From the IMG/VR virus record IMGVR_UViG_3300017732_000002: 54,243 nucleotides of DNA. The stretch is one strand, 5' to 3'. Both the position numbers and the translations under genes were made by a program. This DNA is from an uncultured virus (IMG/VR IMGVR_UViG_3300017732_000002) (taxonomy: Duplodnaviria > Heunggongvirae > Uroviricota > Caudoviricetes). Below the pieces are notes generated by a model. It saw nothing but the letters and a program-made list of their open reading frames with translations. It searched no databases and was not told the DNA's origin. Numbering within the stretch: the first letter of the stretch is position 1; each line of letters starts with the position of its first letter. Below are positions 1 to 54,243 of this stretch, in pieces.

Positions 1-156
1 ATATACTTTACCGTCCCAACGTCTATTTTTATAGGAAGGCATAAATTTTGCGTTAGGTACTTTAAATGAAAAGTAATCGTGCAAGTCTTTAGCGATTGAG
101 TCGTCACACGAAATCTTCATAAAGACTTCATTGACTTTAGAAATTTTTAAGTCCAT
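1..156 (-). CDS. uvsW: UvsW-like DNA helicase, N-terminal part (runs off window start)
   Basis: Manual translation MDLKISKVNEVFMKISCDDSIAKDLHDYFSFKVPNAKFMPSYKNRRWDGKVY resembles the UvsW N-terminus (F.VP.AKFMP.Y....WDGK); lies downstream of uvsY. Not in ORF track. Confidence 0.9.
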   Translation of the reverse strand, partial: MDLKISKVNEVFMKISCDDSIAKDLHDYFSFKVPNAKFMPSYKNRRWDGKVY

Positions 157-851
157 GCTGGGCCGTTGTACCAACCTACTATTGATACTCTAGTTCCTCT
201 CGTTACTGGTGTGACTTGGTGATATAACCAACTTGGAAATAAACATATTGAACCGATTGCTTGTGCACTGAATGGTAAAGTTCTTACTGCTTTATCGATA
301 TCAAGTTTTTTATCACCAAACTTAATTTTATCAAACTGTGGATTTGGTTCTAACCATTGAAACTTACCACCTTCATAATCTAAAGGGTCAGATAATTGTA
401 TAGTCATACTAATCTTTCTGTGTTCTGGCATTCCTTCCATACTCATGATTGACTCACCACCATGGTCTGTATGCCATGTATAGAAATCACCTGTAGGTAA
501 ATCAGGTTCGTAGTCGTAGATTGTGTATTGAAAGTTTTCTATCCAAGATAAATTGAAGTTCCAACCACACTCGTCCATTCCTTGGGCAACAATCTCATTA
601 ATCTTTTCCATGATATTGTCAGGCATTCTATACCTTGGGTCTTGACCAAGAAACCATTTTACCTTTGATTGTCTTATTTCAGCTGCCACGGACATGTCTA
701 CTGAGTCAGGTGCCCTATCAGGGTCATTCATTTGTCCGTTTCCTGTACGTCCTAAATCTAATGGAATTCCTTTGGCATGTTGATGTATTTGTGCAACTTC
801 TTCTCTAGTAAAGAATTCAGGTGCTGTAAACATATAATTATTGAGTATCAT
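147..851 (-). CDS. 2OG-Fe(II) oxygenase (prolyl-4-hydroxylase-like)
   Basis: WHTD (HxD), RKISMTIQLS..DYEGG, FPSWLYHQVTPVTRGTRVSIVGW motifs. Confidence 0.9.
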   Translation of the reverse strand: MILNNYMFTAPEFFTREEVAQIHQHAKGIPLDLGRTGNGQMNDPDRAPDSVDMSVAAEIRQSKVKWFLGQDPRYRMPDNIMEKINEIVAQGMDECGWNFNLSWIENFQYTIYDYEPDLPTGDFYTWHTDHGGESIMSMEGMPEHRKISMTIQLSDPLDYEGGKFQWLEPNPQFDKIKFGDKKLDIDKAVRTLPFSAQAIGSICLFPSWLYHQVTPVTRGTRVSIVGWYNGPAWT

Positions 852-1291
852 TGTCCCGCCATAAACTTTCGCCAGTCGATTGTATTCTTAATCGTTTGGT
901 GTCTCCAAGTGATATTTTGCATACACTCTTTCAAGAAGTTGATAACGATTTTTTGATACTCCACTTTACCATTCATTCTTTGTAAGTCTTGGTCAGCGTT
1001 ATACCATATCTGCATATCATTCTTCATGACTTTGAGACCGTCAAAGGGGTCGTCTTCCCAACCAAGTTCTTTTATTTGTTCCTCAGACATCTTTCCGTTA
1101 TACCATAACCACTTATTTTTAAGCAGGATATTGTATTGGAATTCTAAGTTCTTGAGAACCAATATATTATCGGTCAAGAATTCTTGATATTTTGCGTGTA
1201 GTTTGGGGACTTCTAGAGACGATTTATCTAGTTCGATATCGTCAACTTCACAATCCTTAGCCCACTCTTTGCGTAGCTCTTCTAAGTTCAT
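848..1291 (-). CDS. uvsY: UvsY recombination mediator
   Basis: W.KD..ID..EL..SL..PKLHAKY start and IKNTIDWRKFMAG end; synteny gp3-uvsY-uvsW. Confidence 0.92.
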   Translation of the reverse strand: MNLEELRKEWAKDCEVDDIELDKSSLEVPKLHAKYQEFLTDNILVLKNLEFQYNILLKNKWLWYNGKMSEEQIKELGWEDDPFDGLKVMKNDMQIWYNADQDLQRMNGKVEYQKIVINFLKECMQNITWRHQTIKNTIDWRKFMAGQ

Positions 1292-1297
1292 ACTATA

Positions 1298-1306
1298 ATT
1301 ATATCA
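1298..1306 (-). promoter_or_regulatory. sigma70-type extended -10 element (TGnTATAAT) upstream of uvsY
   Basis: Minus strand reads tGATATAATtatagtATG; 6 nt between TATAAT and the start codon. Confidence 0.6.
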
Positions 1307-1319
1307 CGAAAATGTGTTT

Positions 1320-1856
1320 TTAACTAGTGGTTCCTATCTCATAATAAGTAAATCTAAAGTCTACTGTACATATTACAGCTTCACCACTCTCTCCTGATGC
1401 AAGTTCCAATCCACTTAGTGACGTTGGAAATGCGTCATAAAATTTAAAGAATCTGTTTGGTATATTCTTATTTGTATTTAGTACGAGTGTAATCATGCTA
1501 TATTGACTTAGGTCATTACCTGCACTTGAAAACTGGTTTGTTGCTGTTGCAGTTGTACCAACAAGTGTTTTGTACTTAGACGGGTCTTGTATAGGAACAA
1601 TAGAATCCATCCAATCATATACTTCTTTGAAGTTCTGTAAATCTTCGTCTACCAAAAACGATACAGATAACTTTTCAAATTCAACTTTATCGCCTGGAAA
1701 ATATGCGTCCAGTCCTATACCTGCTGGTACAGCAGTCTCACTGAATGATATGCCAGGAATATTTGCAGTACGCACGAAGTATTCCACCGTTGGAACTTTA
1801 TCGATGAGAAGTCTAAAGTTGTTCTTTTGAAGTATAGATTTGTTAATCGTAGTCAT
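1320..1856 (-). CDS. gp3: tail tube terminator / tail completion protein gp3
   Basis: NFRLLIDKVPTVEYF..ANIPGI, PGDK..F..L...FLVDEDL.N..E...W, F.DAFPTSLS; position after gp23. Confidence 0.88.
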   Translation of the reverse strand: MTTINKSILQKNNFRLLIDKVPTVEYFVRTANIPGISFSETAVPAGIGLDAYFPGDKVEFEKLSVSFLVDEDLQNFKEVYDWMDSIVPIQDPSKYKTLVGTTATATNQFSSAGNDLSQYSMITLVLNTNKNIPNRFFKFYDAFPTSLSGLELASGESGEAVICTVDFRFTYYEIGTTS

Positions 1857-1861
1857 ATACC

Positions 1862-1868
1862 TATTTAG
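1862..1868 (-). promoter_or_regulatory. T4-type late promoter variant (CTAAATA) for gp3
   Basis: tatttag on plus strand, 5 nt before gp3 ATG. Confidence 0.65.
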
Positions 1869-1875
1869 GTAATTT

Positions 1876-1995
1876 CTAAGACTGTTCTGATTCTAACTTT
1901 AACTCACTGAGTCCTGCTAGTTTGATAACCTTGGGTAGTCTACCGCACTTCATAAATTTATGAAATCTTTTGTTTATTTGTTTTATATACGCCAT
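1876..1995 (-). CDS. small basic hypothetical protein (39 aa)
   Basis: Manual translation MAYIKQINKRFHKFMKCGRLPKVIKLAGLSELKLESEQS; fills the gap between terminators and gp3; below ORF-track cutoff. Confidence 0.5.
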   Translation of the reverse strand: MAYIKQINKRFHKFMKCGRLPKVIKLAGLSELKLESEQS

Positions 1996-2003
1996 ATAGT
2001 ATA

Positions 2004-2043
2004 TAGACACGAAAGTGTCACACAACTGTCACAATTGAGACAC
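2004..2043. repeat. four 7-bp direct repeats at 11-bp period (Pho-box-like)
   Basis: TAGACAC(2004), GTGTCAC(2015), CTGTCAC(2026), GAGACAC(2037). Confidence 0.5.
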
Positions 2044-2050
2044 AAAAAAG

Positions 2051-2075
2051 AAAAACCCCACCGAAGTGGGGTTTT
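2051..2075 (-). terminator. rho-independent terminator (second of pair)
   Basis: Minus strand AAAACCCCAC-TTCG-GTGGGGTTTTT followed by CTTTTTT. Confidence 0.9.
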
Positions 2076-2108
2076 AGATACTACCGTCCTGCACGAATGA
2101 TTTGTATC
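2051..2108 (-). ncRNA. candidate ~60-nt late small RNA
   Basis: CTAAATA at 2114-2120 right after first terminator; GATAC...GTATC stem; own terminator; no ORF. Confidence 0.45.
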
Positions 2109-2121
2109 ACTTTTATTTAGA

Positions 2122-2152
2122 ACAAAAAAAACCCCAGCGAACTGGGGTTTTT
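2122..2152 (-). terminator. rho-independent terminator of gp23
   Basis: Minus strand AAAAACCCCAG-TTCG-CTGGGGTTTTTTTT just after gp23 stop. Confidence 0.92.
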
Positions 2153-2175
2153 AATTTCGGTTGAGTAACTATTCT

Positions 2176-3489
2176 TTATAGAATGTTAGATACTGCGAAC
2201 TTTCTGTAGTATTGGTTTGTACCAGCAGAAGCTAGACCATTAGCAGGTGTAGAACCTACGAATGGGTTAGATACCATTCCGTATCTAGTTTTGAAACCAA
2301 TTTTTGGTTGGAAAGTATTCTCACCAACGGCACGAACCATTTGTAATGGAACGTATGGGCAATAGAAAAGTCCAGCGTCATAAGGGTTAGACCCTCTGTA
2401 ACCGACAGTCAAGTAATCAACACCAGCATATGGGTCGATATAAACTTTAACTCTACCGTTTAGAACACCAGCAAAAGTATTACCAGTATCGTCAACGTTA
2501 ATGTCAGTGTTAAGCGCAGGAGTATAATCTAATACACCAGCCATTGATAAAGCAGATGCAACGTCAGAAGAACAAAGGATAAAGTTACCTTTACCACGTC
2601 TTGTTTCTTTTGCGATTACATTTGATTCTCTTTCTATTTGGAATAATAGACCTTTGAATTTCTCAACTGACCAACGTCCGTTAGCATCAACATCTAAGTT
2701 GAAAGTACCAGCAGAAGCAGTTGCAGATGCACCTACTTTAGCTTGTATGTTAACGTTTCTTACTACTTCTCTGTTGATTTCCGCAAGGATTTCAGATGAT
2801 AGTATGTTAGCGAGTTCAGATTCAGCGTCTAGACCGTGAATTGCTTTAAGGTCTTGTGCCAATTCTAAAGTATATTCCGCTTTAAGTGCTCTTGATTTAG
2901 CAGTTACTGTAGCTTTCTCAATTGTGAAAGCCATTTGAGCGAATCCGTTGGAAGCTTCGACATCACCTAATGCTTCTGCAGTTGCAGTAGACATACCTGA
3001 ACCAGTTGTGTCTTCATAAGAAGGCGAACTAGTGTCAAATGGGTCACTGATTGCAGCTGTTAATGCACCAGCTGAAGTTGTCTGAGCAGCAGCCGAATAA
3101 GGAGTATGAGGTTCGTCAAGCCCTAAAGCTTCAGTTTTACCTTCACGTCCTTGAGTCGGATAGTCGTTATACCTTGCTTTCATAGCAAAGATAAGTCCTG
3201 TTGGCCCAGTCATTGGTTGAACACCACAAATGTCGTAAGCAACCAAGTTAGGCATAGCTCGTCTTACTAGACTAATTAGGATTGGATCCCAGTTAGATAC
3301 AGCAGAACTGCCAGTAGCATTTAAAGGTGCAGCTTCGTCAAGAGAAACTCTATCTTCGTTAAGAGCTTTTTCTTGGTTTTCTAGGATTACTGCGGTAACA
3401 GCCTTCTTGTAAGAGTCTTCGATTTTTGGCAAATCAGAATGCTCTAGGATAGGTTGCCACTTTTCCTGTAAGTTTTCAGATAAAAACAT
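2176..3489 (-). CDS. gp23: major capsid protein gp23
   Basis: LVRRAMPNLVAYDICGVQPMTGPTGLIFAM, KSRALKAEYTLELAQDLKAIHGLDAE, FQPKIGFKTRYG. Confidence 0.99.
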   Translation of the reverse strand: MFLSENLQEKWQPILEHSDLPKIEDSYKKAVTAVILENQEKALNEDRVSLDEAAPLNATGSSAVSNWDPILISLVRRAMPNLVAYDICGVQPMTGPTGLIFAMKARYNDYPTQGREGKTEALGLDEPHTPYSAAAQTTSAGALTAAISDPFDTSSPSYEDTTGSGMSTATAEALGDVEASNGFAQMAFTIEKATVTAKSRALKAEYTLELAQDLKAIHGLDAESELANILSSEILAEINREVVRNVNIQAKVGASATASAGTFNLDVDANGRWSVEKFKGLLFQIERESNVIAKETRRGKGNFILCSSDVASALSMAGVLDYTPALNTDINVDDTGNTFAGVLNGRVKVYIDPYAGVDYLTVGYRGSNPYDAGLFYCPYVPLQMVRAVGENTFQPKIGFKTRYGMVSNPFVGSTPANGLASAGTNQYYRKFAVSNIL

Positions 3490-3509
3490 TGTTTTTAATC
3501 TCCTTTAAA

Positions 3510-4874
3510 TTAACCTAATGGTTTTAGTTTACTAATTGCGTCAGAATACCTTTGAAGGGAAGGGTCTATAACAGGTGAAGAGTTTTCATCTTCAAGCGTT
3601 CCAGTTCCTTCTTCAACTACGGTATCCTCAGAAATAGATTCACCTTCAATACCGAAGTATGCTTCTTTGATTTCACCAATCTTCTCTTGGAAGTCAGCTT
3701 CGTCATTGAAGTCTACACCGTTTGCAAGTGATTCTAATTTCTCTTTCTGTGATTCAGTTAAGTCCGAAGACGCATCCCTTACCACATTTTCTCTCTTGAG
3801 AGTGTTCAACTCTTCTGCGATGTCCATATTTGTTTGAACTTCGGAGTCAAGTTTAACTTCCATCTCATCGAGACGATTAGAAAGCTCATCAATCACGTCA
3901 TACTTATCTTCGGGAACGTCAACATAATGTTCTACGAACAATGTTTTCAATCCTGAAATAAAGTTTTCAGTCATTTCAGCTTTCAAACCTCTCTCGATAG
4001 CTAATTCGTTTTCTTTCGTCCACTCGTCAGCAACGTAAGACAAGTATTTGTCAACTGCTTCACTTAAGTCGGCTTTGACCTTATCTACTGAGGTTTGTAA
4101 TTCTGTTTCGTAAGCTTCTTTCAATCCTTTTTCAACTTCTGCAACTTTACTTGATACTGCAGCTTTAAAGATTGTTTTAGCTTTTTCTCGGTTCTCTTCT
4201 GACAAGTCTAATGCTTCTGAGATTGCATTTAGGTCGTCTTCAATTTCAATCTCTACAAGTTTAGATTCGAGTTCTTCGGAAGTTTCTTCGTCAACAGATT
4301 CTTTTTTCATCTTCTTGTCTTCGTCTTCTTCCTCTTCGTCCTCGACACCTTTCATCTTGCCGTACATCTCTTGAACCTTTTCGTCATCTAGTTTTTTAAC
4401 TAGTTCGACAATGTTTCTTGCGATTTCTGCCTTAGTCAAAGACTCGTCAACCTCATCTTCTGAAATAGAAGAGAAAATACCTTGAAGGTCTTCTTTATTC
4501 ATTTCCTTCATTGTGTTGACCATAGCTTTGATTGTTTCCATCTTGGAAGGAACTTTTTCTTCTGCTTCAGAAACTTCTGCTTCTTCGTCAGCGCCTTCGC
4601 CTTCTTTGATTTTTTCAGCCTTATCAGGTTTCCCTTCACCCTTTTGTTGTGGGTCTGCGGAAATCTCTTTGACTCCATCTTCTGCTTTATCTACAGAATC
4701 GACAGCTTTGTCAACAGGATTTTCTTCGGGTTTGACGACTTCAGCTTTTCCACTTTCTATTTTAGCGGAATCACTTGAACCTTGCTTAGGCGGGTTTTTG
4801 TCACCTTTCTCAGCTTTAGCGTCAGGTTGTCCTGCCTCTAATAGCTCATCTTGGTTTGTATCTAACTCTGCCAT
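3510..4874 (-). CDS. gp22: prohead core scaffold protein gp22
   Basis: Acidic coiled-coil; KAKTIFKAAV, VDKYLSYVADEW..ENELAIERGLKAE; between gp21 and gp23. Confidence 0.93.
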   Translation of the reverse strand: MAELDTNQDELLEAGQPDAKAEKGDKNPPKQGSSDSAKIESGKAEVVKPEENPVDKAVDSVDKAEDGVKEISADPQQKGEGKPDKAEKIKEGEGADEEAEVSEAEEKVPSKMETIKAMVNTMKEMNKEDLQGIFSSISEDEVDESLTKAEIARNIVELVKKLDDEKVQEMYGKMKGVEDEEEEDEDKKMKKESVDEETSEELESKLVEIEIEDDLNAISEALDLSEENREKAKTIFKAAVSSKVAEVEKGLKEAYETELQTSVDKVKADLSEAVDKYLSYVADEWTKENELAIERGLKAEMTENFISGLKTLFVEHYVDVPEDKYDVIDELSNRLDEMEVKLDSEVQTNMDIAEELNTLKRENVVRDASSDLTESQKEKLESLANGVDFNDEADFQEKIGEIKEAYFGIEGESISEDTVVEEGTGTLEDENSSPVIDPSLQRYSDAISKLKPLG

Positions 4875-4902
4875 ATTTTTCTCCTGTTTGAGTTTACTTT
4901 TT

Positions 4903-4910
4903 TATTTATA
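4903..4910 (-). promoter_or_regulatory. late promoter TATAAATA for gp22-gp23
   Basis: Exact T4 late consensus upstream of AGGAG and gp22 ATG. Confidence 0.8.
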
Positions 4911-4912
4911 TG

Positions 4913-5557
4913 TTATAAGTTCTTAACGAACGTTTTCCATAAATTAATTTTTGTTTCTTCAAGTCTAACCTGCTTTTCGTTCTTTAAAACTTCTCTCATA
5001 GACTCCATTTCTTGTCTTTTTAGGATTCCATTGTCCATAATCCACTCAACACCTTCCATGATACCGTCTACGAAGGCATCTGGCGCTGAAGGGTCTGCGA
5101 CAATATCACCTGCAGTTGCAAGTTGAAAGTCCGACTTCACATACTGTGCGTCTGATTTTTGTTCTAATGAACCAAGTCCTCTTGAAGAGACACCTAGTTT
5201 TGCACCGTCATTGATAAGATTTTTTACAATCTCACCATTTGGAGTGCTCAAAATTTTTGCTTTACCTACCCAATTACTACCGTCTTCGTGAAGTTCGGTA
5301 ATCATGTGGGATACTTTGTCTAAATTGATTGTTGGCCCTTCGGGGTGTCCTAACTCACCGAATGCTCTTTGTTCGTTTACGAATTCTTTTACGTAACGAT
5401 TGACTTCTTTTGCCATGATTTCTTTGGGATAGATTCTTCCGTTACGATTCTTTATGTCTGCTTGCATAAAGACACCTTCGATAAAGTAATCTTTTTTACC
5501 ATTTTCTTTTGATTCGATTAATGGTTTTGCTTCGTTATACTCTGAAATTAATTTCAT
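4913..5557 (-). CDS. gp21: prohead protease gp21
   Basis: IEGVFMQADIKNRNGRIYP, GELGHP, LGVSSRGLGSL, DIVADPSAPDAFV. Confidence 0.97.
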   Translation of the reverse strand: MKLISEYNEAKPLIESKENGKKDYFIEGVFMQADIKNRNGRIYPKEIMAKEVNRYVKEFVNEQRAFGELGHPEGPTINLDKVSHMITELHEDGSNWVGKAKILSTPNGEIVKNLINDGAKLGVSSRGLGSLEQKSDAQYVKSDFQLATAGDIVADPSAPDAFVDGIMEGVEWIMDNGILKRQEMESMREVLKNEKQVRLEETKINLWKTFVKNL

Positions 5558-5831
5558 TGAAAATTTCCTCTTCTGTTACCCCTTCAAAATTCATTTGTTT
5601 AAAGAGTTTGGATAATTCCTTCACAGATTTTTCTGCGTCCTTCAAGTCCTTGTAAGGCCCTGTTTCATTATTATTAACGAATGCGTAAATGTCTTTACCC
5701 ATTTTACTATAGGTAATGTTGTAGGTCTTTCCACCAGTTTTCATTGTATCTACTTTAAGTTCTTTATGTTTTTTAGGCAACTTAAATTTCGCCTCATAAA
5801 GTTCTCTTGATATAGATGCAAAAGATTTCAT
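5535..5831 (-). CDS. small protein in gp68 position (possible prohead core protein)
   Basis: Synteny gp20-gp67-X-gp21; MKSF..I start typical of head-internal proteins. Confidence 0.5.
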   Translation of the reverse strand: MKSFASISRELYEAKFKLPKKHKELKVDTMKTGGKTYNITYSKMGKDIYAFVNNNETGPYKDLKDAEKSVKELSKLFKQMNFEGVTEEEIFNEINFRV

Positions 5832-6011
5832 TTACTCTTCCTCTGCTGTAGCTTCAGGTTCATTTTTCATCCAATCAACCGTTGCTTCCACTCTCTTCAT
5901 GTCCACTGCTTGGGCAGCTTTCTCTTTAATGCCGTCAAAAATAGAATCCTTAGCGTCTTGCAACTTACCTTGTTCTATTTCGTCAACTATCTTTTTTGCT
6001 ATTTCAGTCAT
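5832..6011 (-). CDS. gp67: prohead core protein, gp67-like (59 aa)
   Basis: Manual translation MTEIAKKIVDEIEQGKLQDAKDSIFDGIKEKAAQAVDMKRVEATVDWMKNEPEATAEEE; directly after gp20; acidic tail; missing from ORF track. Confidence 0.7.
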   Translation of the reverse strand: MTEIAKKIVDEIEQGKLQDAKDSIFDGIKEKAAQAVDMKRVEATVDWMKNEPEATAEEE

Positions 6012-6014
6012 TTA

Positions 6015-7550
6015 TTAAAATCCCCCAAATTCATCGTCACCACCTTCTTCGTCTCCACCCTCGTCTTCCATTTGTTTGTCCATAAGTTTCATTTCTTCTT
6101 CTGTTTGCATTAAGATATTCTTACGTACAAACTCCTGAGAATAATACTTACCAACATACTCGTCTACGGTTGATAAAGTCTCAAGTCTCTCACGCATAAT
6201 TTCAGCGTCTTTCAACTCTGCGAAGTGGTTATCGCTAGCATAATCAAACTGTACGAAGTCTTTGACCATTTTGTCAAATTCTTCGCCACTTACAATTTCT
6301 TTTAGTATCAATTGAGTTCTTAAAACGTCAACAAATACTCTACTAAACTTCTTTTGAAGTCTATTCGTGAACTTATTAAACTTAAGTTCATCTCTTTGGA
6401 TTTCGGACGCACGTCCCAAATTGAATCCTGCGTCTGCTTCCATTCTAGAAGCTGGAATACTTAAACTCTTGTATAACTTCGACTTAAAGTATTCAATGTC
6501 TTCTATCTCCGAGAGATTTTGTCCGCCTGGCAAAGTTGTTATCTCTGTCCCACGTCCACCTTCTCTCCTAGGTAACCAAAAATCTTCCAACATAGACATA
6601 TGTTTTCTATCATCTTTGATTTCACCTGTGTCTGCATTGTAAACAAGTTTATTTCTATACTTGTTCATAACCTCAGACAAATACTGTTCTGCTTTTGCCT
6701 TTGGAAGGTTACCTACGTCAATGTAGAAAATCCTTCTTTCGGGTGCACGTGATATCCTATAGATAACTAGTGCGTCTTCCATCATTGATAACTGGTTTGC
6801 AGTCTTCAATGCTTTATGAAGATACCCAATGACTACGTTCTTTGTGTAGTCTAATAAACCCGATGTAGTATATGATACTGCTTCGGGAGCAATCTTCACG
6901 GACGTTCCGTCATTCGCTGAAGATTTATCAAAACCTTTATCGTTGAAGACAAAAAATTCTTCAACTTGTTTTATTACGTCAACACCTGCTTTGTCCGATT
7001 TACCTTTGATTACATTTCTGACCTTCTTAATTTTAAGTGGGTCAATGTTTCTTAGGTCTACAATACCTGCTTTCGGACGTTTGCCGTCAACGACCTTATG
7101 GAAGTATATCCTTCCATCTATGTACCATTTTCGGAATAATTCGTGAGAGTTCTGATTGAACTTCATTAAGGCAAGAATATGATTAAACTCGTCATGTATC
7201 TTGTTTTTGATACTATCAGAAAGTTTTACGTTTCTGAGGTCGAGTGATACAATCTTGTCTTGAGAATCCGATGTAATACACTCATTAACAATATCTTCAA
7301 TCGCTGAGTCACACTCAGGGATTAGAGATATTTCACGGTATCTTGTAATGAGACCAACCTCATTCTTGATACCACCTTCCATATCAATGTAGGAACCATA
7401 TGCTCCACCTGATATGAACCCGCCTGGTTGTTGTTGAATGACGGGTGTACCGTCATCTTCAACAGGGGGGACGAAGGAAGGTGCCTTAGACACCTCTATG
7501 CTTCGTAGTTCATCCTTTTTACGGGATATTTCAAACCCAAAAATTTCCAT
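6015..7550 (-). CDS. gp20: portal vertex protein gp20
   Basis: MEDALVIYRISRAPERRIFYIDVGNLPK.KAEQYL, EDFWLPRREGGRGTEITTLPGGQNL. Confidence 0.99.
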   Translation of the reverse strand: MEIFGFEISRKKDELRSIEVSKAPSFVPPVEDDGTPVIQQQPGGFISGGAYGSYIDMEGGIKNEVGLITRYREISLIPECDSAIEDIVNECITSDSQDKIVSLDLRNVKLSDSIKNKIHDEFNHILALMKFNQNSHELFRKWYIDGRIYFHKVVDGKRPKAGIVDLRNIDPLKIKKVRNVIKGKSDKAGVDVIKQVEEFFVFNDKGFDKSSANDGTSVKIAPEAVSYTTSGLLDYTKNVVIGYLHKALKTANQLSMMEDALVIYRISRAPERRIFYIDVGNLPKAKAEQYLSEVMNKYRNKLVYNADTGEIKDDRKHMSMLEDFWLPRREGGRGTEITTLPGGQNLSEIEDIEYFKSKLYKSLSIPASRMEADAGFNLGRASEIQRDELKFNKFTNRLQKKFSRVFVDVLRTQLILKEIVSGEEFDKMVKDFVQFDYASDNHFAELKDAEIMRERLETLSTVDEYVGKYYSQEFVRKNILMQTEEEMKLMDKQMEDEGGDEEGGDDEFGGF

Positions 7551-7555
7551 ACTAA

Positions 7556-7563
7556 TATTTATA
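7556..7563 (-). promoter_or_regulatory. late promoter TATAAATA for gp20
   Basis: Exact consensus 5 nt before ATG. Confidence 0.8.
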
Positions 7564-7592
7564 CTCCCCTAAAAGGGTGTATTTCACTTTAA

Positions 7593-8090
7593 TTAAATAA
7601 CTCTTTCCCAGTGAGAATAGTCAAATGAAACTTCAAAAGTTTCAACTTCGTCAGCAGTTCCCATATTCAGTTCAATACCACCGATATTTTGAGGGAACAT
7701 ATTGAAGAATTCGTATCTCGCAAGGACTGAGTCATCTTTGTTTAACTGTTCAACGAATGCTCGTGATAACAAGTAATCGTTATTAATCGCACCGATACCT
7801 GAGTCTAACTGACTGATATCCAACTGCCATGATTCTAGGGCATTTCTTACACTGAATTCAACATCGTTGATTACAGTAACTGCCCATGGTTCAAAGGTTC
7901 TGTCTCCAGCAAGTTTCAAGTTCATTCCTCTGAATGGAACTGTGACCTGACCGACAGTCATAGCGGGAATCTGAGCAGCTTGACATAGAAACTCTATCTT
8001 ATTACCTGTTCTAGGTATGAAGACTCGGAACCTATTAGCTCTAGGGCCACCAGCGATTAGTTGCGCTTTAAATTCATCTATTGTTGCCAT
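7593..8090 (-). CDS. gp19: tail tube protein gp19
   Basis: GGPRANRF.V, FLCQAAQIP, VPFRG..LKLAGDRTFEPW.VTVIND. Confidence 0.97.
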   Translation of the reverse strand: MATIDEFKAQLIAGGPRANRFRVFIPRTGNKIEFLCQAAQIPAMTVGQVTVPFRGMNLKLAGDRTFEPWAVTVINDVEFSVRNALESWQLDISQLDSGIGAINNDYLLSRAFVEQLNKDDSVLARYEFFNMFPQNIGGIELNMGTADEVETFEVSFDYSHWERVI

Positions 8091-8101
8091 TTATTTCTCC
8101 C

Positions 8102-10132
8102 TTAGACTGCACCGTATAATTCACTAAACTCTACACCACTTCTAGCGGCAACAAAGTTCAATGTAATGAAGTTAATCGACCTGTTAGGTTTAACGAAGAT
8201 AGAACATACAAATTCATTTCTATCGATAACACTATCAGTGTTGTTTGTTTCGTCACATAATACTTGGAAATCTACAAGACCACGTCTGTTCTTCACGTCT
8301 CTTAAGAAAGGTTCTACAGCAGCTCTAAACTGTGCTCTTGTGAATGCGTCATTGAATTCAAAGAGTTGTGCTTTAGCGGCAGTTGCGATTGCCTTTTCTA
8401 GGACTATGAACAATCTTCTTACATTGATTCTATCGAATGCAGAAGGTGTTGATAACATAGTTTTGTCACCAAATAGGACTGTTCCTTGGCCTGGGAATGT
8501 AACAATTGGGTTAACCCTTGCACTGTATAAGTCGTCTCTAGACGATTGTGAAGGATTAAATGCAAGTTTAGTTACACCTAAGTATTGACCTCTTGAGAAA
8601 CCAGCAGGTGAGAACCATGGGTCTCTTAATAAGTCACTTCTTGCCATTAGACCTGCAGTATGTCCATTGCCTGGAATCCAACAGTATTTGTCGTTATATC
8701 TTTCGTAAATGTATAACCAACCACTATCCATAACTGAATAAGAAGAACTTGTTGCAGTATTAGCGGAGGCAATTACATTTGCGGATTGTGTTGATTCTGA
8801 GGAAACTCCAACTACGTCATTCTTTCTTGGTGATACGATTGCCATACAATCTTTTCTAGATTCACAAAGAAGAATCGCTTGGTTTGTTAAAGTTGTCCAA
8901 TCTGTTAAGATATCTTGTTCTGTTCCCGAACCGTTATCAGTTCTTGAAGAACCTACGATTAAGAATGAGATATCTACTGTTTCAGCGTCACCGAAGTGTG
9001 TTGACCATGCACCGAACTTCTCAGCGGCTGTTGGCATTCTACCATTTGAACCACCTGAAAGTGTGTCATTTACTGGAAGAGTCATTACACCGAAACCATC
9101 TGATAAAGATTCTGCTAATGTTCTGTGTTCATTACCACTATCGTGAGTACCAGTTACTGGTGAACCGTCATCTCCTGTAGAGTGACCTGCCCAGTATACG
9201 TATGTTGATTTTCTTTCAATTACGTCTCTGTAGTAGTTTGATGCACCTTGAGCGTCTTTAGCGTCACTTGCAAGTGATACGAAACCGAATGTTTCTAGAA
9301 CTTCGTTTTGAGTTCCACTCCACACACCGTCTTCGTCACTTACTACTACGTGACATTCGTCTAATGATGCACCGACAGCAGCTGCAGATGCGGAAGTGCC
9401 TGGAGCTTTATCAAAGAAAGAATGGAACTCCCATTTCCTGTTTATATTGACTGGTGTACTTGAACCGTCAACTGCTGTTGTTAATCCTGTGTTTGCAGGT
9501 TGGTTAATTGCTTCAATAGTAAGAGTTGTACCTGAACTTGCGGTAATTCTGTATTCTTGTCCTAAGTGATTATCAAATGTGATAATATCTCTTACTCTAA
9601 ACAATGTAGTTGCGTTTGCAACACCTGTTATTGAAAGCGCTCCAACTGCGTTATTTCCTGTAGATGTTCCAGCGTTGTCTGTCTCGAAGGCAGTTGCTGT
9701 TGAACAAACAGATACTTTTAAGGAGTTTCCTAAAACTCCTGCGTGACGGGCTACCCACCTTCCTGCTGTACCTGATAAGGCACCACTTTGGTAAGATTGA
9801 ACATATTCGTCACTATTCTTTATTAGCGTTGAACCATGTCCAGCTGAATTCGCACTAAACAATCCTGTAGAGTTTATTCTAACTACTCTTAGAGAAGAAC
9901 CATATCTTAAAAATCCTTCAGCTGAATAGTAGTCCTCTGCAGCTCCGTTGGTGTTAGCAGGTTCGTGAAAATTCTCTACTAGTCCCTTTTGGTCTGAAAT
10001 TGTTACTACTTCATCAACAGGGCCCCATTGGAATGTCCCTGCGAAAGCACCAGTTGTACTGGATACTGCAGGCACAACATTTGTAAGGTCAATCTCTTTA
10101 ACCTGTACGCCTGGTGATACTTGAAATGCCAT
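8102..10132 (-). CDS. gp18: tail sheath protein gp18
   Basis: MAFQVSPGV.VKEIDLT, PWFSPAG..RG, AFDRINVRRLF, FEFND.FTR. Confidence 0.98.
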   Translation of the reverse strand: MAFQVSPGVQVKEIDLTNVVPAVSSTTGAFAGTFQWGPVDEVVTISDQKGLVENFHEPANTNGAAEDYYSAEGFLRYGSSLRVVRINSTGLFSANSAGHGSTLIKNSDEYVQSYQSGALSGTAGRWVARHAGVLGNSLKVSVCSTATAFETDNAGTSTGNNAVGALSITGVANATTLFRVRDIITFDNHLGQEYRITASSGTTLTIEAINQPANTGLTTAVDGSSTPVNINRKWEFHSFFDKAPGTSASAAAVGASLDECHVVVSDEDGVWSGTQNEVLETFGFVSLASDAKDAQGASNYYRDVIERKSTYVYWAGHSTGDDGSPVTGTHDSGNEHRTLAESLSDGFGVMTLPVNDTLSGGSNGRMPTAAEKFGAWSTHFGDAETVDISFLIVGSSRTDNGSGTEQDILTDWTTLTNQAILLCESRKDCMAIVSPRKNDVVGVSSESTQSANVIASANTATSSSYSVMDSGWLYIYERYNDKYCWIPGNGHTAGLMARSDLLRDPWFSPAGFSRGQYLGVTKLAFNPSQSSRDDLYSARVNPIVTFPGQGTVLFGDKTMLSTPSAFDRINVRRLFIVLEKAIATAAKAQLFEFNDAFTRAQFRAAVEPFLRDVKNRRGLVDFQVLCDETNNTDSVIDRNEFVCSIFVKPNRSINFITLNFVAARSGVEFSELYGAV

Positions 10133-10171
10133 ACTTTTTCTCCTGTTAATGTCAAAAGTTGTTTACTGTTT

Positions 10172-10179
10172 TATTTATA
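10172..10179 (-). promoter_or_regulatory. late promoter TATAAATA for gp18-gp19
   Basis: Exact consensus overlapping gp17 stop. Confidence 0.8.
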
Positions 10180-11776
10180 ACTTTATATTGTCTAACGGGT
10201 CAGCAAACCACCTATCCCCTGAACTATCTACAAAAGACTCTTCTTCTATCGGTCTGTCCCCGAAAATCCCTGCAGGTAACATATCCTCTTCAATAAGTTT
10301 CTGCTGTTCAGAATATAACAACTCTTTGACTTGATAATTTGTTAAATGATAGAAGTAATCTGTAGTTACAAACCATGAAAATAGTACACATGTCATTACC
10401 ATATCGTCATGATAACCTCTATCAGCCTCAAAGCTTCTACCCTTATTTACAAAAGTCATGAGCTCAGTGATAGTCCATCTGTCTAATAATTGCAATCTAT
10501 CTTCTTCTAATAGTTCTTTTAATGTAGAACAACCAATTCTTTTGATTTTTCTAGACATTGTTACACCAATATCTTCTGCTTTTAGTTGTCCTTGTACGAA
10601 AACATTAGGATATTCTAAATCATAATGCAATTGTGACGCAACAATACTTCCTTCATTATTGTTTTCTATGATAACAGTTGCGTCATTATATGCTTTACCA
10701 TACTTTGCAATCAAATCGGGAAACAATAATGGTGATATTAAAGAGTTTCTAAATGTCGCAACTTGTTTGAATGGTTTAGAAGATACGTCAAAGATACTAA
10801 ACGTTGAGAAGTCGATACCTCTCCCTTTCGCAACGTCACAACACATAACATATTGGTGACCTTCTATGGGTTTTTCATACATGTAGAATTCTTCTTTTGA
10901 CCATTCAGGGTCATATGCTTTTAACCCAAGTAAAGTATTCGAGTTAATGAGAGTGTTACCAGTTCCCAAAAACGAGTTTCCGTACTCTTGTTCAAACTGT
11001 GCTTCTGAGGTGTTTGCAATTGTTTGTTCTTTCCATGCTTCGTCTCTGCCTGGCACGTCATACCAGTTAATTGTGAAGTCTTTGTATTCTGATTGTCCAT
11101 GTACTGCACTCTCGTATATTTTATGAAACATATTACCCACACCGTTTGCAGTGGAAGTAATAATAACCTTTGAATCTTTACCTGATGTAATAACGGGATA
11201 TGTTGCAGTATAGAATGTCTCTGCATCGTCTACGAATGCAAACTCATCAAGGTACAACATATTTATTGAGAGTCCACGGATACTACTACTGGAAGTTGCA
11301 GCTGCAACAACCTTACTATCGTTACCAAACTCTATATTACCTTTGTTTAAAATCTTTACGCCTGGCTGTAAGAAAAATGGAACAGACTCTAACATAGTTA
11401 CGATACGTGCTATCATTTCTCTCGCAATCGCACCTTTGTTTGCAAGTACAGCTACAGTTACTTCGGGGTGGAACAATAAGAACCACAATAGATATGCACA
11501 TGAGGTGATTGATTTACCACTCTGTCTACTTGCAAGTACGACACTGAATCTATTACTGTCGTAATGTTGAATTAGTTTATCCTGATATCCACGAAGTTTG
11601 AATGGAACCATACCTTCGTCAAGAGAGATAATCTGTGTGTATTGTTCAATAAAATGGCATGGGTCTTTGGAACACTTCATGTATTCCGCTAACTCTTCTT
11701 CTGTATATTTGGTTTCTATACCAACACGTTTAATTTGCGTGTTGCCTAGATAACCTTCATTCTTCGCTTGTACCAT
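10175..11776 (-). CDS. gp17: terminase large subunit gp17
   Basis: Walker A SRQSGKS, Walker B LYLDEFAF, STANG, nuclease DVAKGRGIDFS, HDDMVM. Confidence 0.98.
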   Translation of the reverse strand: MVQAKNEGYLGNTQIKRVGIETKYTEEELAEYMKCSKDPCHFIEQYTQIISLDEGMVPFKLRGYQDKLIQHYDSNRFSVVLASRQSGKSITSCAYLLWFLLFHPEVTVAVLANKGAIAREMIARIVTMLESVPFFLQPGVKILNKGNIEFGNDSKVVAAATSSSSIRGLSINMLYLDEFAFVDDAETFYTATYPVITSGKDSKVIITSTANGVGNMFHKIYESAVHGQSEYKDFTINWYDVPGRDEAWKEQTIANTSEAQFEQEYGNSFLGTGNTLINSNTLLGLKAYDPEWSKEEFYMYEKPIEGHQYVMCCDVAKGRGIDFSTFSIFDVSSKPFKQVATFRNSLISPLLFPDLIAKYGKAYNDATVIIENNNEGSIVASQLHYDLEYPNVFVQGQLKAEDIGVTMSRKIKRIGCSTLKELLEEDRLQLLDRWTITELMTFVNKGRSFEADRGYHDDMVMTCVLFSWFVTTDYFYHLTNYQVKELLYSEQQKLIEEDMLPAGIFGDRPIEEESFVDSSGDRWFADPLDNIKL

Positions 11777-12170
11777 TATTTTTCTTTAGGAACTTTTGTA
11801 GTTCACTGGTTGACCCCACGTATAAATGATTATGTTGGTCTCTGATTTTAGTATCGTCTTGTTCTAGTTTCTTCATTTTACTTTGAAGGTCTATAAGTTT
11901 CTCTGCAGTTTCCCCTACAGTCTTAATTAACTGTCCTGCAACCTCGTAGGCACGTGGGTGTTCTGTCTCTTTAGATAGGTCTAGGATACCGTCAATTGCG
12001 TCTTGGCCTCGTTCTATGAGGTCGTAGAGGTGTTCTCTCGCATACCTGTAGTCAGTCTCTATGTTCTGCTCTTTATCAGGTCGAATCACAGGAACCGCTT
12101 TGGTTTCTTTTTTTAAAGAGGTGTTAATATCGAGCAAGTCGTTTAACTTTTCGTCTACTTTTTTTGTCAT
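11757..12170 (-). CDS. gp16: terminase small subunit gp16
   Basis: DY.YAR..LY.LIERGQDAI, HPRAYEVAGQLIK, LYVGSTSELQKFLK. Confidence 0.95.
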   Translation of the reverse strand: MTKKVDEKLNDLLDINTSLKKETKAVPVIRPDKEQNIETDYRYAREHLYDLIERGQDAIDGILDLSKETEHPRAYEVAGQLIKTVGETAEKLIDLQSKMKKLEQDDTKIRDQHNHLYVGSTSELQKFLKKNNGTSEE

Positions 12171-12172
12171 AA

Positions 12173-13219
12173 TTATGCATCATCTGTTAAGTTGTCTGTG
12201 TAGGTTTTGTTTGTTCCATCGTCATAGAATGAAACTGTTTCCGCTACTACAAACGTATCATTAGTATTTACTGAACCAACAAATTTCAAACTCTTGTTTG
12301 CGTCAAGAGTAATATTTGCACTAAGAACCATACTTAGTTTATCAGTTGCAATACTACTTATAGTTGGATTAGTTGTATTTCCAGTTCCAAATACTTCGTC
12401 TCCTACACTTATATCAGCGTCTAGTGCTGTTGTAAATGTAACTGTTGAAGAATTTGAAACCGCATTGTTAGTTCTATTTTCAAATGCAGGTTCATAACTT
12501 TTAACTTCTTTTACAAGACCTGCGCTAGTTATTTCGGAAGATGTAAATCCTGTATTACCGTCACCAATGTAATCTCTTTCGATAACGTTTTTAATAATCT
12601 TACCTTGATAAACAGGGCCAAAAAAGTATAACTGCATTTGAAATTCTAAGTCATATGTAATTGTACGTCTTTCCTCGAAACCACCTTGATAAGTATCTTC
12701 AAACGATACTGAATTTAAAATGACAGGAACGTCTCTATTATCAGACATATCGTCTATCATTTTCATGGTGACTGTGTAATCGGGTTGAAAATATGGAAGT
12801 ATCTGTTCTACTATCTGTAATGCGTCATTCATCTTGTTTGCCATTACAGACAATGTAAAGTTTATATTATATGGTGCAGGTGCATATTGAAACCTACGAT
12901 TGACTTTATCAGTCTCTTGAGTATTCTTAGTATTTCTAATTAGTTTATTGTTTTGTCTAGACGTATCGTATTCGATACCTGAAATTTCAAATGCTATTCT
13001 AGGTAATGAGATAGCAGTTCTGTTTCCGTCATTCAGATTTGTTTCGTTTTGAAGTCTCGCAAGAAACTTTGCTTTTGGGCCATAACTTATGGGAACCTTT
13101 CTTATATTCAAAACAGTTCCGTCTGTTTTAATATCAGCAACGTCAATGTTATTGAACAAAGTTCCAAATATTGAAACTGCTCGTTTCATTGTTTCGTTAT
13201 AAAAACGTGTACCAAACAT
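12173..13219 (-). CDS. gp15: tail sheath stabiliser / completion protein gp15
   Basis: FY.ET..RAV..FGTLFNNI, KVPISYGPK.KFLARL, LPRIAFE, QIVEQILPYFQP. Confidence 0.95.
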   Translation of the reverse strand: MFGTRFYNETMKRAVSIFGTLFNNIDVADIKTDGTVLNIRKVPISYGPKAKFLARLQNETNLNDGNRTAISLPRIAFEISGIEYDTSRQNNKLIRNTKNTQETDKVNRRFQYAPAPYNINFTLSVMANKMNDALQIVEQILPYFQPDYTVTMKMIDDMSDNRDVPVILNSVSFEDTYQGGFEERRTITYDLEFQMQLYFFGPVYQGKIIKNVIERDYIGDGNTGFTSSEITSAGLVKEVKSYEPAFENRTNNAVSNSSTVTFTTALDADISVGDEVFGTGNTTNPTISSIATDKLSMVLSANITLDANKSLKFVGSVNTNDTFVVAETVSFYDDGTNKTYTDNLTDDA

Positions 13220-14085
13220 TATGTAACCTCACCAAATGGATTCGTTTCTGAGAAGTCTAGATAGTTATCTGCTTTACCTTCAAAGTCTAAGTTCTGAGCA
13301 TTTCCGTCCTGAGACATAGATATCACATCTTCTATACTATTGATAACTCTTGAAGTACCCGAACTTGCACCAACAATAGTATCACCAACTTTAAATGTAG
13401 TAGTTACGTGTATTACTTCTAATTGGCCAGGTGCTATGTCAGCTCTAAATCCAACAACCTCACCTACAACAGTTCCATTTAATGTTACATTTTCACCAAG
13501 AGTATATGGACTTGGTGGTGATGCATCAGCGGTCATTCTCAAGTCAACTCTGTATGCTTGTTCTGCCTCAACAAAGTCTGCGTCTGAACCAGTATCAAAA
13601 TCTTCACCTGCGTATTCAAATAGTTCTGCCTGTAGTTTAAATACAAATAGTTTACCTACTTGATAGAAAGGCTGTTCGTGTTCTACAAATTTAATTTCAA
13701 ATAATGAACCTGATAAAGGAAGATAAATTAAATCTCCTTCGTTAGGTCTAAGACTAGTTGCTAAATTTTGGTCTGTGGCGACAAACCTTTCCCAACTTCT
13801 TACCGATAAAACAAAGGTTGCTTGGTCACGTATCTCTACACCAAATTTAGACATGAGGTCGCCTTCGCCCTCAAATCCTTCGGCGTTTTCAATGTACATT
13901 TCTACTGAGTATGCGTCACCAAATTTGGACTGCACGTCTTCGTCAAAAATAGTATCTGTTTCAACTATCTGTCTTGGTAAGTAGAATGTCTCTTGTCCAT
14001 ACATTCTAAGAGATTCAACAACTAAATCTTCATATAGATGTTGTTCACTCTGAACTGCATGGTTAAAGAATACGTTAGTTGGCAT
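13219..14085 (-). CDS. gp14: neck protein gp14
   Basis: EQ.L.EDLVVESLRMYG, SKFG.EIRD, RPNEGDLIYLP, FEIKFVEHEQPFYQ.GK, DFSETNPFG. Confidence 0.95.
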   Translation of the reverse strand: MPTNVFFNHAVQSEQHLYEDLVVESLRMYGQETFYLPRQIVETDTIFDEDVQSKFGDAYSVEMYIENAEGFEGEGDLMSKFGVEIRDQATFVLSVRSWERFVATDQNLATSLRPNEGDLIYLPLSGSLFEIKFVEHEQPFYQVGKLFVFKLQAELFEYAGEDFDTGSDADFVEAEQAYRVDLRMTADASPPSPYTLGENVTLNGTVVGEVVGFRADIAPGQLEVIHVTTTFKVGDTIVGASSGTSRVINSIEDVISMSQDGNAQNLDFEGKADNYLDFSETNPFGEVT

Positions 14086-14088
14086 TTA

Positions 14089-14904
14089 TTACCCCATCAT
14101 ATCTAATACAGGCATTTCGTAGTTCAATCTAGATTCTTCCTCTAACCTTGTTTTTTCTTCTAGTGCTTCTGTCTTTATGTTATCGGGTTCAAGCACCACT
14201 CCGCCTGGCAGTGCGATACCACCAAACTTAGATAAGTTCTGTCCCCATTGATACTTGACCAAAGCAGTTGCATATCTTTTCAACCACATGTCATTGTATA
14301 TGTCTGTAAAATCATTTGGGTCTATCTTTCTGTAACACTCTATAATGATAAACTCACCTGCGTTGATTTGGTCAGCGTCCATGTCAAGATATAGTCTATT
14401 CATGTGAGTATTGTATCTGATAGGTGTTTGACCCACTAAGATTTGGTCTAACATACTGATATGCTGTTGAACCATTTCATAGTATAGAATACTAGTGTTT
14501 GTTAAATCGTATATGTCGTTGAGTCTTAATTGATATCTAATATCAAACATATTAAGATTATGTTTATCTGCAAATGGAAATATGTTTATAACTGATAATA
14601 TAAACTCAGGTAAAACAATATAGTTTTGTTGTTGTTTATATTGTTGGTCTGTTTTTGCGTGAGTACCAGCTGCGTTTTCTGTAAACGTTTCGTCTGTTTT
14701 TAATCCAGCGATATCGTTAGCACTCAATTGGTGTTTTAAATATGTTTTGATACTACCGTCATAATGATATTCACGAAAGTATTGTAATGCTTCGTCTACT
14801 CTGTCGTCCAGTTGGTCATCATCTATATTGATTTCTATTACTGGAGCTCCAAGAGCACGCTTGATGTACTGTTTAAATGTGTCTTTAGAATTTGGTGCGG
14901 CCAT
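14089..14904 (-). CDS. gp13: neck protein gp13
   Basis: LGAPVIEINIDDDQL.DR.DEALQYF..YHYDG, WLKRYATAL.K.QWGQNLSKF.G..LPGGV. Confidence 0.96.
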   Translation of the reverse strand: MAAPNSKDTFKQYIKRALGAPVIEINIDDDQLDDRVDEALQYFREYHYDGSIKTYLKHQLSANDIAGLKTDETFTENAAGTHAKTDQQYKQQQNYIVLPEFILSVINIFPFADKHNLNMFDIRYQLRLNDIYDLTNTSILYYEMVQQHISMLDQILVGQTPIRYNTHMNRLYLDMDADQINAGEFIIIECYRKIDPNDFTDIYNDMWLKRYATALVKYQWGQNLSKFGGIALPGGVVLEPDNIKTEALEEKTRLEEESRLNYEMPVLDMMG

Positions 14905-14936
14905 AGTAGTATTTTCCTTTAATACTACTATTTATA
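14903..14936 (-). promoter_or_regulatory. late promoter TATAAATA overlapping an 11-bp hairpin that sequesters the gp13 translation start
   Basis: Perfect inverted repeat ATAGTAGTATT (14903-14913) / AATACTACTAT (14921-14931); loop AAAGGAA on minus strand; promoter at 14929-14936. Confidence 0.75.
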
Positions 14937-14940
14937 AGAA

Positions 14941-15210
14941 TTATTCTTGGAAGTAAGTTTTATTCTGTAGTCTATCGATTTTGGTATCGATTCTGTCTAA
15001 GGTATCCATTAATCTTTCTAGTTCTTTGGATAGTTGTTCACGTGTTACGTAGTCTTTGGCGACTTCTTCACGTGTTTTATTGATAAGAATATCAATTCTT
15101 TTTTGTTCAGATAATAGGTTACGGATTAAGAAACCTAAAGGCATGAGAATAAAGGTTAGAACTATATTCCAAAGTAAGTGTGCGTCAAAGGCTATTAGGT
15201 TTTCTTCCAT
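14941..15210 (-). CDS. small membrane-anchored coiled-coil protein
   Basis: Hydrophobic LLWNIVLTFILMPLGFLI then heptad-like C-terminus; CATAAATA at 15216-15223. Confidence 0.75.
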   Translation of the reverse strand: MEENLIAFDAHLLWNIVLTFILMPLGFLIRNLLSEQKRIDILINKTREEVAKDYVTREQLSKELERLMDTLDRIDTKIDRLQNKTYFQE

Positions 15211-15226
15211 ACGGTTATTTATGGAA

Positions 15227-15988
15227 TTAACGTATTGGATTTCCTCTTTCGTCTAAATTAAATGAAAATTCATCAGGATTCCATTCATCAACAGTAAAGT
15301 CTTGACCAAAGTAACCAGCACCATTATCAGGAAAGAATCCAGTTGGGCCTACCACGTCATGTAAATCCATATTGAACGATATGCTATATCTTTCTTTGTC
15401 AGTCATATTAGGTTCAACCATATGCATTAAACCACTAGAAAATATATGAATATCTCCTGTTCTAGGTTGAACGTCCCAATTAGTTCTAACTCTTTGGTGG
15501 TGCGGAAACATAGACAGAACTTTAGAGTCTGTATCAATTGCAGAAAAGTTACCTTCATCTCCGTCTGCTTTTAGATATAAAACACCTGAATACCAACAAC
15601 CATTATGAGTATGAGGTCTATTCCAAGACATAGTTTCATTTATGTTTGCCCATGAATTGCCTGGCCTCATTTTAAGACCATTAGAATTTTGAATACCATG
15701 AAAAGGTAAAACCTCGTCAGAAAAAAACTTACTGATACGATTCATACATTTCTGAAAGACTGGACTACTTTCACAACCGTCATTAGACTGCCAACCCGAC
15801 CTATGCATTGTAGCAGGGTTAGGTGAATTAGATACAAGTCTACCTTTAGGGTCACGCTTACGCATTGCGTCAACTTCTGCAACTAACATTTCGTTATACT
15901 CCAAATCATATCCTTGACTTTCGTCAAGATTTGGGTCTAACATATTTCTTTGAAATACGTAATGTGGAAACAGTAATCTAACTGACAT
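15227..15988 (-). CDS. 2OG-Fe(II) oxygenase (TIGR02466-like)
   Basis: GWQS, NSWANIN, NRPHTH, SGVLYL, IFSSGLMHMVEPN..DKERYSISFN; start moved to MSVRLL (15988) after GGGGA SD. Confidence 0.85.
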   Translation of the reverse strand: MSVRLLFPHYVFQRNMLDPNLDESQGYDLEYNEMLVAEVDAMRKRDPKGRLVSNSPNPATMHRSGWQSNDGCESSPVFQKCMNRISKFFSDEVLPFHGIQNSNGLKMRPGNSWANINETMSWNRPHTHNGCWYSGVLYLKADGDEGNFSAIDTDSKVLSMFPHHQRVRTNWDVQPRTGDIHIFSSGLMHMVEPNMTDKERYSISFNMDLHDVVGPTGFFPDNGAGYFGQDFTVDEWNPDEFSFNLDERGNPIR

Positions 15989-16616
15989 CTTCCCCGTACC
16001 TTCCTCGGTCACGATTACCGTCACCATTTAATTCAGTTAAGTCTTGTTGTTTTTCTTTATAGTCTTCTTTCTTCTTCATGAAGTGACTTGCCCAAGCACG
16101 ACCAACAATTTCATCACTACCGTAAATTCTTTGAATTAACTCTTGTTTCAAAATGTCATTTTCAATTACAGTGTTTGTTATTACACATTCTATAGTATCA
16201 CCTACTTTAATTGCTTTGTCATAAGTGACTCTCAAATCTGTAATTGGAACAAACCTTTGACAAAAGAATAATCCAAACACACCAAAAGTATAATCTGCAA
16301 CAGCAGCTCTATAAGGGCCACCCACATACTTGTAAGGTGCTGGTTGGATTGAATGCCACCACCTCGTTTCCCATACTGTTGACAGTGTATTATGGTCTTG
16401 TTCACCTTTAAAAGTTTTCCAACCACAATAAGTATCTTCGTGCCAGTTCATAGAATTCCAAATATAAAAAGCAGGTGTACTGGCGTCTGTACCTACATCA
16501 AAACCTTCTATTTGAACATTAGTTTGTCCTTCGTATAAACTATCGATATCAACTCCAACATTGTTATCACCTTTAGTTTTATTAGCCTCGAACTCTGTAT
16601 ATCCTTCGTATTTCAC
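15978..16616 (-). CDS. putative hotdog-fold (thioesterase/dehydratase-like) protein
   Basis: VGGPYRAAVADYTFG ... TDLRVTYDKAIKVGDTIEC resembles the PaaI-type GG..A..AD...G / L.V.Y..P...G pattern. Confidence 0.55.
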   Translation of the reverse strand: MKYEGYTEFEANKTKGDNNVGVDIDSLYEGQTNVQIEGFDVGTDASTPAFYIWNSMNWHEDTYCGWKTFKGEQDHNTLSTVWETRWWHSIQPAPYKYVGGPYRAAVADYTFGVFGLFFCQRFVPITDLRVTYDKAIKVGDTIECVITNTVIENDILKQELIQRIYGSDEIVGRAWASHFMKKKEDYKEKQQDLTELNGDGNRDRGRYGEDVS

Positions 16617-17482
16617 TTTTTCATTTCTCCTGTTTTTGGGTCAAAGGGGCATTCATTAGGTGGAGCGTCCTTAAAGTTTTTTGCTTTAGTCGTCCACATG
16701 TATTTTCTGTAAAATCCGCCAGGCACCTGTCCGTCTGGCGAACTTGCATCACCCTCAACTTCACACAATTCAGATATTGAAGGTTTGCCGTATTCACTTG
16801 TTAAATGACTTACTTCATTTATATATGCACTCCCGTCCATGTTAATATAAGACGCAGTCCACTGTTCTCTCCTATAAGGAACTATCTGTACTATGGGTGT
16901 TCCTTTAGGTATAACAAAAGACTTGTCACTTAATGGATACATAATAATCTGCGTATTATCTGTTAAGGTATTAAACATATCAGTATCCATTGTTCCTTGC
17001 CATGTTCTAAAATATTTATTCTGATGTAAAAAGGGGTCAAGATATAAACAAGAATAGCCAGGCGGTGTTACTACAGACCAAGGTACTCTAAATTTGAATG
17101 CGTCATGAGGATTTTCATCAGAACCATCTCCTTTTAAGAATGAGAAATTATCATTCATTAGTTGGTGTTTTGAATGTGTAGGTGAAGCATATGAAGCTTC
17201 AAAATTTTCACCGTCAGGCGGAACGGTAGCATGCCAATCACCACCACTTACAAGAGTTTGATTGAATTCACAATGTATATCTCTATTTGTTGCGATATAA
17301 TATCCTGTTGATAACCAATCATGCATTGCAGGACAAGCTCTTAATGATATCCCAACCACCCCTTTATCAATCATATGCACTTTAGATTTTTTCCACCAAT
17401 CGGGTTGCATTTTACTTGCAGGTACAGGACGCATTAATTCAAATGCGGTATCATTATATGTTTTAAACTCAATTGTCGGCAT
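16613..17482 (-). CDS. DUF6065-like / dUTPase-like beta-fold protein
   Basis: CPAM.D.L..GY, PWSVVTPPGYSCLY..P, G..DTD, IPKGTPIVQIVPYRRE.W; family commonly adjacent to phage oxygenases. Confidence 0.6.
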   Translation of the reverse strand: MPTIEFKTYNDTAFELMRPVPASKMQPDWWKKSKVHMIDKGVVGISLRACPAMHDWLSTGYYIATNRDIHCEFNQTLVSGGDWHATVPPDGENFEASYASPTHSKHQLMNDNFSFLKGDGSDENPHDAFKFRVPWSVVTPPGYSCLYLDPFLHQNKYFRTWQGTMDTDMFNTLTDNTQIIMYPLSDKSFVIPKGTPIVQIVPYRREQWTASYINMDGSAYINEVSHLTSEYGKPSISELCEVEGDASSPDGQVPGGFYRKYMWTTKAKNFKDAPPNECPFDPKTGEMKK

Positions 17483-18230
17483 ATCTCATATATCTCTGAT
17501 ATCTTAGTTGTCTTGGTGCAACTTCTTTTCTTTGTTCTTCTTGAGGTACTAATCTTATTTCTGAACCACGCAATACACATGAACGTCTATCTACATATCT
17601 TGCAGAAGGTTTTGGTGCTTCTGCACCATGAGGTATCCTTCCGTCAAACATAAGTAATCTGTTTGGTTTAAATTCTATTCTTCCTATTTCGTGTTTGTTC
17701 ATTTCTTCTGCAACACCGCTACCAATATTTTCATCATACACTCTTAAGTCACCGCCCCATTTAGGATTCCAAAATGTATTTAAGTAATACAAAAAAGATA
17801 TGTTCCACTCACATTCAGGCGCACAATCATTATGACATGTACCGTCTAGTCCTTGAGTTTGTGAATTCAAACCCATGTAATCAAACTCAACCCAACGAAA
17901 ACCAAAGTCATTCATTACTCTAGTATTAAAATATGAAGCAAAGTAAGTATCTGAACGATTTATCTGATTTCCTTGACACCAATCTACGTGTTCATGATTA
18001 GGAACATCTCTAAAAAATGTTCCACCCCAAAAGGAATGATGTGGTAATCCTGTTTTACTATCGGACGCAACTTGATTAGTTTTAGACCAAAGGTTACTTG
18101 CGACTAATGACTTATCCCAATGGTGGTGTAATTCGTCCGCCAAATAATTATCGATAACATGAAAGGTATCCCCTAACGGATAATTATCTTTCGTTAGTCT
18201 GAAAGGTTTGTCGTGGTAGACAACGTTCAC
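17469..18230 (-). CDS. 2OG-Fe(II) oxygenase
   Basis: HND (HxD), LYYLN..W.PKWGG.L, FKPNRLLMFDGRIPH, distal Arg. Confidence 0.88.
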   Translation of the reverse strand: MNVVYHDKPFRLTKDNYPLGDTFHVIDNYLADELHHHWDKSLVASNLWSKTNQVASDSKTGLPHHSFWGGTFFRDVPNHEHVDWCQGNQINRSDTYFASYFNTRVMNDFGFRWVEFDYMGLNSQTQGLDGTCHNDCAPECEWNISFLYYLNTFWNPKWGGDLRVYDENIGSGVAEEMNKHEIGRIEFKPNRLLMFDGRIPHGAEAPKPSARYVDRRSCVLRGSEIRLVPQEEQRKEVAPRQLRYQRYMRYADN

Positions 18231-18231
18231 T

Positions 18232-18789
18232 TTAACAAATATTATTTGGTGATACTGTTTCAGGCAACACTACTACGTATTCGTCAAAAGGTTTCAAATG
18301 GTCTTCTCTTGTTGCCATTATTTCTTCTTGCGTTTGAAAACATATTGACCAAGTTGCATCTGCATATTCTAAAACTCTACGTGCTTCTGACCTATACGTA
18401 TGATTAGAACCTTCTCGTCCAGCATATACACATTCGTTAAGATTTCTAAAATTATATCTTATTGCACAGTCTTCTATTTTGTCGTGAGTTAAATTTTCTA
18501 AGTCTGCCATAAACTGATTGTTTAAGGACATACCATTTGGTGGTTCTGACTGTTCAATAAACTGTTCGATAGCGTCTCTTTCTTCGTCTACAAGTGCATG
18601 TTTATCCTGTTCATCGAAAGGAATGTCATCGTTGTAACCGACAATTTTAAATTCGCTGTCTCCGTCATAAACAATAACGTCAAAATCAAAACCTAAATTT
18701 GGTTTTTCGACATTGTCAAATTGGTATCTCAAACCGTTTGGTTTGGTGATGTGAAGATTGTTATCTTCTGTAAAAACAAGTTGATTCAT
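18232..18789 (-). CDS. hypothetical protein, tail-fibre-assembly/chaperone-like C-terminus
   Basis: A.RYNF.NL.ECVYAG...HTYRSEARRVLEYADATW resembles phage fibre-associated proteins; follows fibre genes. Confidence 0.45.
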   Translation of the reverse strand: MNQLVFTEDNNLHITKPNGLRYQFDNVEKPNLGFDFDVIVYDGDSEFKIVGYNDDIPFDEQDKHALVDEERDAIEQFIEQSEPPNGMSLNNQFMADLENLTHDKIEDCAIRYNFRNLNECVYAGREGSNHTYRSEARRVLEYADATWSICFQTQEEIMATREDHLKPFDEYVVVLPETVSPNNIC

Positions 18790-18807
18790 AATATATTACC
18801 TCTATTC

Positions 18808-20334
18808 TTATTTATTGAGTATATTTTTATACTTTTCGTATAACTTTAATTGCGATATGTCACTACAGTCCATATCTTTTATCCATGGGCCACCTCTTGT
18901 ATAATGCACCGCATGATATCTTTTATCTTCGTCTGACATGCCTTCTGTAAAGACATATTTGTCAGGGATTCTATCAATACTATCAGTCCATTCAAACTGG
19001 TGTAAGTATTGACCACTCGCAGTATTTACAACTTCGGGTGTTAATTTTTTACAGTCTTCATGAGCATTATTAAATATCATGAAACTAGACCACAACTTTT
19101 TAGGATACATAACATTCTCTTCACCACCCATTTTAGTCTTAGACATTTTTTCTAGTTCATATTCATATTGAACACATGCTACTGCATTGTCGGGGTGTAG
19201 AAAATAAAACATTTCATACCAAGGTTGTTTCCATACAAAATCATTATCTATGAATATACTAAACCCTTCATAATTTTCTAAGTATGGAATTAAGAATCTG
19301 CTATAAGTAAATTCTGTCGATTGATTTGCGTACTCTCTAGTATATTCGGGAATCTTTGATACGTCAAGTAGTTTTATTTCAGGTTCAAATCTACACTGTG
19401 AGTCATTAACTGCTCTTTGACATGCTTGATTAATAGAATTTATTTGTACGTCTGTTATATCTTCATGTCTTGAATCATACCCAAGATATATGTTTAAAGG
19501 TTTTCCATTGAATTTTTCTGATACCTTTTTAGAAAAATCCTTTACTTTTTCTCTCCATTGTCTATCGGGTTCTGACCTTCCATTATTCCATTCACCCGAA
19601 GTTTGCACTTCAATACTAGTATAATTGTAAGATACATGTAATTGTGTCGGTCTCATGCCGTCAAACTGTGGTGTAGTAAAACTTCTTAACCACTCATCAG
19701 TAGTTAAAGGTTCTATCCAATCAAAGGCGTTATATGCGTCCCAAACAATACAGGTCATACTTTCATCGTCTGTCGCACCGAATACACCTTGTCGTACTGA
19801 GCCAGGGTGTATATGTGGGTTGTATTCAATTCTATCGTTTCTTCCGCTTTTTTGTAATACAATAGTTATCGGTTGATTTAAACCATTCTTCTGAATATCA
19901 TGTAATAACCAATGTCCTTTACACCCATGATAAAATCCCGAACCAGTTATATCATTTCCATCTTCATTTCCACCAGTAATATCTCCCGTTGCGGTAGTTA
20001 TTTTTTTCATACTAGCACCGTAAGTATGGAAATTAGGAATATACTTTAAATAATTAGACGCTTGATAGTCTAATCCAAATGATTCCAAAGGCATGAATCC
20101 GCACTTTTTAATATCACCCCAAGTTACTAATTTCACATTAGGAACATAAACATTATCTACAAAGTATTGTACAACTTTATATGTGTCACATTCAGTATCA
20201 ATAGAACCGTCTTCGTTAACAGGAATATTGCCAATATGGTGACCGCTCTTATAAAAGAGTTGTCTACGAACACTTTCTTGCGTCCAGTCTAGGCGAAATG
20301 GAATAAAATCAATTAAATGGTCAATTTCTGTCAT
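18808..20334 (-). CDS. fusion: ParB/Srx-like N-terminal domain plus GT-A glycosyltransferase (GT8/CDI-like)
   Basis: C-term IYLGYDSR, STEFTYSRFLIPYL, FIDND (DxD), YPKKLWSS, HYTRGGPW; N-term LLHDIQKNGLNQPI...HPGSVR. Confidence 0.8.
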   Translation of the reverse strand: MTEIDHLIDFIPFRLDWTQESVRRQLFYKSGHHIGNIPVNEDGSIDTECDTYKVVQYFVDNVYVPNVKLVTWGDIKKCGFMPLESFGLDYQASNYLKYIPNFHTYGASMKKITTATGDITGGNEDGNDITGSGFYHGCKGHWLLHDIQKNGLNQPITIVLQKSGRNDRIEYNPHIHPGSVRQGVFGATDDESMTCIVWDAYNAFDWIEPLTTDEWLRSFTTPQFDGMRPTQLHVSYNYTSIEVQTSGEWNNGRSEPDRQWREKVKDFSKKVSEKFNGKPLNIYLGYDSRHEDITDVQINSINQACQRAVNDSQCRFEPEIKLLDVSKIPEYTREYANQSTEFTYSRFLIPYLENYEGFSIFIDNDFVWKQPWYEMFYFLHPDNAVACVQYEYELEKMSKTKMGGEENVMYPKKLWSSFMIFNNAHEDCKKLTPEVVNTASGQYLHQFEWTDSIDRIPDKYVFTEGMSDEDKRYHAVHYTRGGPWIKDMDCSDISQLKLYEKYKNILNK

Positions 20335-20360
20335 AATAAAAATCTCACTTATGTGAGTAT

Positions 20361-20367
20361 ATTTAGT
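20361..20367 (-). promoter_or_regulatory. late promoter variant CTAAATA upstream of glycosyltransferase cluster
   Basis: tatttag directly after the stop of the 457-aa repeat gene; small CTCAC/GTGAG hairpin downstream. Confidence 0.6.
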
Positions 20368-20370
20368 GTG

Positions 20371-21744
20371 TTACGAAATAGGTGTTGCAGGCCATTGTTG
20401 TTGTAACACACCGTCCCAACGTTGAACAGGGTTTTGATAGTTCTGCTGGTATGGGTACGGGTTCTGATAGTTCTGTTGGAACGGATACGGGTTCTGATAG
20501 TTCTGTTGGAACGGATACGGATTTTGATAATTCTGTTGGAACGGGTATGGGTTCTGATAGTTCTGTTGGAAATTATATGATGTCTGTGCGTTAGCAGGAT
20601 ACGGATATCTTCCTTGTGCTTGATACGTGCTAGGTTGTCTTGCCTGATACGTAAACGGTGTTCTATAAGACGCCTGATAAGTAGACGGAATTCTATAAGA
20701 CGCTTGATATGTAAATGGATATCTTGCCTGATATGTAAACGGAGTTCTATAAGGCGTCTGATAAGTAAATGGTGACTGTGAGTTCGCAGGATATCTTCCA
20801 CGTGCATTGTTTTGATATGTGCCTGGCTGTCTTGCATTAGCAGGGTATCTTCCTCTTGCGTTATTCTGATAAGTTCCTGGCTGCCTTGCGTTGGCAGGAT
20901 ATCTTCCACGTGCATTTGTATTCGTGTTAGCAGGATACGTTGTATTAGCAGGATACCTACCCCTTGCACTTGTAGTAAAAGGATTCTGACCGTTATAAAC
21001 TATCCCGTCTTTCATGAATGAGAAAGTGAAAGGTTGTCTCGCAGGTGTAATAAATGGATATCTTGCCTGATACGTTGTAGGTGCCTGATATGTTGTAGGT
21101 GCAATAAACGGATATCTTGCCTGATACGTAAATGGTGACTGTGAGTTAGCAGGGTATGTAAATGGATATCTTGCCTGATACGTAAATGGACTTTGTGAGT
21201 TAGCAGGATAAGTAAATGGATATCTTGCCTGATAAGTTCCTGGCTGTCTCGCATTAGCAGGATATGTGCCTGGCGATTGTCCGTTAGCAGGATATCTTCC
21301 TCTAGCATTTGCAGGATATGTGCCAGGCGTCTGAGCGTTAGCAGGATATGTGCCTGGCTGTTGTCCATTAGCAGGATAAGGTGCCTGTGCATTGGCAGGA
21401 TATGGATATCTTCCTTGCGCCTGATAAGTGCTTGGCGACTGTCCTGATGCAGGTCTTTGTGCTTGAAGTCTACCAGTCGCAGGTCTTCTTGCAGGTGTTG
21501 TTCCTATTGCAGGTCTTTGTGCCTGTAATTGACCAGTTGCAGGTCTTTGTGCTTGAAGTCTACCAGTTGCAGGTCTTCGAGCAGGTTGTTGTGTATCTTC
21601 TTGACCACTAGCATTATTCCACCCGTCAGGCGTTTTAATATAGACTTGCTCTACTGCACGCCAACCGTCAGGCGTTTTAACCCACGCACCTTGAGTTGCG
21701 TTCCAGCCTGTAGGTGTTTTAACCTTCTGTGAGCCTGATGCCAT
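20371..21744 (-). CDS. Tyr/Pro/Gln/Arg-rich repeat protein 1; predicted long beta-hairpin virion appendage
   Basis: N-terminal (V/I)KTPxGW x3 module; repeats RPATGxLQAQ, YQARYPFT, ARGRYPAN, QQNYQNPYPF in mirror order. Confidence 0.85.
   Translation of the reverse strand: MASGSQKVKTPTGWNATQGAWVKTPDGWRAVEQVYIKTPDGWNNASGQEDTQQPARRPATGRLQAQRPATGQLQAQRPAIGTTPARRPATGRLQAQRPASGQSPSTYQAQGRYPYPANAQAPYPANGQQPGTYPANAQTPGTYPANARGRYPANGQSPGTYPANARQPGTYQARYPFTYPANSQSPFTYQARYPFTYPANSQSPFTYQARYPFIAPTTYQAPTTYQARYPFITPARQPFTFSFMKDGIVYNGQNPFTTSARGRYPANTTYPANTNTNARGRYPANARQPGTYQNNARGRYPANARQPGTYQNNARGRYPANSQSPFTYQTPYRTPFTYQARYPFTYQASYRIPSTYQASYRTPFTYQARQPSTYQAQGRYPYPANAQTSYNFQQNYQNPYPFQQNYQNPYPFQQNYQNPYPFQQNYQNPYPYQQNYQNPVQRWDGVLQQQWPATPIS
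20425..20572. repeat. five 30-bp tandem coding repeats (QQNYQNPYPF)
   Basis: gggttctgatagttctgttggaacggatac-like units; boundaries approximate. Confidence 0.9.
21445..21590. repeat. five 30-bp tandem coding repeats (RPATGxLQAQ)
   Basis: gcaggtctttgtgcttgaagtctaccagtt-like units; boundaries approximate. Confidence 0.85.
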
Positions 21745-21767
21745 ATTATATTATCCTGTTACCCTTA

Positions 21768-24332
21768 TTAAGAGTATAAAATCCATAAGTCGCCGACTTG
21801 TCCGTCTCCACCACTTGGAGCAGAAGTTGATTGGTAAATGTTCCTTGCAACTTGTCCACTATTACTTGCGTAGTCGGTGTGTATCTGATTAAAGGTCACG
21901 TTACTGTTTGTAGCAACTGCTTGTCCGATTGCAACTTCGGTTCCTGATACAGAAACACCTGTTCCTGCAGTCAAGGTTGTTACGTTTCCAGTTCCGTCAA
22001 AAGATACTCCGTTGATTGTTCTTGCATTTTGTAATGCAGTTGCTGTAGCGGCATTACCTGTTGTTGAACCTGAAGTTCCACTAACATTACCTGTGACATT
22101 ACCAGTTAAGTTACCAGTAACGTTACCAGTTAATGCACCTGTAAATGTAGTAGCAGTTACTCCTGCATTAAAAGTAGCTGCACCTGCTTCAGACATATCA
22201 AGTGTAAGAGCAGTTATTTCTGAACCGCCATCGTTGCCTTTAAATATTAAATCGCCATCTGAATTTTCTGATTTAATTGTATTACCATCAACAAAAATAT
22301 TGTCCACATATAAATGGGTAAACGGATAACTTGAATTACCAAGGGGGAATGCAACATTTGGTGATAAACCAACATTTGCAGAAGCTAATAACCATGAAGC
22401 TCCACCAGATTTAAATATCAACATATCATCAATAGGTGAACCAGCAATTGATGTATCACCATCTACATCAAAAATAATTGCATTACCATTTGTATCAAGA
22501 GGTTTTCCTAATAATATTGTTTCTGCTGAGTCTGTAGTATTAAAAGTTAAATAGTCATTACTACCTTCTGAAATGGTAAGAGCAGTTGCTGAGTTATCGG
22601 CTATAGATATCTTTGAACCGTCAATACTAATATCGTCTACTGTTAATGCTGTAAGAGTTCCAAGACTTGTAATGTTTGTTTGAGCTGCACCTGTTACTGT
22701 AGCTGCAGTTCCACTAACGTTACCAGTTACGTTACCAGTCAAGTCACCAGTTACGTTACCAGTTACGTTACCTTCTAAGTTTGCTACAAGTGTTCCTGTA
22801 GTAACTGTTAAGTCACCTGTACTTGCACCTGTAAATGAACCTGTACCTACTAAGAATTTGTCTGCACTTTCATCCCAACCTATAAATGCGTTGTCTGAGT
22901 CTCCTCTTTCAAGAACAATACCCATATCATTTGCAGGTGTTCCTGTTGTACCATTTCCTAACTCAATCAATCTATCTGTAATTGTTGAGTTTGTAGTGTC
23001 TAAAGTTGTGGTTGTTCCGTTTACATCTAAGTTACCTGTAACTGTCAAATTACCTGTTGCAGCTACGTCTGCGAAAGTTACATTTGAACTTGTTGCAACT
23101 GCTTGTCCAATTGCAATTTCACCACTTGATACAGTAACACCTGTTCCACCTGAGATATGTGCTCTTACTTCTGACGCACTTGGGCCTGTATATGTGATAA
23201 CACCTGTAGAGTTATTGTATGCAAGTGAACCGTCTCCACCTGAATCTGTTACGGAAACCTTTCCTCTGATTGTTGCGTCTGTAATTGCAAGGTCTACCGC
23301 ACCGTCACCAGCATCGTCATATGTTGCAGTGATATTTGTGTGTGAACCGTTTGTAGCAAGTTGTGCACCAACAATGTCTTCTATTTCTTCTTCTGTTTTA
23401 CCCGAAGACGCAATTGTTAAAGTATTAGCTGCATCGTCATATGTCAATGACATGTTTGTACCAGCAGTCAATAGTGCGTTTACTCTATCGTCTACTCTTT
23501 CGTTGGTAAGGAATAAATTTGTTGAACCTTCTGTGATATTATCAGAAGTACCAGCAAGACCACCTAGTGTAGTAGAGAAGTCTAAAGTACCGTCACCGTC
23601 TTCATATGTAACTGTGATACCACTTTCAGTATTTCCTGATACCATTGCACCAACGATATCTTGAATTCTTTCTGCGTTTACCGTGACATCACCAGCTGAT
23701 ACAGTAAAGTCTGTTCCGTCAAATGTTGCGACACCAGCGTTTGTTTCTGTTGCAAGTTCCGCTGAATATGTGACTGTGCCTGAACTTTCTGCAACATCTA
23801 TACCTTCACCACCAGCAAAGGTTATTGTTCCACCTAATGCTGTCGCAGTTGTATTACTGCCGTCTGAAACTGTAATTGATGAATTTGATAGTTTATCGTT
23901 TGCAATAGAACCTGCCAACATGGCATTAGTAACACCACTTGCTTTAATTCTTAATGCGTCTGAATCTGTTTCGATTGAACTATCGTCTACTCCGACTGAT
24001 AGAACACCACTTGAATGTGCAAGACCGTCACCAGCTACTGAACTATCCAGTGCGAGTGTTATCGCACCACTTGTTCCACCACCTGAAAGACCGTCACCAG
24101 CAGTTACGCCCGTGATATCCCCGACTTGTCCGTTGATTGTTAATGTGCCTGCACTATCATCATATGAGGTAGAAATACCTGTTCCTGCAACGATTAATGC
24201 GTTGACTCTGTCGTCAACCTTTTCGTTAAAATCACTTCCTAGTGCGGCTGTTTGTATAAGACCTGAGCTGTTGATTACCTCGGTTGTACCGATACTCAGT
24301 CCGTTTTTTACATGAAAATTCTTTGCAGCCAC
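21768..24332 (-). CDS. tail fibre-like structural protein (854 aa, GTG start)
   Basis: NFHVKNGL N-terminus, Gly/Thr-rich, GNVTGN repeats, ATALQNARTINGVSFDGT, C-term SAPSGGDGQVGDLWILYS. Confidence 0.8.
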   Translation of the reverse strand: MAAKNFHVKNGLSIGTTEVINSSGLIQTAALGSDFNEKVDDRVNALIVAGTGISTSYDDSAGTLTINGQVGDITGVTAGDGLSGGGTSGAITLALDSSVAGDGLAHSSGVLSVGVDDSSIETDSDALRIKASGVTNAMLAGSIANDKLSNSSITVSDGSNTTATALGGTITFAGGEGIDVAESSGTVTYSAELATETNAGVATFDGTDFTVSAGDVTVNAERIQDIVGAMVSGNTESGITVTYEDGDGTLDFSTTLGGLAGTSDNITEGSTNLFLTNERVDDRVNALLTAGTNMSLTYDDAANTLTIASSGKTEEEIEDIVGAQLATNGSHTNITATYDDAGDGAVDLAITDATIRGKVSVTDSGGDGSLAYNNSTGVITYTGPSASEVRAHISGGTGVTVSSGEIAIGQAVATSSNVTFADVAATGNLTVTGNLDVNGTTTTLDTTNSTITDRLIELGNGTTGTPANDMGIVLERGDSDNAFIGWDESADKFLVGTGSFTGASTGDLTVTTGTLVANLEGNVTGNVTGDLTGNVTGNVSGTAATVTGAAQTNITSLGTLTALTVDDISIDGSKISIADNSATALTISEGSNDYLTFNTTDSAETILLGKPLDTNGNAIIFDVDGDTSIAGSPIDDMLIFKSGGASWLLASANVGLSPNVAFPLGNSSYPFTHLYVDNIFVDGNTIKSENSDGDLIFKGNDGGSEITALTLDMSEAGAATFNAGVTATTFTGALTGNVTGNLTGNVTGNVSGTSGSTTGNAATATALQNARTINGVSFDGTGNVTTLTAGTGVSVSGTEVAIGQAVATNSNVTFNQIHTDYASNSGQVARNIYQSTSAPSGGDGQVGDLWILYS

Positions 24333-24403
24333 GCTGTTCGCCTCCGTTTACTGTTCACTATCCCAGTTCACAGCATTATTAAAAATGTCTACTGTTATTT
24401 ATA
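24333..24403 (-). promoter_or_regulatory. late promoter TATAAATA (24396-24403) plus structured leader of 854-aa fibre
   Basis: GCTGT...ACAGC outer pairing encloses ACTG-GGATAGTGAA-CAGT hairpin and GGAGG SD. Confidence 0.6.
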
Positions 24404-24421
24404 ACTAAACGGAGTTTAGGA

Positions 24422-24835
24422 TTAAGATTCTACTAGTTGTCTATCAAATTTAAAGACAGTTGAACTTGAAGAGGCAGGAGTTATGAGTAATCTTGCATTT
24501 GCACCGCTGATATCAGCACTGAATGTTGCTAAATCACTACCTGATTTGAGAATACCATACTCAAGGATATCTGCACTAGAACCGTTATGAGATATAACAA
24601 GTTCTGTAGAATGATAATCTGAACCTTGAGTTACGGATACAATGTATCTTGCAGTTGAGAATGTTGCATGTGCAAACGTATCCAGTGCGACTTGAGTTGT
24701 CGCAGTCGTAGTTGTAGAACCCGATTTCCTTCTTGAAGAAACTAATTCTTTACTTACAACAATATCGTCATTAGTGGCATCATATTCTATGTGCCTAGAA
24801 ATTTCTGCAAGTTTGAATGCTAATGACCTTGGCAT
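24422..24835 (-). CDS. virion structural protein (single beta-domain module)
   Basis: LDTF....F.TARY.VSVTQG..YHSTEL...HNG......EYG; same module occurs twice in 24835-25974. Confidence 0.7.
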   Translation of the reverse strand: MPRSLAFKLAEISRHIEYDATNDDIVVSKELVSSRRKSGSTTTTATTQVALDTFAHATFSTARYIVSVTQGSDYHSTELVISHNGSSADILEYGILKSGSDLATFSADISGANARLLITPASSSSTVFKFDRQLVES

Positions 24836-25974
24836 TATTCTCCTCTCTTAGTCACGTTCCAATAGAACGTAGTATTCGTATTAGCAGGAGTTACTAATAG
24901 ATTAGTATTTCCTGAACTAACTGATGTATTTAGAGTGAATAAAGAACTTGCAGTTATAACATCGCCATATTGTGAGAAGAATGCGTTTGTACCGTCTGTA
25001 CCTACTACAACCTCACACGCATGTGACCCACTTGAATGAACTGCAAGTAATGAATACTTAACTCCTTCATATGCAACTGAACACGTATCTAATGTTTGGT
25101 CTGCAGTTGTAGTTGTAGTTGTCAACTCACCGTTTTTGAGTGCTGGTAATCTACTGTAAGTTAAAAAGAAAGTTGTATTAGTATTAGCAGGTGTCGCTCT
25201 CAATAATTGATTACCACTTGACATTGTTGTGGATAAATCATACAAGAATGAACCTGTAGTTGTTACGTCACCGTATTGTGAAAAGAATGCGTTACTACCG
25301 TCATTACCCATGAGAACTTCGCATGAATGTGAACCTGTTGAATGAACTGCAGTCAAAGATATTTTAGTTGACTTTGTTCCAGCAGAAGCAATTGAAAGAA
25401 TAGTTTGGTTTGAATCAGTAGTTGTCAATGCTGAACTTGCAGTTTCAACTAATACGCCTGGATTTTTAGGTGTTTTAATACAAACAACGTCACCACTTTC
25501 ACCATTTGCTTGAAGAGTAATTACTGAGGAACTTGTTGTTGCGTAGTCAACACCACCGTCTTGTAATAGTACACCGTTTAGATATACTGCTTCTTTTCCA
25601 ATATCATATGACAATGCTTGCCCATCATCATCATTTCCTGATATAGTGGTTGTGGTTCCTGTTAGAGAAAAAGTAAAAGTTGCACCTGTTCCATAACTTC
25701 CGCCACTTTGGTCTGCCCACGTCAAAGTCCCCGAACCATCGGTTGTAATTATTTGGTCAGCTGAACCGTCAGAAGTGGGGAATGTGATTGCGTCATTAAT
25801 AGTGAATGATGCAGGATTAGACCCTACTTCTACAATGGCAGCTGAACCGTCATTCTTCTCAGTGTAAAACCTACCGTGGTAAGTATTTACTGCCAATTCC
25901 CCAAGAGTGATATCTGAGGTAGTTGGAACAGCGTTCTGAGTCGATGACTTCTTGAACGTTATGACTGTTGCCAT
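24835..25974 (-). CDS. fibre/structural protein with Mtd-like N-terminus
   Basis: ITFKKSST..AVPT.....GELAVNT; VYLNGVLL module; two tandem C-terminal modules. Confidence 0.7.
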   Translation of the reverse strand: MATVITFKKSSTQNAVPTTSDITLGELAVNTYHGRFYTEKNDGSAAIVEVGSNPASFTINDAITFPTSDGSADQIITTDGSGTLTWADQSGGSYGTGATFTFSLTGTTTTISGNDDDGQALSYDIGKEAVYLNGVLLQDGGVDYATTSSSVITLQANGESGDVVCIKTPKNPGVLVETASSALTTTDSNQTILSIASAGTKSTKISLTAVHSTGSHSCEVLMGNDGSNAFFSQYGDVTTTGSFLYDLSTTMSSGNQLLRATPANTNTTFFLTYSRLPALKNGELTTTTTTADQTLDTCSVAYEGVKYSLLAVHSSGSHACEVVVGTDGTNAFFSQYGDVITASSLFTLNTSVSSGNTNLLVTPANTNTTFYWNVTKRGE

Positions 25975-25994
25975 GTATTACCCTATTCTAATAA

Positions 25995-27428
25995 TTAAAA
26001 TGTCCCACCGTCAATACCAGTGATAGTTACTGCACCACTTGATACTGTAAAGTTTGCACTAGCAAAACTTGCGATACCTTTGTTTGACGTTGTTGCGTCT
26101 TCTCCCGTAATTGTTATGCTACCAGCACCATTAGTTACGTCAATACCTTCACCTGCAGTGATTGTTCCTAATTGCATATCTCCATTTGAAGTATGTCCCA
26201 TTAGAATCTGACCGTTAGTTGGTGCAGAACCGTCTACAGAAGTTATTGAACCACTTAATGCTAAACCAACACCTTCCATGTTTCCAAATGCAACATTACC
26301 TGCTGAACCTGAAAATACTTCGGAAGTGTTTGTAGCGTCTGAGATAAACGTAAACTTATTTACTGAATCGTCATATCCAAAGAAACCAATTTTAGCAGAA
26401 GAACCGTCATGGTATCTAAACTCGATACCTCTGTCTTTGTTGTCGTCTGAGCCAGGAGCACTGTCTCCACCAACTGTAAAGATTGGGTCGTCTACTGTTG
26501 TAGTTGTTGAGTTAACAGTTGTGGTAGTACCGTTAACCGTTAAGTTACCTGTTACTGTTAGACTATTTCCTACAGTTACGTCATCAGGTAAAGCTACTGT
26601 GATTGTTTGTCCACTCGCAGAAGTTACAATCTCGTTTGTTGTTCCTACGATATTTAGCGCTTGAGAATCTAAGTCTACCGCACCTGTTCCTGAATCACCT
26701 GTAACGTCTAAATCTTGAGCAGTTATGTTTGAATCAACATAGTCCTTAACAGCAGCCGCTGTTGGGAACCCCGTATCTACATCATTACTTGAGATACCTT
26801 CTGATTCTGTAATAATAACTGCGTCTGCAATTTTAGCAAGTGTGACTGCGTCATTTGAGATAGTCATAACACCAGTGTCCGCCATAGTAGCGTCACCTGA
26901 CATTACGTTATCTATCCACTTAGATGTTCCTGTATCATACAGTAACATTGCACCGTCAGCTGCTGAAGTGATATTAGTGTCTGTTGCACCGTCAATTGTT
27001 GATGTTACTGTCCTAAAACCTAAATTTCCTGAACCATCGGTTTCAATTACCTGATTAGCAGAACCGTCTGCACCCATCAGTGTAAATGTTACATTTGAAC
27101 CAACCGCATTTGGCGATTTCAAAGCAACATAGTTTGTACCGTTGTCAGAATCTTCTCTAAGTTGAATCTCTGCACCAGCAGTCGCACCATTACCAACAAT
27201 TAAGTTAGCAGGTGTGGGTGTAGAACCCTTTATGATATCAGTAAAAAATTTACCACCAATTTCATGTATAACTGGGTTTGAACTTGAATCTACAGACTCA
27301 ATGAACAACTTTGAGGACGCACCGTCATTAGAACGGTCTTGGACATACGCCAATTCCGCTTCTGCTAAATCCGATACTGTAGGGCTAGAAACACCAGTCG
27401 TTCTTTTAATTTGAATTACTGTTGCCAT
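25995..27428 (-). CDS. tail fibre-like protein (477 aa)
   Basis: IQIKR..G...P...LAEAELAY; GNLTVNGTTTTVNST; DRGIEF; ends IDGGTF. Confidence 0.75.
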   Translation of the reverse strand: MATVIQIKRTTGVSSPTVSDLAEAELAYVQDRSNDGASSKLFIESVDSSSNPVIHEIGGKFFTDIIKGSTPTPANLIVGNGATAGAEIQLREDSDNGTNYVALKSPNAVGSNVTFTLMGADGSANQVIETDGSGNLGFRTVTSTIDGATDTNITSAADGAMLLYDTGTSKWIDNVMSGDATMADTGVMTISNDAVTLAKIADAVIITESEGISSNDVDTGFPTAAAVKDYVDSNITAQDLDVTGDSGTGAVDLDSQALNIVGTTNEIVTSASGQTITVALPDDVTVGNSLTVTGNLTVNGTTTTVNSTTTTVDDPIFTVGGDSAPGSDDNKDRGIEFRYHDGSSAKIGFFGYDDSVNKFTFISDATNTSEVFSGSAGNVAFGNMEGVGLALSGSITSVDGSAPTNGQILMGHTSNGDMQLGTITAGEGIDVTNGAGSITITGEDATTSNKGIASFASANFTVSSGAVTITGIDGGTF

Positions 27429-27554
27429 TTATTTTTTCCTCGTATAATTCTGTTATTAATCCCACATGGGTATATCCATAATGAACCTATCCACTCACAA
27501 TGTGGGTCGGAACTCACTGGTTGTTCCCTTGATATGTGTCTTATACTATTTATA
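27429..27554 (-). promoter_or_regulatory. late promoter TATAAATA (27547-27554) plus ~110-nt structured 5' leader
   Basis: Stems GGAAC/GTTCC and CCCACAT/ATGTGGG between promoter and GAGG SD. Confidence 0.6.
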
Positions 27555-27557
27555 CGA

Positions 27558-27764
27558 TTAGAAAGTGCCACCGTCAATGACTGTGGTAGTTTTCCACTTA
27601 TCGGTGGTTTGGTCGTATTGTAGATACCCTTTATCAGTTTCTGAAGCTTCTACGTCTTGTAGTTCCTGAATGGATTTTGCTGATAGATTAACGTCTGTAA
27701 CTCCAACTTTTAAAGTTTGTACTTTGATATTTCCTGTTCCTCTAAGTTTTCCTTTAATTGCCAT
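27558..27764 (-). CDS. small structural protein ending IDGGTF
   Basis: LQDV....DKGYLQYD..TDKW...IDGGTF fibre-type motif. Confidence 0.7.
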   Translation of the reverse strand: MAIKGKLRGTGNIKVQTLKVGVTDVNLSAKSIQELQDVEASETDKGYLQYDQTTDKWKTTTVIDGGTF

Positions 27765-27766
27765 GT

Positions 27767-28099
27767 TTACCTCGTTACGCCTGGCGTTACTGTTGCTTGT
27801 CCTTCAACGACACGACTTATTGAACCGCCACTGTCCGTTATCAATAAATCATATACATATCTTCCTGCTTCTAAAGCAGTTGTAATAGTATCAGTTAATG
27901 TCATTGTAACTGTTCCACCAACTCCATTATGTGAACATGTAAAGGTTGCGGCCGCATTTGAAGAACCATATGTTTTTCTTAATTGGGCAGTCGCAGTAAA
28001 TCCAGTGAGATTCAATACATCACCTACTGTATCTGTTAGGTCAACTTGTATAGCAAAGTCTGTACCTTGGTCTATGAATATGTTTGCGATTATTGCCAT
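27767..28099 (-). CDS. virion structural protein (BppU-like adaptor fold)
   Basis: NIFIDQGTDF, NLTGFTA.AQLRK.Y.S, GRYVYD, RVVEG.ATVTPGVTR; TATAAATA at 28105-28112. Confidence 0.75.
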   Translation of the reverse strand: MAIIANIFIDQGTDFAIQVDLTDTVGDVLNLTGFTATAQLRKTYGSSNAAATFTCSHNGVGGTVTMTLTDTITTALEAGRYVYDLLITDSGGSISRVVEGQATVTPGVTR

Positions 28100-28116
28100 T
28101 TAACTATTTATACCTA

Positions 28117-29529
28117 TTATGATTTACTAAATTGAGCTGCTGGAACTGTTTGGTGAGTTTTTTCTAGTGTTCCTTGATTATTTACATATACTTCTTGTAA
28201 TTTTCTTAAAGTTCCAGCGTCATTCAAGTACACCGCTTTAACTTTGGCAGCTGCACCAATACTTCTAGTTGTAGAATATGGTTGTTGGAAAATATAATTT
28301 TGTTGATAGTTCTGCTGGAACGGATATGGATTCTGTGCACTAGCAGGATATCTTCCTCTAGCATTTGCAGGATATGTAAATGGATACCTTCCCTGTGCTT
28401 GATAAGTGCCTGGCTGACGTGCAGTATAAATGAATGGATATCTTCCACGTGCGTTTGCTTGATAACTAAACGGTTGTTGTCCATTTGCTTGAGCTGGATA
28501 CATACCACGTGCACTAGCAGGATATCTTCCTCTTGCTTGGTAAGTTGCAGGGTATGGATATCTTGCTTGATAAGTGAATGGATAAGGCCCTTGAGCATTT
28601 TTTTGGTGTTGTGTACTACCCTGTCCCTGCCCATTGGTAATATAAGGTTGTTGACTTTGCTGTGTAAATGGATATCTTCCAGTTGCAATATATGGTTGTT
28701 GTGTTCTTGGAGTAAACGAATAAGGCTGTTGATACGCATAAGGAATCGGAAACTGTGAATTCAATTCAGGTTCTGGCCAAGGAGTTGTACCATTTACAGG
28801 TCTTCTTCCATTGGCAATAGAAGGTGTACGACCTCTTACATTCTGTGACCCTTGATAATATCCTTGTCTATTAGCAGGCCTTCGACCTTGGGCATTTGTG
28901 CCTGGGTCTTTAGGGTCAAAACTAAAAAAGAACGGATATGGAACTTGATATCCGTGAGGCCCAAAAAGGGGAGTAGATGTAGTAAACGGATATCTTGCCC
29001 TATTGACTACCTGTGTCCTCGCTGAATATGGATATGTACCACGGTGGTTAGCAGGACTAGGTCTACGGGCGCTATAGGTATACGGAAAAGTATATGCTAT
29101 TTGATAATTTTGTTGATAAGGATATGTACCACTTGCATTAGCAGGATATCTTCCCTGTGCTGTATAGTTTGCAGGATACGGATACCTTGCTTGATAAGCG
29201 AATGGATATCTTGCGATATATTCAAACGTATAGGGATTTTGTCCTATCGCAGGATAAGTAAATGGATATTGTCCTTGTGCTGAAGCAGGATATGGCGTCT
29301 GAGAGTTTGCAGGATATGGATATCTTCCACGTGCGTTTGCTTGGTAAGTAAATGGATATCTTGCCTGATAAGTAGTCGGAGTTTGACCAGTTACAGCTCT
29401 TTGTGCCTGCAAAGTACCCGTAACAGCTGCTTGACCTTGATACGGTTGTTGAAAATTGCCTGAACTACCTAATTGTCCTAGTTGACTATGCGGAGTGTTC
29501 TTGGTGTTTATATATATTTCGTCTGACAT
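28117..29529 (-). CDS. Tyr/Pro/Gln/Arg-rich repeat protein 2; predicted branched beta-hairpin appendage
   Basis: Same repeat vocabulary as 20371-21744; C-terminal KVKAVYLNDAGTLRKLQEVYVNN module. Confidence 0.85.
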   Translation of the reverse strand: MSDEIYINTKNTPHSQLGQLGSSGNFQQPYQGQAAVTGTLQAQRAVTGQTPTTYQARYPFTYQANARGRYPYPANSQTPYPASAQGQYPFTYPAIGQNPYTFEYIARYPFAYQARYPYPANYTAQGRYPANASGTYPYQQNYQIAYTFPYTYSARRPSPANHRGTYPYSARTQVVNRARYPFTTSTPLFGPHGYQVPYPFFFSFDPKDPGTNAQGRRPANRQGYYQGSQNVRGRTPSIANGRRPVNGTTPWPEPELNSQFPIPYAYQQPYSFTPRTQQPYIATGRYPFTQQSQQPYITNGQGQGSTQHQKNAQGPYPFTYQARYPYPATYQARGRYPASARGMYPAQANGQQPFSYQANARGRYPFIYTARQPGTYQAQGRYPFTYPANARGRYPASAQNPYPFQQNYQQNYIFQQPYSTTRSIGAAAKVKAVYLNDAGTLRKLQEVYVNNQGTLEKTHQTVPAAQFSKS

Positions 29530-29546
29530 TACACATTACTCATTCA

Positions 29547-31136
29547 CTATATCACAAACCAAAGGTGACCGTCAGAAGTTGAACCAACTGAGCCTGGAGC
29601 TGAGTTAGTTACTTCGTAGTCAATTTGCACATCATCTGCATTGACTTTTATACCTTTACCTGCGCCGATATTTATGGTGTTTTCTCCTGTAGCTTCTGTA
29701 GTTGCAAGCATACCAGCACCACCTTCAATATCACTGTGAATGGTTAATGTATTAGCGGAATCATTATAAGTTAAATCTATACCATTTCCACCTACTAGTC
29801 CACCGCCACCTAAGAAATCTAGGACATCTTCATTACCGTATTGAGCAGAACCATTAATTGTTAATGTGTTACTTGCATCGTCATATACAGTTGCTATACC
29901 TGTTCCACCAACTATCAGTGCATTAACTCTATCGTCAACTCTTTCGTTTGTAAAATATAAATTACTTGAACCTTCTGTCACACTGTCAGAAGTATTTTGG
30001 TCTGTAGCTTCGTATCTGCTATTACTTGAACTATAAACAAGTATCTGTCCGTCACTTGGGGCACTTCCACCAACGTCACTCAATCCTGTAATACTATGAT
30101 TAGAAATATCAGAAGTTGTACCTGTTAAAGTTCCTGTAAATGTACCTGTAATAGTTTTATTTGTTAAAGTCTGAGTATCAGTTGTACCAACTAATTCTTG
30201 GTCACCACCTGCAGGAAGTGTTAATGTATTTGTAACACCTTCACTATGTGGTTGAGGTCTAATAGTTTGACCATGAGAGTTAACATGACAGTTAAGTCTA
30301 ATCTGTCCTTCGGTTGAACCACCACCTCTAAATTCTGTTATGTATGTTGCTGAATTAACTTGAATATTACCTGAACTTGAACTCAACGGCCCAATGTGTG
30401 TTCCTGTAGTATCACCTGCAACGTTACCTGTTAAGTTACCAGCAAACGAAGTAGAAGTTATACTTGTCCAACCAGTACCATTACCACCAGTAAATGTTCC
30501 TGTTCCGTCTGTAATTGTTGGAGCAGTAAATGTATGACCAGTATCAACTGATAGATTACCGTCAACTTTAGTTACGCCTTCTAACTGAATGTTTATACCA
30601 GTATCTAATGAAGTGATAGAAGGAGTATTGGTTGCGTTTAATACTATACCATTACTATTATGGTTAAAGATTGTATTGTTTGCAGTTTCTGTAAATAGAG
30701 AACTACCACCGACACCACCACCTTGAACTGTTAAGAATGAACCAGTAAAGGCATGGATTGCGATTTTATCACCTGTGGTAGCACCTGAAATAAGTGTAAT
30801 CTGTTTGAATGTTCCGTCTGATTGTTGACTTGCTAAAACATAGTCGTCACCAACTCTTAACAATGCACCATTTTTATAAACCTGTATTCTATCTTTCTTG
30901 AATACTAGGTCATTACTAAATGCGTCATTTCCTGTAAATGCAGTTTGTCCACTGGTCGCAGTATAAAGAAACTCTTGATAGAAGAATGTTTTATCTTCTA
31001 TACTATTGATTGCGTCTATTAGGTTTCCTGTAACGTCTGTTCTTAAGCCAGAGATATCCCCAACGTCATTTGCTAAATCGTTGTAACGAGTTCTAAAGTT
31101 TTCTAACGTACTAAATTGGTCAATCGTTTTTGCCAT
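29547..31136 (-). CDS. fibre-like structural protein (529 aa)
   Basis: TLENFRTRYN N-terminus, ATSGQTAF/VYKNG module, TDTQTLTNKT, EGSSNLYFTNERVDDRV, ends DGHLWFVI. Confidence 0.75.
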   Translation of the reverse strand: MAKTIDQFSTLENFRTRYNDLANDVGDISGLRTDVTGNLIDAINSIEDKTFFYQEFLYTATSGQTAFTGNDAFSNDLVFKKDRIQVYKNGALLRVGDDYVLASQQSDGTFKQITLISGATTGDKIAIHAFTGSFLTVQGGGVGGSSLFTETANNTIFNHNSNGIVLNATNTPSITSLDTGINIQLEGVTKVDGNLSVDTGHTFTAPTITDGTGTFTGGNGTGWTSITSTSFAGNLTGNVAGDTTGTHIGPLSSSSGNIQVNSATYITEFRGGGSTEGQIRLNCHVNSHGQTIRPQPHSEGVTNTLTLPAGGDQELVGTTDTQTLTNKTITGTFTGTLTGTTSDISNHSITGLSDVGGSAPSDGQILVYSSSNSRYEATDQNTSDSVTEGSSNLYFTNERVDDRVNALIVGGTGIATVYDDASNTLTINGSAQYGNEDVLDFLGGGGLVGGNGIDLTYNDSANTLTIHSDIEGGAGMLATTEATGENTINIGAGKGIKVNADDVQIDYEVTNSAPGSVGSTSDGHLWFVI

Positions 31137-31359
31137 TTGTTCTCTCTAATATTTCACCTAATAGTTGTTTTATCTCTGTCATTTCTACTTTTAAAGTATT
31201 TATTTCCTCTCGCTGTATTTGAAAAACTTTTTTTCTTCTAATAGCAGCTTGATATCCGTTGATATCATTATTAATAATCGCACTTGAACTTTCTTCTCTA
31301 AGTAGAGTCGAATGTCCTTCTACTTTTGCATGTCCTTTTTCGTAAGCGAACTTTGACAT
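31120..31359 (-). CDS. conserved small coiled-coil protein downstream of VrlC-like gene
   Basis: KVEGH..L.R...S.AIIN.D...Y, EI..LK.E..EIK.LL. Confidence 0.75.
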   Translation of the reverse strand: MSKFAYEKGHAKVEGHSTLLREESSSAIINNDINGYQAAIRRKKVFQIQREEINTLKVEMTEIKQLLGEILERTNGKND

Positions 31360-31363
31360 AATA

Positions 31364-34300
31364 TTATGTTGCTAATGCAATCGCTCTCAGGTTACTTACA
31401 AGTGGGACTGTGGAAGTATTAGTTGACTGTCCTACAATCTTAATTGCAAATGCTGAGAACTCTGCTAGTCCCTCTTGAGTATAATTATATTCTTTAAAGT
31501 TTCTTGCGTCATTTCCTACAGCGATATCTGGCGAACCGTCTGTATTAAAATATCTCCAACCGATATCATCGAATGGTGTCGAGTTATCGTTTTCTAACAC
31601 CTTGTAAAGAACTTTTAAATCAGTTCCCGAAGGTCTAAATCCGTCTAACATTACCTTCACGGCGGTGCCAGGCGTAGCCAGAGACGCCTTTCTTGTACAG
31701 TATACAAATGCATTGTTGTCACCATCGGGTTCCGTAGAATCAACATATGTGATTCCTGTAGGTACATCTGAACTACTGTCTATGTTATTTAATCTGTTCA
31801 TGATACCTAATGCACCTAAAGAAGAAATGTCAATCATTGGTGACAAGTTACCCCTAGGTGATTGCATTTGCAAAGTACAAGTAAATGACTTCACACTTGC
31901 CATTTCATTAGTTTCATTGATAGGTGAAGCAACAATCGAAGGTTGGTCTAAGAAGTGGTTATCATTTAATGTGATAAACTCTGCAGTATTGTTTTTAACA
32001 TATGCAGTTCCACCAACACCTTCTGGCGATTTCATTGCAGTTGTTCTAATATTAGTATGCAACAATGTTCCTTTCAATTGAACACTTGGTATCATTGTGT
32101 GTATTGTATCGAAGTAATAGTTTCTTTGTGCGGTTGCGTTTCCACCACCACTTTGTGTGCTTTCTAGAGCAACATAACCTGTTTTAAGGTCTGTACTAGA
32201 CAAGTCGGGTATTACCGTATAACTATCAATGTCTGTTCCTGAGATAGCGGTGTATGTTCCATTGATACATGATATTGGAATACCACCGATTGTTTGGTCT
32301 ACTGTGTCAATGTCAATTTCTACTGTGTTAGTTGCACTACCAAAGTTTGTTACTGTTAGTTTGTTTGAAGTTGTATATCCAAAGCCAGGGTCTGCAATTT
32401 TAATTGAAGTTATACTTCCACTTGATACAGTGATATCTAATTTACAACCTGTTCCTGAACCGTCAGTAGTTGTCGCAACTCCTGTTGAAGTAGAACCCAT
32501 GGTTCCAGTTGTTGCTATTGAACCTTCTGCTTCTATGTTTATAATCGCACCAGTTTTTTCTCCTGTAACTCCCGCTATAACAGCGTTAGAAGAATTATCA
32601 TACATACCGTGTCCATATGCATAAACTCTTACGTAGTTTTCACCAGCATATGATTCGATTGGATTATTTTGTAAAGGTGAAGCTTCTAATGCTTTGTTAT
32701 TAAATTTAACAATAGGTCTCTTAGAAATATCAAACCTTGCATACTTCAAATGGAACTTGAGGTCATCTGTTTGTTCTGCAGTCCATGTTGAAGCATTTTG
32801 AGATGCGAATAATGAACCAGCATATGGTTGTCCTGAAATTGTTTGTCCTGTTACTAAGTCTGTTTCACCCATTCTTGAAATGAATGCTTCATACTTGTTA
32901 GAGTTTGAAAGAACTACAAAACAATATTCTTGATTCTGTTCTAAGAATACTGGACTTTGGAATGTGAATGTTGTAGAAACTGAACCGTCCTGTGACAAAT
33001 TAACGTCTGCAGGATTTTTTGTAACCTCTGAGAACGGTAATATAATTTGGCCAGGATATCCATTAACCATGTTTCTAATTTCTACAGATACAGGTAAACT
33101 CTCGTCTTTAGTTTTAAAGAACAAGTCTACTTCTGTTAAGTACATACCACCACTTTTATCAACTAAGAATGATTGTGCAAGCGGATCCATCCACCCACCA
33201 AATTCAAATACATTGAAATCAAAATCAAAATCTATGTTTAACGGTAGATTTATGTTAGGTATTGGTGGCGGTGGCAACGGCGGGTCTTCCCTTGGTGGGT
33301 CAGGTTCCGCTGGTGGAGTTGCTGGAAAATTAGGGTCAGGTAATGGTACTGGTGGTGCGTCAGTATCCACATTACGTGAGTTCATTTGTTCACCACGTCT
33401 TGTTATCTGTCTTTCACCCGCTGTAGCACCTACTATAGTTCTACCATTTCTAGTAGAAATAATTTCTGTTTGATTAGTTTGTAGTAAACCTTGAGCACTA
33501 AATTGTGCTTGACCACCCGATGAAGGGTTAGATTCATTGTATACACTTGACGTTACTTTTAAGTCTCTTTGACCTGTAGGGAATCTATCTGGCCCATTAT
33601 TAGGTAAATCAAAGTATGCACGAACTCTACCGTTACCATCTGCTTTAATTCCTGATGTAACACCTGTTCCACCGTCCTGAGAATAAGTTGCATTGAATGG
33701 TCTTACGAATCTGTTTACGTCTTGTTGGTCAAAGAATACGTAATGGAATGAATCAGGTTTTAAGTTTACTGCGTCAATCTCAATTGTTTGAGCACGTATA
33801 AATGGAATAACAGATATACTTACAACTCTGTCATTTCTATCTTCTACAAAATCTTCTACTACAGTAGTTCTAATACCAGTTCTACTTTGTGTTTCAATCG
33901 TATTTGTTATTTCTCTTGATACTTCTGTACCCGATACCCATTCACCACCTTGTGCTGGGTCACCACTCCATGAACCACTAGAAGTCGATAGAACCTCTGT
34001 AGACACAGTTGTAGGTTCTCCTACCCAGTTTGTTTGCCATGCATTCCAAACAGTTCCAAGGTCTGCACTTTCAGCTAACAATGCGTCAAAGTTACCTTCT
34101 CTGTTTATTCTTACTTCGGGTAATTGTGTTTGGTCTTGCCATATATCAGAAGCAGGAGTCAGACTTACATTTCCAATAAATGCAAATACGTGATAAGGGT
34201 TAACATTCATTGCCCTTGACGCTTTACTTTGATTTACATAAGTTGTACTTGTATAAGGTAAAGTAATTAAGTCACCCGTCTTTTGAAACTCTGAACTGTT

Positions 34301-37300
34301 AACTGAATCGAATTCAATATCGAAGAAGTTTTGGAAGTTCTTAGGTCTCAGTACGCCTGATTTCGTATCGACTGAACAATTATAATCTATATGGTTAACG
34401 TCTCCGACATTATGTCCTTTAAATGAATCCACAACAAAACCTGATTTGAATCTATCAAATCCGTCTGCATCTTTAAACTGCATTGTTTGTGTATCTCTTT
34501 CTAATAGAGATAGTGTTGTTAATCTTTCTAAGTTAGCAACACGATTTGATATCTTACCGATATCTTTCATTGTAAACCTTCTATGGTCTACACTTCTTAA
34601 TCTTACTCTCTTTAAATCGTCTGTGTAAGGTGGAATTCTTAACTCGTATAATTCAATTGCATCGTCAATACCTTTTGGTTTCATAGGAGTCAATGCAGGT
34701 GTTCCTTGAGCTATTTGGAATTCACCGTCTTTGTGTAAGAAGACTTTGTCAATTCTTCCAACATAGAAACTAATATCACCAACTACGTTTGAGCCTGGCA
34801 CTGGTACGTCTACCGCACTAGCACCTGTTGCTGAGATACCTGTTACAGCAGATTCAAATGATTTACTTGCATATGCAAATGGTGATGAAACAATACCCGA
34901 AGTCGTATTACTAATATTAATTGGTGATTCGGGGTTAGGTGTTGCTGAACCAAAAGTAGTTGTACCTAATAGTTGTCCTAATACTGGTCTAAAGTCTACT
35001 GCGTCTGCTAATTCAAACTCACCGTCAGGTTCTAAACCACCTAAGTCTACTTTACTTGGAACGTATCTAGGAATAGTTTCATAATCGATACCACTGTATG
35101 AATTTACGTCAAAGAAGTCACCGTTACCACTTGAAGTAAAGTAATCAAGTAAAACTAGTATCTGATTGTTAGCAGTTGGATTTCCTGGCTTCAATTGTAA
35201 TCTACCATGGTCATAGAATCCATCTCTTTGTCCATCGTCAAAGTAATATCTGTCTGTTATGTTTGTTGCACCTTGGTCAAAATTAGTTAAGTTACCAGTT
35301 GCTTTTGAAGTCTGTCCTACAAGAACTTCACCTTCTATAAATGTTTTGTTTAATGTGGTATAATAAAAATAACTCTTATTTGTAGAACCATTGTAATTTA
35401 CAATTACCGCACGTGCGTCTGAGGTATTACCTTTTATGACCTCAAAACTTTGAAATGGTATAGCAGGACTTGATGTCTCTGTAATTGTTCCCGAAGGTGG
35501 TAGAGGTGCAGTTGCACCATTACCTTCATAGATTGCACGAACTTTAAATACGTCTGCAACACCTAGGGATATTTCTTTATCGTTATAACATGTTCCGTAG
35601 AATCCACCTGTGGTTCTAGAGTTTACAACTGAGAGACACCTTGCTTGTTTTAGTGACTTATCTCTGTTAACTGGTGAATTAATATCTACAGTAAATGTTA
35701 CTTTTAGAATTGCACCGTCATCAGCAGTTGGGAACCCACTGAATTCTAAGTTGTTTCCTGAAATTGTATCTGTAAATGGTGCACCACTTAAGTTGTTGAC
35801 AACGTCAACCATGTCACCATTTACTAATGTAGGTGAACCTGATGTTTGTGCTTCTACAACTGAGAAGATATAGTTATCATCTGTTCTTGTTGAAAAGGAT
35901 TCTCCTGAACCACATGTAAGTGTAATTGTACCACTTGACAATGTTACGTTTTGTGACCTTCTTACTTGTACTTGGTCGGGTGTATGTGTTTTTACATAGT
36001 CTCTTGGCCATGCAAATATGGACGCAACTTGTTCTTGGTCAAATACTCTTGTTCTTCGTCTAGTTGCGTTTGCGTTTGTTAAAGCAGTTCCTACCGCACC
36101 TGTTAGTGTAGCAGCTATATCACTGGTTATAGAAGAAATAACTCTTTCGTTACCAGCACCGTCAATAACTATATCACCTTCTTTAAGTTCTGCAGTAAAT
36201 TTAGTTGCAAAACCTGTTACACTTGTAGAAGACATTGATACTTGACCAGTTAATATAAAGTCTTGGTCTGTGTATATGTCTGCAGTGAATGTTTCTCTTG
36301 CGGTTACATTTGGTGCTTGTGATATTCCACGAACTCTGTCAATATTATATGTTCTTACTTCGTTAGCAGTTCCTCTAAAATTCTCACCAGTATGTTGACC
36401 AGCTGACATTGCAAAAGAACCATTTGTTGAACTGATTGCGTCTGCTGAAGTAAATGTTCCTACTACGTCATGGACGTATAATGCACCTGAACCATCGTCA
36501 TAACCGACAATAGCAGTTGCACCTGATACTGAACCTGTAATCTTATCACCAACTACTGCAGTACCACTATGTGCACTGTACTTAAGTTTGGTAAACATTT
36601 TGATATCAAATAGATATGCATTAAACCTAGTTGCATTATCCCAAACTTCTGAACTGTTTGAAGTTCCAGCAGTTGCCATATCAAAGTTTCTAATTCTTGC
36701 GAAACCAATTTGTCCACTAGTGTTTTCAGTTCCAGGCGTTGCTGTTACTGCGTCAAAAAGTTTTACGATACCATATGGTTTCTGTGCGTCTGTTCCTGAC
36801 TCATTACCGAATTCAGGAAGACCGTGTGAGTTTATTACTTTTACAAAGTTACCTAGTCTAACTGGTGTTGATGCACCTGTAAGACTTGCGGTGCTTCTTG
36901 CTTTTCTGATTGGTATAGTAGAGCCTACTAGTTTATCTACTTGGTATCCTTTAACATATGCTTTACCAGCAGAAGTTTTAACTACGAATTTAGATTCGTC
37001 ACCACCGTTAATTGTTGAATATACACCACCATTAGTTCCGTCATCTAAATGTTCTTTAAGATTTGGTACAAATTGGTTTACAATAAAATCACCCGAAGTA
37101 TCAAATGTTCTTTGTGCAAGTAAGTTTGCAAATGCATTGTACTCAGGTCTTTGGATTGACAGTTCCATGATTCCATTGTTAACTCTCATTAACTCAATGA
37201 AGTTTGCGTCTGTAGTGGAATCTATAAGATGTTTTGCTAAAGTTAATTCTATTTTTAATCTGTCAGCACCAGCTGCGTTCTCGTTAGAAGAACCCTGTGC

Positions 37301-38026
37301 ATTATCAAATAATGTAGAGTCTGTTGAAGAACCAACTAAAGTTTCTGCAATCTCTAGTCCGACTCTATAACTTGGTGCACCTGAATATTTTTCAAGTGTT
37401 ATTTGTTGTTGATTAACCTTAGTAAAAAACCCTCTAGTAAAAATAATACCTTCTTGGATTTCTGCTAATGAAGAACGTCCAACTGGTGTATGAGTTGAGT
37501 CCTTAATTTTTAATTCGTTGTTGTTACTTGCAGAAGAAGCTGAACCGTTTGCATCTATTGTGACTTCTTTTAGTTCTTCTCCTGCTGAAAATCTAATAGA
37601 GTTATTTGTATCAGAACCTGACTTATACATTCTGACAATGTACGTGATAGGGTCAGTTGAAGTTTCTGCATATGAAGTTACTACCTGTGCAACTGCACCT
37701 GTAGTTTCACCTTGTAGATATTTGTTATCAAAAGTAGTTCTATAATTTTCTACACCAGTTGTTCCCAAACCATTAGGGTTGGTACTCTCAACTTTTACAT
37801 ACATAACGTCCATGTCCACGTTTGATTCAGCACCAGTAATGATACTTCCTTCTTTGAACATGTGGTCACCAAATCTTTCAATTTGGTTTTGTAGAATAGA
37901 TTGAGCTTGTGTTAACTCTCTTGCCTGTATCGGTCTACTAGGACGATAAAGTACCTTATGATACTTTTTATCTTCATCATAATCGTCATAATAAGGCGAT
38001 ACATTTAAGTCTACTTTCTCAGGCAT
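31364..38026 (-). CDS. large baseplate-associated structural protein, VrlC/DUF4815-like (2220 aa)
   Basis: LNVSPYYDDY...K.Y.KVLYRP..PIQARELTQ.QSILQNQIERFG; GADRLKI; RFKSGFVVDSF; DPLAQSF. Confidence 0.9.
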   Translation of the reverse strand: MPEKVDLNVSPYYDDYDEDKKYHKVLYRPSRPIQARELTQAQSILQNQIERFGDHMFKEGSIITGAESNVDMDVMYVKVESTNPNGLGTTGVENYRTTFDNKYLQGETTGAVAQVVTSYAETSTDPITYIVRMYKSGSDTNNSIRFSAGEELKEVTIDANGSASSASNNNELKIKDSTHTPVGRSSLAEIQEGIIFTRGFFTKVNQQQITLEKYSGAPSYRVGLEIAETLVGSSTDSTLFDNAQGSSNENAAGADRLKIELTLAKHLIDSTTDANFIELMRVNNGIMELSIQRPEYNAFANLLAQRTFDTSGDFIVNQFVPNLKEHLDDGTNGGVYSTINGGDESKFVVKTSAGKAYVKGYQVDKLVGSTIPIRKARSTASLTGASTPVRLGNFVKVINSHGLPEFGNESGTDAQKPYGIVKLFDAVTATPGTENTSGQIGFARIRNFDMATAGTSNSSEVWDNATRFNAYLFDIKMFTKLKYSAHSGTAVVGDKITGSVSGATAIVGYDDGSGALYVHDVVGTFTSADAISSTNGSFAMSAGQHTGENFRGTANEVRTYNIDRVRGISQAPNVTARETFTADIYTDQDFILTGQVSMSSTSVTGFATKFTAELKEGDIVIDGAGNERVISSITSDIAATLTGAVGTALTNANATRRRTRVFDQEQVASIFAWPRDYVKTHTPDQVQVRRSQNVTLSSGTITLTCGSGESFSTRTDDNYIFSVVEAQTSGSPTLVNGDMVDVVNNLSGAPFTDTISGNNLEFSGFPTADDGAILKVTFTVDINSPVNRDKSLKQARCLSVVNSRTTGGFYGTCYNDKEISLGVADVFKVRAIYEGNGATAPLPPSGTITETSSPAIPFQSFEVIKGNTSDARAVIVNYNGSTNKSYFYYTTLNKTFIEGEVLVGQTSKATGNLTNFDQGATNITDRYYFDDGQRDGFYDHGRLQLKPGNPTANNQILVLLDYFTSSGNGDFFDVNSYSGIDYETIPRYVPSKVDLGGLEPDGEFELADAVDFRPVLGQLLGTTTFGSATPNPESPINISNTTSGIVSSPFAYASKSFESAVTGISATGASAVDVPVPGSNVVGDISFYVGRIDKVFLHKDGEFQIAQGTPALTPMKPKGIDDAIELYELRIPPYTDDLKRVRLRSVDHRRFTMKDIGKISNRVANLERLTTLSLLERDTQTMQFKDADGFDRFKSGFVVDSFKGHNVGDVNHIDYNCSVDTKSGVLRPKNFQNFFDIEFDSVNSSEFQKTGDLITLPYTSTTYVNQSKASRAMNVNPYHVFAFIGNVSLTPASDIWQDQTQLPEVRINREGNFDALLAESADLGTVWNAWQTNWVGEPTTVSTEVLSTSSGSWSGDPAQGGEWVSGTEVSREITNTIETQSRTGIRTTVVEDFVEDRNDRVVSISVIPFIRAQTIEIDAVNLKPDSFHYVFFDQQDVNRFVRPFNATYSQDGGTGVTSGIKADGNGRVRAYFDLPNNGPDRFPTGQRDLKVTSSVYNESNPSSGGQAQFSAQGLLQTNQTEIISTRNGRTIVGATAGERQITRRGEQMNSRNVDTDAPPVPLPDPNFPATPPAEPDPPREDPPLPPPPIPNINLPLNIDFDFDFNVFEFGGWMDPLAQSFLVDKSGGMYLTEVDLFFKTKDESLPVSVEIRNMVNGYPGQIILPFSEVTKNPADVNLSQDGSVSTTFTFQSPVFLEQNQEYCFVVLSNSNKYEAFISRMGETDLVTGQTISGQPYAGSLFASQNASTWTAEQTDDLKFHLKYARFDISKRPIVKFNNKALEASPLQNNPIESYAGENYVRVYAYGHGMYDNSSNAVIAGVTGEKTGAIINIEAEGSIATTGTMGSTSTGVATTTDGSGTGCKLDITVSSGSITSIKIADPGFGYTTSNKLTVTNFGSATNTVEIDIDTVDQTIGGIPISCINGTYTAISGTDIDSYTVIPDLSSTDLKTGYVALESTQSGGGNATAQRNYYFDTIHTMIPSVQLKGTLLHTNIRTTAMKSPEGVGGTAYVKNNTAEFITLNDNHFLDQPSIVASPINETNEMASVKSFTCTLQMQSPRGNLSPMIDISSLGALGIMNRLNNIDSSSDVPTGITYVDSTEPDGDNNAFVYCTRKASLATPGTAVKVMLDGFRPSGTDLKVLYKVLENDNSTPFDDIGWRYFNTDGSPDIAVGNDARNFKEYNYTQEGLAEFSAFAIKIVGQSTNTSTVPLVSNLRAIALAT

Positions 38027-38051
38027 ATTTTTATCTCTTTTTAATTATCAA

Positions 38052-39530
38052 TTACATTTGAACAATAAGTTTGATATCTTCAATTTGGTCTGAAGCCCTA
38101 GATACCGCACCTCTGTTCTCTATGTAAATGATTTCACCCGAATGCGGTTGCACTTCGGGATAATCTGAATCAACTGCACTAACTGTTCCTATACTTGAAG
38201 ACCCTAGGAAAACTGTGTTCGTACCACTAGTAGCAAAGTTTACAACTTCACCTTTAACGTTTTCTTGAGGTAAGTGATAAACGAACTTATTACTTGTATC
38301 AATTGAGACTATAATACTTTTTGCGACACCAGTTGCGTCAGAAGCTGCACTCATAATAGTATCGTCTTTTGAAAGACCTGTTACTGAACTCAATGTCATT
38401 TTGTACATTGCGCTTAGAGTTGTATCTGTTGAAACTGTAGTTGTGTCATCTTGGAATGGGTCTTGAACTAGACCAATTCTTCGGAAATCGTTATCGACTG
38501 GGAAGTCACCGCTTCCTTCTGCGAATTCTAATCTTGAGTTTACGATAACATAGATACCACCTAGTTCTTCAACTGGGTTAGCACCATGTCCATAAACTGG
38601 TGATATGATTGGTTTTACTACTGCACTTGTTGAAGGTGTACCGATACCTGAAATATCGTCAATATTAATTGAAGCACGTCTGTAACCAGTTCCTTCGTCT
38701 GAACCTATGCTGTTTACAAATACTTCTGTTACAGCACCACCAGCTACTTTAACTGATACTGTTGCACCACTTCCGTCTCCAACTACTGCGACACTATTGT
38801 AAGTACCGTTAGTATATCCAGCACCACCGTTAGTAACTACTACGTGGTGAATTCCACCGTCTACAGCGGCTGTTTCTACGTCATATTGAGTTGAACCGTC
38901 ATCTGCACCAGCAGAACCGAATGCACCTAAGTCACCATTGACTTCTGTTTGTGCACCTAATGTTTTTACAGGGATAAAATCGTTTGTTACAAACTTAATA
39001 GTTTCTGAAGCAGAAACTGAATACATATACTTCCAAATATAACCACGTCCTGAGGCAGCTGAACTATCTGCGGTTGCGAATGGAGTTGTTGCAGTTCCTG
39101 TAGGTTTAACTGTAGATGCAACTACGTTACCTGAACTATCTCTTCCTGTCCTTAAACATTTGTATACATTGTAATCGTCTGTAATCACAAAATATCTTGA
39201 GTCAAACAAGTTGTTTGAACTAGAAGCAGGAGAAGTATTTGTTGCACTATAATCATGTGCATACTCGTCATACGTTGTTCCTGTTGTCCAATCCCTTCTT
39301 ACTAGAGCATGTGATACGTCCGAAGAAGTAATTTTCTTCATTGCAATCATATCGTTATATGCGTCTATCATTTCTCCAATAGAGTTTGAAGGTGTTGGGG
39401 TTGTGTCTGATGCGTCCCACTGTTGTGGTCGTCCTATAAAAAGGAATGTCGATGAAGCGGCTTCACCAAAATCTTCCTTAAACTGTCTCGCATTATGGAT
39501 ACGAAACTTTTCTGTTATTATTGCTGCCAT
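38052..39530 (-). CDS. gp8: baseplate wedge protein gp8
   Basis: AIIT.KFRI.NA..F, RRDWT.G..YD.Y, YNVYKCL, GYIWKYMY, SGEIIYIENR....R..DQIEDIK. Confidence 0.92.
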   Translation of the reverse strand: MAAIITEKFRIHNARQFKEDFGEAASSTFLFIGRPQQWDASDTTPTPSNSIGEMIDAYNDMIAMKKITSSDVSHALVRRDWTTGTTYDEYAHDYSATNTSPASSSNNLFDSRYFVITDDYNVYKCLRTGRDSSGNVVASTVKPTGTATTPFATADSSAASGRGYIWKYMYSVSASETIKFVTNDFIPVKTLGAQTEVNGDLGAFGSAGADDGSTQYDVETAAVDGGIHHVVVTNGGAGYTNGTYNSVAVVGDGSGATVSVKVAGGAVTEVFVNSIGSDEGTGYRRASINIDDISGIGTPSTSAVVKPIISPVYGHGANPVEELGGIYVIVNSRLEFAEGSGDFPVDNDFRRIGLVQDPFQDDTTTVSTDTTLSAMYKMTLSSVTGLSKDDTIMSAASDATGVAKSIIVSIDTSNKFVYHLPQENVKGEVVNFATSGTNTVFLGSSSIGTVSAVDSDYPEVQPHSGEIIYIENRGAVSRASDQIEDIKLIVQM

Positions 39531-39556
39531 TTGATTCTATCTCCTAAGATATAATG

Positions 39557-39576
39557 TATTTATACTTCTATTTATA
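39557..39576 (-). promoter_or_regulatory. tandem late promoters TATAAATA x2 (12-bp period) upstream of gp8
   Basis: tatttata at 39557-39564 and 39569-39576; adjacent inverted repeat 39571-39593. Confidence 0.8.
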
Positions 39577-39595
39577 ACAACTTATGTTATAAAAT

Positions 39596-42500
39596 CTAAT
39601 TTGTTCCTGATTTAACGTATGCTGAATAGGTTACGTTAGTCCTATCTCTAGCATGGTCGGAAAATTTTGGAATAAAGGTGTTGGGGAACAAAGTTTCCAT
39701 GTCTTGGATTCTAAGTCCTTCGGGTTTTGATACTTCACTCATGATAACACCTGTACCGTCTTCTAATAAGAAGTCGTCATTATCAGTTTCGTCCTTAATA
39801 TAGTATGCAATATCATATACTTGTTGACCACTGATTATATTTAGGTCATTGAACGAAGTTCCAAAAGATACAAATGATGAAGTTACAGCATTTTCACTGA
39901 CACCTTCGACAACTAGTCTATCGTCATTTTCCATACAGATAGAGAACCCGTCCTCTGTCTGCATATATCTTTCTATCAAATTCTCTCTGCTTCTTTCTGT
40001 TACAAAATAATCAACTTCTTCTATAGTTGTAGCAGATTCTAGACGCACATTACTTCCGTCTTCCATTATCATTACGTCACCAAAGATACCTTTTACTTCT
40101 GCGTCTCTTCGAGGTTCCATTCTTAATGTACACGCAACTTCTTCTACTTCTATTCTATCACCATTTTCCATAACAATAACTTCTTCGTGGTGCGGATTAA
40201 CTGGAAGTGGTTTACCATTACGTGTAGGTCTTCTTTCTGGCCCACCGTTTACATTTGTTTGTAAAACAAAATATGGGTCAAAGGTTCCGTCACCACTTTC
40301 TAAGGATATGGTTGTTGGTATTCCGTTCAATGGATACATACCAACTTGAGTTACCTCTGCATTCTTAGAAACAATTTTAAGAATGTTTATATGTCTTTGT
40401 CTATGTGAAGAATCACCGTGTTCTGTTCTTGGTTCAGTAATTGACCCACCTGTTCTTGGGTCTGTACTTGGGGCTGGTATTGATTCATTAACCAATGCAA
40501 TCATTGGTGCATATGCTAAGTCATGTTCTTCTGTAGATAATGAGTATATTTCAACTTCTTGTCTCTGTGCAGTTCTAGTTGCTAATTGAGCACTTGCATT
40601 TGCAGTATCGTCACCACCAGCATTGATAACAATAGTTGGTCTAAATCTTACATGGTCTGCGTCAGCAACATTCATAGAAACATTATTTGTTACCGCAACC
40701 TCACCAAAGAATATGTGACCTGCAGGGTGAACTAAATCTTTTACTATTGAACGGAACTTATTAATACTCTCACCGATTCTTACAACATAAGAATGTGATT
40801 GATAGAATTTACTATCAGTAATTGACATACCTGAAGCTGATAGAGCACCAGTATCACCTGTTGTTCCTTTGTTTATAAATCCTTCACCTGACTTCGTTCC
40901 TCTACCAGTGAATGGATTAAATGCATGAATTTTAAATGTTCCGCCGTTAGGGAATGTGACTGATTCATTTTCTAAGAACATGTTAGTCATGTCTTGAACT
41001 TTAAGTAATTGTGTATTGGAGTTAAAGTCTAATACTCTCGCAGTTGAACCTGATACTGAACCTGTAATAATTGTATCTTTTGTTAGAGCAACACTTGGTG
41101 CGGATATCAATAAAGGATATGTTGAACTTTGAGATACATGTGCGTCTGAGGTATATCTATTACCTTGTGCTTTGATATTAATTGTTCCAACTCTACCAAT
41201 ACTTTTTGAAAATGCAAATAGTTTCGCACCACTTCCCGAAGAAACATTTTGTTGTAAGATTGTAGAAGTCGCACCACTTCCACCACCAGTTAAAGTTTCT
41301 CCTACTACAAATGAACCAGTATCTGTTGCCCTACGATATACTTCTAGTCTATTCTTTTCGTTATTAACTAGTCCGATTACTGCTGTCGCCCCGCCAGCGC
41401 CCGTGACAACTTCACCCTGTGTAAATGTTGACACACTCGCAGGATAAATGTATCCGCCTGGGCCACATAGAGGTAATGTACTGTAACCACGTCCACCATT
41501 TATTAGAGTTACTTTTCTTATGTTTGAATTTGTTGTTTCTAGATTTAAAGGTGAACCGTCTTCTAAAGTAATTCTCATATACTCTGTGTATATTTCTACT
41601 TGGTCACCAGCACTCAATCCTGAATTGAATGTTAGTATACTTCCCTGTGTACTAAAACCTGTTGTTTGTTCTACGTCATTTACAAATACGTGTCTGTTGT
41701 GGTCTTCATAAATTACTTGTTGTCCGTAATTATCGTAACCACTGAAAACTGTTTGTCCTGCTGTTGCAGTAAACTGATAGTATCCAAATCTTGTTCCTGC
41801 CTCTTGGAATAGTTCGTCACCAGCAGAACCAATCATACCAAATGCACCACTACCGTTAGTACCAGTATTATCAAAGATAACTAAATCACCACCTTCGTAT
41901 CCTGAACCGTCTGCTTCAATATATACTTCTTCTACAGAACCTGTTTGTATACCTTCTACTACAGAAGTTGAAAGACCTACTTGACCTAACTGGTTTTTTG
42001 AACCTTGGAAATTAATATCGTCATTTATTGCATACAAAGAACCTATCGAAGCAAAACTTGATTCTAATATCAAACCACCACCGTCTTCTAGAAGAATGTC
42101 TCCGTCATCACCGTGGTCAATGTATATTGAAGAATCGTTATCATTGAATGTTGAAATGATACCTGATACTGTTCCTGCTCTTTTTACTTTAGTATCTCTA
42201 TCTAAAAGTTCTATAGTAGAACCTTCTCTAAATTCTTTACTTGCTATGTTTGTTATATCAAGTGAAAATAATGTTTCAGAACCAACCACTGGATATACAA
42301 TGTTAACGATACCCTGTGCGTAAACAACTCCACCTTCATATTCAGTTATGGTATCTGTTGCTTGTGGTCTATCTTTTTCTATGGGGATATTAACAACCAT
42401 TCTTCTTTCTGAAACATAAGAAGATTCACTTGACTTGATTGTATTATCGAATGGATATGATACCTCTGCTTCCTGCCCGTATAGAAGTCTTAAAAGGAAC

Positions 42501-43153
42501 TTTAATGAATCAGGGGAACCTTTCTTTTGATAAAGGTCTCTGATATGTTTTATTGTACTTCTCTTGTTTGAGTTTAAACTCGCATCAAGAGAGGGCATGA
42601 AATCTTTTTGGAAAAATTCTAAGAAGTTTTCTGTTGTTTTATCTACGTCTGAGTATTCTAAGATTTTATTATTTGCACGAATACTAGATTCTTTATATGT
42701 GGAAACAACACCAGTTTGTCCACCTGTTCTACCAGTTACATTTTCAAGAGGTTTGAAACCAAAACCTGAAATAGTCTTAACGAATAATTGGTCTCCGTTA
42801 ACGACATTAATCTTTGCGACTGTTTTAGATTTATCACCAACAAGATACTCACCTACAGTAAATGGGTCAGCACTTGCAGTTGGATTAGTAACTGTTTGCT
42901 CTAATAATATTTTATTGTCTACAGTTGTAGAAGGAGAGATGGTTGCAGTTTCATAAAGTATGTCACCACTTCCATCTTCCAATCCTACGTTGTCAATAGT
43001 TGATTGACTTTTGAGAACTACTGTCTCATGTTCTAGGAACTCAAAGTACGCTTTCAGGAAGGCGACAAATTCTGGCGACTCTGCCTGAACAAAGTCGGGT
43101 ACTAGACTATTAAGTCTAGGTAGTAATTTGTCAACCCCCTGAATTCCACTCAT
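39596..43153 (-). CDS. gp7: baseplate wedge initiator, gp7-like
   Basis: P.FV..E.P.FV.FLKAYFEFLE, IK.I.DLY..KG...S..FL.RLLYG, DSKFYQ.HSYV, LVHPAG..FFGE; start moved to MSGIQ (43153) to remove overlap. Confidence 0.75.
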   Translation of the reverse strand: MSGIQGVDKLLPRLNSLVPDFVQAESPEFVAFLKAYFEFLEHETVVLKSQSTIDNVGLEDGSGDILYETATISPSTTVDNKILLEQTVTNPTASADPFTVGEYLVGDKSKTVAKINVVNGDQLFVKTISGFGFKPLENVTGRTGGQTGVVSTYKESSIRANNKILEYSDVDKTTENFLEFFQKDFMPSLDASLNSNKRSTIKHIRDLYQKKGSPDSLKFLLRLLYGQEAEVSYPFDNTIKSSESSYVSERRMVVNIPIEKDRPQATDTITEYEGGVVYAQGIVNIVYPVVGSETLFSLDITNIASKEFREGSTIELLDRDTKVKRAGTVSGIISTFNDNDSSIYIDHGDDGDILLEDGGGLILESSFASIGSLYAINDDINFQGSKNQLGQVGLSTSVVEGIQTGSVEEVYIEADGSGYEGGDLVIFDNTGTNGSGAFGMIGSAGDELFQEAGTRFGYYQFTATAGQTVFSGYDNYGQQVIYEDHNRHVFVNDVEQTTGFSTQGSILTFNSGLSAGDQVEIYTEYMRITLEDGSPLNLETTNSNIRKVTLINGGRGYSTLPLCGPGGYIYPASVSTFTQGEVVTGAGGATAVIGLVNNEKNRLEVYRRATDTGSFVVGETLTGGGSGATSTILQQNVSSGSGAKLFAFSKSIGRVGTINIKAQGNRYTSDAHVSQSSTYPLLISAPSVALTKDTIITGSVSGSTARVLDFNSNTQLLKVQDMTNMFLENESVTFPNGGTFKIHAFNPFTGRGTKSGEGFINKGTTGDTGALSASGMSITDSKFYQSHSYVVRIGESINKFRSIVKDLVHPAGHIFFGEVAVTNNVSMNVADADHVRFRPTIVINAGGDDTANASAQLATRTAQRQEVEIYSLSTEEHDLAYAPMIALVNESIPAPSTDPRTGGSITEPRTEHGDSSHRQRHINILKIVSKNAEVTQVGMYPLNGIPTTISLESGDGTFDPYFVLQTNVNGGPERRPTRNGKPLPVNPHHEEVIVMENGDRIEVEEVACTLRMEPRRDAEVKGIFGDVMIMEDGSNVRLESATTIEEVDYFVTERSRENLIERYMQTEDGFSICMENDDRLVVEGVSENAVTSSFVSFGTSFNDLNIISGQQVYDIAYYIKDETDNDDFLLEDGTGVIMSEVSKPEGLRIQDMETLFPNTFIPKFSDHARDRTNVTYSAYVKSGTN

Positions 43154-43154
43154 A

Positions 43155-43634
43155 TTATGATAGTGTAACTGTACTATTAAAGTTTGATAGAACAAACCAG
43201 TTAGAACCGTCCCAAACACAGATAACCGCATCACCCTGAGTATCCTGAGAGATTTGGTTACTTGAACTTGTTCCACTTCCGAAACTGGTTACAGTAATGT
43301 TAGCCGCATGGGAAGATGCAGGTTCAGTTTTTTGATAAATCAATTTTAACTGACCAACGTCTGTTCCGTTGTCTAACGTAAATGCAACGTTACCTGAAGC
43401 ACCTGATAAATCAATCGCAGTTGCGAATGAAGAAGCAAGGTTACTTGCAGTTGCCGTTACTGTTGTAATATCGTCAACTGCTAAGTGAGTTGGGATATTT
43501 TCAAAAAGTTGAGCAATTGTCATCTTTTTGTTTACAGGCGTTCCGCCTGGGTTATCAACGATGTGAAGTAAATCATCACCACCGATGTCTGCGTCTGCTA
43601 CTGCAGTTAACGCTGATATTTTCTTATCTGCCAT
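43155..43634 (-). CDS. small structural protein (MADKKISAL type)
   Basis: MADKKISALT, DLLHIVD.P.GTP.NKK, L..GT.GQ.K, WDGSNW; strong AGGAG SD. Confidence 0.75.
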   Translation of the reverse strand: MADKKISALTAVADADIGGDDLLHIVDNPGGTPVNKKMTIAQLFENIPTHLAVDDITTVTATASNLASSFATAIDLSGASGNVAFTLDNGTDVGQLKLIYQKTEPASSHAANITVTSFGSGTSSSNQISQDTQGDAVICVWDGSNWFVLSNFNSTVTLS

Positions 43635-43706
43635 TTGAATTTTCTCCTATTTTAATCCAATTTAATGGTAAACTACTCAGGGGACTCCTGACCACTTTAT
43701 CCATGG

Positions 43707-45581
43707 TTAATAAGTCGAGGTTGACGTTGGAGTAAATCCTACACCAGCACTCGATTCACCGCTTGCAACGGTATCCAATTCACTTGAGACCTTGATATCA
43801 GCAGAAGAGATATCGATTAACGAACCTCTCTTTGCAATAACATCATTTGAGTTAGGTATTAAAGTGAAGTCAATCGTATTGTCTGAATTAACTGTTGAAG
43901 TTATGTTCAGAGCATTGATTGTTATTTTACCAGTGCCATATGCGATAGTACCCGCTTGGTTATCTTGATAGACTCTTACAGAACCTGATAGATAGTACCT
44001 ACGGATATTACCTTCACCGTCATCGTCAAAAAACATGACGTTGGTTGCATCGCCACTAATGTAAAATCCTGTTGACGTTGTAATACCACCAGCGTGTTTA
44101 TTATGTCCACTGTGTGGGTTATACAACGGGTTACCAAAGTCTACTGTTATTCCAGCAGTTTGACCTAGTAACAAAATCTTTTTCTTAAGCATTAGTCTTA
44201 CGTTAGTTACATTTGATAGAATAGAACTATCCACTTCGTCTATGTTTCTTAGAAGATTTGAATGTCTGAATATACTATCAAAGTTATTAAGATTATCTGT
44301 ATCATATTTAACGATAGCGTTCTTAACTAAAGTTTCTAACTCACCACTTGTTAAATCTGTTAATTTTTCATTGAATTGAAATGTAGTATTAAGTAAAATC
44401 TTAATAATTTCAGCGTCTACTATTTCAGGTCTAACTGTTATAACATTTAGTTTGTTTAGATTTGCTTTGACCTGTGTCTTTTCTACGTCTGATAAGTAAT
44501 CACTATTCAATGGTTTGATTGCAACAAAAACTTTACCATATACAGGTGGGTCATTATCTTCTCCGCCCCATACTGCTACTGCATCTGCATTTGGATAATA
44601 CTCTGAGACTTTTGCTTTGTAGTCATTCAATGTTACTAATCTGTTTTGTGAAGAATAGAACTTTGTTGCCTTAAACTTGATTGATTCTACAGATTCTTTT
44701 TCTGAACCACCCTGTGCTATATTTGTAGTTACAACTGTTGAATCTGAGAAACCATTGATTGCGTCAGTAAGACTAAATGTATTTGCGCCATTAGCATGAA
44801 TAACGTCTACAATCGTATATTGTATTGTAATAATATCTCCGTCATTCAATTCTGCACCGATACTACCGTCACCAAAATATACTTCGGTAAATCCGTCTTC
44901 GTTTTCTTGAGTAAAGTATACTTTACTTGTAGAAAGAATATTTGATATATCACTTGCAAGAGCATATGCGGTACTTGTACCACCTGAGTTTACAGATACA
45001 GTCATTGCAGTTCTATCTATTCTTGATTGACTTAGTACAAACTTAGGATTTGCAATTTGTCTATCATAAACAAAAACGTCACTTGCATTTGTTCCTTGTT
45101 TTATATTGATTCCTGTATAAGAAAAACTTTTTCCATTTGGTTGAGGTGTTACACCTGCACTTACAACAAAGTTGTATGCTTTACCGTCATACTGAGTTGA
45201 GAATCTTGTACCTGCTTCGATAGTCATATCGTTTGCACTTGGGAATGTACCGTCTGCATTTCTTACGTTATTCATAGTTAGGTCAACGATTGCTGTAGAG
45301 GCAGATTCTGAAGCAGGGACGAAACCTAAATCTTTCGCACGTGATACAACGTTCTTTCTCATTTGTGCGGAATCTAAGAATAGTTCTGAAGCAGCTATGT
45401 TTGTGTTTACTGCTCCGATATGTGATGAATACGCAAGTAAGTCTATTAACATTGAAAGTGTTGAACCTTCAAAGTCATAATCTTTTAGACTATCTTGTCC
45501 TTTTAAATAACTTTTCAGATTTTGACTTATATCGTCAAAGTCTAAATCAGTTACATTTAGTGATGAACTTTTAACTGCCAT
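43707..45581 (-). CDS. gp6: baseplate wedge protein gp6
   Basis: LDFD.I..NLK.YL, DYDFEGS.LS.LIDLLAY, ELFLDSA..R.NVVS.AK.LG, QNRLVT..DY, WGGEDNDPP.YGKVF. Confidence 0.96.
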   Translation of the reverse strand: MAVKSSSLNVTDLDFDDISQNLKSYLKGQDSLKDYDFEGSTLSMLIDLLAYSSHIGAVNTNIAASELFLDSAQMRKNVVSRAKDLGFVPASESASTAIVDLTMNNVRNADGTFPSANDMTIEAGTRFSTQYDGKAYNFVVSAGVTPQPNGKSFSYTGINIKQGTNASDVFVYDRQIANPKFVLSQSRIDRTAMTVSVNSGGTSTAYALASDISNILSTSKVYFTQENEDGFTEVYFGDGSIGAELNDGDIITIQYTIVDVIHANGANTFSLTDAINGFSDSTVVTTNIAQGGSEKESVESIKFKATKFYSSQNRLVTLNDYKAKVSEYYPNADAVAVWGGEDNDPPVYGKVFVAIKPLNSDYLSDVEKTQVKANLNKLNVITVRPEIVDAEIIKILLNTTFQFNEKLTDLTSGELETLVKNAIVKYDTDNLNNFDSIFRHSNLLRNIDEVDSSILSNVTNVRLMLKKKILLLGQTAGITVDFGNPLYNPHSGHNKHAGGITTSTGFYISGDATNVMFFDDDGEGNIRRYYLSGSVRVYQDNQAGTIAYGTGKITINALNITSTVNSDNTIDFTLIPNSNDVIAKRGSLIDISSADIKVSSELDTVASGESSAGVGFTPTSTSTY

Positions 45582-45591
45582 TTAGTGTCCT

Positions 45592-46011
45592 CTATCTCGC
45601 CCTGCTAACAGTGAAATCTAGTTCCTGTCCTTGGGAGTTGTTCTTTATGTTGTAGAAAATAGTAACGTCCAATTCATTTCTATCTGATACTTCGCCGAAT
45701 TGAACCTTTACATTCTCAACTCTTGGTTCAAAGTCTTCGATAATCTTTTGAACTCTGACTGCAAGTCTTCTTACTTTCCTATCCGTGGTCATTTCAAAAA
45801 GTTGATTCCTCAAAGAAGACCCCAAACTTGGTTTGAAGGGTCTCTCATAAAAATTAGTTAGAACTATATTTCTAACTGCACGTTTAATAGCGTCTGTATC
45901 ATATTTAATGGTAACGTCACCCGTAATCGGGTGTGGTCTAAACCTAAAATCTATATCTGCGTATAGTTTTGTTTCCGCAACGTTTTGTCCCTGTGATTTT
46001 AAGTCTGCCAT
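45592..46011 (-). CDS. gp25: baseplate wedge subunit gp25
   Basis: AIKRAVRNIVLT..YERPF.P.LGS.L...LFE, FEPRV; TATAAATA at 46017-46024. Confidence 0.95.
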   Translation of the reverse strand: MADLKSQGQNVAETKLYADIDFRFRPHPITGDVTIKYDTDAIKRAVRNIVLTNFYERPFKPSLGSSLRNQLFEMTTDRKVRRLAVRVQKIIEDFEPRVENVKVQFGEVSDRNELDVTIFYNIKNNSQGQELDFTVSRAR

Positions 46012-46038
46012 ACTTCTATTTATACAACCTCTCTAAAT

Positions 46039-47349
46039 TTATGCATCAGGACTTGTGGTATCTGTTTGAACACCAGCATTAGCACCAACACCTGTATCTT
46101 TAGAAGTTGATTTGTGTACATGAGTCGCAAGAGTCGGTGCGTTTCCAGCGTCTGTTGATACGTCACCAACTGAATGTGTTGTTTTAGTAACATGTACTGT
46201 ACCGTCAACTGTTAAATTTGTAGTCATAAGTGTTTCGGGTGAAGTGAATGTTGTATTACCAACCACGTCTGCATTTAGTGTTCCGCCTATACTTGCATTT
46301 ACGTTTCCGTCTACCATTAAATCTGTATGTCCTGCTACGTAGATATCTGCATTACCTGTCGCTACTGCGATTCTAACATTACCCTTTTCGACAGACACGT
46401 CTACGTTACCACCGACAATTAGTTTATTGTCTTTTGCAACTACAGTATAATTATCATTTACAATTCTAGTTACCTCTGAACCATCAGGGTGTATCTCATG
46501 GAACGTTCCACTTCTATGTTCGATTGCCATTCTTTCTACACCAAGAGTATCGTCTATCTCAACGATATGTCCTGACTCTGTAGTCATGGATTTGTTATAT
46601 GGATATACTGGTTTAGCAGGTGATACTGGGAATGCCCATTCCTCGTCTACTACTCTTTTCTTTGTATTGTCTGTAAAGATTTCTTTTGTGTTTATGTGTT
46701 TTAGATTCTCAACTTTATCGTCTACAACTTTTGTAAAACTTCTATGTGTATATGTTGCGATACCTGTTGTGTTATCATTTAAATCTGAAGCGTCATAGTA
46801 TCTTGGATAGTAAGGTAAATCATCTTTGGTAAGTTCTACTTCTTCTATTGTTGAACCTGTTCCGTCATAGTTCAGCGTGAGAGACTTGACGTGTTTTGGT
46901 GCGGTATCTAATGCAGTAGTCAATCCAAAACTTCTAGTCCTATCGTGTGTAGGTGTTTCACCGTCTGGCGTCTCAGCATAGTCTGCTATTGTTAATCGTC
47001 TTGGGTCATTGAATCCGTCTTCAATCTTTCTTTGTATCAATTCGTCTTTGATTGTAATACGAGAACCCTGTGCAGGCATTCCAGCTGCTACACCAAGAAC
47101 CACTGGGTCTTGCATATAGTTTTCGTCTCTCCAAAAACCGAATACCGTAGACCCTTCTACGAGACCGTTACCTTTTCCGAATCCTGAGAGTCCTGCTTCT
47201 GTTGTTGGAAGTAATACTTGCGCCCATGGTAAATCAGGTGTTGAGATTTGGTCTTTGATATGAGTATGTACTCCGTGTACACGCACACGCACACGGCCAA
47301 TCTTTAATGGGTCTTGTCTGTCTTCTACTATCCCGTACCAAAATTTCAT
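46039..47349 (-). CDS. gp5: baseplate central spike gp5 (no lysozyme domain)
   Basis: OB-fold GIVEDRQDPLKIGRVRVR..G.H, LPWA; YPYN...TESGH..E.DDT...ER....HRSGT; beta-helix repeats. Confidence 0.92.
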   Translation of the reverse strand: MKFWYGIVEDRQDPLKIGRVRVRVHGVHTHIKDQISTPDLPWAQVLLPTTEAGLSGFGKGNGLVEGSTVFGFWRDENYMQDPVVLGVAAGMPAQGSRITIKDELIQRKIEDGFNDPRRLTIADYAETPDGETPTHDRTRSFGLTTALDTAPKHVKSLTLNYDGTGSTIEEVELTKDDLPYYPRYYDASDLNDNTTGIATYTHRSFTKVVDDKVENLKHINTKEIFTDNTKKRVVDEEWAFPVSPAKPVYPYNKSMTTESGHIVEIDDTLGVERMAIEHRSGTFHEIHPDGSEVTRIVNDNYTVVAKDNKLIVGGNVDVSVEKGNVRIAVATGNADIYVAGHTDLMVDGNVNASIGGTLNADVVGNTTFTSPETLMTTNLTVDGTVHVTKTTHSVGDVSTDAGNAPTLATHVHKSTSKDTGVGANAGVQTDTTSPDA

Positions 47350-47350
47350 T

Positions 47351-47590
47351 TTATCTCCAAGGTAACATTGTCATACCAAGTTGATTTAAACCCAACTCTA
47401 ATAATATGAATACTAATAGACATGGGCCTAATTGCCATGCCCACCATTGCCAACCTTCCAAACTGTCTACCCATTGTCTGAGTTTACTGTTTCGTGCCTT
47501 ATCATATGCACCTCTCTTTTCACCTATTTTGTTTGCCCAATGGTTTGGGTCTACCCAATTTTTAAGTGCTTTTAGAAATCTAATTATCAT
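47351..47590 (-). CDS. small Trp-rich membrane protein
   Basis: WQWWAWQLGPCLLVFILLELGL; tightly packed between hub and gp5. Confidence 0.65.
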   Translation of the reverse strand: MIIRFLKALKNWVDPNHWANKIGEKRGAYDKARNSKLRQWVDSLEGWQWWAWQLGPCLLVFILLELGLNQLGMTMLPWR

Positions 47591-49068
47591 ACTTCCCTCG
47601 GAGCTGCTGTATTATCTAATGGTGTATAGTCTGCAATCTTCTTAGCATAACTTTCTTTCACGCACTCGACAAAACATTTCCCTACCTTATCAGCAGGGAT
47701 ACCATTAATACATATGTCTGTAATCAAATATCTATTGTCGTTCATTTTATCTGAGATATCTACACCACCTGTTGAAGATTGCGGTGGTGGTATATCTAAT
47801 TTAATAATTGTACCTACATTTAAATCTGTTCTCATAGGTATTGTGATTATGATTCTGTTTTGTTGTAGAATCTCTAACATTGCCCTACGTTCTAATTTAC
47901 CAGCATCGACTTTAGCAGACCAACCTTTAAATGATTCTTCGGTATCTAACTTATCTGCATTGTCAAAAGAATGCACCATTTTAGTATCATAAATTTTCAA
48001 CGAATCATACTTGTAACCTAGATTTGCGTCAACGTCTTTTTCTGTAACTGGCGGAGAAACTTTTGCGTCCGTTACATTTTCTGTTGTAAAGACTTTTTCA
48101 AATACTTCATTTTGACCACCCGTTCTAATTAACGGAAACCCTGATAAATGGTTTTCTGCATTCCTTTCAAACAAGTCATTTATAGAATACAGGTCTACTT
48201 CGTCTACTTTTCTTATCGGGTCATATGTTATTTGTGTTGACGCATATGCACCACCAACCATTCCTCTTAATGTATCTGCTCTTTGTGGTATTTGTATATC
48301 TTCAATAATAGTATTAACACCACCGTCAGCATTTGCGTCTACGTCTGCAGTTTCTGTATCTGCTTGTCTTGAACCATATGAGAATGTAAGGGGAAACTCT
48401 TCTTGAAACATTGAATCGATTGATTTAAAAGTAAAACCACCGTTTAGTGTTTGATAAAAGAACATACCATTTTTGTATACTGCTTTTTCTTCTAGTCCTT
48501 TATCTGCATTGTTAACTGTAAAGTCTATAAACTTATCGATAGTCCAGTTAGGTACAACCATTTGTTGATTTTCAGGTTTAGTATCTTCCCAATGAACAAA
48601 CTCTTCTGTTTCCATATGTCCTTCATTGATTAAAACATTCTGCAACATTTTATCATATGAACCACGCATGACTCTAGACACTCTAGTATTTCTAGCAGTA
48701 AACATGCGTGGGTCACATACCTTTAAAACATAGGATTGGGTTGATTGGTCTACTCTGTTAACTGCAGTTATTTTGTAGACTTTTAAATCTCTGTCTACGG
48801 TAAACTCTTTGGGAGCTTCTTCTCCCATACCTTCAATTTGTTTGACTGCAATACGTATATATTCGTCACCTGTAATCTTAAAATTCTTTAACAGGTCAAG
48901 ACCGTCTATAATACTAATATCACCTGTAACAAACTTATTGTAAATACTTTCGTAAAGACGAAAAGATAAAACAAGACCCTGTATGTCTACAGACTCGCCT
49001 TCTTGGTTTACTAGATTAATTGCGTCAATGGTGAATACACCACCCTGCATGTTTTTCTTTTCAGACAT
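47587..49068 (-). CDS. baseplate hub protein, gp27-like
   Basis: LYESI....VTG.I.I.D..., I.G.E.I.I, FFYQT..GF.FKSIDS, L.VG.II.L.IP, YLIT.I; between gp53 and gp5. Confidence 0.7.
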   Translation of the reverse strand: MSEKKNMQGGVFTIDAINLVNQEGESVDIQGLVLSFRLYESIYNKFVTGDISIIDGLDLLKNFKITGDEYIRIAVKQIEGMGEEAPKEFTVDRDLKVYKITAVNRVDQSTQSYVLKVCDPRMFTARNTRVSRVMRGSYDKMLQNVLINEGHMETEEFVHWEDTKPENQQMVVPNWTIDKFIDFTVNNADKGLEEKAVYKNGMFFYQTLNGGFTFKSIDSMFQEEFPLTFSYGSRQADTETADVDANADGGVNTIIEDIQIPQRADTLRGMVGGAYASTQITYDPIRKVDEVDLYSINDLFERNAENHLSGFPLIRTGGQNEVFEKVFTTENVTDAKVSPPVTEKDVDANLGYKYDSLKIYDTKMVHSFDNADKLDTEESFKGWSAKVDAGKLERRAMLEILQQNRIIITIPMRTDLNVGTIIKLDIPPPQSSTGGVDISDKMNDNRYLITDICINGIPADKVGKCFVECVKESYAKKIADYTPLDNTAAPREV

Positions 49069-49802
49069 TATACACTCATTACACGTTCAAACTCAGATAC
49101 CACTCTTCGTATGAACTCAGGTTTGATAACTTTTATCTTTCTTCTCGCTTCGTTGTCTTCGTATTCTTTTTCGTAATACGTTCTTGGTTGATAGGTTCCT
49201 GTACTATTATTATTGTATCTAAATTCTTTGTCGATTGCATCAGGGTCATAGTAATATGCAACACCGTCTACTCCGTTTGCTACACTGCTAGGTGTAAATA
49301 CCTTAGTGCTACTCGCACCCGTAACCGCTTGGTTGGCCACAAATTTTTGGCCGTTTGTTGTTTCTACTAAAATTCTATTGTAAGTTGGGTCAACTTTTAA
49401 AATTTTACCTTTACGTGTTCCTTGAGTTATGTCTTCACCAATTAAAAATTTAGAAGTAGAAGATACTATGTCCGTACTCGTAGACGCAACTAAAAATTGG
49501 CCAGGATATGTAGATTTCATATAATTTTCAAATGTAGAAGTATCCATATGCCAATCGTAGTAATTAGTAATGTCATTTGCAAGGAATAATGTCCAGTGTA
49601 AATCACCATTACCATATAGTTTACTTGCAACTATATCAGGTCTTTCACCTTCTTGTAGTTCATAGACTGTGTAATCGATTACTTGATTAAGTTGTGTGCC
49701 TTCTAACTTTGCTTTACGAAAGAAGTCTTTGATTGTAACAATCTTTCCATTACTAAGTGTGTATCTTACTTCGGGAAAATTCTTAAATAGTTCGTTTGCC
49801 AT
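49068..49802 (-). CDS. gp53: baseplate wedge protein gp53
   Basis: F.NFP.V.Y, Y..QEGERPDIVA.KLYG...LHW, YE.E...NEARRKIKVIKP. Confidence 0.92.
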   Translation of the reverse strand: MANELFKNFPEVRYTLSNGKIVTIKDFFRKAKLEGTQLNQVIDYTVYELQEGERPDIVASKLYGNGDLHWTLFLANDITNYYDWHMDTSTFENYMKSTYPGQFLVASTSTDIVSSTSKFLIGEDITQGTRKGKILKVDPTYNRILVETTNGQKFVANQAVTGASSTKVFTPSSVANGVDGVAYYYDPDAIDKEFRYNNNSTGTYQPRTYYEKEYEDNEARRKIKVIKPEFIRRVVSEFERVMSV

Positions 49803-50893
49803 TATCCGTCACCCCTTGTCTGTCTATCACGAATACTGTAGTCAGTACCAGTAATAGGTTGACCCCCATCTCCTGTGCCTTGACCAATTGGAGAAATCTT
49901 TTGGAAGTTCTCTTGAGTAACAATTTTGATTTCTGTAAAGTCTAACTTCATAGCAGACTTTGTTGGTTGTCCGTTTTCAAAGAATCCTAATTCTGTATCT
50001 CCGTGTTGGATATCGCAACCAGTACAAACCATAGGCATAAATCCGTCTAGTCTTTTTTTGATTGGGCCATCAAATGATACGTCAAACACGTTTGGATAGT
50101 TAAAGAAGTTTTCGTTTTCTGTTGTCTCTGCACTACCATATGTATCAGGTAACATTGCAGTTCTGAAATAGTACATAATCTGTTGTACCATATCTGCTTC
50201 TTCTTCTGAACGTGGATAGAATTCATATTGGAATGAGAAAGAACGGAATCCAATACCTTCCAACAATTGTTCTTCCATTGGATTAACTGCTCGTCCAGCA
50301 TTCATGTTCATGAAATCTCCTGTGGCAGAATTCATAAGTTTGTTTATAGCAGCTCCTGCTACATTTTTGACTTCTGCACCGAACTGTTCTAGGTCACCCC
50401 CGTCACCAAAAAAGTTTCCTGATTCTCCACCGTCAAACATATCTGCAAGACCACGAATACCAGCACCGAATCCTTGAGTCTTATAGTTAACAGTAAAGTT
50501 ACTTGCTAAATGTTCGGGTTTAACATACAATGCTATTTCTAGATTCTTTTTCGATAGTAGGTTTTCCCCATTCTTTCCGTCTCTTGCTTCACGTGCCCTA
50601 GTTTGAAAAAGAATGTAGTTGTCTAGTTGGTCATACAGTGGATAAATTAAATCTATATCTGCAGTTGAAGGTGTCGATTTTGCAATTGACTTACCTTTAT
50701 TTCTTGCATCAAGATTTTTCTCTAAAGAAGACCGTCTCTTCTCTAAAGTTCTTTTAGCTTCTTCTGCTTGTTCTCCTAACTGGTCAAGAACAGTTGTCTT
50801 GTCTAAGTTCTTAAGTTTGGTCTTGATACCTTTTACAGATTCTACAGCGGACTTTGCTTGGTTGACTTTGTCTAATAATTTGCCTATTGCCAT
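49802..50893 (-). CDS. gp48: baseplate tail tube cap gp48
   Basis: AVNP..EQL.EG..FRSFSF.Y.F.PRS.EEA..V..I...FR..M.P, YP.VF, L.F.E. Confidence 0.88.
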   Translation of the reverse strand: MAIGKLLDKVNQAKSAVESVKGIKTKLKNLDKTTVLDQLGEQAEEAKRTLEKRRSSLEKNLDARNKGKSIAKSTPSTADIDLIYPLYDQLDNYILFQTRAREARDGKNGENLLSKKNLEIALYVKPEHLASNFTVNYKTQGFGAGIRGLADMFDGGESGNFFGDGGDLEQFGAEVKNVAGAAINKLMNSATGDFMNMNAGRAVNPMEEQLLEGIGFRSFSFQYEFYPRSEEEADMVQQIMYYFRTAMLPDTYGSAETTENENFFNYPNVFDVSFDGPIKKRLDGFMPMVCTGCDIQHGDTELGFFENGQPTKSAMKLDFTEIKIVTQENFQKISPIGQGTGDGGQPITGTDYSIRDRQTRGDG

Positions 50894-50938
50894 AAATACC
50901 TTCGTCTTAATAATTAATTGGTAATATATCTATTTATG
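50891..50938. promoter_or_regulatory. face-to-face late promoters CATAAATA for gp4 (+, 50891-50898) and gp48 (-, 50931-50938)
   Basis: The CAT of each promoter is the reverse complement of the opposite gene's ATG. Confidence 0.75.
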
Positions 50939-51370
50939 TCTTACAGTGGCAAGTTTAAACCGAAGAACTATAAAAAATACAAAGGAAACCCTACAAAAAT
51001 CTTTTATAGGTCTTTATGGGAAAGAAGATTCATGGTCTACGCTGATTCAAACCCTAATATCATTGAATGGGGTTCGGAAGAAGTAGTCATTCCTTACATA
51101 TCACCTCTTGATAGAAGACCTCACAGATACTTTCCCGACTTTTACATTAAGTATGTGAATGCTTCGGGACAAACTGTACGGGAAATCATAGAAGTCAAAC
51201 CAAAAAAACAACTTAAACCGCCAAAGAAACCTGAACATAGAGTTTCCAAAAGATATCTTATGGAAGCACAGACATATGCAGTCAATCAGGCAAAGTTCAA
51301 AGCAGCTGAATTATACTGCAAAGAAAGAAGATTAAAATTTAGGATATTAACGGAAGACCATTTGACTTAA
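50936..51370 (+). CDS. gp4: head completion protein gp4
   Basis: MSYSGKFKPKN.KKYKG.P..I.YRSLWER.FM, W.SEE..IPY, RYFPDF, IEVKP; start moved to ATG 50936. Confidence 0.95.
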   Translation: MSYSGKFKPKNYKKYKGNPTKIFYRSLWERRFMVYADSNPNIIEWGSEEVVIPYISPLDRRPHRYFPDFYIKYVNASGQTVREIIEVKPKKQLKPPKKPEHRVSKRYLMEAQTYAVNQAKFKAAELYCKERRLKFRILTEDHLT

Positions 51371-51386
51371 ATGCATAAATAGTTGT

Positions 51387-51938
51387 ATGGGACAACTATT
51401 GGACGATTTACAAAACGAGAAACCTGCTGAACTAAGAGCAAGAAGTATCGAATCCATGAACTGGTTCCGTAACAATTTAAGACAAATAAGAGTGCGGTCT
51501 ACTTCCTTAATGGACGAATTTGATACTGAGGGAGCGCTTCAACTAGGGCAAATGTATATGTTCTTTTATGACGCAAAGACACAGGACAAACTCCCATATT
51601 GGGACTACTTTCCTTTATGCATTCCTATTAAGAGATATAAAACAGGTTTCATGGGTTTGAACCTACATTACTTAGCACCAAGATATAGAATTAGATTACT
51701 GGACGCTATGTATGAGTATGCTTCAGACGGTGTATTTGATATCAATTATAAATTGGTGAAGTCAGTCGGAAAACTAAGGTGGGCAAAACCATGTGTAAAA
51801 CAATATCAATATGGATTCTTTAAGAGTTACATAAAGAAAGTAGACTCTCAGTATTATGATTTAATATCCATGTTACCAACAACGAAATTTAACGTGAATG
51901 CAAACACAGTATATTCAGAATCACTAGGAAGAATTTAA
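51387..51938 (+). CDS. gp2: DNA end protector protein gp2
   Basis: G.MYMFFYDAK..DKLPYWD.FPL, GLNLHYL...R..L, PCVK.Y; CATAAATA at 51374-51381. Confidence 0.93.
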   Translation: MGQLLDDLQNEKPAELRARSIESMNWFRNNLRQIRVRSTSLMDEFDTEGALQLGQMYMFFYDAKTQDKLPYWDYFPLCIPIKRYKTGFMGLNLHYLAPRYRIRLLDAMYEYASDGVFDINYKLVKSVGKLRWAKPCVKQYQYGFFKSYIKKVDSQYYDLISMLPTTKFNVNANTVYSESLGRI

Positions 51939-52687
51939 TGGCATTAAGAGATTTAGTAAAACAAGGTGTTTCCAACTTTTTAAGTGGGAACGACAAAGGA
52001 ACTGCAATCGATAAGTTCAAAGCAAACTTTGATACAGGTGCAAGAACAAATAGATTCCAAGCAGACTTTTTTGGCCCGCAGGGATTATCTTTAGAGGGGT
52101 TACGTTGTGACTCTGCTTCATTGCCAGGCAGAACAATTGAATCAACTCCATGGTCAGAATATGGACAAAAGAGACAAATGCCTCACGCAGTAAATGACGG
52201 TGGTGAAACTACGTTCTCTTTTTTCTGCGACCAAACATTCGCTGACAGATTAATAATCGAAGCATGGCAGTCTTTAGTATACACTGCTGGTGAAGGTAGT
52301 CAATTACAACCTACCTTTGCATACTACAATGATTACATAGGACAAGTTGATATAACACAATACAGGATTGACGGTAACTCTGCATTGAAATATAAGTTAT
52401 ATGAATGTTATCCAAAAGCTTTTGATGCAATGGCATTAGACTCAAACTCTCCTGATAGTATATTGAAGTTTGGGTGCACCATTGCATATCGAGGGTGGGA
52501 AGTAGAATATACTCAACCACCTGAACTATCAGGACTAAATAAAGGAAGGAGAGCACTTAATGCTGTCATGGAAGGACTATCAGTCGCTTCTAGATTTGGT
52601 GGCAAAGGTGATAAACTTCTTGGAAAACTGACTTCACTGGATACTAACCTTGGTAAGGTTAACAATGTATTCGGTAGTGGCGGTTAA
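51938..52687 (+). CDS. gp54: baseplate tail tube initiator, gp54-like (gp19 fold)
   Basis: AR.NRF, C..ASLPGR, WQ..V, YY.DYIG...I.Q, L.E.YPK; between gp2 and gp26. Confidence 0.75.
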   Translation: MALRDLVKQGVSNFLSGNDKGTAIDKFKANFDTGARTNRFQADFFGPQGLSLEGLRCDSASLPGRTIESTPWSEYGQKRQMPHAVNDGGETTFSFFCDQTFADRLIIEAWQSLVYTAGEGSQLQPTFAYYNDYIGQVDITQYRIDGNSALKYKLYECYPKAFDAMALDSNSPDSILKFGCTIAYRGWEVEYTQPPELSGLNKGRRALNAVMEGLSVASRFGGKGDKLLGKLTSLDTNLGKVNNVFGSGG

Positions 52688-52712
52688 TTTTTATTATTTG
52701 AGGAAATAAATT

Positions 52713-53429
52713 ATGGCATTACCAATACAAAGTGCACCTACTTATAAGTGCGCCTTGCCAAGTGACGGACGTGAAGTAACATTTAGACCGTTTCTTGTTA
52801 AGGAACAAAAGGTTTTAGTAATTGCGAAAGAGGGTGAAGACCAAAGTCGGTCACTTGCTTCTATAAAGCAAATGATTAAGGCAGTAACATCATTCAGTGA
52901 AAACGAATGGTTGGACGTTGAAAAACTTCCTATGTTTGACATTGAATATCTGTTCATTAAAATTAGAGCAGTATCAGTAGGTGAAACAGTTAAACTTAAT
53001 CTAACTTGTCAAGAAGCAGAGTGTAATGGCAGTGGTGAAGTCACTGTAAATCTAGATGAAGTACAGTGTAGTAAACCAAAAGGTGTAGAACCTAGAATTA
53101 TGATTACCGATGAACTAGGTGTTGTGTTAAGATATCCCGATTGGAATCTTATGGAAGACGTTCAAAAGATTGATTCCAACCAACAACCTATTGAAATGTT
53201 GAAGGCATGTATCACTGAAATATTTGATAGTGAATCTGTATATGATGCAGATGACGTATCAAAGAAAGAACTTAGTGAATTTGTGGATAACTTAACTTTC
53301 CCACAGATTGAAAAACTAGGTGAATATTTTGATGATATGCCAAAGATTTTTTATGATGCGAGTTACAAATGTAACACATGTGGAAAAGAACAAAGTAGAA
53401 CCTTGGAGGGCCTACAAAGTTTTTTTTAG
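52713..53429 (+). CDS. gp26: baseplate hub assembly protein gp26
   Basis: MALP....P.Y...LPS.G..V.FRPFLVKEQK.L, FDIEYLF.KIRA.SVGE, CxxC, LEGLQSFF. Confidence 0.93.
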   Translation: MALPIQSAPTYKCALPSDGREVTFRPFLVKEQKVLVIAKEGEDQSRSLASIKQMIKAVTSFSENEWLDVEKLPMFDIEYLFIKIRAVSVGETVKLNLTCQEAECNGSGEVTVNLDEVQCSKPKGVEPRIMITDELGVVLRYPDWNLMEDVQKIDSNQQPIEMLKACITEIFDSESVYDADDVSKKELSEFVDNLTFPQIEKLGEYFDDMPKIFYDASYKCNTCGKEQSRTLEGLQSFF

Positions 53430-53629
53430 TATGCCTTTCGCATGAGTCTGTATTGAATTATTACAATACAAACTTTCAGTTGATGCAACATCATAACTAC
53501 AGTTTGGAAGAACTTGAAAATATGATGCCATGGGAAAGGGAGATTTATATTATGCTGTTATTGCAGTTCCTAAAAGAAGAACAGGAACGGCAGAAGAATG
53601 AACAAGCCAAATATAATCAAAGGAGATAA
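53420..53629 (+). CDS. gp51: baseplate hub assembly catalyst gp51-like ORF (open from the T8 run; first ATG at 53483)
   Basis: Manual translation ...SHESVLNYYNTNFQLMQHHNYSLEELENMMPWEREIYIMLLLQFLKEE...; missing from ORF track. Confidence 0.85.
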   Translation, partial: FFLVCLSHESVLNYYNTNFQLMQHHNYSLEELENMMPWEREIYIMLLLQFLKEEQERQKNEQAKYNQRR

Positions 53630-53630
53630 C

Positions 53631-54017
53631 ATGGCAGAAGATAGAGAAAAATTCAGTGGTGACATGAGTCGTAATGAAGTTGAAATAGACTTAAGTAAGT
53701 TTATGGAAATGGTCACCGAAAACAATGCTCTTAAACAAGAGATTTTTGAATTAACCCACAACGATAGAGCAAACCCTTGGCAGAAATGGATTTTCGCTGC
53801 TAAAGCAGTTGACTCATGGAGAATATGGCCTAGAGCATTTCTAAGTGTTTACATATTCTTAATTTACTACGTTGTTATGTGGTTCCTAGATTTAGAAGCA
53901 CCTACCATGGAACAATCGGGTCTTATCAGTATCTTAGTTGGTGCTGGGGCGGCATGGTTTGGACTATATGTAAACAGTGCAGCTAAAGAACATGACTCTG
54001 ATAACAATAAGAAATAA
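53631..54017 (+). CDS. two-TM membrane protein (holin-like, unproven)
   Basis: DSWRIWPRAFL..YIFLIYYVVMWF and SGLISILVGAGAAWFGLY; AGGAG SD before ATG 53631. Confidence 0.7.
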   Translation: MAEDREKFSGDMSRNEVEIDLSKFMEMVTENNALKQEIFELTHNDRANPWQKWIFAAKAVDSWRIWPRAFLSVYIFLIYYVVMWFLDLEAPTMEQSGLISILVGAGAAWFGLYVNSAAKEHDSDNNKK

Positions 54018-54021
54018 TTAA

Positions 54022-54243
54022 ATGGCAAACGAAATCGATAAACAGTTAGAAGAGGCCGCAAAGACTCTTAAACCAGCATTTAAACAGGTTGTAGATTCTC
54101 TTGCGGATAGTAATAAAGAGGTTGCTCTAACAGCAGCTAACTTTAGAAACTCTTCAAGAGATTCCTTTAAGGGTGCACTCGCAGCTCAAAAAATGAGAGA
54201 CACCCTTACTAAAGTAGCAGACGGATTGAAGTCTGGCGAAGGA
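54022..54243 (+). CDS. helical protein, probable tape measure / gp29-like (partial)
   Basis: MANEIDKQLEEAAKTLKPAFKQVVDSLADS... Ala/Lys-rich helical, open to window end; follows gp26-gp51. Confidence 0.5.
   Translation, partial: MANEIDKQLEEAAKTLKPAFKQVVDSLADSNKEVALTAANFRNSSRDSFKGALAAQKMRDTLTKVADGLKSGEG

What the first reader, a model, noticed from the sequence alone, without database searches (positions are those of the whole stretch)
20437..21582. Self-complementary protein: ~190-residue antiparallel hairpin written in a Gly-versus-aromatic pairing code
Seen in sequence: fold the 457-aa protein at its central FSF-MKDG-IVY turn so that residue i faces 491-i. Then 18 of the 21 stem glycines face Tyr/Phe: G61/Y430, G71/Y420, G81/Y410, G91/Y400, G101/Y390, G111/Y380, Y113/G378, G127/F364, G131/Y360, G141/Y350, G149/Y342, G155/F336, G159/Y332, Y175/G316, Y193/G298, Y211/G280, Y229/G262, F239/G252. 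The other three face Ser. The remaining N-arm Tyr face Ala/Asn/Thr. There is no register slip from about residue 55 to 436. Motifs behave as complements: ARYPF with ARGRY, TYQA with YPAN, RPATG 10-mers with QQNYQNPYPF 10-mers. Established: cross-strand aromatic-Gly pairs stabilise antiparallel sheets, and the T4 gp37 tip is a needle of three long hairpins. Inference: a single hairpin of roughly 60 nm (about 3.3 A per residue), probably oligomeric, forming a new type of phage filament organised like a nucleic-acid stem-loop.
Basis: partly seen in the sequence, partly recalled or inferred. Interest (0 to 1): 0.95.

Follow-up and report, generated by a model that had tools for sequence, protein, structure and literature searches.

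The report
Fold-back coded zipper fibre protein
A late gene of an uncultured marine T4-like phage encodes a protein whose two 195-residue halves match residue by residue when one is read backwards, and relatives keep this match as their lengths change, so the chain most likely folds back into a very long thin rod of a design not found described.

Summary
All 18 Gly/aromatic pairs at i+j=491 exist. Gly alone does not fix the register, because 487 gives 17 pairs.

The wider rule is aromatic versus small (Gly/Ala/Ser). It singles out register 491:
- 62 of 68 Tyr/Phe face Gly/Ala/Ser.
- The next best register gives 48.
- None of 3 x 1000 periodicity-keeping shuffles reach 62.

Pro faces Gln/Arg/Thr and never Pro.

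Among 15 distinct full-length relatives (421-561 aa), the central Lys sits exactly at the midpoint (2k+1 = L+34) in 12 and is off by one in 1. Indels occur as mirrored pairs in both arms. The two exceptions are the target sequence with one repeat block missing from a single arm.

In other phages the same genomic site holds two genes whose products match in the same antiparallel register.

AlphaFold2 gave only low-confidence coil, so the physical fold is unproven.

Best reading: an intramolecular antiparallel fold-back rod, about 65 nm if the strands are beta and extended. It is closed by a four-residue MKDG loop and by an N-domain/C-tail clasp, and is probably a virion fibre.

Earlier notes of this scan found the same protein on other DNA and read it the same way. 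I found no description in the paper library.

The parts
20371..21744 (-). Whole ORF, 457 aa plus stop: the fold-back repeat protein
   Evidence: ORF. (translation; composition has no His and no Cys). An identical protein is on 4 further viral contigs, L001, L002, L003 and L007.
21598..21744 (-). N-terminal domain, residues 1-49: three KTPxGW hairpin units. Proposed attachment and clasp domain.
   Evidence: Nearly invariant in the 7-sequence subfamily alignment and conserved in split-gene relatives. AlphaFold2 gives six short strands with block pLDDT 60-86. No Pfam or PHROG hit.
21016..21597 (-). N arm, residues 50-243: RPATG 10-mers, then YPAN..PGT 10-mers, then TYQARYPFTYPANSQSPF 18-mers
   Evidence: Strict period 2 within 55-245: Gly 13/13 and Tyr/Phe 28/28 at odd positions, Pro 31/31 at even positions. 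Faces the C arm in register 491.
21004..21015 (-). Apex, residues 244-247 (MKDG), with K245/D246 at the centre of register 491. M244 may be the old start codon of a formerly separate second gene.
   Evidence: 2k+1 = 491 for K245. A conserved central Lys-(x)-Gly is present in all 15 relatives. Loop classes. Likeness of MKDGIVYNG to the N-termini of second genes of split pairs.
20422..21003 (-). C arm, residues 248-441: ARGRYPAN..PGTYQNN 18-mers, then TYQASYRTPF-type 10-mers, then QQNYQNPYPF 10-mers
   Evidence: Within 246-436, Tyr/Phe 40/40 at even positions and Pro 25/25 at odd positions. C-arm aromatics face Ala 27, Gly 12, Phe 1.
20374..20421 (-). C-terminal tail, residues 442-457 (RWDGVLQQQWPATPIS). 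In register 491 it faces residues 34-49 of the N-domain: proposed clasp.
   Evidence: Invariant in the 7-sequence alignment. The same tail ends the second gene of split pairs, whose C-terminus faces residue 34 or 35 of the first protein in 37 of 43 pairs. Facing list.
21768..24332 (-). Upstream neighbour, 854 aa: fibre-like structural protein. Context, not part of the hairpin.
   Evidence: PHROG structural protein and tail fibre families. Syntenic in 12 of 12 related loci checked.
18808..20334 (-). Downstream neighbour, 508 aa, with a glycosyltransferase domain in its C-terminal half. Context.
   Evidence: tblastn 32-38% identity over residues about 280-490 to annotated sugar transferases of cultured phages. 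Atlas lead to GT8-like clusters, score 0.97. Syntenic in 12 of 12 loci.

Best explanation
The chain folds back on itself. Residues 50-244 and 247-441 run antiparallel in one exact register (i+j=491), so that about 196 cross-strand pairs form.

The sequence has a strict two-residue period. On one face every Tyr/Phe lies against a small residue (Ala, Gly or Ser) of the other arm. On the other face every Pro lies against Gln, Arg or Thr, and Asn lies against Thr.

The irregular order of 8-, 10- and 18-residue units in one arm is mirrored in the other. That mirroring makes the register unique, much as sequence fixes the register of an RNA stem.

One end is closed by a short loop (MKDG). The other end is closed by the conserved C-terminal tail, which lies against the N-terminal beta domain.

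What is shown:
- the complementarity;
- its uniqueness;
- its conservation through mirrored, compensating indels.

What is inferred:
- the two arms are beta strands of a two-stranded ribbon, about 65 nm long if fully extended at 3.3 A per residue;
- Pro sits at the non-hydrogen-bonded positions of that ribbon;
- the aromatic face is buried by association of several hairpins;
- the rod is a virion fibre held to the particle by the N-domain/tail clasp.

My odds: antiparallel pairing in this register about 0.9; beta ribbon about 0.65; virion fibre about 0.6.
For: 1. Unique register. 62 of 68 aromatics face G/A/S at S=491. The next best register gives 48. 0 of 1000 in each of three periodicity-keeping nulls reach 62. 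The parallel control reaches at most 35.

2. Pair table over 11 relatives, 2462 pairs:
- Observed: A-Y 420, P-Q 390, N-T 228, P-R 210, A-F 175, G-Y 162.
- Avoided: Y-Y 0 (mean 78 in 20 shifted registers), P-P 1 (mean 110), A-A 0 (mean 85).

3. Arm lengths co-vary. Among 15 distinct full-length relatives of 421-561 aa, the central Lys obeys 2k+1 = L+34 exactly in 12 and is off by one in 1. Register L+34 is the best aromatic-small register in 14 of 15. In the 13 in-register proteins, 84-97% of aromatics are paired.

4. Mirrored compensating indels:
- L006 vs L009: N arm +10 at 109 and -2 at 32 residues from the turn; C arm -2 at 30 and +10 at 110.
- L006 vs L086: N arm +10, +2, -6 at 127, 83, 37; C arm +10, +2, -6 at 128, 78, 20.

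5. RPxxG units and QQxYQ units are equal in number in 13 of 15 relatives.

6. The gene holds no inverted repeat at DNA level, so the symmetry lies in the protein.

7. Split orthologues at the same syntenic site. In 43 distinct gene pairs the best antiparallel offset puts the C-terminus of protein 2 opposite residue 34 (29 pairs) or 35 (8 pairs) of protein 1. There are no aromatic-aromatic pairs in 35 of 43. Module end of protein 1 against length of protein 2: r=0.95, n=38, range 190-446 aa.

8. Strict period 2 in both arms and in 57 relatives. A K-G two-residue loop is closed by an aromatic-phase pair in 8 of 13 relatives, and a four-residue loop occurs in 4 of 13 including the target. By standard hairpin geometry (recalled) this fits Pro lying in the non-hydrogen-bonded pair class.

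9. The gene sits in the late structural module of a T4-like myovirus, next to a fibre-like protein.
Against: 1. AlphaFold2 with an alignment gave coil for the repeats: pLDDT about 40 for the full length (mean 45.1). For the central 140 residues it gave only a six-residue hairpin at pLDDT about 60 (mean 41.8), whose strands imply register about 493, not 491.

2. Two of 15 relatives carry an indel in one arm only. L077 lacks 30 aa at the distal N arm. L078 lacks 36 aa in the C arm. If real, the rod tolerates an overhang or a bulge.

3. Pro makes up 14% of the chain (63 of 457), which is unusual for a regular beta structure.

4. A lone two-stranded ribbon of about 195 residues per strand with an exposed aromatic stripe has no solved precedent that I know of.

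5. There is no direct evidence that the protein is in the virion, and no cultured phage in the collection has the gene.

6. The 15 relatives are kin and share repeat units, so the pair counts are not independent events. The shifted-register controls are internal to the same sequences.
Confidence: 0.7

Rival explanations
1. The antiparallel pairing is real but lies between chains. The N arm of one chain pairs with the C arm of another (a swapped dimer or an open polymer), not within one chain.
For: In the split-gene relatives the same pairing is necessarily between two chains. Nothing computed here tells intra-chain from inter-chain pairing in the fused form.
Against: The centre is a conserved short K-G or x-K-x-G element placed exactly at the midpoint in 12 of 15 relatives, as expected of a tight turn. 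A swapped form would not need the loop to be short or exactly central.
Confidence: 0.12
2. The two arms lie side by side in register but not as hydrogen-bonded beta strands. They would be extended or polyproline-like strands held by side-chain packing, as the alpha/PPII fold-back stalk of streptococcal antigen I/II is held.
For: High Pro content in both arms (63 of 457 residues). AlphaFold2 gives no strands in the repeats. Antigen I/II shows that two distant repeat arrays of one chain can zip into a long stalk without a beta sheet (PMC3707005, passages read).
Against: The periodicity is strictly 2 over about 190 residues per arm, with no exception among 59 and 65 Pro/Tyr/Phe positions. That fits a strand and not the three-residue period of PPII. 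The central loops look like classical two- and four-residue hairpin loops.
Confidence: 0.15
3. It is a disordered low-complexity protein. The mirror pattern is a by-product of repeat evolution and has no structural meaning.
For: Low-confidence AlphaFold2 models. Low-complexity composition rich in Q, P, A, Y, T.
Against: No mutational process that I know of makes equal-sized indels at mirrored distances in two arms, or in two separate genes. There is no DNA inverted repeat. Y-Y, P-P and A-A pairs are almost absent at the true register only.
Confidence: 0.03
4. One reading: glycine versus aromatic is the pairing code that sets the register.
For: 18 of 22 stem Gly face Tyr/Phe at 491. Register L+34 is the top or tied-top Gly-aromatic register in 12 of 15 relatives.
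Against: Registers 487 and 477 score 17 and 16. Ala is the partner in 44 of the 62 aromatic-small pairs. Repeat regions of the split-gene first proteins hold only 0-15 Gly against 24-50 Tyr/Phe. In L086 and L082 another register beats L+34 on the Gly-only score.
Confidence: 0.1

Closest known systems
Needle (D10-D11) of the phage T4 long tail fibre protein gp37
   Same: It is a phage fibre part, and a Gly in a strand packs against a Phe of another strand. In gp37, G921 in a beta-strand packs on F970 of another subunit in the trimer core, and substitutions at G921 are predicted to clash (PMC6957217, passages read).
   Different: gp37 is a trimer whose needle is held by seven iron ions bound by His (PMC6957217, passages). 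The needle construct used there spans residues 799-1026. The target has no His or Cys at all and no sequence match to fibre families. It has about 195 residues per arm and a residue-by-residue complementarity with compensating indels. Its oligomeric state is unknown.
Fold-back stalk of streptococcal antigen I/II (A3VP1 fragment, PDB 3IOX)
   Same: Two repeat arrays of one chain associate lengthwise into a long thin fibril. Pro contacts aromatic residues (PMC3707005, review passages read). That the two arrays lie far apart in the sequence with a globular domain between them is my recollection.
   Different: There an Ala-rich alpha-helix winds with a PPII helix, and the fragment is 155 A long. 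Here both arms carry Pro every 6-8 residues and have a strict period of 2. There is no sequence relation. The protein is a bacterial surface adhesin, not a phage protein.
Cross-strand aromatic-glycine pairs in antiparallel sheets and designed beta-hairpins
   Same: An aromatic ring lies over a Gly or small residue on the neighbouring strand. Short K-G type turns are present. This is recalled knowledge; a search listing only was seen.
   Different: Known cases are single pairs or hairpins of about 10-20 residues. Here about 60-85 such pairs line one face of a putative ribbon of about 185-250 residues per strand.
Hint / bacterial intein-like autoprocessing domains
   Same: Many first-gene relatives end in GGGGC followed by a Hint/intein-splicing domain that ends in HN (P0001: PF14890 E 8.9e-12, PF01079 E 4.1e-8; sequences).
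   Different: The target has no Hint domain (no Pfam hit). Its ORF ends 36 bases before the next gene.

Membership tests
T4 gp37-type needle (long tail fibre tip) | Sequence similarity to gp37 or tail fibre families | tested here: not met
   No Pfam family at E<=0.1 and no PHROG at E<=0.01 for the 457-aa protein. tblastn against 50,697 phage records gave no match, with the low-complexity filter on.
T4 gp37-type needle (long tail fibre tip) | His residues that coordinate iron along the stem | tested here: not met
   The protein contains no His (composition). The iron sites of gp37 are described in PMC6957217 (passages).
T4 gp37-type needle (long tail fibre tip) | Homotrimer | not testable with these tools
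See Tried and rejected.
Long antiparallel beta-hairpin (two-stranded ribbon) | Two segments complementary in one antiparallel register, joined by a short loop | tested here: met
   Unique register 491. The central Lys is at the exact midpoint in 12 of 15 relatives. Two- or four-residue loops occur in 12 of 13 in-register relatives.
Long antiparallel beta-hairpin (two-stranded ribbon) | Two-residue side-chain periodicity along both strands | tested here: met
   Pro and Tyr/Phe have opposite parity without exception in both arms and in 57 relatives.
Long antiparallel beta-hairpin (two-stranded ribbon) | Backbone in beta conformation with cross-strand hydrogen bonds | tested here: inconclusive
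   AlphaFold2 gave coil at pLDDT about 40, and only strands 240-245/248-253 at pLDDT about 60.
Hint / intein-like autoprocessing proteins | Hint domain with an N-terminal Cys and a C-terminal HN | tested here: not met
   The target has no Cys and no Pfam hit. The domain is present in relatives.
Collagen-like / PPII triple helix | Gly at every third residue (period 3) | tested here: not met
   The period is 2. Gly make up 29 of 457 residues, and in the arms they keep one parity (N arm 13 of 13 odd, C arm 8 of 9 even) at spacings set by the 10- and 18-residue units.
WD40 repeat proteins (N-domain only) | Match to WD40 profiles; several blades forming a propeller | tested here: not met
   No Pfam hit for the target. 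phmmer of residues 1-52 finds WD40-repeat proteins through many short stretches. That is a likeness of motif in a domain of about 45 residues, too short for a propeller.

The most novel reading that the evidence does not exclude
This is a protein that works like a nucleic-acid stem. A pairing alphabet (Tyr/Phe with Ala/Gly/Ser, Pro with Gln/Arg/Thr, Asn with Thr) is written on two strands of irregular repeat units. It sets a single register over about 200 pairs, so fibre length can evolve freely through compensating insertions and deletions. The zipper can be made from one chain (this gene) or from two chains (the split genes of related phages). In the split forms that carry a Hint domain exactly at the turn end, beside the N-terminus of the partner chain, the Hint domain may cut itself off or even join the two chains into a closed hairpin.
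Probability: 0.5. Interest if true: 0.95.

Novelty: categorically new. Interest (0 to 1): 0.9.

Why it matters
If the fold-back zipper is real, it is a new way to build a long, thin protein rod of defined length. The register is set by a residue-level complement code and not by a globular fold, a coiled-coil heptad or a collagen triplet.

It would be a natural example of compensatory covariation in a protein on the scale known from RNA stems.

It would also be a ready template for designing rods or two-chain zippers of programmable length.

For phage biology, it points to an undescribed fibre type. The gene sits at a conserved site of the structural module of abundant uncultured marine T4-like phages, beside a conserved set of a glycosyltransferase and two 2OG-Fe(II) oxygenases.

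Tried and rejected
- Complex prediction, three copies of residues 1-245: no answer. Score 0.00, controls not run. In hindsight the piece lacked the C arm, so it could not test the fold-back. It is no evidence either way.
- Full-length AlphaFold2 with a 42-row alignment dominated by split-gene relatives, and the central 140 residues with 11 turn-centred rows: both gave low confidence.
- Fold search of the full model against 48,161 PDB representatives: no match with Z>=2. This was expected for a mostly low-confidence model.
- Pfam and PHROGs on the protein: nothing.
- tblastn of the whole protein and of the N-domain against cultured phages, and megablast of the locus: no match.
- Protein atlas: only unnamed viral clusters below 0.9.
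- Two word-index protein searches returned only split-gene-type relatives at 29-51% identity and none of the fused subfamily. The fused relatives came from the contig scans instead.
- My first idea was a parallel trimeric triple-beta-helix built of 8- and 10-residue units. I dropped it once the mirror register and the arm covariation appeared.
- Self-complementarity within single-module Hint-bearing relatives: only about half of the aromatics pair at the best register. They are therefore not hairpins on their own; they pair with the neighbouring gene's product.
- Pelagibacter phage Mosig has a glycosyltransferase like the neighbour's, but in a non-structural context with no repeat genes nearby.
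- RNA-library contigs (X15, X16) cover parts of the gene exactly. DNA can be present in such libraries, so transcription is not shown. The uncovered parts mean nothing.
- Joints listed by read laying had short sides (20-45 letters) in a repeat-rich gene, so I did not use them.
- Paper searches found no description of this family. One search was a mistyped term, corrected.
Full report
WHAT IS THERE

The finding lies in one ORF, window 20371..21744 on the minus strand, 457 aa. The stated coordinates cover residues 55-436.

The window is the late structural module of a T4-like myovirus. Major head, scaffold, portal, sheath, terminase, neck and baseplate proteins are all recognised by PHROGs. The major head protein is 64-67.5% identical to those of Methylophilales phage Melnitz and of the Pelagibacter phages HTVC008M and Mosig. 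The host is unknown.

The protein is rich in Gln, Pro, Ala, Tyr and Thr and has no His or Cys. It matches no Pfam or PHROG family. The upstream gene encodes a fibre-like structural protein.

CHECK OF THE OBSERVATION

All 18 of 18 listed Gly/aromatic pairs are present at i+j=491. The stem holds 22 Gly, not 21: 18 face Tyr/Phe, 3 face Ser and G247 faces M244.

On this Gly-only score 491 is the best register (18). But 487 scores 17, 477 scores 16, and 441 and 493 score 15. Plain shuffles never reach 18 (0 of 1000). A shuffle that rotates each of seven repeat blocks, and so keeps the periodicity, reaches 18 in 36 of 2000 trials when parity is kept and in 7 of 2000 otherwise. Taken alone, and chosen after looking at the sequence, this is suggestive and no more.

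Part of the score has a simple cause. Both arms have a strict period of two. In residues 55-245, Gly (13/13) and Tyr/Phe (28/28) are at odd positions and Pro (31/31) at even ones. In 246-436, Tyr/Phe (40/40) are at even positions and Pro (25/25) at odd ones.

THE WIDER RULE

Printing the chain folded at register 491 shows that almost every Tyr/Phe faces Ala, Gly or Ser and almost none faces another aromatic. In numbers:
- 62 of 68 aromatics face G/A/S, with one aromatic-aromatic pair.
- The next best register has 48. Same-parity registers average 28.6, sd 6.3.
- Block rotation (even or any) and permutation of 8/10-residue chunks give maxima of 52, 54 and 44. None of 1000 trials each reaches 62. 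The two arms laid in parallel reach 35 at most.
- N-arm aromatics face Ala 17, Gly 6, Asn 2, Thr 1, Tyr 1, Ile 1. C-arm aromatics face Ala 27, Gly 12, Phe 1. Pro faces Gln 34, Arg 15, Thr 7, Ile 1, Asn 1.

So Gly is a minority partner, and the other face of the putative ribbon is coded too. There is no inverted repeat in the DNA, so the symmetry is a property of the protein.

RELATIVES OF THE SAME ARCHITECTURE

Scans of viral and metagenome contigs gave 15 distinct full-length proteins with the same N-domain and the same C-terminal tail, 421-561 aa long. Nine partial ORFs were set aside. Among the 15:
- All have a central Lys-(x)-Gly element.
- The central Lys k obeys 2k+1 = L+34 exactly in 12 of 15. 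This is the register in which residue 49 faces the Arg of the tail, 491 in the target. It is off by one in L005.
- Register L+34 is the best aromatic-small register in 14 of 15. In the 13 in-register proteins 84-97% of aromatics are paired, with 0 or 1 aromatic-aromatic pairs against means of 9-14 at other same-parity registers.
- RPxxG units at the start of the N arm and QQxYQ units at the end of the C arm are equal in number in 13 of 15.

Separate alignment of the arms of closer pairs shows indels of equal size at mirrored distances from the turn:
- L006 vs L009: N arm +10 at 109 and -2 at 32; C arm -2 at 30 and +10 at 110.
- L006 vs L086: N arm +10, +2, -6 at 127, 83, 37; C arm +10, +2, -6 at 128, 78, 20.
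- L004 vs L005: N arm -10 and -6 at 132 and 117; C arm -16 at 109.

I pooled 11 proteins. I left out L083 and L084 as near-duplicates, and L077 and L078 as out of register. The pair table of 2462 pairs reads A-Y 420, P-Q 390, N-T 228, P-R 210, A-F 175, G-Y 162 and P-T 114. Against that, Y-Y is 0, P-P 1, A-A 0 and A-G 1, where twenty shifted registers give means of 78, 110, 85 and 46. These proteins are kin and share units, so the counts are not independent events. The shifted registers are the control.

THE EXCEPTIONS

L077 and L078 are the target's own sequence with one block missing from one arm only. L077 lacks 30 aa (three RPATG units) at the far end of the N arm, and its C arm is 100% identical. 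L078 lacks 36 aa (two 18-residue units) in the C arm, and its N arm is 100% identical.

Both come from metagenome contigs and remove near-identical tandem units, so they may be collapsed assemblies or recent variants that tolerate an overhang or a bulge. I could not decide which.

The target's own version is well supported:
- It is identical on four further viral contigs.
- Leaving out two runs that may be the source, 12 DNA runs of 8 studies hold 0.97 of its sampled words. Seven of those studies are viral metagenomes of one year and perhaps one campaign.
- In the two runs I laid, error-free contigs tile the gene. One of 821-824 bases spans the turn and the 18-residue arrays of both arms.

SPLIT FORMS

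Earlier notes of this scan reported the same protein on other DNA, read as a fold-back zipper, and reported two-gene versions. I tested the second claim on my own loci.

- In 12 of 12 loci checked, the site between the fibre-like gene and the 508-aa gene holds either the fused gene or two adjacent repeat genes.
- In 43 distinct gene pairs, the best antiparallel offset puts the C-terminus of protein 2 opposite residue 34 (29 pairs) or 35 (8 pairs) of protein 1. That is the same constant as in the fused form. Six pairs have other offsets, three of them from a different family. There are no aromatic-aromatic pairs in 35 of 43.
- The share of aromatics facing G/A/S is lower there (0.47-0.79), so other partners are in use. 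I did not work these out.
- The end of the repeat module of protein 1 and the length of protein 2 correlate with r=0.95 (n=38; 190-446 aa).
- Protein 2 ends in the same RWDG..WPATP tail.
- Single-module proteins are not self-complementary.

The target is therefore the single-chain form of a two-chain zipper. Its M244, at the apex, may be the former start of gene 2: MKDGIVYNG resembles N-termini such as MVEGNRQVVYKANG.

HOW IT MOST LIKELY WORKS

Shown: two arms complementary in one antiparallel register, conserved through compensating change.

Inferred:
- The strict period of two fits strands, not PPII or helices.
- In 8 of 13 in-register relatives a two-residue K-G loop is closed by a pair of the aromatic phase. 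In 4 of 13, the target among them, a four-residue loop (MKDG, YKGG, IKQG, IKTG) does the same.
- By ordinary hairpin geometry (recalled), the closing pair is hydrogen-bonded. The aromatic/small phase would then be the hydrogen-bonded pairs, and all Pro would sit at non-hydrogen-bonded positions. There the missing NH of Pro costs nothing, and Pro blocks further strands from adding at the edge.
- One face is then a continuous aromatic-on-small stripe, which probably needs burial by association of several hairpins. The other face is polar.
- At 3.3-3.4 A per residue, 196 pairs give 65-67 nm. Twist or coiling would shorten this.
- The conserved tail faces residues 34-49 of the N-domain, which AlphaFold2 models as short strands. 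I read this as a clasp that also serves as the attachment end.
- Relatives of protein 1 carry variable domains at the turn end: Hint domains or other globular ends. This fits a distal tip.
- The gene's place, between baseplate and fibre genes and the neck genes, is where T4 has its short fibres and whiskers (recalled). A virion fibre is the likeliest role.

COMPARISON WITH WHAT IS KNOWN

In it a strand Gly (G921) packs on a Phe (F970) of another subunit in the core of a trimer. It is held by His-bound iron (PMC6957217, passages). The target has no His and no sequence relation.
- The antigen I/II stalk shows that two repeat arrays of one chain can zip into a long fibril, but through an alpha-helix and a PPII helix (PMC3707005, passages).
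- Aromatic-Gly cross-strand pairs are known from ordinary sheets (recalled).
- None of these has a residue-by-residue complement over about 200 pairs with compensating indels.
- Six searches of the paper library found no description of the family. The library lacks most subscription journals, so this is not proof.

LIMITS

- The fold itself is unproven. AlphaFold2 gave coil at pLDDT about 40 for the repeats. It gave only a short central hairpin at pLDDT about 60, in a register near 493.
- Oligomeric state, virion location and function are inferences.
- RNA-library contigs match parts of the gene, but that does not show transcription.

Noticed in passing
L015-L063, L065-L070 (for example L030:2383-3279 and L030:3292-4041): In related phages the same syntenic site holds two adjacent genes. 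Their products match antiparallel in the same register as the fused protein: the C-terminus of protein 2 faces residue 34 or 35 of protein 1 in 37 of 43 pairs.
   Followed up: yes
First genes of 18 of 43 split pairs (for example L021:5073-6368; P0001): A Hint/intein-like domain (GGGGC ... HN) follows the repeat module directly. It therefore sits at the 'turn' end, beside the N-terminus of the partner chain. The N-termini of protein 2 read MP(I/Q)G.. or MA.G.., with no Cys. Self-cleavage or chain joining is possible but untested.
   Followed up: partly
window 14089-20334, minus strand: A conserved cassette lies downstream of the fibre gene. It comprises the 508-aa protein with a glycosyltransferase half, a 185-aa protein, a 2OG-Fe(II) oxygenase (PF13640), a 289-aa protein and a second 2OG-Fe(II) oxygenase (PF13759). 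Most of the set is present in all 12 loci checked. These are possible modifiers of a Pro/Thr-rich fibre.
   Followed up: partly
L077:2501-3781 and L078:2501-3763: Two metagenome contigs carry the target's protein with a 30-aa or a 36-aa block missing from one arm only and are otherwise identical. They are either collapsed repeats or real variants.
   Followed up: partly
P0004, P0028, P0031, P0041, P0044, P0099: Some first-gene relatives end in globular C-terminal parts of about 100-250 aa instead of a Hint domain. Pfam gave no family above its cut-off for the three scanned (P0004, P0028, P0099). These may be variable tip domains.
   Followed up: no
P0046, P0066, P0068, P0078, P0082 and others; L065, L072, L073: A second family starts MADEIYINTG... 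It has two repeat modules around a middle part of about 100 aa and a different tail (..HQSVPNAQF..). P0077 combines this N-terminus with the RWDG..WPATP tail. In L065, L072 and L073 the best antiparallel offset is -31 or -32.
   Followed up: no
window 21598-21744, minus strand (residues 1-49): phmmer of the N-domain against 1.84 billion representatives gives 174 hits at E<=0.001. The best hits outside the family are WD40-repeat proteins, matched through up to 13 short stretches. This is a likeness of motif (xPDGW), not membership.
   Followed up: partly
window 20349-20969 and 21012-21392 (minus); 20382-20594, 20812-21021, 21381-21611 and 21529-21732 (plus): Long ORFs in other frames lie inside the gene. 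I take them for by-products of the low-complexity repeats and not for genes.
   Followed up: no

What the first reader, a model, noticed from the sequence alone, without database searches (positions are those of the whole stretch)
28270..29442. Second self-complementary protein forms a three-way junction (Y-branched hairpin)
Seen in sequence: in the 470-aa protein, residues ~30-172 pair with ~278-420 at i+j=450. 20 of 21 stem Gly face Tyr/Phe (e.g. G32/Y418, Y58/G392, G68/Y382, Y70/G380, Y146/G304, F148/G302, Y150/G300, G164/Y286, Y166/G284); the exception is G374/S76. The enclosed segment resolves into two smaller hairpins. One has register 413 around FSF-DPKD (Y180/G233, Y198/G215, Y194/A219; nt ~28819-29004). 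The other has register 511 around PEPELN (G241/Y270, G247/Y264, W251/F260; nt ~28708-28818). The repeats are far more degenerate than in protein 1 yet the code holds, so selection acts on pairing rather than repeat identity. Inference: a forked filament with two tips.
Basis: partly seen in the sequence, partly recalled or inferred. Interest (0 to 1): 0.92.

Follow-up and report, generated by a model that had tools for sequence, protein, structure and literature searches.

The report
Self-zipping stalk protein of marine phage
A 470-residue protein in the host-recognition gene cluster of an uncultured marine T4-like phage has two 143-residue arms that match residue by residue when read in opposite directions, most likely zipping into a long thin stalk, while the proposed forked tip is not supported.

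Summary
The main observation holds. In ORF 28117..29529 (-), 20 of 21 stem Gly face Tyr/Phe at i+j=450. With aromatic versus Gly/Ala, the register scores 54 pairs against 32 for the next best. Shuffling the repeat units gives a mean of 29.5 and a maximum of 40, and 0 of 2000 shuffles reach 54.

The register is under selection:
- A 61%-identical relative lost 10 residues at mirrored places in both arms.
- In 24 of 38 single-chain relatives (443-611 aa), the interior register equals the one set by the conserved ends.
- In 38 of 70 related loci the protein is split into two adjacent genes. In most cognate pairs the arrays match each other antiparallel and do not match non-cognate partners.

The forked tip is not supported. 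Registers 413 and 511 give 4 and 3 pairs, and shuffles of the tip give a maximum of 4-9.

Structure predictions gave no confident fold.

I read it as the stalk of a host-recognition fibre. Its conserved ends probably dock on the LtfC/p132-like protein encoded just downstream.

This scan noted the same protein earlier on other DNA (e1-6001162).

The parts
28117..29529 (-). Gene of the 470-aa self-complementary protein (W470), stop codon included
   Evidence: ORF list. 115 relatives at E<=1e-3 with conserved ends. No Pfam family.
29443..29529 (-). Residues 1-29: conserved N-terminal base motif (MSDEIYIN ... QQP)
   Evidence: M1, D3, I5-N8 and Q27-Q33 are invariant in 19 sequences. AlphaFold2 places a strand at 3-8 at low confidence.
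29014..29442 (-). Residues 30-172: N arm of the stalk (repeat units of 8-20 residues)
   Evidence: Pairs with 278-420 at i+j=450.
28699..29013 (-). Residues 173-277: tip or connector, the most variable part
   Evidence: 41 of 105 residues identical to P0001, against 92 of 143 and 85 of 143 in the arms. No register above chance. No similarity to the heads of split relatives, best E 2.5. pLDDT about 30-39.
28270..28698 (-). Residues 278-420: C arm of the stalk, antiparallel partner of the N arm
   Evidence: The 10-residue indel at 341-350 mirrors the one at 99-108.
28120..28269 (-). Residues 421-470: conserved C-terminal base module (AKVK ... EKTHQTVPAAQFSKS)
   Evidence: Invariant columns A428-K431, N436, K443, Y448, K457, H459, Q460, P463. 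phrog_13729 (function unknown) at residues 425-461, E 6.1e-6. Predicted strands 430-437 and 440-443, pLDDT about 55.
27767..28099 (-). 110-aa Ig-like protein with LtfC/p132 collar fold, the likely docking adaptor
   Evidence: phrog_3304 'L-shaped tail fiber protein assembly' E 1.7e-23. AlphaFold2 pLDDT 88.9. Best PDB folds 8hqz_Q (TMq 0.80) and 7qg9_J (0.76). Present in 69 of 70 related loci; in the 26 loci where I measured, it starts 15-72 nt downstream on the same strand.
20371..21744 (-). Paralogue of 457 aa with the same two-face code in its own register (i+j=491)
   Evidence: 62 aromatic-small pairs at 491, next best 42. Its arms do not match those of W470 (cross 25-32, cognate 61 and 52).
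29547..38026 (-). Conserved upstream neighbours: a 529-aa fibre-like protein and a 2220-aa DUF4815 protein
   Evidence: Pfam and PHROGs. Homologues found in 53 and 46 of 70 related loci.

Best explanation
W470 is the single-chain form of a two-strand 'zipper stalk' used by a clade of uncultured marine T4-like phages in their host-recognition gene cluster.

Shown by sequence:
- Residues 30-172 and 278-420 are complementary in antiparallel register, position by position, with a period of two.
- On one face, every pair puts an aromatic residue (Tyr/Phe) opposite Gly or Ala.
- On the other face, Pro sits opposite Gln/Arg/Thr, Asn opposite Thr and Arg opposite Arg.
- The repeat units have irregular lengths (8, 10, 12, 20 residues), so only one register fits.
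- That register is kept in relatives by matched insertions and deletions. It also holds between two separate proteins where the gene is split.

Inferred:
- The arms form a long two-stranded antiparallel beta ribbon of 143 pairs. That is roughly 47-50 nm if fully extended at the usual 3.3-3.5 A per residue.
- The aromatic/small face is probably buried by association of ribbons, in an unknown oligomeric state.
- The prolines lie on the face whose backbone NH groups point away from the partner strand, and probably block sideways sheet growth.
- The hairpin brings the conserved N-terminal motif and the conserved C-terminal module together at one end. There they probably dock on the virion through the Ig-like LtfC/p132-like protein encoded 21 nt downstream, as the lateral fibres of T5-like phages do.
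- The variable 105-residue connector forms the distal end. Split relatives carry an exchangeable 116-346-residue head domain at this place, probably for receptor binding.
For: Mirror register:
- 54 aromatic-Gly/Ala pairs at i+j=450 against 32 for the next register. 0 of 2000 unit shuffles reach 54 (maximum 40).
- 52 of 72 even-face pairs are aromatic-small, with none aromatic-aromatic or small-small. All 36 stem Pro lie on the odd face.
- Each arm scores only 17-18 against itself, and 25-32 against the arms of the paralogue.

Selection on pairing:
- P0001 (61% identical) lacks W470 residues 99-108 and 341-350, which mirror to 342-351 and 100-109.
- In 24 of 38 distinct single-chain relatives with recognisable anchors (443-611 aa, many closely related), the best interior register equals exactly the one set by the conserved end motifs.

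Pairing in trans:
- 38 of 70 IMG/VR loci encode two adjacent genes. A has the N motif, an array and a head. B has an array and the C motif.
- In 20 of 27 distinct A/B pairs, the cognate antiparallel peak is at least 1.3 times the next register (for example 65 vs 34, 60 vs 35, 55 vs 33).
- Non-cognate pairs stay at 15-47 unless they are close relatives.
- In the four pairs I displayed, B runs along the whole A array and its Met1 abuts the start of the head of A.
- The same two-face code holds in the pooled pairs: A.Y 628, A.F 245, G.Y 237; P.Q 864, P.R 464, N.T 353; Pro 1569 on one face against 46 on the other.

Structure prediction:
- AlphaFold2 placed its only long strands at 27-46 and 404-423. 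Both end pairs sum to 450, but pLDDT is only about 40.

Context:
- The gene lies two genes downstream of the DUF4815 giant protein, among fibre-like proteins and next to T4-type baseplate genes.
- In pelagimyophages and cyanomyophages the region after VrlC is described as the host recognition cluster (PMC7029224, passages read).

Adaptor:
- The 110-aa neighbour models at pLDDT 88.9. It resembles best the 139-140-aa chains of the DT57C and T5 tail tips.
- LtfC/p132 is the collar that anchors lateral fibres by beta-strand augmentation (PMC10713586 and PMC10038345, passages read).
- The neighbour is present in 69 of 70 loci.

Heads:
- The heads of A proteins fall into at least 12 unrelated BLAST clusters among the 27 pairs, while the ends and the neighbouring genes are conserved.
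Against: - No structural model supports the ribbon beyond its base. AlphaFold2 gave mean pLDDT 33.6 and pTM 0.17, with residues 47-403 as coil. The ESM Atlas model has pLDDT 0.39.
- All evidence for pairing is sequence statistics. It shows that the two arms are matched, not that they touch, and not whether they pair within one chain or between chains.
- Exceptions exist:
  - 14 of 38 single-chain relatives do not show the anchor register as the best interior one. This includes a clade with few Gly/Ala (maxima 10-13) and four proteins offset by 3 residues.
  - P0008 has an unmatched 36-residue deletion in the C arm.
  - 7 of 27 A/B pairs have no clear peak.
- Many compared sequences are close relatives, so the counts overstate the number of independent events.
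- The link to the LtfC-like adaptor rests on gene adjacency and fold. The Pfam LtfC match is below its cut-off (19.5 bits against 27). A PDB sequence-profile search did not find LtfC. I inferred which chains of 8hqz and 7qg9 matched from their lengths, because the table gives only entry titles.
- Nothing shows that the protein is in the virion.
Confidence: 0.7

Rival explanations
1. Out-and-back trimeric needle of the T4 gp37 kind. Three chains each run out and return, and the six strands intertwine. In that case the aromatic-small complementarity at i+j=450 is partly between different subunits, not within a two-stranded ribbon.
For: - In gp37 the D10 domain is built from residues 811-881 and 1010-1026 of the same chain, the needle is a trimer, and G921 in a strand packs against F970 of another subunit (PMC6957217, passages read).
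- W470 lies in a fibre gene cluster.
- One face of the W470 ribbon is uniformly aromatic/small and must be buried somehow.
Against: - There are no His-x-His metal sites (5 His in 470 residues, none in that spacing).
- There is no sequence relation to gp37 or gp12. Pfam finds nothing and a PDB profile search gives 0 hits.
- Pro at about every fourth position of each strand, all on one face (36 in the stem), would break the edge hydrogen bonds that a closed six-stranded sheet needs. This last point is my inference.
- The oligomeric state could not be tested.
Confidence: 0.2
2. Y-branched hairpin. The 105-residue centre folds into two further small hairpins (registers 413 and 511), giving a three-way junction with two tips.
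For: - The named pairs exist.
- All 3 named pairs of register 511 (G241/Y270, G247/Y264, W251/F260) are kept at one register in P0001 and L004, as A226/Y255, G232/Y249 and W236/F245.
Against: - 4 and 3 pairs are no more than shuffles of the same 105 residues give (best register 4-9, mean 5.2, 5000 shuffles).
- Registers 417 and 421 score higher (5 each) than the proposed ones.
- Only 1 of 3 register-413 pairs survives in P0001, and not at one register.
- Split relatives have a globular head here.
- AlphaFold2 gives no strands in 173-277.
Confidence: 0.07
3. The arms pair between molecules, not within one. The N arm of one chain zips onto the C arm of another, giving swapped dimers or open head-to-tail filaments.
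For: - Sequence complementarity cannot tell cis from trans.
- In split relatives the same pairing is by necessity intermolecular.
Against: - A 105-residue connector allows the intramolecular hairpin, which should be favoured entropically (inference).
- The conserved N and C end modules co-vary as one base. In split relatives they lie at the same end of the A/B duplex.
Confidence: 0.08
4. Low-complexity Tyr/Pro/Gln-rich repeat protein without a fixed fold (adhesive or disordered). The mirror pattern would be a by-product of repeats that are roughly self-complementary on reversal and were duplicated.
For: - Composition: Q 60, Y 57, P 56, A 51 of 470 residues.
- Structure predictors see no fold.
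- The arms share a 124-nt direct repeat at 75% identity.
- Regular 10-residue arrays in one-way relatives give several near-equal anti-diagonals (P0022: 24, 23, 22).
Against: - Unit order matters: 0 of 2000 unit shuffles reach the observed score, and reversing the unit order of the C arm drops the maximum from 54 to 34.
- Neither arm matches itself (17-18 against 52).
- Indels are matched at mirrored places.
- Cognate A/B specificity holds across loci.
Confidence: 0.05

Closest known systems
Needle (domains D10-D11) of the phage T4 long tail fibre protein gp37
   Same: It is a fibre part in which each chain runs out to a tip and returns, so that N-side and C-side segments lie side by side. A Gly in a strand packs against a Phe. 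It is a host-recognition fibre of a T4-type phage (PMC6957217, passages read).
   Different: gp37 is a trimer with seven iron sites formed by His motifs. Its out-and-back part spans about 200 residues. W470 has no such His motifs and no sequence relation to gp37. W470 has 143 matched pairs with a strict period-two, two-face code and a Pro-rich face, and its family also exists as two separate chains.
Lateral tail fibre anchoring system of T5-like phages (LtfA/pb1 with the LtfC/p132 collar)
   Same: A small Ig-like protein is encoded next to the fibre gene. The W470 neighbour has this fold (TMq 0.80 and 0.76 to the 139-140-aa chains of 8hqz and 7qg9). In T5 and DT57C, the terminal strands of the fibre are held by augmenting the sheets of the collar protein (PMC10713586 and PMC10038345, passages read).
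   Different: LtfA continues as a trimeric alpha-helical coiled coil, whereas W470 has no predicted helix. The host phage here is a T4-like myophage, not a siphophage. Docking of W470 on the 110-aa protein is inferred, not shown. The Pfam LtfC match is below its cut-off.
Cross-strand aromatic-glycine pairs in beta sheets ('aromatic rescue', mortise-tenon motif of beta barrels)
   Same: A Tyr or Phe covers a Gly on the neighbouring antiparallel strand. This is a known stabilising pair (bioRxiv 10.1101/2020.10.22.346965, two passages read). The original description by Merkel and Regan is recalled, not read.
   Different: It is known as an isolated local motif. Here it is repeated at every second position over 143 pairs (52 of 72 pairs on that face) and is combined with a second code on the other face.
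Coiled-coil zippers (heterospecific leucine zippers), as a functional analogy only
   Same: Two extended chains recognise each other along their length through a short periodic code. Cognate partners are distinguished from paralogues (cognate 52 and 61 against cross 25-32).
   Different: Those are alpha-helical with a heptad period. Here the period is two, which points to beta strands, and the register is fixed by irregular unit lengths. The analogy is from my own knowledge and was not tested.

Membership tests
T4 gp37-type needle (out-and-back trimeric fibre tip) | The chain runs out and returns, so N-side and C-side segments are antiparallel neighbours | tested here: met
   Met at the sequence level only. 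The antiparallel register i+j=450 is unique. AlphaFold2 strands at 27-46 and 404-423 fit it, at low confidence.
T4 gp37-type needle (out-and-back trimeric fibre tip) | Repeated His-x-His motifs that bind iron along the needle | tested here: not met
   5 His in 470 residues, none in His-x-His spacing (sequence).
T4 gp37-type needle (out-and-back trimeric fibre tip) | Sequence or profile similarity to gp37, gp12 or gp10 collar and needle domains | tested here: not met
   0 Pfam families. 0 PDB chains at E<=1 with the family profile. No tblastn hit among 50,697 phage records.
T4 gp37-type needle (out-and-back trimeric fibre tip) | Homotrimer | not testable with these tools
   Three full copies (1410 residues) exceed the size limit of the complex tool, so no oligomer was modelled.
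T5/DT57C lateral fibre with LtfC/p132 collar | An Ig-like LtfC/p132 collar protein encoded beside the fibre gene | tested here: met
   110-aa neighbour: pLDDT 88.9. Top PDB folds 8hqz_Q and 7qg9_J, E about 1e-8. phrog_3304 E 1.7e-23. Present in 69 of 70 loci. The Pfam LtfC match is below its cut-off.
T5/DT57C lateral fibre with LtfC/p132 collar | A fibre terminus inserted into the collar by beta-strand augmentation | not tested
T5/DT57C lateral fibre with LtfC/p132 collar | A trimeric alpha-helical coiled coil following the anchoring strands | tested here: not met
   No helix in the AlphaFold2 model. Pro makes up 56 of 470 residues.
Disordered Tyr/Pro-rich low-complexity repeats | No long-range register and interchangeable repeat order | tested here: not met
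   Unit shuffles destroy the signal (0 of 2000 reach it). Indels are matched at mirrored places. A/B pairing is cognate-specific.
Any curated protein family (Pfam, PHROGs) | Match above threshold | tested here: not met
   Pfam finds none. PHROGs gives only phrog_13729 (function unknown) on residues 425-461.

The most novel reading that the evidence does not exclude
This family is a sequence-programmed beta zipper. Two extended strands of 140 to about 320 residues find each other in a single register, within one chain or between two proteins. They do so through a two-face pairing code: aromatic opposite Gly/Ala on one face, and Pro opposite Gln/Arg/Thr with Asn opposite Thr on the other. Irregular unit lengths act as a barcode that sets the register, the partner and the rod length. 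That would be a beta-strand counterpart of the coiled-coil zipper, and a natural length-programmable rod that phages use to hold exchangeable receptor-binding heads at a set distance.
Probability: 0.5. Interest if true: 0.9.

Novelty: new variant of a known kind. Interest (0 to 1): 0.8.

Why it matters
- **A new way to build a rod.** If the arms really zip, this is a stiff protein rod tens of nanometres long made from two strands only. Its register and partner choice are written in a simple residue code that can be read from sequence. I found no described precedent in my literature searches or in PDB, Pfam and PHROGs. The scan's earlier notes on near-identical DNA reached the same reading.
- **Phage biology.** The family marks a variable slot in the host-recognition cluster of abundant uncultured marine myophages. 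The stalk length varies from about 143 to 323 pairs and the distal head varies between at least 12 unrelated types, while the ends and the neighbouring adaptor stay conserved. That is the pattern expected of a host-range determinant.
- **Protein design.** The fused and split forms, and the two orthogonal paralogues in one phage, offer natural test sets for a beta-strand pairing code.

Tried and rejected
- **AlphaFold2 on W470 with a 19-sequence alignment.** Mean pLDDT 33.6. It is usable only as a weak hint for the base strands. No coordinate file was available in the script box, so no contact map could be read.
- **Complex prediction of the two arms as separate chains (residues 1-172 and 278-470).** The verdict was 'no answer' (scores 0.00 and 0.01, mark 0.32). 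It counts neither for nor against.
- **ESM Atlas.** Its own model has pLDDT 0.39 and its neighbours are only unnamed viral proteins.
- **Cultured-phage collection.** No tblastn or megablast match for the protein or for 6 kb around it. The C-terminal 60 residues gave only hits at E 0.3-0.5. The relative P0092 gave none.
- **PDB sequence searches.** The family profile gave 0 hits. The profile of the 110-aa neighbour gave only weak adhesin hits at E>=0.034.
- **DNA-level explanation.** There are 0 inverted repeats of 14 nt or more in the gene, so the mirror pattern is not a nucleic-acid palindrome.
- **Gly-only count.** It does not single out one register (450 and 452 tie), so I replaced it with aromatic against Gly/Ala.
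- **Global residue shuffle.** Rejected as too weak a null for a repeat protein and replaced by unit shuffles.
- **Anchor check for A/B pairs.** My anchor patterns recognised both anchors in only 8 of 27 A/B pairs. The registers agreed in all 8, and the other 19 were not assessed.
- **Tip against heads.** The W470 tip has no similarity to the heads of split relatives (best E 2.5).
- **Idea not pursued.** The Hint domain at the end of some A proteins might join A to B. I considered this unlikely, because the B proteins next to the four A proteins that end in a Hint-like domain (L008, L040, L043, L049; Pfam matches above cut-off only for L043 and L049) start with MA, MP, MS and MP, with no conserved Cys/Ser/Thr nucleophile at the second position.
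Full report
**What is there**

The finding lies in ORF 28117..29529 on the minus strand (470 aa). The protein is rich in Gln, Tyr, Pro, Ala, Thr, Gly and Arg and is built of degenerate units such as RYPFTYQA and RGRYPYPANA.

The window is a T4-like myophage. gp5-, gp6-, gp7- and gp8-like baseplate genes lie at 38-47 kb. The closest cultured relatives of the gp8-like protein are below 40% identity: Pelagibacter phages Mosig and HTVC008M, then Synechococcus phage Syn9.

W470 lies two genes downstream of a 2220-aa DUF4815 protein, among Thr/Gly/Ser-rich fibre-like proteins. For pelagimyophages and cyanomyophages, the region that follows VrlC has been called the host recognition cluster (PMC7029224, passages read). 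That DUF4815 is the VrlC family is my recollection, not a tool result.

**Checking the observation**

- In the stem (30-172 with 278-420), 20 of 21 Gly-containing pairs at i+j=450 face Tyr/Phe.
- Gly alone does not fix the register. 452 gives 19 of 21, and 450 and 452 tie at 21 over the whole protein.
- Counting aromatic against Gly or Ala gives 54 pairs at 450 and at most 32 anywhere else.
- I cut the arms into their repeat units and shuffled the unit order. The best register then had a mean of 29.5 (sd 2.6, maximum 40), and 0 of 2000 shuffles reached 54. Reversing the unit order of the C arm gave 34.
- Parallel registers between the arms reach 30, and each arm against itself 17-18.
- The gene has no inverted DNA repeat, so this is a property of the protein.

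The pattern has period two:

| Face | Pairs in the stem |
|---|---|
| Even (72 pairs) | A.Y 25, G.Y 18, A.F 7, F.G 2; no aromatic-aromatic, no small-small |
| Odd (71 pairs) | P.Q 20, N.T 10, P.R 9, P.T 5, R.R 4; holds all 36 stem prolines, never Pro opposite Pro |

**Is it selected?**

Three lines say yes.

1. *Matched indels.* P0001 (61% identity, 443 aa) differs from W470 by a 10-residue gap at 99-108 and a 10-residue gap at 341-350. Under i+j=450 these mirror each other to within one residue. Its own register (423) is again unique, 51 against 34.
2. *Register conservation.* Among 41 distinct single-chain relatives, 38 had both conserved end motifs recognisable. In 24 of these 38, the best register of the interior equals exactly the register defined by the end motifs, although lengths run from 443 to 611 aa. 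The end regions were left out of the interior count. The 14 misses are:
   - a clade poor in Gly/Ala with weak signal (maxima 10-13);
   - four proteins whose interior is offset by 3;
   - P0008, which has an unmatched 36-residue deletion.
   Many of these sequences are close relatives, so they are not 38 independent tests.
3. *Pairing between two proteins.* Of 70 related IMG/VR loci, 24 have the single-chain form and 38 have two adjacent genes. The other 8 are cut by contig ends or did not fit my motif patterns.
   - Gene A carries the N motif, a repeat array and a C-terminal domain.
   - Gene B starts with MAIGQ-like residues and carries an array and the C motif.
   - Among 27 distinct A/B pairs, the cognate pair shows one dominant antiparallel register (65 vs 34, 60 vs 35, 55 vs 33 and so on). 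The peak is at least 1.3 times the next register in 20 of 27 pairs.
   - Non-cognate combinations give 15-47 unless the loci are close relatives.
   - In the four pairs I displayed, the match runs from the conserved start of A to the residue before its C-terminal domain, with Met1 of B next to that domain.
   - The pooled pairs use the same two-face code.

The two paralogues in this window, W470 and the 457-aa protein at 20371..21744, each match themselves (52 and 61 pairs) and not each other (25-32).

**The forked tip**

Inside residues 173-277, the proposed registers 413 and 511 hold 4 and 3 aromatic-small pairs. Two other registers hold 5. Shuffles of the same residues give a best register of 4-9.

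In P0001 and L004, all 3 named pairs of register 511 are kept at one register. Only 1 of 3 pairs of register 413 is kept. A small hairpin around WPEPELNSQF is therefore possible, but a three-way junction is not supported.

The tip is the most variable part: 41 of 105 residues are identical to P0001, against 92 of 143 and 85 of 143 in the arms and 43 of 50 at the C end. It resembles none of the heads of split relatives.

**Structure prediction**

- AlphaFold2 with 19 aligned relatives gave mean pLDDT 33.6.
- Its only long strands are 27-46 and 404-423, whose ends both sum to 450. This is a weak hint for the base of the stem.
- I could not read contacts.
- The ESM Atlas model is as poor.

**What it most likely is**

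The period of two, the strict antiparallel register and the placing of all prolines on one face fit a two-stranded antiparallel beta ribbon. In such a ribbon the aromatic/small pairs would form one face, and the Pro-containing pairs would be the ones whose backbone NH groups point outward. This is inference from standard beta-sheet geometry.

Aromatic residues covering Gly across strands are a known stabilising pair. Here the pair is used serially.

With 143 pairs the rod would be about 47-50 nm long if extended. In split relatives, about 167-323 pairs would give proportionally longer rods.

The hairpin puts both conserved ends at one end of the rod. Immediately downstream (21 nt) lies a 110-aa gene:
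- It models confidently (pLDDT 88.9).
- It resembles best the 139-140-aa chains of the DT57C and T5 tail tips (TMq 0.80 and 0.76).
- By their length I take those chains to be LtfC/p132, the Ig-like collar that anchors lateral fibres by strand augmentation (PMC10713586 and PMC10038345, passages read).
- Its homologue is present in 69 of 70 loci. The one miss (L005) ends at the contig edge. In the 26 loci I checked it starts 15-72 nt after the stalk gene or genes.

I therefore propose that the conserved ends dock on this adaptor. The distal end, a small connector in W470 and a 116-346-aa head in A proteins, would then meet the host. The heads fall into at least 12 unrelated clusters. Docking, oligomeric state and virion location are all inferred.

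**Comparison with what is known**

- The T4 gp37 needle shares the out-and-back topology and a Gly-Phe contact. It is a metal-bound trimer with no sequence relation to W470.
- The T5-type fibre anchor shares the adaptor fold but not the fibre.
- No Pfam family, PHROG with a known function, PDB chain or cultured-phage gene matches W470.
- My literature searches found no description of such a protein. The library lacks most subscription journals.
- This scan had already noted the same protein and its paralogue on other DNA and reached the hairpin reading (e1-6001162, e1-6001169). I re-derived the register statistics and the matched indel myself. I also added the split-gene evidence, the test of the fork and the adaptor.

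**Verdict**

The main stem is real, conserved and unusual. The fork is not supported.

Noticed in passing
L006-L070 (for example L010:2353-5032, L008:2289-4753, L006:4001-5937): In 38 of 70 related loci the stalk protein is encoded as two adjacent genes, often overlapping or abutting. A has the N motif, an array and a head. B has an array and the C motif. Their arrays are mirror-complementary only with the cognate partner.
   Followed up: yes
L043:2042-3766, L049:993-2750 (also L008, L040 below threshold): Some A proteins end in a Hint (intein/Hedgehog-type) domain after the head. Pfam PF14623 and PF05203 score above cut-off in L043, and PF05203 scores above cut-off in L049. The domain may be an autoprocessing or chaperone module. 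Several protein hits (P0024, P0029, P0046) carry it too.
   Followed up: partly
window 27767..28099 (-): A 110-aa protein with a confident Ig-like model. Its best structural matches are the 139-140-aa chains of the T5 and DT57C tail tips (the LtfC/p132 collar by length). It is 62-100% identical across 69 of 70 related loci.
   Followed up: yes
window 20371..21744 (-): A 457-aa paralogue with about 184 matched pairs at i+j=491 (62 aromatic-small pairs against 42 for the next register). Its conserved KVK...GW hairpin-like motif sits at the N end instead of the C end. Its arms do not match those of W470. The ORF 20349..20969 in another frame overlaps it and is probably spurious.
   Followed up: partly
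P0008; L053, L054, P0027, P0028: Exceptions to the equal-arm rule. P0008 lacks 36 residues of the C arm with no matching loss in the N arm. In the other four proteins the interior register is 3 higher than the register of the end motifs, which implies an odd bulge.
   Followed up: no
window 28461-28584 and 29085-29208: A 124-nt direct repeat at 75% identity links part of the C arm to part of the N arm. The arms therefore share ancestry by direct duplication, although they match in antiparallel.
   Followed up: no
window 31364..38026 (-): A 2220-aa protein with DUF4815 (E 1.9e-64) and phrog_358. It is conserved at about 54% identity in 46 of 70 related loci and marks the start of the variable fibre cluster.
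   Followed up: no
window 18808..20334 (-): A 508-aa non-repetitive protein (phrog_28018, function unknown) directly downstream of the paralogue. It looks like an enzyme and not a fibre.
   Followed up: no
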